A stretch of 6,715 nt of DNA from a virus (Duplodnaviria; Heunggongvirae; Uroviricota; Caudoviricetes). The notes beneath the pieces were generated by a model, which worked only from the letters and a program-made list of their open reading frames with translations, made no database searches and was not told the origin of the DNA. The position numbers and the translations under genes were made by a program. The DNA is taken from the IMG/VR virus record IMGVR_UViG_2711768053_000010; one strand, 5' to 3'. Below are positions 1 through 6,715 of this stretch, piece by piece; within the stretch, counting starts at the first letter, position 1, and every line of letters begins with the position of its first letter.

Positions 1-119
1 TTGTTTTGTTGATGTGATCCTTTCGTGATCGTTTTTCGTCTCGCGTAAAGTATGAAAACTCTTTTAATATCATGCGGTTTTATTGCTCCTGCCATTTGTG
101 CGATCGTAAAAACCACTCT

Positions 120-225
120 GAAAACTGCAAAAAATTTCAAAGCGTGAAATTTCAGATCTTCGCTTTTCCCTCAGTCGCTGCGCGGGCTGGCGGTCATTTT
201 TGCACGGCAGAAAACTGAAAAACTG
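120..225. repeat. Recurrent GAAAACTG motif in the non-coding flank
   Basis: GAAAACTG at 120-127 and 210-217, GAAAAACTG at 217-225, and GAAAACT at 54-60. Also a perfect 10-bp palindrome TGAAATTTCA at 145-154, preceded by a second AAATTTCA at 132-139. Confidence 0.4.
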
Positions 226-264
226 TTTCGACACAAAACCCGCGGGTTGGAGGGGGTAGCGCGG

Positions 265-308
265 TTTACGTCACCTCACGCTTTACGTCACACCGTTTAC
301 GTGGTGTG
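265..308. repeat. Three direct repeats of TTTACGT(C/G), the third inside a CACACC/GGTGTG inverted repeat
   Basis: TTTACGTCAC at 265-274 and 282-291, TTTACGTGGT at 296-305. CACACC (289-294) and GGTGTG (303-308) are reverse complements flanking the third copy. Read directly from the sequence in non-coding DNA. Confidence 0.5.
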
Positions 309-425
309 CGCATACAGCGCCGGAATGGCACGCAGAACGCATTAATCAGGTGGCAGATATGAAACCGCACGGCCTGAACCGTGCGTTGCGTGATGGGGCG
401 TTTATGTGGATTTTATGCCCGGTGA

Positions 426-2123
426 TCAGGCGATAAGGTCGCCGTATTTTTCGCGCAGGCTCGTAGCCTGTTGGGCGTCTGCGGCAAGTTCGCTGCTGTT
501 TGTTGGTGCGCCAGTGTTGCTGTGGGTGTGGTTTGCAGTGTGTGTGGCCAGCAACTGAACCAGATCCAGAATATCAATCAACAACGTCAGCAGATTAAGC
601 CCGGATTTTTCCCGTGAGCCACCGCGACCGATAAATACAGTCGGGGCGGTAAATTCCAGGCCGCCGTCCGCCCGGCATGTTCTGCGGCCTCCCACGTTTT
701 CGGTGAGGTTATGTTCGATGGTGGATGTCGCCCCTTTGAGTTTAGTCAGCAAATCCTGCGCTACCATCTGGATATGCTCACTGGCTGCGATCGCGTAATG
801 GCCGGTAGTAAGGTGCTCTATTTGTCCTGCCATTAGCTTGCTGGTTCCCAGAACGCTGGTTATATCGTTTGCCTGTACTGTGGTTGTTCTGGTTGTTGTT
901 GTGCGTTCCTCCTGATCGCTGTTAATGGTTCGCCGGGCTGAATGTTCTCTGATTTGCTGGTCGGTTTCTCTGTGCCAGCTCCCGTCAGTCGTGACACGCT
1001 GAAACACTTCTGCGCGCTGTTGTTGCAATTGTTCGCCGGGCTTTACATCAGGCAGGTTATGGCCAGCGGGTAAGATTTGCCTGATAACAGGCTTATCCGG
1101 GCGTCCTTCAATGTTGGATATTTCCACGATGGTGCCTGCTGGCGGGTAGGCAAAACATCCCGCCTCACTGCCAGCCATGGGGACGGGGAGGGGTACTGCC
1201 GGGTAAACAGGCGTATCGTTTTTATCGTTGCCGTTCTCATCAAGCAACTGCACATCGACGGCGTAGCGTGGGCGGAAGCTGTCGGCTACATCGCCCAGGG
1301 TGACGGATTCCGTTGGGGCAATGACGCGCGCCAGCCGGGTATGTAGCGTACCGCTGGCCAGTTCCGGGAACTGTGTTTCCATTTGTCTGCGTAATGGTGA
1401 TTTGGAAACAGGGCTACCCGTGGCGGTAAGGCGCTCCCATGTCAGGGTCATTTTCTCGTTGTTGAGGGCTACACGGGTAATGCGCCCGGCCGGAAGGTTC
1501 ACGCCCGGTCGCACAGTTTCCATAAACATGATGTCGATGCTGTTTCCGCCGCTTTGCCCGAGTGTGTACTGTTGCGGAATATCCGGCATTGTAATACTGG
1601 CAAATCGTGAATCAGCTGCGCTTCCCACAAATACAGAACCGTCCGGCATTGGATGCCAGACGTAATCGCTGATACTGAATGCTCGCCCCAGTTGGCTGAG
1701 CAGTTGTGCTCCGCTGCCGCTGTGGGTGATGTAGGGAGTTGGTGTGCTGGCGTAATCCGCATCTGGCGTGATGAAAACGATGCCGCTTTGTTTACCCAGA
1801 TTATCGAGTACCCCCCGCAACGTCGGGTGTTGCATGGAGCAGGGGAAATCAAAATCCAGCACAGCAGCTGCTTCGCGGATAAAAAGGCGACGTGAGCCAT
1901 TTTCAGCAGGTTGATCGCGCTCAATGTAGCCGGAGAAATAGCGCCATGCTTCACCGTCACGGCCGAGATCAATTTGTACCATTGCGCCGGCAAGGGTGTG
2001 TTCGGGTGACAGATTGTTAACAGAAATGAAGCCACGACCGGCAGCATTCAGGGTAAGAACAAGGCTTATATCGGCAATTTCCACCCGTTCGCCATTAATC
2101 ATGCAGCGTTGTATCAATTTCAT
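426..2123 (-). CDS. Baseplate hub / central spike fusion protein (gp27/gpD-like N-terminal domain plus gp5/gpV-like OB-fold and His-rich apex; VgrG-like)
   Basis: 565-aa ORF. Residues about 311-358 (PLPVPMAGSEAGCFAYPPAGTIVEISNIEGRPDKPVIRQILPAGHNLP) match the gp5/VgrG OB-fold signature (P-x-G-x-V-x-V-x-F-x-EG-x-PD-x-P-I ... N-x-P). The C-terminal LLATHTANHTHSNTGAPTNSS resembles the His-x-His apex of P2 gpV (...LHTHKHPGDSGGTTGSPL, from memory). The N-terminal 270 aa follow the general hub-domain pattern (YFSGYIERDQPAENGSRRLFIREAAAVL; SGAQLLSQLGRAFSISDYVWHPMPDGSVFVG). The ORF itself is near-certain; the product assignment is moderate. Confidence 0.6.
   Translation of the reverse strand: MKLIQRCMINGERVEIADISLVLTLNAAGRGFISVNNLSPEHTLAGAMVQIDLGRDGEAWRYFSGYIERDQPAENGSRRLFIREAAAVLDFDFPCSMQHPTLRGVLDNLGKQSGIVFITPDADYASTPTPYITHSGSGAQLLSQLGRAFSISDYVWHPMPDGSVFVGSAADSRFASITMPDIPQQYTLGQSGGNSIDIMFMETVRPGVNLPAGRITRVALNNEKMTLTWERLTATGSPVSKSPLRRQMETQFPELASGTLHTRLARVIAPTESVTLGDVADSFRPRYAVDVQLLDENGNDKNDTPVYPAVPLPVPMAGSEAGCFAYPPAGTIVEISNIEGRPDKPVIRQILPAGHNLPDVKPGEQLQQQRAEVFQRVTTDGSWHRETDQQIREHSARRTINSDQEERTTTTRTTTVQANDITSVLGTSKLMAGQIEHLTTGHYAIAASEHIQMVAQDLLTKLKGATSTIEHNLTENVGGRRTCRADGGLEFTAPTVFIGRGGSREKSGLNLLTLLIDILDLVQLLATHTANHTHSNTGAPTNSSELAADAQQATSLREKYGDLIA
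429..451 (+). terminator. Weak hairpin plus T-run on the plus strand, overlapping the 3' end of the hub-spike gene
   Basis: GGCGA (429-433), loop TAAGG, TCGCC (439-443), then GTATTTTT (444-451). The stem is only 5 bp. It could terminate a rightward transcript from the 1-425 flank, convergent with the tail operon. Confidence 0.25.
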
Positions 2124-2695
2124 GTTTTCCCTTCCTCTTTCACGCTCCCGATGCCAACAGCATCCAGACCAGAGCCAACGGCATCATTGATTTTTTTCCA
2201 GAACGAACTTTGCGTATTCATGCCTTTGTCTGGTGCCTGTTCGCTGCCATTCTGGGTCTGCTGTCTGGCGATGGTTTTCTGCGAACCGCTGCGTGCGGAT
2301 GCTTTCTCTGGCACGCTTAATTTTTCCCTGAGAGTAAAGGTGATCTGCCAGTGCATTTTTCCCTGTTGTTCCGTGGCATCAATGCCACCAGAAAATACCC
2401 CCTGTCGCATATTGATTGCCTTCGCGGTAGCGTTAGCAATGCGATATGTTTTTTTAGCACCGTTGCTTTCTGTTGCCTCCGCAAGCTGAAAAATACGGGT
2501 CAGAATAGCTTCATCGTTAAAATCAATAACCCCCGACACGCGCAGCTCTTTAGCCTTGTTTCCCTGCTGGGCGCTCGTGGTGCTGGTTGACTGTCCGGAC
2601 ATATCTTTGTCCGGTAGTTGCATGGTGGCGCTGACGGTGATGTTGCGCAGCAGAATGGCTTCTCCGTCAAGCGCAAGGACAATCATCTGGGTCAT
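2120..2695 (-). CDS. Hypothetical protein (191 aa), possibly baseplate-associated
   Basis: ORF with an AAGGGAAG Shine-Dalgarno-like sequence 8-12 nt upstream of its ATG. It overlaps the 237-aa ORF by 29 nt and its stop overlaps the start of the hub-spike gene (ATGA at 2120-2123). No confident motif. Any link to baseplate tube-initiator or LysM-type proteins (P2 gpU/gpX class), which usually sit just upstream of hub genes, is positional inference only. Confidence 0.5.
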   Translation of the reverse strand: MTQMIVLALDGEAILLRNITVSATMQLPDKDMSGQSTSTTSAQQGNKAKELRVSGVIDFNDEAILTRIFQLAEATESNGAKKTYRIANATAKAINMRQGVFSGGIDATEQQGKMHWQITFTLREKLSVPEKASARSGSQKTIARQQTQNGSEQAPDKGMNTQSSFWKKINDAVGSGLDAVGIGSVKEEGKT

Positions 2696-3380
2696 GTAGT
2701 GCTTCCCTTAGTGATGAGAGATTATCGCCGACGAACAGCATCACAGCTGTAAAAACCCACTCGGGGTGTGGGATGTTTTTTTGTATCAGCACTGCAGCTT
2801 GGCTAAGGGCTCCTTTGTAGCAAAAGCGCCACACCGGGCAAAATTTTTGCCGGAGTGCGGCCTGCTGATTAGCTATTTCCTGTAAGGCTTTATCTCTCGC
2901 ATTCATGAACTGATGCAGTGATGATGACAATGTTTCCGGTGATGTAGCGGCAGGAGTGGCTGCCTGTGCAATGGTTGCCGCCAGCGACATGCTGCGAGTG
3001 GTCTGTGTCGACAGCATTATCGGTTCCGGAAGTGATGTTGCCGGTCTGGCGGGGATTTGCATTCTGCTGATGGCCAGTGAAAGCTGGCTGGAGATCATGC
3101 GGGACATTCGTCCCACCTCCGGCAACGGAAATGCGCCTGAAAATTGCCTGGCGAGTGATAAAAACTCGCCAGCAGAAGGAGCGCAAAATAACAGCGCCAC
3201 AATGTCCTTTTCCGTGTTTTCTTTCAGATAGGGTAAAAGTGCAGATACAGCATTTTCGGGGCTGAGATAACGCCCCGATGGTTTGATGTTTCCGGTATTT
3301 TCTGACCATGGATGAAGGCAAACCACAGAGCATTTAATGTTCATGGCTGACGGGCGCAGAATTGCGTTTTCCCATTTCAT
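2667..3380 (-). CDS. Hypothetical protein (237 aa), function unknown
   Basis: Long ORF whose ATG overlaps the stop of the upstream chaperone in an ATGA arrangement (3377-3380). The N-terminal 90 aa look globular; the middle is S/T/A/P/Q-rich (PARPATSLPEPIMLSTQTTRSMSLAATIAQAATPAATSPETLSSS) followed by a short helical-looking stretch (ARDKALQEIANQQAALRQKF). I recognise no family motif. Confidence is reduced because a hairpin with flanking A/T runs (2751-2782) and a near-palindrome (2835-2853) lie inside its 3' third. Confidence 0.45.
   Translation of the reverse strand: MKWENAILRPSAMNIKCSVVCLHPWSENTGNIKPSGRYLSPENAVSALLPYLKENTEKDIVALLFCAPSAGEFLSLARQFSGAFPLPEVGRMSRMISSQLSLAISRMQIPARPATSLPEPIMLSTQTTRSMSLAATIAQAATPAATSPETLSSSLHQFMNARDKALQEIANQQAALRQKFCPVWRFCYKGALSQAAVLIQKNIPHPEWVFTAVMLFVGDNLSSLREALHDPDDCPCA
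2751..2782. terminator. Terminator-like hairpin flanked by A5 and T7, embedded in the 237-aa ORF
   Basis: AAAAA (2751-2755), then CCCAC (2756-2760), loop TCGGGGT, GTGGG (2768-2772), then AT and TTTTTTT (2776-2782). The symmetric A and T runs mean it could terminate on either strand. It lies 55-85 nt upstream of the 191-aa start codon and encodes QKNIPHPEWVF of the 237-aa ORF. Confidence 0.3.
2835..2853. promoter_or_regulatory. Near-perfect 19-bp palindrome CGGGCAAAA-T-TTTTGCCGG
   Basis: Read from the sequence: arms GCAAAA / TTTTGC around T2844, extended by flanking CGG/CCG with one mismatch. Operator-like dyad symmetry, located inside the 237-aa ORF about 140 nt upstream of the 191-aa start. 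Function not demonstrated. Confidence 0.2.
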
Positions 3381-3958
3381 TCTGACTCTCCAGCCTGAAA
3401 AGCGCGGATGTCGGCAAGATTATTCAGGCTATCCAGCACGTCCTTCATCTGTCGCTGACGTCGATAAATTTCATCATTGCGGTTAACCTGCGCCTGCGCC
3501 ATTGCTGTCGCCAGTTCTTCCAGTTCCGGCATTGACAGTTTCACCTGTTGATTATCGGCATCACCCCACGCAAGGGTGGTTCGTGCCGTATCGGATTTCG
3601 CCGCCATTACTACCGGATAAAGACGGGCCATTGAGTCGGGGCCGGCGTTCCAGGTGTGACCGTTCCATTCGAACATGAACGGTTGCGCTTCCTGTTCTGT
3701 GCGCCACGCCTCGATTTCTCGTTTTTTAGCGTCCTTTGCTGCTGCGATAAGTTCAGGCGTGACGGTGAACGGGGCGATTTCACCCCATTTGCCGCTCTGT
3801 AACTCCTCCCAGATGCGCTGGCCTGTCGGTGCGGTATCATCCTGCATGGCGGTATACAGGACGAATTCCGTTTCACCTTCAAATAACACCTCGCAGTCAA
3901 CCGCGCCATTTTCAAGATAATGCGCGTTTCTGATGCCTTTTACCGCTCTGATTCTCAT
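3377..3958 (-). CDS. Tail fibre assembly chaperone, DUF4376-like
   Basis: 193-aa ORF immediately downstream of the 690-aa fibre, with a GGGGA Shine-Dalgarno-like sequence about 8 nt upstream. The segment FMFEWNGHTWNAGPDSMARLYPVVMAAKSDTARTTLAWGDADNQQVKLSMPELEELATAMAQAQVNRNDEIYRRQRQMKDVLDSLNNLADIRAFQ fits my recollection of the DUF4376 pattern (FEW-GH-W ... W-DADN ... EL ... RQR-MK ... DIR) found in fibre chaperones. It is a different family from the Tfa at 6051-6602. Confidence 0.7.
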   Translation of the reverse strand: MRIRAVKGIRNAHYLENGAVDCEVLFEGETEFVLYTAMQDDTAPTGQRIWEELQSGKWGEIAPFTVTPELIAAAKDAKKREIEAWRTEQEAQPFMFEWNGHTWNAGPDSMARLYPVVMAAKSDTARTTLAWGDADNQQVKLSMPELEELATAMAQAQVNRNDEIYRRQRQMKDVLDSLNNLADIRAFQAGESE

Positions 3959-3971
3959 GTCTTATTCCCCG

Positions 3972-6044
3972 TTACTCGATGCGCACAAACAGGCATGTTA
4001 AAGCCCCGTTGGTAGCCACGCCGCTGTAACCGGACAGCGCCATATAACGCCCCGGAAAACTGTAGCTGCCTGCACCATAAACTGTAAGTTGTGCTGAATA
4101 GGTGTATGAGCCCGTCTCACTGAACATGGATGCGATACGAACCGGCCCCAGACGGGACCCCGGCACCACGTCGCCCAGGCCAATTTTTATGGACGTATCA
4201 CCCGTCTCAGTTCCCTGATATGCCGCCAGTATTGGCACACCAACCGCCGGATATTTGTAATATGAGCCTGAGCCCGCCATCCTGGACAACAGGTACGCCA
4301 GTGAATCTCCGTCGTAGACAACTACCCGCGATGACATGTTCCAGCTGTTATCGCTGTCGTTGTACCGGTACTGCATATAGTGAATACAGTGTTCACCCTG
4401 ATAATACTGGTTGTAACACATCAGGGTTTTAAATTTGCGGACTGTGTCAGATTCACTGTTGGCGTACGGGGACCACATCACGTCAATAATGCCGTTAAAT
4501 TGCGTGGTACCGGTAAGCAGTTGTGATGAATCTGTAATACTGACCGCATACCGCCCCGGCGTGACTTTCTTCAGCCATTCAACGAAATCAGACAGTCCCT
4601 CAAACGCCAGAGCGTCGGCACTGGCAAATGCCTGACCAAATCCATGCATGCCGGACAGTGCCAGCCTGCCCTGTGTGCGGTCGCGGATATCACTCTGGGG
4701 TTCCATCGTTGCAGCCGCTTTCAGCTCAAGCTCCGTGCGCATGGCTTCAGGTGTGTCCAGTGCCAGTAATGCGCGGGCTTTTTCTGACAGCTGCGCCAGT
4801 AAAATCCGGCCCTCTTCACTGAAATAAGGCAGCGTGTTTTCTTCCGGTGTTATCTGGCTGACAGCCGTTAACACATCATTAAGCGGCTGTTTACCTGCCA
4901 GTGCGTTCGTGATTGTCGTCGCAAAGTTCGGGTCACCACCCAGCGCCGCTGCCAGCTCGTTCAGCGTGTCCAGGGTTTCCGGTGATGAGTCAACCAGCGC
5001 GGCAAGCAGTTTGCGGACAAACGCCGCATTGGCTATTTCATTACCTGCTGCATCATCCGGCGGTGTTGGCGTGGACGGCGTTCCGGTCAGTGCCGGGCTG
5101 TTCAGTGGCGCGCGGGTTTCAATCAGTGCCCGGAGTGAAGCCTCATTGACTTTCAGGTTTTCCCAGCCAACCAGATAACCATTACTACCTCCCCAGTAAC
5201 GGTTATAATAAATATGGCCGTTAATGCCGTAGAGAATAATGACTTTGACTTCTGCTTCCGAATTGGAATAGGCTTTAGGTTCTGGCCAGATAATTTCAAT
5301 AACACCGTTTGTCTGTATGCCTGGTACCACCACATTTGTGTCCGCAAATACAGTATAACGACCGGGTTTTGCCGTTTTTACCCACCTGAGAAAATCAGTC
5401 CCTGATTTAAATTCTGTTCTGTCGCTACTGGAAAATATTTTCCCGAATCCGAACATGCCAGGAATCGCCAGACGGCCCGGAGTTCTGTCGTGAGTGTCAT
5501 TCTGTGGTTCCATTGTGGCTGCGCTTTTCAGTCCCAGATTGCCTCGGGATTCCTGTTGCGCCTCTTCCCCCTCTGCTGCAATTTCTGACAAACGGTTAGG
5601 GATTTTCAGCATTGATTTCAGCTCTGGATAAAGATCTATCTGCCAGCTCTGTGGAGGAACAGTAATTTGCGCAGCCTGAGCAATGCCGCTGTATATAATC
5701 GTGAAATTACGAATAAGTGACTCGCCTGTCACTTTTTGTCGAACAGGCGTTTTTATTACGCCGCATAGTGTTCCGCTGGCCTGATGGATGAGGCAAATCC
5801 AGTCATAGCTGAATGCACAGTCATCAGGAACAACCGCGCTACACACAATATTGTTCGGGCTTAACTGGCCATAGGTCAGTTCATTCACGGTATATGTGAT
5901 TTTTTCTTCCGGAACGGTATTATCTTCGTGCGTTGGTTCCCGCTCCATCAGGGCAAAAATAATAGTGTCAGGGCGTGCAGGTAAATTACTGGCTGTGCAT
6001 TCAGCAACCCACTTTTCAAATGCTTTCGTCAACAATGCGCTCAT
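3972..6044 (-). CDS. Tail fibre protein (690 aa), mosaic, with an internally duplicated domain
   Basis: Residues about 311-386 (RAPLNSPALTGTPSTPTPP...ANAAFV...LVDSSPETLDTLNELAAALGGDPNFATTITNALAGKQP) match the conserved block shared by P2 H, lambda Stf and related fibres (KAPLNSPALTGTPTTPTA...ALVDSSPDALNTLNELAAALGNDPNFATTMTNALAGKQP, from memory). The start codon is 6 nt after the Tfa stop and the stop is 13 nt before the next chaperone. The C-terminus is rich in G/Y/S, typical of receptor-binding tips. Confidence 0.85.
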   Translation of the reverse strand: MSALLTKAFEKWVAECTASNLPARPDTIIFALMEREPTHEDNTVPEEKITYTVNELTYGQLSPNNIVCSAVVPDDCAFSYDWICLIHQASGTLCGVIKTPVRQKVTGESLIRNFTIIYSGIAQAAQITVPPQSWQIDLYPELKSMLKIPNRLSEIAAEGEEAQQESRGNLGLKSAATMEPQNDTHDRTPGRLAIPGMFGFGKIFSSSDRTEFKSGTDFLRWVKTAKPGRYTVFADTNVVVPGIQTNGVIEIIWPEPKAYSNSEAEVKVIILYGINGHIYYNRYWGGSNGYLVGWENLKVNEASLRALIETRAPLNSPALTGTPSTPTPPDDAAGNEIANAAFVRKLLAALVDSSPETLDTLNELAAALGGDPNFATTITNALAGKQPLNDVLTAVSQITPEENTLPYFSEEGRILLAQLSEKARALLALDTPEAMRTELELKAAATMEPQSDIRDRTQGRLALSGMHGFGQAFASADALAFEGLSDFVEWLKKVTPGRYAVSITDSSQLLTGTTQFNGIIDVMWSPYANSESDTVRKFKTLMCYNQYYQGEHCIHYMQYRYNDSDNSWNMSSRVVVYDGDSLAYLLSRMAGSGSYYKYPAVGVPILAAYQGTETGDTSIKIGLGDVVPGSRLGPVRIASMFSETGSYTYSAQLTVYGAGSYSFPGRYMALSGYSGVATNGALTCLFVRIE
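4335..4725 (-). repeat. Intragenic repeat copy 2 inside the 690-aa fibre gene (about aa 441-570), GC-rich
   Basis: LKAAATMEPQSDIRDRTQGRLALSGMHGFG...GRYAVSITDS...NGIIDVMWSPY is paralogous to copy 1. It lies downstream of the conserved fibre block and continues into the unique G/Y/S-rich C-terminal tip. Confidence 0.6.
5145..5530 (-). repeat. Intragenic repeat copy 1 inside the 690-aa fibre gene (about aa 172-300), AT-rich
   Basis: The protein segment LKSAATMEPQNDTHDRTPGRLAIPGMFGFG...GRYTVFADTN...NGVIEIIWPEP is paralogous to aa about 441-570 of the same protein. DNA at about 5490-5530 (gtcattctgtggttccattgtggctgcgcttttcag) aligns at roughly 80% with 4690-4726 (atcactctggggttccatcgttgcagccgctttcag). 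Hand count of line 5221-5280 gives about 38% GC. Confidence 0.6.
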
Positions 6045-6050
6045 TACTTC

Positions 6051-6602
6051 TTAATTCTCGCTAATGTTCTGCGGTAATTCTGGCCATACAATCGCGGCAT
6101 ACGATGCTTTATCTGTAGCCTGGCTGAATGTCATCTCCCGTAACGTTTTTGTATAAATACGGCAGGCTTTCAGTTTTTCCCTGTCTTCGTCGCTGATTAA
6201 TCCCAGCAGCAGGTCTTTTTCCCATTCGCTGGTCATGATGCTGGCCTGTTTTAACAGTGCATCACGCTCATCTTCCGCTTTAAGTTTGTAGTCGAAGATA
6301 AAATTGCCATCGCGGTAAAACCAGTAACCAGGCACGGTAATACGGCGATTAGCGGTAATATCCGGAACTTCAATAACACTGGCATTACGGGGTTCAATGC
6401 CTGTCACATCCTTACCGACCCACACCACGCGCCCGTCCCCGGTGTAAACCATTTTTATTGTGTCGCTGGCAAAGTTCTTCTGTTCTTCATACCAGTTTTT
6501 GTCGTCTTCCGAAAAAAGCCAGGTGACACCATATTGTTTTGTCAGCTGATATTGTTCCGCGGTTTTCGGATTACCCGCAGTAATATTTTTTAAATGTAAC
6601 AT
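6051..6602 (-). CDS. Tail fibre assembly protein (Tfa / P2 gpG-like chaperone)
   Basis: 183-aa ORF directly after the fibre C-terminus. Its C-terminal segment ...ISDEDREKLKACRIYTKTLREMTFSQATDKASYAAIVWPELP follows the Tfa-family pattern (lambda Tfa: ...[36 protein letters not shown], from memory), including the terminal W-P-x-x-P. A hand count of line 6241-6300 gives about 43% GC, more AT-rich than most of the window. Confidence 0.8.
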   Translation of the reverse strand: MLHLKNITAGNPKTAEQYQLTKQYGVTWLFSEDDKNWYEEQKNFASDTIKMVYTGDGRVVWVGKDVTGIEPRNASVIEVPDITANRRITVPGYWFYRDGNFIFDYKLKAEDERDALLKQASIMTSEWEKDLLLGLISDEDREKLKACRIYTKTLREMTFSQATDKASYAAIVWPELPQNISEN

Positions 6603-6604
6603 TG

Positions 6605-6715
6605 TTAAACACTCGCCACGTTATACCAGGTGCCATTAATCAGTTTCTGAAGCGGTCGGTAATACACGCCGCCGATGTTATCTGCCGAATTACTTCCGGT
6701 TTCCTGCACATTAAT
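6605..6715 (-). CDS. Tail fibre protein, C-terminal fragment (5' part lies beyond the right window edge)
   Basis: Translated by hand: the minus-strand frame is open from the window edge to a TAA at 6605-6607. The 36 residues INVQETGSNSADNIGGVYYRPLQKLINGTWYNVASV closely resemble the extreme C-terminus of phage P2 tail fibre H as I recall it (...RPIQKYINGTWYNVAQV). The stop lies 2 nt before the start codon of the next gene, a fibre chaperone, as in H-G type pairs. Not in the supplied ORF track, presumably because it is edge-truncated. Confidence 0.65.
   Translation of the reverse strand: MNVQETGSNSADNIGGVYYRPLQKLINGTWYNVASV

Follow-up and report, generated by a model that had tools for sequence, protein, structure and literature searches.

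A predicted HP1-type cos region beyond the tail genes of a P2-like prophage lineage, with modules shared by a P4-like satellite element

In phages of the HP1 type (HP1, HP2, phiO18P, PV94, ESSI-2 and SW5/SI7) the cos site occupies the same place, after an orf35-like gene and a terminator, on the attP/int side of the genome. It was noted earlier that cos in HP1, HP2 and phiCTX adjoins attP, and not the portal gene as in P2 (PMC2771037), and the 16-nt 5′ overhangs of PV94 were shown by run-off sequencing (PMC3986222). For P2, 186 and P4, a 19-nt 5′ overhang within a 55-bp conserved core is credited to Ziermann and Calendar (1990), as cited in PMC5694545 and PMC9122126. In the P2 and P4 pair, cos is the sole homologous region between helper and satellite, and an accessory-gene hotspot adjacent to cos has been described for both (PMC9122126). 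Here we analysed a non-coding segment that, by its position and its homology to mapped genome ends, is predicted to belong to the HP1-type group, which would make it an unannotated addition to a known kind of cos. In RefSeq, nothing is annotated under the segment.

The window, i.e. the whole 6,715-nt stretch of DNA under analysis, carries six collinear genes on its minus strand:

426-2123, minus strand: HP1 orf35-like baseplate/hub gene (565 aa, identified by tblastn), the final tail gene before cos
2120-2695, minus strand: HP1_ORF34 baseplate gene
2667-3380, minus strand: hypothetical gene
3377-3958, minus strand: DUF4376 gene
3972-6044, minus strand: tail fibre gene, 690-aa product
6051-6602, minus strand: tail-fibre assembly gene

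The 565-aa protein showed 42–48% identity (tblastn) to HP1 orf35, HP2 orf35 and the 'baseplate protein' of ESSI-2, SW5 and phiO18P, and among the 75 phage records with a match the orf35-like gene is typically the last one before the linear record end. A search of 5426 complete E. coli genomes located the left 700 bp of the window in 50 of them at 90–98% identity; it also occurs in E. albertii. One complete carrier, 97.6% identical over window positions 6–700, is a 35.8-kb P2-like prophage in NZ_OZ474909 (E. coli ECL27977). Its genes run from int, repressor and cox through replication endonuclease, parM and ogr to portal and large terminase; scaffold, capsid, small terminase, the tail genes and the 565-aa gene come next, followed by the region of window 1–425 and then hok, com and a mom-like methyltransferase gene. 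The window itself is the tail end of an HP1/ESSI-2/phiO18P-like prophage (Peduoviridae) of 35.8 kb. Homologues of Q, P, O, N and M are encoded by the complete prophage, in which the genes for the gpP-like large and gpM-like small terminase (WP_001353014.1), portal and capsid (L003 21776–27437) lie outside the window; in complete relatives the terminase genes are about 17–20 kb from the 1–425 region.

The preliminary description had singled out positions 1–425 as a repeat-dense non-coding flank after the last tail gene. We confirmed that the segment is non-coding, as no reading frame was conserved between lineages, including the small ORFs at 70–234 (minus) and 72–218 (plus). No tRNA is present either, as had been stated, and Rfam gave no match in window 1–800 at E values up to 10, with sub-threshold chance matches only further left in L001. 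The location is correct with respect to the tail genes, but the hub gene is not the final gene of the element, since in complete relatives hok, com, the mom-like gene or other cargo precede attR. The individual motifs were all recovered where they had been placed: TTTACGT at 265, 282 and 296 (spacing 17 and 14), GAAAACTG exactly at 120 and 210 and, with one mismatch, at 54 and 218, the palindrome TGAAATTTCA at 145–154, and the hairpin CGCACGG/CCGTGCG at 366–385. The claim of unusually dense short repeats, however, found only weak support. All three copies of TTTACGT in the 6715-bp window fall inside 1–425, and three same-strand copies within 40 bp occurred in 0 of 2000 dinucleotide shuffles of the window, so that the possibility of motifs at chance level, raised in the same description, does not apply to them. 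The overall density of 7- to 9-mers, on the other hand, was marginally above shuffles and within the coding range: 17 extra 7-mer copies vs. 8.8 ± 3.8 in dinucleotide shuffles (32 of 1000 reached 17), with equal-length coding segments of the window scoring 5–26. What sets 1–425 apart is one specific array together with its conservation. The features of the segment are as follows:

14-31: Dam-site pair GTGATCC-N4-GTGATCG, with GATC at 16 and 27
36-72, minus strand: distal module with an inverted heptamer (42-50) and a conserved TGAAAACTCTTTTAATATCAT box, about 200 bp from cosN
120-154, plus strand: second A/T-rich box, GAAAACTGCAAAAAATTTCA ... palindrome TGAAATTTCA, conserved in Edwardsiella, ESSI-2 and ev015
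206-243, plus strand: conserved left flank of cosN, including GAAAACTGAAAAACTG (210-225) and TTTCGACAC
244-259, plus-strand sequence: predicted cosN, a 15–16-nt cohesive-end segment GGGTTGGAGGGGGTAG, from alignment with the mapped ends of relatives
262-304, plus strand: three direct heptamers TTTACGT (ACGTAAA in gene sense) at 265-271, 282-288 and 296-302
356-385, minus strand: intrinsic terminator of the tail operon from a terminator scan, with an 8-bp stem (366-385) followed by GTTTCATATC

Read from the tail genes, the hub stop at 426 is followed by the terminator, a variable spacer, the three heptamers, cosN and a TTTTTCAGTTTT box; beyond this box lie a GC-rich GCCAGCCCGCGC element, the A/T-rich box with the palindrome, the distal module and the GATC pair. 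The GC fraction of positions 1–200 is 0.41.

The hairpin at 366–385 is the terminator of the tail operon and a feature separate from cos. Its fold energy was −24 kcal/mol (z = −2.1), a hairpin with a T-run lies between the hub stop and cos in every relative, and the K139 record annotates the terminator as T39. It ends tail-operon transcription just before cos. Compared with relatives, the T-run of the window lacks one base: position 365 carries an A-to-C change on the plus strand (gaaaCcgcacgg vs. gaaaAcgcacgg in most relatives), so that the transcript reads GGUUUCAU rather than GUUUUCAU, and this may weaken termination into cos.

To place the cut we compared the window with phages whose genome ends are mapped or annotated. 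In HP1, ESSI-2, SW5, phiO18P and PV94 the genome ends 175–215 bp past the stop of the orthologous gene. The end of HP1 is 192 bp past the orf35 stop, with cosL at 1–9 according to the GenBank annotation; that of phiO18P, for which 16-nt cosL and cosR are annotated, is at 215 bp; ESSI-2 ends at 198 bp with a 15-nt terminal duplication, CTACACCGCACCCGC (gene sense), and SW5 at 175 bp. The PV94 record ends at the place homologous to the predicted cut of the window. Window positions 244–259 aligned on phiO18P cosL/R, the PV94 end, the ESSI-2 duplication, the SW5 end and HP1 cosL, which puts the predicted cut 167–182 bp from the hub stop. We infer staggered nicks at about 243/244 and 259/260, with an uncertainty of 1–2 nt because the 16-nt relatives exceed the window and the Edwardsiella types by one base. 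The junctions are given below in gene sense; slashes mark annotated or duplicated cohesive-end limits, the single record end for SW5, and predicted limits for the window:

phiO18P: CACGGAATCCGCG / CTCATCCGCTCCCGCC / TGCGGGC
PV94: CACGGAATCCGCA / CTCTTCCTCACCCGCC / TGCGCGC
ESSI-2: GACAAAAACGGCA / CTACACCGCACCCGC / CTGCAAG
SW5: GACGGAAACGGCG CTACACCGC / GCACCCGCCTGC
HP1: CACGGAAAATCCACT / TCCTTCCCC ACCG
Window (predicted): GACGTAAACCGCG / CTACCCCCTCCAACCC / GCGGGTT

The core common to the group can be written as ...ACG(T/G)AAnCCGCG / CTnnnnnnnnCCnnCC / (T)GCGGG...TTTTTCAGTTTT. In the HP1-type phages heptamers flank the cut, as in the window, and the 15–16-nt overhang predicted for the window matches in length those of phiO18P, PV94 and ESSI-2. 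Its overhang sequence and the TTTACGT variant are, in contrast, lineage-specific, and its core falls short of that of the 16-nt relatives by 1 nt. Furthermore, the window lineage has 1.8 kb of cargo between cos and attR, whereas attP of HP1 is 251 bp from cos.

Collinear non-coding similarity of 1–425 against dinucleotide shuffles gave z values of 62 for an Edwardsiella prophage, 22 for ESSI-2, 7.5 for SW5 and 5.3 for HP1. A blastn search of 50,697 phage records returned one weak match, spanning the cos of Salmonella phage S.Kent 1-2-1, and megablast of the same records returned none; the homology to mapped ends therefore rests on the synteny-guided alignment. When IMG/VR contigs were scanned for the invariant 28-mer, none ended at the site. 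Independent evidence for physical DNA ends comes from the RefSeq records of ev015 and ev239, which contain Nextera adapter sequence exactly at the junction. K139, which is reported to have terminally redundant and not cohesive ends (PMC3986222), counts against the cos reading, since it shares the conserved core: ACGGAATCCGCG CTCCTCTACACCCGCC CGCGCGG lies about 20 bp before the end of its record (NC_003313.1). The end structure of K139 may deserve re-examination. Taken together, these comparisons indicate that window 1–425 is very probably the cos region of a temperate P2-like phage (Peduoviridae) of the HP1/ESSI-2/phiO18P type. The segment would then bound the virion chromosome as packaged, and would probably serve as an array of protein-binding sites.

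Conservation within the segment is concentrated at the predicted cut. Positions 243–271, a 29-bp block covering the predicted cosN and the first heptamer, were invariant in 26 distinct close relatives, one of them only 74% identical over 700 bp. In the same relatives the share of variable columns is 39% for the adjacent coding sequence and 62–65% for the spacers at 305–365 and 386–425. Segment 120–310 showed 97–99% identity in 48 E. coli genomes, vs. 90–98% for the 700-bp query, and conservation reaches from E. coli to Haemophilus, Aeromonas and Vibrio phages. On the other side of the cut, TTTTTCAGTTTT (gene sense) is found about 25 bp away in the window, Edwardsiella, ESSI-2, ev015, ev239, HP1 and PV94, and this flank may serve in bending or terminase contact.

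The heptamer array begins 5 bp from the predicted nick. A further, inverted copy at window 42–50, CGCGTAAAG (CTTTACGCG in gene sense), belongs to the distal module on the side of cosN away from the tail genes, where it is preceded by a ATGATATTAAAAGAGTTTT box. This copy has the sequence GCGTAAA in the window and, in most close relatives, ACGTAAA. In SW5 the proximal heptamers are ACGGAAA/ACGGAAG with the same 17-bp spacing, and the distal one is ACGGAAA; HP1 has three to four proximal copies of ACGGAAA/ACGTAAA, phiO18P and PV94 have ACGGAAT/ACGGAAA/ACGAAAT, and ESSI-2 has ACAAAAA. Equivalents of the distal module were located in SW5 (GTTTCCGTG), HP1 (TTTTCCGTG), phiO18P (ATTTCCGTG) and Edwardsiella (CTTTACGTG). 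The heptamer thus varies between lineages, with proximal and distal copies agreeing within each, on both sides of the cut. Such concerted change suggests sites read by one co-evolving protein. From the position of the heptamers, their concerted lineage-specific variation and their retention in a satellite element (see below), we consider it reasonably likely that they are binding sites of the gpM-type small terminase subunit; the literature searched held no data on small-terminase binding to the heptamers in this group. In the mechanism we propose, terminase would recognise the cos region after replication, make two staggered nicks some 15–16 nt apart (~243/244 and ~259/260) and package one genome unit with cohesive ends. 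The small subunit would bind the three heptamers that abut the cut and the inverted fourth copy, in the manner of the R sites in lambda cosB, and the A/T-rich GAAAACTG and TGAAATTTCA boxes would most probably act as accessory elements for bending or assembly.

The P2/186/P4 type of cos is served by the same terminase family, as judged from the gpP and gpM homologues in the complete relative of the window, and one strand of its cohesive end is rich in G, as in the window, where about 12 of the 19 positions agree when compared by eye. Moreover, a variable accessory-gene region adjoins cos in P2 as in the window lineage, and each cos is common to the phage and a satellite, P4 in one case and a P4-like element in the other. 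P2 cos differs in lying beside the portal gene Q, between it and gene A with the hotspot, and not after the tail genes, and in its 19-nt overhang vs. the 15–16 nt predicted here. The best local alignment of the P2 junction to window 151–340 scored 18 vs. 17.3 ± 2.3 for shuffled sequence (193 of 500 reached 18), which is not significant, and the P2 19-mer, allowing up to 3 mismatches, was absent from the complete relative, whose Q-proximal intergenic region (L003 21141–21452) differs in sequence from the window site. Lambda cos consists of cosQ, cosN and cosB, with sites R1–R3 for gpNu1 and the IHF site I1. Lambda-like cos sites span about 200 bp with subsites (PMC4669245). The logic of a nick site with a small-terminase repeat array on one side and accessory elements opposite, over about 200–400 bp in total, would be shared with the window, as a functional analogy alone: there is no sequence similarity, the small-subunit family differs, and the IHF consensus WATCARNNNNTTR with up to 1 mismatch had no match in 1–425.

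When E. coli genomes were searched with segment 120–310, 62 places were found in 51 genomes. The extra places belong to a 12-kb integrated element without tail, portal or terminase genes. Genes for a tyrosine integrase and AlpA come first in this element; they are followed by those for a 291-aa protein, a P2-family major capsid protein and an Icd-like protein, then by small ORFs, the gene of an 889-aa toprim/DUF5906 primase, a second integrase gene, Ogr/Delta, hok, the cos segment and a small ORF (L048, NZ_CP041429.1 ~1586000–1598240; also L049, L051, L055 and L068). Two 12-kb IMG/VR contigs with the exact 28-mer core are further copies. Aligned to the window, the satellite retains the distal module 36–72, the 120–152 box and the terminator hairpin, and keeps 206–310 almost base for base, with GAAAACTGAAAAA, cosN and all three heptamers; its spacers at 73–119 and 155–205 have diverged. 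Its Ogr/Delta is 88% identical to the helper Ogr, and its capsid protein 44% identical to that of the helper. Of the 5426 E. coli genomes, 9 have the satellite, and in 7 of these the prophage is found as well (Fisher p = 1e-13). Strains STEC316 and STEC308 contain both. Since the satellite keeps the cos modules as P4 does those of P2, the segment is strongly argued to be a packaging signal. The literature searched contained no account of a P4-like satellite that encodes a capsid protein.

These observations lead us to a more tentative proposal, to which we give slightly less than even chances: the near-cut heptamer array and the inverted distal copy may jointly make up a two-part signal for terminase recognition, specific to HP1-type cos, which was captured, together with a near-identical Ogr/Delta, by an apparently undescribed 12-kb P4-like satellite. 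If so, the phage lineage of the window and the satellite would be a new helper–satellite pair parallel to P2 and P4, and comparison of the two would supply a ready-made footprint of functional cos modules. The common cos and ogr modules point to a helper–satellite pair that is open to direct test. The cos site itself is an ordinary element of a known kind, here unannotated and copied by a small satellite element; the less expected parts would be the proximal array with its distal inverted copy and the capsid-encoding satellite. Its location would fix the true virion chromosome ends for a lineage that about 1% of complete E. coli genomes carry and that also occurs in E. albertii. In addition, the module-by-module conservation offers concrete targets for work on how terminase recognises its sites in P2-like phages of the HP1 branch, for which no dissection of recognition sites was found in the literature searched.

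Other readings of the repeats were weighed against packaging. The preliminary description had suspected a prophage or element boundary, in which case the repeats could be arm-type sites for integrase or excisionase at the edge of the element. The region does come where the structural genes end, att arms typically contain repeated short motifs, and attP of HP1 starts only 251 bp beyond cos. The actual prophage ends, however, are a 20-bp direct repeat ACAAAAAACGCGCCCGAAGG (L003 10127 and 45955) that overlaps the raiA terminator, and 1–425 maps to L003 ~43680–44105, with attR about 1.85 kb beyond it and the integrase gene at the opposite prophage end. Copies at other loci, with different left-hand genes, other cargo and other integration sites, keep the same segment. 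With the att repeats elsewhere, 1–425 is therefore not an att site or prophage boundary, and we regard this explanation as very improbable. A replication origin with iterons, or a parC-like centromere for ParM/ParR, would also account for direct repeats beside an A/T-rich stretch, and the complete relative does encode ParM and a partition protein. But parMR is some 24 kb away, HP1, SW5, ESSI-2 and PV94 have the repeats without parMR, and the origin of the P2 family is a nick site inside gene A (P2 annotation), which leaves an origin or centromere a highly improbable alternative.

Transcriptional control, with operators and a promoter for the downstream accessory genes and possibly Dam regulation through the GATC pair, could be invoked because hok, com/mom or other cargo come next on the same strand, the GATC pair at 16–30 is conserved, and one true transcription signal, the terminator, is present. 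Against this, we found no sigma-70-like promoter in 1–520 and no Ogr-type TGT-N12-ACA dyad in 1–425, the hok promoter region lies outside the window (~L001 11600–11900), and the segment is kept in HP1, SW5, ESSI-2 and PV94, where the downstream genes are wholly different or absent. A control region is thus improbable as the main function, and of the protein-binding arrays listed in the preliminary description the packaging site is the one that stands; 1–425 does not resemble an operator and is not a transposase or recombinase site. Chance repeats in decaying, functionless non-coding DNA would fit the marginal k-mer density, which is within the range of coding segments. They would not fit the TTTACGT triplet, which the shuffles never reproduced, the 29-bp invariant block or the conservation from E. 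coli to Haemophilus, Aeromonas and Vibrio phages, and the probability left to this explanation is close to negligible. A Mu-like transposable phage end, prompted by ACGAAAAACG-like motifs and com/mom, was also considered and rejected: the complete relative is P2-like, with an integrase and 20-bp att repeats.

The placement of cos also explains odd termini of several deposited relatives, including adapter sequence, missing overhang bases and duplicated ends. In the records of ev015 (NC_049395.1, ~1–43) and ev239 (NC_049392.1, ~1–115) the adapter CTGTCTCTTATACACATCT and its complement occur with chimeric filler, at both record ends. With adapter and filler at the cos junction, the deposited termini of these two phages are artefactual and part of the cohesive end is missing. 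The record of SI7 (NC_049460.1) is circularly permuted and, about 160 bp past the hub stop, is without the 9 nt CTACACCGC that SW5, a phage of the same species, has; this loss is probably an assembly collapse at cos.

Between cos and attR lies an accessory region that corresponds to the hotspot adjoining cos in P2 and P4. It is variable (L001 10249–11590; L002 10549–11595; L046 4634–6878; L050 1–2707), with hok and a com/mom-like methyltransferase gene in one copy and hok with DUF4875 in another; a third copy has genes for a SufA-like protein, YafO toxin, hok and a YidD-like protein, and a fourth for a SufA-like protein, YafO toxin and an ATP-dependent nuclease. Mosaic structure is seen in the tail-fibre module, which lies upstream of the baseplate genes (window 2667–6044 vs. 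L001 14663–17299 and L002 14663–17237): L002 has the DUF4376 gene and a fibre shorter than the 690-aa fibre of the window, and L001 has neither the DUF4376 gene nor the 690-aa fibre, with a 1860-nt fibre gene instead. The Dam-site pair at 14–31 is kept in the enterobacterial relatives (Edwardsiella, ESSI-2 and SW5), and a minor regulatory role for it, or for the leftmost 40 bp, is conceivable; the pair may serve in SeqA or Dam control, or in packaging. Further GATC sites lie to the left of the pair in complete prophages, and a GATC cluster in the com promoter region (L001 11244–11290) resembles the regulatory region of Mu mom.

Follow-up and report, generated by a model that had tools for sequence, protein, structure and literature searches.

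The 565-aa protein encoded at the end of the late gene block studied here most likely supplies, as a single polypeptide, every part of the central spike complex in an HP1-type contractile tail, a reading to which we assign a probability of about 0.85. Its gene closes the late region of an E. coli prophage of HP1 type (Peduoviridae) and is orthologous to Haemophilus phage HP1 orf35. The protein can be placed in a known family as an ordinary member, its fused architecture, a joining of gpD and gpV, is already on record for HP1 (PMC10612066 supplement), and the result leaves the understanding of contractile tails unchanged; the residual novelty lies in a predicted helical HxH tip and in having hub, spike, and tip in one chain. 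The assignment also provides a firm function for what RefSeq calls a "hypothetical protein" in the E. coli genomes examined, and with it the small HP1-type tail has a full parts list, in which the three terminal genes would supply the tube initiator and the whole of the hub, spike, and tip.

The window, a stretch of 6,715 nucleotides, carries six co-oriented minus-strand genes per the ORF list (Table 1). The ATG of the 565-aa ORF overlaps the stop codon of the upstream gene (ATGA) and is preceded by a Shine-Dalgarno-like sequence, AGAGGAAGGG, which was graded strong. The ORF is the last gene of the block, being followed by a terminator-like hairpin (385..366), and in the E. coli A36 prophage the gene adjoins the non-phage genes hok and serS. 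Vibrio phage K139 has an annotated terminator, T39, at the place equivalent to the hairpin. Positions 1-425, which contain the hairpin on the minus strand, are non-coding and lie past the last late gene; by analogy with HP1 they presumably include the cos region or the end of the prophage, which in E. coli A36 adjoins hok and serS. The same protein is found across many E. coli assemblies (a 98% identical cluster of 956 members), and the ORF is therefore not an assembly artefact. The initial annotation described the gene as terminal and downstream of the fibre/chaperone pairs; it is indeed terminal, but it does not follow those pairs directly, as the 237-aa and 191-aa genes lie between. The accompanying generalization that hub genes lie away from or upstream of the fibres does not hold for P2, where hub gene D comes last among the late genes and is downstream of the fibre genes.

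Table 1. Positions and supporting evidence for the genes of the window, for the hairpin, and for the parts of the 565-aa gene product
Feature	Position	Strand	Basis or remark
Tail-fibre assembly protein	6602..6051	-	Caudo_TAP
690-aa fibre	6044..3972	-	Tail-collar N-terminus
DUF4376 protein	3958..3377	-	Pfam
237-aa protein, HP1 orf33-like	3380..2667	-	PHROG 1677 and 31292
191-aa protein, upstream partner gene	2695..2120	-	Pfam HP1_ORF34, E 1e-53
565-aa hub-spike-apex gene, complete	426..2123	-	ORF list; PHROG 2258; tblastn; stop codon 426-428
Hub domain, aa 1-230	1434..2123	-	gp27 / gpD / Mu gp44 fold, short version
Fusion junction, aa 231-242 (RLTATGSPVSKS)	1398..1433	-	Relatives have a stop and an overlapping start here
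Spike N-terminal part, gp5/gpV-type OB-fold, ~aa 243-352	1068..1397	-	
Presumed intertwined triple beta-helix, ~aa 353-505	609..1067	-	Family profile, Gp5_trimer_C/Gp5_C, monomer model
Tip module, aa 506-565	429..608	-	Model secondary structure, pLDDT 79-86; conservation
Terminator-like hairpin closing the late operon	366..385	-	Consensus scan; ~40 nt past the 565-aa ORF stop

The window is 92-93% identical to prophages of several complete E. coli genomes. The element in E. coli A36 begins with a P2-type capsid and terminase module, after which are listed gpR and gpS, the sheath (DUF2586) and tube (HP1 Orf24 family) genes, lysis genes, genes for a chaperone, a tape measure, and a gpW-like DUF2590 protein, then gpJ, gpI, and two pairs of fibre and chaperone, followed by the 237-, 191-, and 565-aa genes and then host DNA (hok, serS). 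The late gene order is shared with HP1 (orf33-orf34-orf35), K139 (orf37-39), and Cronobacter phage ESSI-2, which places the element in the HP1 subgroup of Peduoviridae. A related complete prophage yielded no further hub or spike gene. The profile PHROG 2258, "baseplate protein", matches the 565-aa protein over its full length (E 1.5e-235, aa 1-565 against profile positions 1-544 of 544), and tblastn retrieved HP1 orf35 (UniProt P51739), K139 orf39, and ESSI-2 gp01, which are full-length homologues of the same length class (533-566 aa). Identity to deposited phages ranges from 38 to a maximum of 48%. In the window, HP1, ESSI-2, K139, and A36 alike, the gene is the last late gene and directly follows an HP1_ORF34 homologue, which in these phages is in turn preceded by an orf33 homologue. 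The three phage homologues share the helix-HxH-helix C-terminus as well, and the E. coli prophage version differs from them in having local T-rich strands and an extra, non-conserved histidine at position 528.

Standard sequence models give hints of hub and spike similarity and no more. The 565-aa protein itself reaches none of the cut-offs of the models named in the initial annotation: Phage_base_V aligns to aa 310-347 with 15.8 bits (E 0.019), below the Pfam gathering score of 23.8; the VgrG TIGRFAMs give 19.6 bits against a cut-off of 121.8 (TIGR01646) and 16.1 against 186.35 (TIGR03361); and Phage_GPD matches neither this protein nor any of the 60 relatives included in the Pfam scan. A phmmer search of PDB sequences with the single protein returned only noise. 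A profile built from 94 relatives, however, matched VgrG1, VgrS, and the T4 gp5 beta-helix in the PDB with E values of 2e-4 to 2e-3 over aa ~290-480. Among the 60 scanned relatives, Phage_base_V was matched at E up to 0.05 in 51 (best 4.1e-5), Gp5_trimer_C in 18, and Gp5_C in 6. Alignments by hhalign of the family to the single P2 gpV, gpD, and gpU sequences were not significant (gpD E 0.23); kinship with the P2 proteins is therefore not demonstrable in this way from sequence, and the case rests on structure.

An AlphaFold2 model of the 565-aa protein, predicted as a monomer only, has a pLDDT of 84. Per Foldseek, the top whole-chain matches of this model are hubs and spikes joined in single chains, from AlgoCIS, the Anabaena and Streptomyces contractile injection systems, Pvc8, Afp8, and T6SS VgrGs, with E values of 1.6e-19 to 1e-15. 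The fold search recovers the hub fold and, after it, an OB-fold followed by a beta-helix. With fused hub-spikes of eCIS and T6SS ranked first, structure supports the earlier proposal of a VgrG-like arrangement of hub and spike in one polypeptide, and the sequence models do not support membership of the VgrG sequence family itself. Residues 353-505 are extended and non-helical in the monomer model, with pLDDT just 49-68 at aa 460-510. The T-rich run EERTTTTRTTTVQ (aa 405-417, window 873-911) was originally taken for a low-complexity linker between the OB-fold and the apex, but it lies within the beta-helix stretch, inside the VgrG/gp5 match, and can be aligned throughout the family in every column, conserved positions alternating and the Thr positions being variable; it is strand material and not a linker.

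In the majority of relatives, hub and spike are encoded by separate genes that overlap. When 1.84 billion cluster representatives were searched, 984 relatives emerged, and among the best 150 there are 12 fused full-length proteins, 27 stand-alone hubs (223-244 aa), and 76 stand-alone spikes, the last of which start at profile positions 236-245. In the phages SMHB1, PV94, and yong1 the hub ends and the spike starts at a junction matching aa 231-242, with a gene overlap of 10 nt, and the spike-only family PHROG 4011 matches aa 243-559 of the 565-aa protein. Some relatives carry database names such as "Gp5/Type VI secretion system Vgr protein OB-fold", "baseplate assembly protein V", and "VgrG". 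Because the split relatives overlap exactly at aa 231-242, we regard the fusion, which is seen in HP1, K139, and enterobacterial lineages, as a lineage-specific joining of two adjacent genes. The fused and split forms are broken at one point, and they therefore offer a convenient natural case for studying whether assembly or firing is affected by a covalent link between hub and spike. The same division was drawn in 2023 for phage ACA1, whose gp48 was mapped to gpD and the N-terminal half of HP1 orf35, and whose gp49 was mapped to gpV (3QR8) and the C-terminal half of HP1 orf35; gp48, gp49, and the orf33 homologue (with 2 spectra) were all detected in ACA1 virions by mass spectrometry (PMC10612066 supplement). 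We would like to note that phages C5a (L008 1483-2172) and phi3 (L009 1501-2200) have a hub ORF of ~229-233 aa which is missing from their deposited annotations; that of C5a was noted in the same supplement (PMC10612066).

The exact coincidence of the junction with the gene boundary in the majority of relatives could also mean that the 565-aa chain is a precursor, cleaved at aa 231-242 during assembly to give a separate mature hub and spike. T4 gp5 is processed during assembly, which would provide a precedent. We consider cleavage improbable here, since no protease motif or evidence of cleavage was found, VgrG, Afp8, and Pvc8 work uncut, and the junction is modelled confidently (pLDDT 88-91).

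The C-terminal region was described in the initial annotation as an apex with clustered histidines (THTANHTH, aa 527-534). The second HxH of this cluster (H532 and H534; the HTH lies at window 522-530) is invariant in 94 of 94 relatives, and these two histidines are the sole invariant columns in 40 diverse C-termini from fused proteins and stand-alone spikes; the first is not conserved, with H528 being histidine in only 12 of the 94. The last 70 residues contain an HxH in 10 of the 14 long representatives and in 63 of the 76 that are spike-sized; a minority has a different end that contains Cys and His. In the model, a 21-residue Leu-rich helix (511-531) ends at H532-T-H534 and is followed by a Gly/Pro loop and an amphipathic helix (543-561), so that 31 residues follow the HxH, compared with 12 in P2 gpV. 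This helix-HxH-helix is the usual tip of HP1-subgroup spikes and is common to fused and split forms. With E values of up to 10 allowed, the Pfam Apex model (PF18946) gave no match to the C-terminal 65 aa; the P2 gpV control matched at 5.9e-4, and among the 60 relatives it matched one, at 0.0026. A profile of the C-terminal 60 residues searched against the PDB gave no match, the best being the Lpp coiled coil (E ~1), which we took as chance. The predicted helical tip, failing Pfam Apex and lacking a solved homologue, is the less-charted point of this protein, and it would be a reasonable small target for structural work.

In P2 gpV, an Fe ion is held in an octahedral cage made of three HxH motifs, and an HxH near the C-terminus has been proposed as the mark of a spike with its own apex, for which no PAAR-type tip protein is needed (10.1101/2023.02.25.529910, PMC12407873). 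Since a conserved HxH near the C-terminus is what the 565-aa protein has, it can be said by this published mark to have an apex (10.1101/2023.02.25.529910). An H-T-H iron-binding motif was already noted in the Smhb1 spike in 2021 (PMC8537503). The P2 apex is dispensable in the laboratory, and the functional weight of the HxH is therefore uncertain. On the monomer model, the tip could tentatively be viewed as a distinct apex class in which a trimeric bundle of helical hairpins, each with a Leu-rich central helix and an amphipathic return helix, has the HxH cage at its turn, in place of the small beta-structured Apex of gpV, though we would put this at somewhat short of even odds. Were it so, the fused lineages would to our knowledge have the most condensed spike complex among contractile injection systems. 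As a separate observation, the spikes of the Vibrio phages PV94 (L007 1477-3117) and yong1 (L010 1486-3036) have no HxH and end in a Cys/His-containing motif (...GDCICAYTGKPH... and ...CPFTGGGH...TVFAGK), and are followed by an extra 65-aa gene; the same ending is found in two fused representatives (P0312 and P0313) and may be an alternative tip solution.

The C-terminal helices could instead belong to a Tal-like extension of a hub whose main job is not piercing but receptor binding or membrane action, in which case they would serve for trimerisation or membrane insertion and the HxH would merely keep the chains in register, as it does in tail fibres. We regard this as slightly less probable again than cleavage: the OB-fold and beta-helix match dedicated spikes, domain and profile searches of the 565-aa protein detected no enzymatic or receptor-binding domain, the phage already has two fibres with chaperones, and the HxH stands near the C-terminus, as in apex-bearing spikes. 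A tail fibre or tailspike with no relation to gp27/gp5, as the annotation of C5a_47 as "tail spike" and the position of the gene after the fibre genes might suggest, is a very improbable identity and is rejected on fold and synteny, given that fold searches give hubs and central spikes rather than fibres or depolymerases, that the gene pairs with a tube-initiator-like gene, and that the protein has no fibre-type or pectate-lyase-type Pfam match. Just as remote, and rejected on the same two grounds, is a bacterial T6SS or eCIS VgrG merely adjoining prophage DNA; the top structural matches are VgrG, Afp8, and Pvc8 and some relatives are named "VgrG", but the gene has a complete P2/HP1-type prophage around it (capsid, terminase, sheath, and tube genes) and no T6SS neighbourhood, occupies the same place in HP1, K139, and ESSI-2, and encodes a protein that misses the VgrG TIGRFAM cut-offs by ~100 bits or more and has a hub of ~230 aa, much shorter than that of VgrG. 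A literature search found nothing linking Hpunavirus with VgrG.

If the 565-aa protein is a complete central spike complex, three copies would, by homology, associate into a trimer whose hub ring is made of aa 1-230. This hub would fit the six-fold tube to the three-fold spike by way of the tube-initiator-like 191-aa protein, with the gpJ-, gpI-, and gpW-like wedges assembling around it. Residues 243-352 are the OB-fold domain, which would hold the spike in place beneath the hub; residues 353-505 make up a presumed intertwined beta-helical needle and residues 506-565 the tip, where the three H532-x-H534 motifs may form a six-histidine cage for a metal ion, which in P2 gpV is Fe. Upon sheath contraction, the tube would drive the needle through the outer membrane. 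The chain would then correspond to P2 gpD joined to gpV (spike and tip), or to Mu gp44 joined to gp45, and its place at the operon end corresponds to the T-U-D order of P2.

Comparison with P2, a member of the same virus family, shows both the likeness and the differences. P2 gpD and gpV have the same hub, OB-fold, and beta-helix folds, and an HTH motif occurs near the C-terminus in both systems (LHTHKHPG in P2, NHTHSNTG here). The P2 proteins are encoded by two genes in two operons, in contrast to the one chain found here, and the P2 hub has 387 aa against ~230; sequence similarity to P2 is not significant, and P2 gpV passes Pfam Apex, whereas the tip of the 565-aa protein fails it and is predicted to be helical. 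P2 has D after T and U in the order FI-FII-E-T-U-D, and the terminal place of the gene here matches the U-D of P2; in this prophage, however, the U-like gene is separated from T by W-J-I-H-G, and hub and spike are one chain. The Mu hub gp44 and spike gp45 and the MuSo2 43 kDa protein can be compared at 13-15% identity, the hub and spike of Mu being encoded by separate adjacent genes. T6SS VgrG and the eCIS proteins Afp8, Pvc8, and Alg8 have hub, OB-fold, and beta-helix in one polypeptide, as here, but their spikes have a blunt end to which a separate PAAR-type tip protein is added, whereas the 565-aa protein carries its own HxH tip; it also has a shorter hub and belongs to a virion and not to a secretion system. 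The split relatives in the HP1 subgroup, SMHB1 (gp48 and gp49), C5a, phi3, and ACA1 (gp48 and gp49), have a homologous hub (~228 aa), a spike of 243-323 aa, and the same HxH tip, but as two genes with a ~10-nt overlap rather than one ORF, and several of them with much shorter beta-helices.

As for the neighbouring genes, the 191-aa protein has a tube fold and is probably a tube initiator or a ripcord, which would be placed on the hub. An orf34 homologue has tentatively been assigned to gpU (PMC10612066 supplement). The 191-aa protein gave no meaningful PDB sequence match, and a literature search found nothing on HP1_ORF34 (PF25759). The 237-aa protein (2667-3380, minus strand) has no Pfam match, and its sole PDB match is NDUEG3 (E 2.9e-4 over 39 residues); at the corresponding place, PV94 has no homologue of this size annotated and SMHB1 has a shorter, unassigned ORF. 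The 690-aa fibre (3972-6044, minus strand) contains an internal duplication, with aa ~160-288 aligning to aa 429-552 at a Smith-Waterman score of 242 against 31 +/- 5 for shuffled sequences, a repeat that blastp of the fibre against itself missed, and a distal-type domain thus occurs twice along this fibre.

Follow-up and report, generated by a model that had tools for sequence, protein, structure and literature searches.

The orf33-orf34-orf35 gene triad of an HP1-subgroup Escherichia coli prophage as the probable central hub module of the baseplate

Results

The window analysed here (the whole stretch of 6,715 nucleotides from IMG/VR virus record IMGVR_UViG_2711768053_000010) represents the right-hand end of an E. 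coli prophage of the P2 family (Peduoviridae), HP1 subgroup, in which the genes for proteins of 237, 191 and 565 aa correspond to orf33, orf34 and orf35 of phages HP1/HP2, respectively. In our best explanation, which we consider probable as a whole, the 237-aa and 191-aa genes are the third-to-last and second-to-last genes of the late tail operon and, together with the 565-aa gene, encode the central hub module of the baseplate, in the roles proposed below. The 191-aa protein is read as the tube initiator, or baseplate centrepiece, on account of its predicted tube fold, while the 237-aa protein is a conserved tail-cluster protein of the HP1 subgroup, which we infer to be a low-copy structural component of the baseplate. 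Both are new members of already known families.

Gene order and conservation of the triad

In RefSeq, a matching E. coli prophage of 98.8% identity, which has the HP1 gene order, carries both CDSs annotated with identical ends. The genes of the prophage run in the order portal, capsid, gpR/gpS, sheath (DUF2586), tube (HP1_Orf24), lysis and chaperone, and then tape measure, DUF2590, J, I, fibres and 237/191/565; the order is identical in HP2, YenM_324, phiO18P, K139, phi3 and proACA1-A. The major tube protein is encoded by a separate gene, and a tape measure is likewise present. The three families and their order correspond to orf33-34-35 of HP1/HP2 (Hpunavirus), and the triad is also present in K139 (orf37-39), phiO18P (gp44-46), ESSI-2, SW3/SI7 and YenM_324 (gp33-35). 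In these phages it closes the late operon on its right side, past the fibre and fibre-assembly genes, with genes that overlap or abut. The E. coli proteins are 22-36% identical to those of HP2 and about 30-50% identical to those of ESSI-2-type phages; unlike its HP1-type relatives, the E. coli element has, immediately 5' of the triad, a second fibre cassette that includes a DUF4376 protein. The spot downstream of the hub-spike gene holds variable cargo (hok in E. coli, HicAB in phi3). An Rfam scan of the whole window identified no RNA family, and an NCBIfam search gave no match of note.

Table 1. Features of the triad and its surroundings (positions in the window).
Feature	Position	Strand	Basis or remark
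237-aa gene	2667..3380	-	ATG start; ORF list
191-aa gene	2120..2695	-	ATG start; ORF list
565-aa gene, HP1 orf35 homologue	426..2123	-	phrog_2258 'baseplate protein', E 1.5e-235
ATGA start/stop overlap, DUF4376 gene / 237-aa gene	3377..3380	-	sequence
ATGA start/stop overlap, 191-aa gene / 565-aa hub-spike gene	2120..2123	-	sequence
29-nt overlap, 237-aa stop region / 191-aa start	2667..2695	-	read directly
Shine-Dalgarno-like GGAGAG	3386..3391	-	5 nt 5' of 237-aa ATG; sequence
Shine-Dalgarno-like AAGGGAAG	2702..2709	-	6 nt 5' of 191-aa ATG, within 237-aa CDS
Shine-Dalgarno-like GAGGAAGGGA	2128..2137	-	5' of 565-aa ATG, within 191-aa CDS
Terminator-like hairpin	366..385	-	8-bp stem, 6 G-C pairs, T-rich tail; consensus match only

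The junctions described in the first-pass annotation were confirmed from the sequence (Table 1). The upstream 193-aa gene ends in GAA TGA and the 191-aa gene in ACA TGA, the ATG of the following gene (237-aa and 565-aa, respectively) overlapping the stop codon in each case. Both genes share the orientation of the hub-spike gene and form a tightly packed group with it, as had been claimed. The 29-nt overlap between them and the +1 frame of the 191-aa gene relative to the 237-aa gene were likewise read from the sequence: the ATG of the 191-aa gene (2695) lies 29 nt ahead of the final base of the 237-aa stop codon (2667), and (3380-2695) mod 3 equals 1. Most enterobacterial relatives likewise show an overlap of 29 or 35 nt, including where identity of the upstream protein has dropped to ~30%; elsewhere the overlap of the orf33 and orf34 homologues is 14 nt (HP2), 13 nt (K139) or 4 nt (phiO18P and ACA1-type phages). 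The frame relation therefore depends on the lineage, overlaps of 29, 35 and 14 nt giving +1 and those of 4 and 13 nt giving +2.

The order 33-34-35 was unbroken in every informative locus of the 133 examined, in hosts ranging from Haemophilus to Vibrio, Pseudomonas and Pseudoalteromonas, and the co-occurrence with the hub-spike gene that had been raised as a check was thus borne out. The 237-aa gene was always directly 5' of the 191-aa gene (133 loci). The orf34 homologue was found between the orf33 homologue and the hub(-spike) gene in 84/84, 4/4 and 45/45 loci; solely where the contig ends is the hub gene absent. Distant orf34 homologues, taken singly, were among the queries run on viral contigs. 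All three genes are under purifying selection, with dN/dS values of 0.17 (237-aa), 0.054 (191-aa) and 0.08 (565-aa). Full-length homologues are numerous for both smaller proteins, and of the 49 E. coli genomes with the region, 48 match it over at least 80% of its length. These homologues, the dN/dS values and the coverage in E. coli genomes indicate that the 237-aa and 191-aa ORFs are more than chance reading frames, and together with the RefSeq CDSs they uphold the earlier view that the ORFs are real.

The 191-aa protein and the orf34 family

The 191-aa protein matches Pfam family PF25759 (HP1_ORF34, "baseplate complex protein") with an E-value of 1e-53 and 182.1 bits (cut-off 27), residues 2-175 aligning with profile positions 2-177 of 180, and the same family is matched by all 25 of the 25 aligned homologues. 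Its predicted model displays a tail-tube fold, with a pLDDT of ~90 over residues 50-125, and the best PDB matches of this model are tube initiators and baseplate centrepieces. A tail-tube fold domain is thus predicted in a protein other than the major tube protein itself. The earlier statement that neither protein carries an assignable motif is consequently wrong for the 191-aa protein. The suggestion of small baseplate components agrees, in its tube-initiator-like version, with the reading of the 191-aa protein by fold and by PF25759, while no result pointed to a tape-measure-like role; the prophage has its own tape measure. Public records name homologues of the 191-aa protein variously as "hypothetical", "adenine glycosylase" or "nucleoid DNA-binding protein".

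The protein is laid out as a tube domain (~1-125), a variable linker (~128-160) and a C-terminal helix (~162-177). Its S/T/A/Q fraction is 0.50 at residues 25-50 and 128-165, where AF2 confidence is low, and the proposal of S/T/A/Q-rich segments was to this extent correct. Residues 25-50, however, constitute the most conserved part of the orf34 family, with D/K30-D31-x-S33-G34, G45 and K47 invariant even at 26-38% identity, and this stretch is therefore not a loose linker. The N-terminus of the family is conserved from Met1. The helix at 162-177 is predicted and has the conserved pattern LSWFE..LKKID.AIG, but its pLDDT is <50, and it is missing from the K139 and ACA1 homologues.

P2 gpU has no detectable sequence relationship with the 191-aa protein: PF06995 (Phage_P2_GpU) was matched by none of the 25 members, even at E <= 10, and hhalign of the 191-aa/orf34 profile against P2 gpU gave a probability of 0.1%, for which reasons the link to gpU is one of fold only. 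The same profile aligned with the prophage's own tube protein in a colinear but non-significant manner (E 0.078), while sequence and profile searches of the PDB with the 191-aa protein found nothing meaningful and no HP1-type structure. In the Pseudoalteromonas phage ACA1 (gp46-gp49; gp48 hub, gp49 spike), the orf34 homologue gp47 was tentatively named gpU-like, the homology being called 'uncertain', and it was undetected in virions (Hwang et al. 2023, PMC10612066, Table S2 for the virion data). The 191-aa protein differs from other centrepieces in lacking the helical-bundle domain of PA0626 and Milano gp25 and the LysM domain of the Milano, PVC and AFP centrepieces, and its gene, in contrast to the P2 gpU/PA0626/Mu N/Pam3 gp17/XM1 gp11 class, is not adjacent to the tape-measure gene.

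Wider comparisons with P2 were also attempted. When the profiles of both smaller proteins were compared by hhalign with the single sequences of all P2 tail proteins, every probability was <= 1.7%, in a test of low power, as the accepted analogues W, FII, D and V also score nothing; a phmmer search with P2 proteins against HP1-type loci was uninformative.

The 237-aa protein and the orf33 family

The 237-aa protein matches phrog_1677 (E 4.7e-39, residues 13-222) and phrog_31292 (E 1.1e-72), and hhalign against HP2 orf33 gave a probability of 99.9% (E 3e-35). ORFs of K139, phiO18P, phi3 and ACA1-type phages match the orf33 family by hmmsearch (E 9e-59 to 5e-18), its members including HP2 orf33, K139 orf37, phiO18P gp44 and ACA1 gp46; the family comprises 148 representatives at 50% identity. 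The K139 and phiO18P homologues possess an extra N-terminal stretch of ~55 residues, while ACA1 gp46 has only 209 aa and its alignment starts at profile position ~70, with a diversity-generating retroelement upstream in that phage. Residues 95-160 of the 237-aa protein have an S/T/A/Q fraction of 0.53 and low AF2 confidence. The protein evolves faster than its neighbours, e.g. at 77% identity as opposed to 95% and 95%.

Sequence, profile and model searches assigned no Pfam family, PDB relative or fold match to the 237-aa protein; remote-homology and structural analysis, as recommended in the first-pass annotation, yielded a Pfam family and a predicted tube fold for the 191-aa protein only. A Pfam scan of 72 orf33-family members and the long-form homologues produced scattered noise, and LysM was found neither in the 237-aa protein, nor in the 72 members, nor in the N-terminal extension of the long forms; hhalign against P2 gpX gave a probability of 0.6%. 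The AF2 model is weak (pLDDT 63). The record of YenM_324 gp33 bears the label 'structural protein', for which no source was found in the literature.

Purified virions of the distant phage ACA1 contain the orf33 homologue gp46, as detected by mass spectrometry (2 spectra, 6% coverage), with an SC/MW value of 0.09 next to 0.08 for gpW, 0.05 for gpJ and 0.06 for gpV (PMC10612066, Table S2).

The 565-aa protein and the end of the operon

In the 565-aa protein, a gpD-like hub (~1-231) is fused to a gpV-like central spike (~240-565). By HHpred, the N-terminal half of HP1 orf35 corresponds to P2 gpD and the C-terminal half to gpV (PMC10612066, Table S1). The orf35 equivalent is split into two genes at residues ~231/240 in phi3-like and ACA1-like phages, hub and spike being separate genes in ACA1 and fused in the E. 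coli prophage. Weak, sub-threshold matches to the Phage_base_V OB domain (E 0.019) and VgrG (E 3.6e-4) were obtained, and a PDB sequence search found nothing meaningful. The terminator-like hairpin, about 40 nt past the hub-spike stop codon, is the probable end of the late tail operon, judging by its sequence; K139 has an annotated terminator at the equivalent place.

Discussion

In a contractile tail, the three-fold hub has to be fitted to the six-fold tube by an adaptor, as in the P2 and XM1 structures. In the proposed model, the 565-aa hub-spike would presumably be trimeric, the 191-aa protein would most likely form a hexameric ring on top of this hub, and polymerisation of the tube protein (HP1 Orf24 family) around the tape measure would take place on that ring. 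The 191-aa protein would accordingly be functionally equivalent to P2 gpU, pyocin R2 PA0626, Mu N and Pam3 gp17. Its invariant D-x-S-G...G-x-K loop (~25-50) may represent the lumen-lining long hairpin of tube-fold rings, the variable linker would give reach, and the C-terminal helix probably reaches as far as the wedge (J/I/DUF2590), like that of P2 gpU; in the cryo-EM structure of P2, six gpU sit on three gpD, with the C-terminal helix touching the triplex (10.64898/2026.09.14.750843).

The 237-aa protein would link the wedges to the complex of hub and tube initiator, standing in for the LysM 'glue' (P2 gpX) and/or the helical wedge-joining domain. HP1-type phages are without this glue and without the helical wedge-joining domain of centrepieces: LysM was neither annotated in the HP1-type records examined nor found by Pfam in the CDSs scanned, and all essential P2 tail proteins but gpX have an HP1-type counterpart. 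The role of P2 gpX, PA0627 and T4 gp53 (LysM 'glue', baseplate wedge 4) is the only one of the minimal P2 baseplate without an HP1-type gene; conversely, orf33 is the sole tail-cluster protein without a P2 counterpart, and the 237-aa protein the sole one without a role, its homologue occurring in virions at baseplate-like abundance. The 237-aa protein thus possibly replaces the glue, an analogy by elimination only, as it has no LysM, shows no likeness to the glue in sequence or fold, and measures 237 aa rather than 67 aa. Its AF2 model, weak and matchless, lends this role no structural support; the role is inferred, as are the ring position and the stoichiometry.

Alternatively, the 237-aa protein could be a non-structural assembly factor or chaperone, acting on the hub module or on fibre attachment and carried along in traces, with a role comparable to that of T4 gp51 or the tail-fibre assembly proteins. 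We regard this as unlikely, though several observations favour it: just 2 spectra of the homologue were recorded in ACA1 virions, the protein diverges faster than those of orf34 and orf35 and has the highest dN/dS of the three, its gene directly follows fibre-assembly genes, and it resembles no solved baseplate component. Its normalised spectral count, however, is equal to the counts obtained in that experiment for undoubted baseplate proteins present in six to twelve copies, and orf33 is kept in every lineage regardless of fibre type or fibre chaperone; moreover, where a retroelement cassette separates it from the fibre genes in some phages, its coupling stays with the hub genes. For the 191-aa protein, another position for a tube-fold protein, e.g. 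as a distal tube plug or second tube species, is improbable, given that genes have already been assigned for the tail terminator/completion proteins (homologues of gpR and gpS) as well as for the major tube protein, that the gene always abuts the hub gene and that no other gene of the cluster is a candidate for the hub-tube adaptor.

The first-pass annotation also considered the pair as accessory cargo (superinfection exclusion, defence/counter-defence or a host-range moron) beside the fibre genes. Insertions are common in fibre-proximal regions and many records leave both proteins unannotated or oddly annotated, but this reading is very improbable and is contradicted by the purifying selection on the pair and its identical position in all 133 related loci, by the predicted tube fold and Pfam baseplate family of the 191-aa protein, and by the PADLOC search, in which no match had a meaningful E-value (best 0.04). 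The G+C content of the pair (0.49-0.55) is furthermore inside the range of the remaining window, and variable cargo is found 3' of the hub-spike gene instead. A programmed +1 frameshift fusing the two ORFs within their overlap, conceivable from the +1 frame and from the 29- or 35-nt overlap in many relatives, can hardly be entertained. The earlier observation that a slippery heptamer is lacking was correct (none in 2695-2667), and re-pairing in the +1 frame is impossible for GCT, the last sense codon ahead of TGA; in addition, the 191-aa gene has its own Shine-Dalgarno sequence and ATG and an N-terminus conserved from the first residue, the relation is +2 in phiO18P, K139 and ACA1-type phages, and no joined 33-34 protein was found among the 148 family representatives.

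With the triad read as the central hub module, the main effect is that annotation is tidied: mislabelled orf34-family records are to be read as an HP1-type tube initiator. HP1-subgroup prophages are common in Enterobacteria, Vibrio, Pasteurellaceae, Aeromonas and Pseudomonas, and their minimal contractile tail has no LysM protein and one extra conserved protein (orf33), which is without a relative among solved baseplate proteins. Tentatively, the orf33 family may be a structurally new baseplate part of the HP1 subgroup, an alpha/beta domain with a long helical insertion, that takes the place of the LysM glue as well as of the helical wedge-joining domain; if so, hub-wedge coupling, and perhaps the contraction trigger, would be unlike those of any solved baseplate. 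The recent P2 baseplate structure does not extend to the HP1 subgroup, in which orf33 could be a new solution to the hub-wedge joint.

Gene organisation and prophage context

All six long ORFs of the window lie on the minus strand, and the ATGA junctions described in the first-pass annotation (3380-3377 and 2123-2120) were read in the sequence, as was the 29-nt overlap between the 237-aa and 191-aa ORFs (2695-2667), across which the 191-aa frame is +1. A purine-rich Shine-Dalgarno-like element is located 5' of the start of each of the 237-aa, 191-aa and 565-aa ORFs. The terminator-like hairpin behind the last of these, together with the absence of any sigma-70-like promoter from the whole window (0 versus 6.5 expected from shuffles), is consistent with a position at the far end of a long late operon.

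Features of the window, listed in the direction of transcription
Feature	Coordinates	Strand	Remarks
Tail-fibre assembly gene	6602-6051	-	Caudo_TAP
690-aa fibre	6044-3972	-	P2-type N-terminal collar domain
DUF4376 protein	3958-3377	-	
237-aa ORF	3380-2667	-	orf33 homologue
191-aa ORF	2695-2120	-	orf34 homologue
565-aa ORF (hub-spike)	2123-426	-	PHROG 'baseplate protein'; OB/VgrG signals weak, sub-threshold
Terminator-like hairpin	366-385	-	8-bp stem, 6 G-C pairs, T-rich tail; ~40 nt past the hub-spike stop

Of 5426 complete Escherichia coli genomes, 48 contain the stretch 2000-3500 at 90-99% identity and one more at 80-90%; all matches were chromosomal, and in 48 of these 49 genomes at least 80% of the stretch was covered. 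In E. coli A36 the region forms the end of a prophage adjoining serS, with the gene order portal, terminase, scaffold, P2-family capsid, gpR, gpS, sheath (DUF2586), tube (HP1_Orf24), holin, M15 endolysin, tail chaperone, tape measure, DUF2590, baseplate J, gpI, fibre, Tfa, fibre, DUF4376, 237-aa, 191-aa and 565-aa genes, and hok. This order matches that of Haemophilus phages HP1/HP2 and of the 'HP1 subgroup' of Peduoviridae, where orf33, orf34 and orf35 close the series, and it is likewise observed in Yersinia phage YenM_324, phiO18P, K139, Pseudomonas phage phi3 and Pseudoalteromonas proACA1-A. A further contig, L004 (IMGVR_UViG_2802429221_000016, 6709 nt), carries the same gene set as the window, with proteins 98-99.5% identical.

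The element possesses two fibre cassettes: the Tfa gene in the window serves a fibre gene outside it (24471-26171 in the related locus L001), while the second fibre is followed by the DUF4376 protein in place of a Caudo_TAP chaperone. Within this second, 690-aa fibre, a domain of ~115 residues is duplicated (residues ~172-288 and ~441-553; 44% identity, E 1e-31), suggesting that the protein may have a tandem pair of related modules of the receptor-binding type.

Conservation of the orf33-orf34-orf35 cluster

Homologues, selection and the intact gene order of relatives all confirm the first-pass view that both ORFs are real. Full-length homologues of the 237-aa protein were identified down to 48% identity by word-indexed search, and a profile search extended the orf33 family to 148 representatives clustered at 50%, which fall into two classes, ~235 aa and ~295 aa long. 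For the 191-aa protein 73 homologues were retrieved, all of which carry PF25759. Across 23 close relatives including the window (median dS 0.25-0.48), Nei-Gojobori dN/dS amounted to 0.17, 0.054 and 0.081 for the 237-aa, 191-aa and 565-aa proteins, respectively; the 237-aa protein evolves faster than its neighbours, varying mainly in its first 20 residues and in a central insertion.

In 84 loci (80 IMG/VR contigs, HP2, YenM_324, E. coli A36 and the window) orf33, orf34 and orf35 each occur once, intact and in that order, which also holds for four phages at greater distance and for another 45 contigs found with orf34 of phi3, K139 and ACA1 as queries; the sole gaps are two contigs that end ahead of the hub gene. 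Since the order is thus kept in near and distant loci, the co-occurrence with the hub-spike gene that had been proposed as a check holds without exception. The hub-spike is a single fused gene in the enterobacterial, HP1, K139 and phiO18P lineages, while phi3-like and ACA1-like lineages (loci L085, L087, L089-L092 and L104-L133) possess separate hub and spike genes, the split point matching residues ~231/240 of the 565-aa protein and thereby indicating a domain boundary there.

Of the proteins retrieved by the profile search, P0177 combines the N-terminal ~80 residues of an orf33 homologue with the C-terminal half of an orf35 homologue, a fusion that probably arose by deletion in a decaying prophage. 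Another, the orf33 homologue P0182, is extended at its N-terminus by an Ala/Thr-rich segment of ~300 residues. In the phi3 RefSeq record (L085, NC_030940) the orf33 homologue (~2590-3504; hmmsearch E 9e-48) is unannotated, as is the gpD-like hub ORF (~4040-4738; E 2.7e-37).

The first-pass annotation had also entertained the pair as accessory cargo or defence genes and had considered a frameshifted 237/191 fusion conceivable. The former is contradicted by the presence of the pair in every related locus, its strong constraint, the tube fold described below and the absence of matches to defence models; HP1-type phages instead have their variable slot after the hub-spike gene, where hok (E. coli), HicAB (phi3) or small hypothetical genes (YenM_324) reside. 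The latter is contradicted as well: no slippery heptamer is present, the 191-aa gene has its own Shine-Dalgarno element, its own ATG and a conserved N-terminus, the overlap varies by lineage (29, 35 or 14 nt giving +1; 4 or 13 nt giving +2), and no fused 33-34 protein occurs among the 148 orf33 representatives. The 29- or 35-nt overlap recurs in enterobacterial relatives even where the upstream protein is only ~30% identical, which is compatible with putative translational coupling.

The 191-aa protein as a putative tube initiator

Although no motif had been assigned to the 191-aa protein at first pass, the Pfam search places it in PF25759 ('Bacteriophage HP1 ORF34 baseplate complex protein'; E 1e-53), and 'baseplate complex protein' is the existing UniRef name of its close relatives. 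An AF2 model computed from a 25-sequence alignment has a confident core (pLDDT ~90 over residues 50-125), and the prophage separately encodes a major tube protein along with homologues of gpR and gpS. Being a second, hub-adjacent protein with a predicted tube fold beside these, the 191-aa protein is best read as a tube initiator. Its layout consists of a tube domain, a length-variable S/T/Q-rich linker (~128-160) and a short conserved predicted helix (~162-177), the last of which is missing from the K139 and ACA1 homologues. This resembles P2 gpU, albeit with the C-terminal part of the model at low confidence. Solved baseplates indicate the arrangement to be expected: in P2, three gpD carry six gpU, whose C-terminal helix touches the wedge triplex (preprint 10.64898/2026.09.14.750843); in the pyocin R2 and Milano centrepiece a helical wedge-joining domain comes after the tube domain (PMC10811340), and the XM1 baseplate is organised by gp11 (PMC10457771). 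The S/T-rich stretch 25-50 is no flexible linker; it holds the invariant residues of the family and, by analogy with tube-fold rings, is likely to form a long lumen-lining hairpin.

No sequence-level connection was found between the orf34 family and P2 gpU, and the authors of the ACA1 study termed the homology of their orf34 homologue to gpU uncertain (PMC10612066); our proposal is therefore limited to a protein that would work like gpU, rather than one belonging to the gpU family. Several orf34 homologues bear the labels 'adenine glycosylase', 'nucleoid DNA-binding protein', 'DNA-binding protein' or 'tail-collar fiber protein' (YenM_324 gp34, SMHB1 PP_00047, PV94, Vibrio 1.202.O in RefSeq, phi3 gp33 and the UniRef name of the homologue P0048). 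These look like propagated misannotations, as they are at odds with the Pfam family and the predicted fold.

The 237-aa protein as a candidate baseplate component

The 237-aa protein belongs to PHROG 1677/31292, catalogued as function unknown, and corresponds to HP2 orf33 (hhalign 99.9%), with further homologues in K139 orf37, phiO18P gp44, the unannotated phi3 ORF and ACA1 gp46. Searches of Pfam, NCBIfam and PADLOC assigned it to no family, and neither sequence nor profile searches recovered a relative in the PDB. Two motifs are conserved in the orf33 family: VHPW..G.G....SG.YLSP.NAV towards the N-terminus and NIPHPE...F....LF.G..LS.L towards the C-terminus. Mass spectrometry of purified ACA1 virions recovered gp46 at a normalised spectral count (0.09) similar to those of gpW (0.08), gpJ (0.05) and gpV (0.06) (PMC10612066 Table S2).

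The minimal P2 baseplate comprises gpV, gpD, gpU, gpX (a LysM glue in six copies), gpW, gpJ and gpI (10.64898/2026.09.14.750843). HP1-type clusters contain counterparts of all of these except gpX, and a LysM domain is neither annotated in the HP1-type records examined nor detected by Pfam among the CDSs scanned; conversely, orf33 is the sole protein of these clusters without a P2 counterpart. Based on this bookkeeping and on the ACA1 virion detection, we favour a role for the 237-aa protein as a low-copy structural baseplate component at the hub-wedge joint, where, by elimination and analogy, it may serve as the 'glue'. An assembly factor represents a serious rival to this structural role.

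Significance for HP1-type phages

The 237-aa and 191-aa genes are additional members of known families, and the orf34 family is already listed in Pfam under a sensible name. To these, the present analysis adds fold-level support for a tube-initiator role, exhaustive synteny and selection measurements, and it names orf33 as the one unexplained part of an otherwise minimal, LysM-less baseplate.

Follow-up and report, generated by a model that had tools for sequence, protein, structure and literature searches.

Tandem tail fibre and chaperone modules in an HP1-like P2-family prophage that probably encode two receptor-binding fibres for the same virion

The stretch of DNA analysed here (6715 bp; hereafter the window) comes from an E. 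coli-type prophage of the P2/HP1 phage family. It is probably the end of a late tail/baseplate operon of an HP1-like P2-family prophage, encoding two independent receptor-binding fibres, both of which are most likely carried on the same virion. Fibre 1 would be a native fibre of the P2-H/HP1-orf31 type, with a Mu S-type tip folded by a TfaMu-type chaperone, and fibre 2 would join a paralogous P2-H-type anchor (residues 1-145) to the outer 500 residues of a lambda-Stf-type fibre, which a DUF4376 chaperone may fold. All of these genes are presumably transcribed together and translated in sequence, so that both fibres would be made in each lytic cycle and would provide two receptor specificities. 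Moreover, the outer part of fibre 2 and its chaperone may move horizontally as a unit between unrelated prophages, with the anchor staying with the backbone.

An exact-protein look-up revealed that the window is the entire contig CXXT01000082.1 (assembly GCA_001268445.1), the only contig on which the exact fibre 2 protein is recorded. Every gene in the window lies on one strand. As the sequence-only reading had described, two fibres and two chaperones form tandem co-directional modules, and all four elements are intact open reading frames on the minus strand, fibre 1 being cut by the contig end. That the two chaperones belong to different families, Tfa-type and DUF4376-like, was likewise borne out by their Pfam matches. 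The intergenic gaps are only 2 nt (fibre 1 to Tfa), 6 nt (Tfa to fibre 2), and 13 nt (fibre 2 to DUF4376), and the DUF4376 stop codon and the start codon of the following orf33-like gene overlap as ATGA. Rfam and tRNA scans of the window matched nothing.

The window holds the end of fibre 1 (6605..6715, minus strand), a Mu S/P2 H-type tip of which the last 36 codons, ending ...GGVYYRPLQKLINGTWYNVASV, and the TAA stop are present. According to its translation, this end belongs to the tail-fibre families of PHROG (phrog_454, E=5e-16), and it is identical to the C-terminus of a 566-aa fibre of E. coli A36, which carries PF12571 and Phage_fiber_2 domains and matches the Mu fibre protein S (5YVQ_A, E=9e-19). 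The tip had been described as a P2 H-like fibre C-terminus; it is indeed a tail-fibre tip, but the match of the A36 homologue suggests that Mu S-type is the better name. Because only 36 residues lie in the window and the window is the whole contig, the completeness of fibre 1 was judged from its relatives alone. Over its N-terminal 340 aa, fibre 1 shares 36-48% identity with the sole fibre of HP1, SI7, ev015, and YenM_324, while the fibre 2 anchor reaches only 27-32% with the same fibres, and since the former is nearer to these single fibres, fibre 1 appears to be the native fibre of the clade and an orthologue of HP1 orf31.

The start codon of the Tfa-type chaperone (6051..6602, minus strand; 183 aa) is 2 nt past the fibre 1 stop codon, which places the gene directly downstream of its putative client fibre. 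The protein is a member of the Caudo_TAP / TfaMu family, with matches to Pfam Caudo_TAP PF02413 (81.1 bits against a cut-off of 22.1, E=1e-22), to phrog_136 (E=7e-59), and, over residues 1-152, to the solved TfaMu structure 5YVQ_B (Mu U, E=1.3e-38). Its dN/dS against relatives is 0.19-0.25. Judging from these homologies, it is proposed to fold the Mu S-type tip of fibre 1. TfaMu itself is reported to remain attached to the Mu fibre (PMC7882524).

Fibre 2 is complete (3972..6044, minus strand; 690 aa; phrog_2636, E=1e-128) and begins with an N-terminal anchor, or collar, domain of residues 1-145 (5610..6044), in which PF12571 (DUF3751) is matched over residues 3-137 with 44.9 bits against a cut-off of 23. 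The anchor is 38% identical to the N-terminus of fibre 1, the two being alike over the first ~30 residues and sharing the motif MS..(I/L)T..(F/Y)E.W......PARPDT..FA, and it seems to have diverged from the fibre 1 anchor as a paralogue. When the PDB was searched with a profile, no solved structure was found for this anchor subfamily, which putatively attaches to the gpJ/gpI baseplate wedge. The anchor is followed by a first knob domain (residues about 172-297; 5154..5531), which is homologous to Stf-type fibres and starts with the motif ATMEPQxDxxDRTPGRLAxPGxFGFG, a shaft segment (residues about 298-450; 4695..5153) with the motif AALVDSSPETLDTLNELAAALG, and a second knob with the C-terminal tip (residues about 451-690; 3975..4694), which is near-identical to the tip of the Stf-type protein P0025 and is presumed to be the receptor-binding end. 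The two knobs constitute an internal repeat, residues ~172-297 and ~455-580 being 36-42% identical. Within the shaft region, residues 336-398 match PDB 9d93, 'tail collar fibers gp4', and residues 301-440 match many PHROG fibre families. An AlphaFold2 model of residues 151-690, built on an alignment of 24 sequences, had a mean pLDDT of 42 and a pTM of 0.27, values too low to support any fold.

The outer part of fibre 2 has a different history from its anchor. Blastn revealed that window positions 3441-5477 (minus strand), a block common to lambda-Stf-type fibre and DUF4376 modules, share 92.6% nucleotide identity over 2037 nt with L043, a P2-like prophage, and 82-84% with L045 and L046, so that the fibre tip and the DUF4376 chaperone are common to the window and L043 as a single 2037-nt block. 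At the protein level, fibre 2 is 90% identical to P0025 over 519 residues, the homology starting at residue 172, and the tip differs from its Stf-type relative by a dS of 0.04 with a dN/dS of 0.31. These comparisons suggest a recent swap limited to the outer part of fibre 2 together with its chaperone. In addition, the outer modules found in the second slot vary: the proteins range from 285 to 842 aa in total length, DUF4376 may be present or absent, and some fibres are divided between two genes; for the outer domains of the 842-aa protein, Pfam gave just a sub-threshold glycoside-hydrolase match.

The DUF4376-family chaperone (3377..3958, minus strand; 193 aa) begins 13 nt past fibre 2, with a GGGGA ribosome-binding site, and is assigned by PF14301 (60.5 bits against a cut-off of 25, E=3e-16, residues 73-177) and phrog_1141 (E=2e-87). 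It shares 88% identity with its counterpart in L043, which is encoded after the matching Stf-type fibre, and its dN/dS is about 0.2; the search for a solved structural relative found none. Two distant members of the family, gp27 of Alteromonas phage V22 (PMC7289586) and a protein of the Campylobacter CJIE1 prophage (PMC7882524), are experimentally required fibre chaperones. By analogy, the DUF4376 protein is proposed to fold the outer part of fibre 2.

Downstream of the DUF4376 gene come three essential baseplate genes of the HP1 type, all on the minus strand. The orf33-like protein (2667..3380; 237 aa; phrog_31292, phrog_1677) aligns with HP1 orf33 and its homologues in ev015, SI7, and YenM_324; it was compared between fibre 2 types as a candidate docking partner, and most of its differences fall within the ~25 N-terminal residues, which adjoin the recombination boundary, while the remainder of the protein is simply fast-evolving. 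It is followed by an HP1 ORF34-family baseplate complex protein (2120..2695; 191 aa; Pfam PF25759, E=1e-53) and by an HP1 orf35-like baseplate/hub protein (426..2123; 565 aa; phrog_2258 'baseplate protein', E=1e-235), the last gene of the unit. According to tblastn, the hub protein is 42-48% identical to the baseplate proteins of HP1/HP2 (orf35), ESSI-2-like phages, and SI7, and even for the nearest isolated phage in the collection compared its identity is no higher than about 50%. In relatives, the J, I, DUF2590, and tape measure genes are located upstream of the fibres.

Because the orf33/34/35-type baseplate genes are located downstream of fibre 2, transcription has to traverse fibre 2 to reach them. 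No sigma-70-like promoter was found in the 6.7-kb window, against 6.5 expected, and there is no strong terminator between the modules; the sole strong minus-strand hairpin outside the open reading frames is a terminator-like one ~40 nt past the hub stop codon (366..385), with an 8-bp stem containing 6 G-C pairs. The fibres and baseplate genes would thus form one co-transcribed unit, in which each fibre is provided with a separate start codon and ribosome-binding site as well as an anchor domain of its own.

The second fibre slot is conserved across the clade. The HP1-type backbone is present in 48 of 5426 complete E. coli genomes, and 45 of these 48 carry the junction from Tfa to the fibre 2 anchor; the one junction-less exception that was inspected is truncated by IS1. 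Fibre 1 and Tfa stand right before fibre 2 in all IMG/VR contigs retrieved with the anchor and upstream sequence, in the loci of E. albertii, Yersinia kristensenii, and Salmonella Montevideo, and before the two most divergent anchors. As a result of these look-ups, the slot with its dedicated anchor was found in every non-truncated clade member examined, in at least three genera. The context in other genera comes from protein look-ups and not from the scan of species-representative genomes with the anchor alignment, which, owing to the high specificity of the derived peptide patterns, recovered E. albertii alone.

The fibre 2 anchor defines a subfamily of its own, with 19 representative clusters at 57% identity or more (protein lengths 75-775 aa), and the next matches outside it reach at most 43% identity. 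Its alleles show dN/dS values of 0.09-0.37 at dS up to >1.4, and the anchor is under purifying selection; for the outer part of fibre 2, DUF4376, and Tfa, dN/dS is 0.12-0.31. Since the slot is clade-wide in Escherichia, Salmonella, and Yersinia and the anchor alleles differ by dS >1, the second slot is not a recent capture. Two fibre 2 genes, in SC418 and FHI_NMBU_10, were considered as pseudogenes, being labelled 'incomplete' or 'shikimate transporter' by the NCBI pipeline; their open reading frames are intact (683 and 679 aa), and the labels are therefore annotation artefacts. Within the clade, the fibre 2 anchor is 69-97% identical, compared with 98-100% for the fibre 1 anchor and 90-100% for gpJ and gpI. 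This difference speaks against the two-fibre reading to some extent, since a conserved gpJ/gpI together with a variable fibre 2 anchor is not plainly predicted by a strictly co-evolving interface.

The backbone of the window resembles that of the HP1-like Peduoviridae, such as HP1 (orf31/orf32), ESSI-2-like phages, SI7, YenM_324, K139, and phiO18P, and the two groups share the gene order tape measure, DUF2590, J, I, fibre, chaperone, orf33, orf34, and orf35. However, HP1, ESSI2_ev015, SI7, YenM_324, K139, and phiO18P each carry one fibre and one chaperone at this position, whereas in the window clade a further fibre, in most cases accompanied by DUF4376, is inserted after the chaperone and ahead of orf33. 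With two fibres and two chaperones against one each in the six genera, the clade is a variant of the HP1-like tail module. No extra baseplate gene accompanies the second fibre in comparison with the single-fibre HP1-like phages, and the order J, I, ..., orf33, 34, 35 is unchanged. In a literature search, no specific account of a second tail fibre, or of two, came up for Peduoviridae or P2-like phages.

The arrangement is less unusual than had been implied. The same tandem on one strand, namely fibre, Caudo_TAP chaperone, second fibre, and DUF4376, is present in Stx2e phage phiP27 (L54-L57) and 'Actinobacillus' phage vB_Apl-pPE4 (gp67-70), whose chaperones are 68-85% (Tfa) and 70-76% (DUF4376) identical to those of the window, and the pairing of the two chaperone families was also found in three other E. 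coli myovirus prophage types that were looked up. Unlike the window, the phiP27-type phages have a Mu-like baseplate backbone, a fibre 1 N-terminus unrelated to that of the window clade, and a second fibre with a lambda-Stf-type N-terminus (MSVVISGALIDG...) and no PF12571 anchor, and their modules close the tail operon, whereas those of the window precede the baseplate genes. As the layout is shared throughout the clade and recurs in other E. coli prophages, it is real but fairly ordinary.

Fibre 2 can also be compared with the lambda-type Stf, an accessory fibre working beside a primary receptor-binding protein. Over its residues 172-690, fibre 2 shares 74-90% identity with the outer region of PF08400 proteins of ~1040 aa, which are likewise followed by a DUF4376 gene, but the PF08400 'prophage tail fiber N-terminal domain' is missing from fibre 2, as is the long coiled coil, and PF12571 is the only domain found in it by Pfam. 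All three Stf-type relatives with looked-up context are located in myovirus prophages and not in lambdoid ones. In other two-fibre phages, one conserved and one highly variable fibre are thought to be used jointly (PMC11990801). Those phages are virulent and have unrelated baseplates, while the two fibres of the window bear paralogous anchors of one Pfam family.

Simultaneous display of both fibres, one of two explanations offered by the sequence-only reading, is the best-supported one: the separate starts, ribosome-binding sites, and anchors, the tightly packed unit, and the purifying selection all favour it over recent capture, although the display itself is an interpretation of these features. 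The capture proposal, by which the second fibre and chaperone would be passive cargo and not (yet) a working part of the virion, draws on the near-identity of the outer 500 residues and chaperone to the module of an unrelated P2-like prophage, on the shift of GC along the fibre 2 gene (5' end, 0.45-0.48; 3' end, 0.53-0.57), and on the lack of the slot in the six HP1-like genera. It is nevertheless improbable, as the slot and anchor are clade-wide, the anchor alleles combine dS >1 with a dN/dS of about 0.1, the open reading frames are intact even where pseudogenes were called, and the fibre 2 gene lies within an essential operon; a recent capture would seem to apply to the outer part of fibre 2 with its chaperone and not to the slot. 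More seriously, both fibres might be made and then compete for the same six baseplate sockets, giving a random mixture or mostly one kind per virion, so that the particles would form a mixed population and not all bear a fixed pair of fibre types. Both N-termini belong to PF12571 and carry the shared motif, and because their first ~30 residues are similar, the anchors may compete for one docking site; moreover, no additional baseplate gene is brought by the second fibre. However, the anchors fall into separate subfamilies with only 38% identity, and the fibre 2 anchor tolerates 30% divergence where gpJ/gpI are at least 90% identical, which fits a different or looser docking site, and we consider this outcome rather unlikely.

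Two further explanations were considered. In one of them, the upstream fibre would be a C-terminal remnant left by recombination, leaving fibre 2 as the single real fibre beside an orphan chaperone, and the 36 visible codons before the contig end are compatible with it. In every relative with upstream DNA, however, the homologous gene directly adjoins gpI, and all complete relatives examined have it at full length (545-642 aa), including a PF12571 anchor; moreover, positions 5612-6715 of the window, which reach the contig end, share 97.8% nucleotide identity with A36. An assembly break caused by repeats would account for that end; as many as 10 places in a single E. coli genome match the window, and 163 of 5426 E. 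coli genomes have a match to its Tfa end by itself. A remnant is thus very improbable. The other explanation regards the modules as alternatives under a switch outside the window, for example phase variation or an invertase. DNA inversion does switch the fibre tips of Mu, P1, and some P2-like phages, and Mu S/U, which is homologous to the fibre 1 tip and Tfa, resembles the window, as do P1 and the P2 H/G pairs, in encoding two receptor specificities at one locus. Unlike the Gin/Cin-type systems, the window contains no invertase gene, no oppositely oriented alternative tip or inverted fibre copy, and no inverted repeat >20 nt (the longest is 20 nt at 80% complementarity), the lack of an invertase and of an inverted fibre copy having already been noted; the complete A36 prophage (at 3.43-3.46 Mb; STEC711 carries another complete relative) likewise has no invertase and no recombinase besides its integrase. 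Since the modules are co-oriented and each has a complete gene with an anchor, the two fibres would be expressed together and not alternately, and a switch is hardly credible.

If both fibres are indeed on the virion, the prophage clade would represent a compact, natural P2-family contractile tail with two receptor specificities. Tentatively, each wedge could have two non-equivalent sockets, one for the conserved fibre 1 anchor and one for a looser adaptor taking almost any outer module (an Stf-type fibre with DUF4376, a fibre lacking a chaperone, or a two-gene fibre), which would give twelve fibres and two specificities per virion; in this case, the second socket would serve as a plug-in site through which a minimal contractile tail changes its host range. 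The biological surprise is modest, and tandem fibre-chaperone modules alone are no sign of recent capture or decay. Still, an adaptor accepting many outer modules would be useful in the design of phages or tailocins whose host range is altered or widened, and it would help to predict the host range of prophages from sequence.

Every long open reading frame (ORF) in the window that matches a protein family lies on the minus strand. Reading along that strand, these are the last 36 codons and stop of the upstream fibre gene, here fibre 1 (6605-6715), a Caudo_TAP chaperone of 183 aa (6051-6602), fibre 2 of 690 aa with an N-terminal PF12571 'tail-collar fibre' domain (3972-6044), a 193-aa DUF4376 protein (3377-3958), a 237-aa orf33-like protein (2667-3380), the 191-aa HP1_ORF34 baseplate protein (2120-2695), and a 565-aa baseplate/hub protein recognized by family matches (426-2123). 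The Pfam matches exceeded the curated thresholds by a wide margin, that of the Caudo_TAP chaperone among them, and this first chaperone also resembles the solved structure of Mu TfaMu (5YVQ_B, E=1e-38). The ORFs, Pfam matches and TfaMu match thus bear out the two co-directional fibre and chaperone modules that the sequence-only reading had placed in tandem at 3377-6715.

Prophages 92-98% identical to the window in DNA were found among complete E. coli genomes. Upstream of the window's region, strains A36 and SC418 carry a full-length fibre, gpI, gpJ, a DUF2590 protein and the tape measure, and then lysis genes, tube, sheath, head completion protein, small terminase and a P2-family capsid. Farther upstream, A36 encodes scaffold, large terminase, portal, an Ogr/Delta-type late activator, replication endonuclease, repressor and integrase, and no invertase was present in the gene content of this prophage. 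The three genes after the fibres are counterparts of orf33, orf34 and orf35 in Haemophilus phage HP1, which, together with the P2-family tail and head genes upstream, indicates by sequence that the element is an HP1-like member of the P2 family. A search of a phage collection with the hub protein gave no isolated phage closer than about 50% identity, and the clade of prophages sharing this baseplate backbone and fibre 2 slot (L001, L002, L019-L042, L051, and L052) has no isolated representative in the collection searched. Its members are spread over Escherichia, Salmonella and Yersinia and occupy several different positions in the chromosome, usually with a hok/gef toxin gene 3' of the hub gene and, in several cases, with a com and DNA-methyltransferase pair. 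A divergent member, L051, has an extra DUF1353 gene (9915-10289) placed after the DUF4376 chaperone and ahead of the orf33-like gene. As well, the orf33-like protein evolves faster than its baseplate neighbours (53% identity in Yersinia versus 74-81% for the others), and its first ~25 residues vary with the type of fibre 2 module, which may reflect recombination spill-over or contact with fibre 2.

The window is the complete contig CXXT01000082.1 (GCA_001268445.1), where fibre 1 is readable for 36 codons only. A single E. coli genome can contain as many as 10 matches to the window, and 163 of 5426 genomes have a match to its Tfa end alone, so the contig probably stops where repeated sequence broke the assembly. 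In the 36 residues that can be read, fibre 1 is identical to the C-terminus of the 566-aa A36 fibre, which has a PF12571 anchor, a fibre repeat and an outer part matching Mu fibre protein S. Residues 1-340 of the A36 fibre show 36-48% identity to the single fibre of HP1, SI7, ESSI2_ev015 and YenM_324, which makes fibre 1 the native fibre of the backbone. Moreover, a full-length fibre 1 gene (545-642 aa) directly follows gpI in every relative with upstream DNA, namely the complete E. coli loci, the IMG/VR contigs long enough to cover it, the loci of E. albertii, Salmonella and Yersinia, and two members at a greater distance.

Between gpI and orf33, HP1, ESSI2_ev015, SI7, YenM_324, K139 and phiO18P each encode a single fibre with a single chaperone; members of the window's clade carry an additional fibre at this position. 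The backbone (426-3380, at least 80% coverage) is present in 48 of 5426 complete E. coli genomes, and 45 of the 48 retain the junction between Tfa and the fibre 2 anchor; the one exception examined is truncated by IS1. The anchor of fibre 2 (residues 1-145) shares only 38% identity with that of fibre 1 and, among 1.84 billion representative proteins, forms a small subfamily of its own (19 clusters at least 57% identical, next matches at most 43%), whose two most divergent members checked have identical gene order. Among clade members, its dN/dS is 0.09-0.37 with dS up to >1.4, and dS of the fibre 1 anchor is only 0.04-0.16. Two RefSeq fibre 2 'pseudogenes' are intact ORFs of 683 and 679 aa; the annotation pipeline cuts unbroken fibre genes into 'incomplete' pseudogenes. 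Many fibre 2 homologues (L001 16628-17992, L013 3435-4946, proteins P0024, P0040, and others) also bear the RefSeq/NCBI label 'shikimate transporter'. Conservation of the slot, its distinct anchor subfamily, these substitution rates and the intact ORFs mark the slot as ancient and maintained by selection.

Unlike the slot, the outer part of fibre 2 is a mobile, recently acquired cassette. Over residues 172-690 it shares 90% identity with the outer region of a 1047-aa fibre whose N-terminus is of the lambda-Stf type, and the DUF4376 proteins following the two fibres are 88% identical. Window positions 3441-5477 share 92.6% DNA identity with that module over 2037 nt, and dS at the tip (codons 452-690) is 0.04. 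The recent capture proposed earlier therefore holds for the outer module and not for the slot. Within the clade, the slot contains Stf-type fibres of 419-690 aa with DUF4376, fibres of 350, 518, 619 or 842 aa without a chaperone, or split forms with a 200-285-aa anchor protein and a separate 340-352-aa protein. In fibre 2, a knob-like domain opening with ATMEPQxDxxDRTxGRLAxxGxxGFG is duplicated (residues ~172-297, 5154-5531; residues 455-580, ~4300-4694; 36-42% identical). In Stf-type relatives there are as many as three of these knobs and two shaft-segment copies, and the varying copy number among clade members suggests recombination between repeats.

The seven genes are tightly packed, with gaps of 2-13 nt or overlaps and ribosome-binding sites before the starts, and the sole strong hairpin outside ORFs follows the hub gene. 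No sigma-70-like promoter was matched in 1-6715 (6.5 expected from shuffles), and the genes of a complete relative include one for an Ogr/Delta-type late activator (L050 16190-16447), which fits activator-dependent late transcription. Fibre 2 is followed by baseplate genes, so that building a baseplate must entail transcription of the second module. By dN/dS, purifying selection acts on all four module genes. Between the two earlier proposals, dual display or recent capture, this packing, the downstream baseplate genes and the selection favour simultaneous display, in which every lytic cycle would yield both fibres, the virion would bear the two together, and each tip would be folded by its own chaperone. 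Previous studies have proven a fibre chaperone role for DUF4376 proteins of other phages (PMC7289586, PMC7882524), and the simultaneous use of several receptor-binding proteins by a phage is well documented (PMC11990801). The two anchors may compete for the same six sockets, as an N-terminal motif common to both favours a similar docking mode, or may occupy different ones, to which their low identity and unequal conservation point.

The order of fibre, Caudo_TAP, fibre and DUF4376 is shared by phiP27 (L54-L57) and the 'Actinobacillus phage pPE4' record (gp67-70), whose chaperones are homologous to the window's but whose fibre N-termini differ. The baseplate region of the latter record (PP818812.1, 'Actinobacillus phage vB_Apl-pPE4') has 95-97% nucleotide identity with prophages that 63 complete E. 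coli genomes contain, and its fibre modules too resemble those of E. coli, so the named host, Actinobacillus, looks doubtful. All three close Stf-type relatives whose context was looked up lie in myovirus prophages: a Mu-like one with the Stf-type fibre after a fibre and Caudo_TAP gene, a pPE4-like one with the pPE4 tandem, and a true P2-like one with the Stf-type fibre and DUF4376 after gpD. Judging from these gene orders, the pairing of Caudo_TAP-dependent and DUF4376-dependent fibres is widespread in E. coli prophages, and particular to the clade is a second fibre on a paralogous P2-H-type anchor. In the true P2-like prophage locus L043 (H, G, FI, FII, E, T, U, X, D), a 1047-aa lambda-Stf-type fibre and DUF4376 are added after gpD (7001-10736), which represents a second route to an extra fibre on a P2-family tail.
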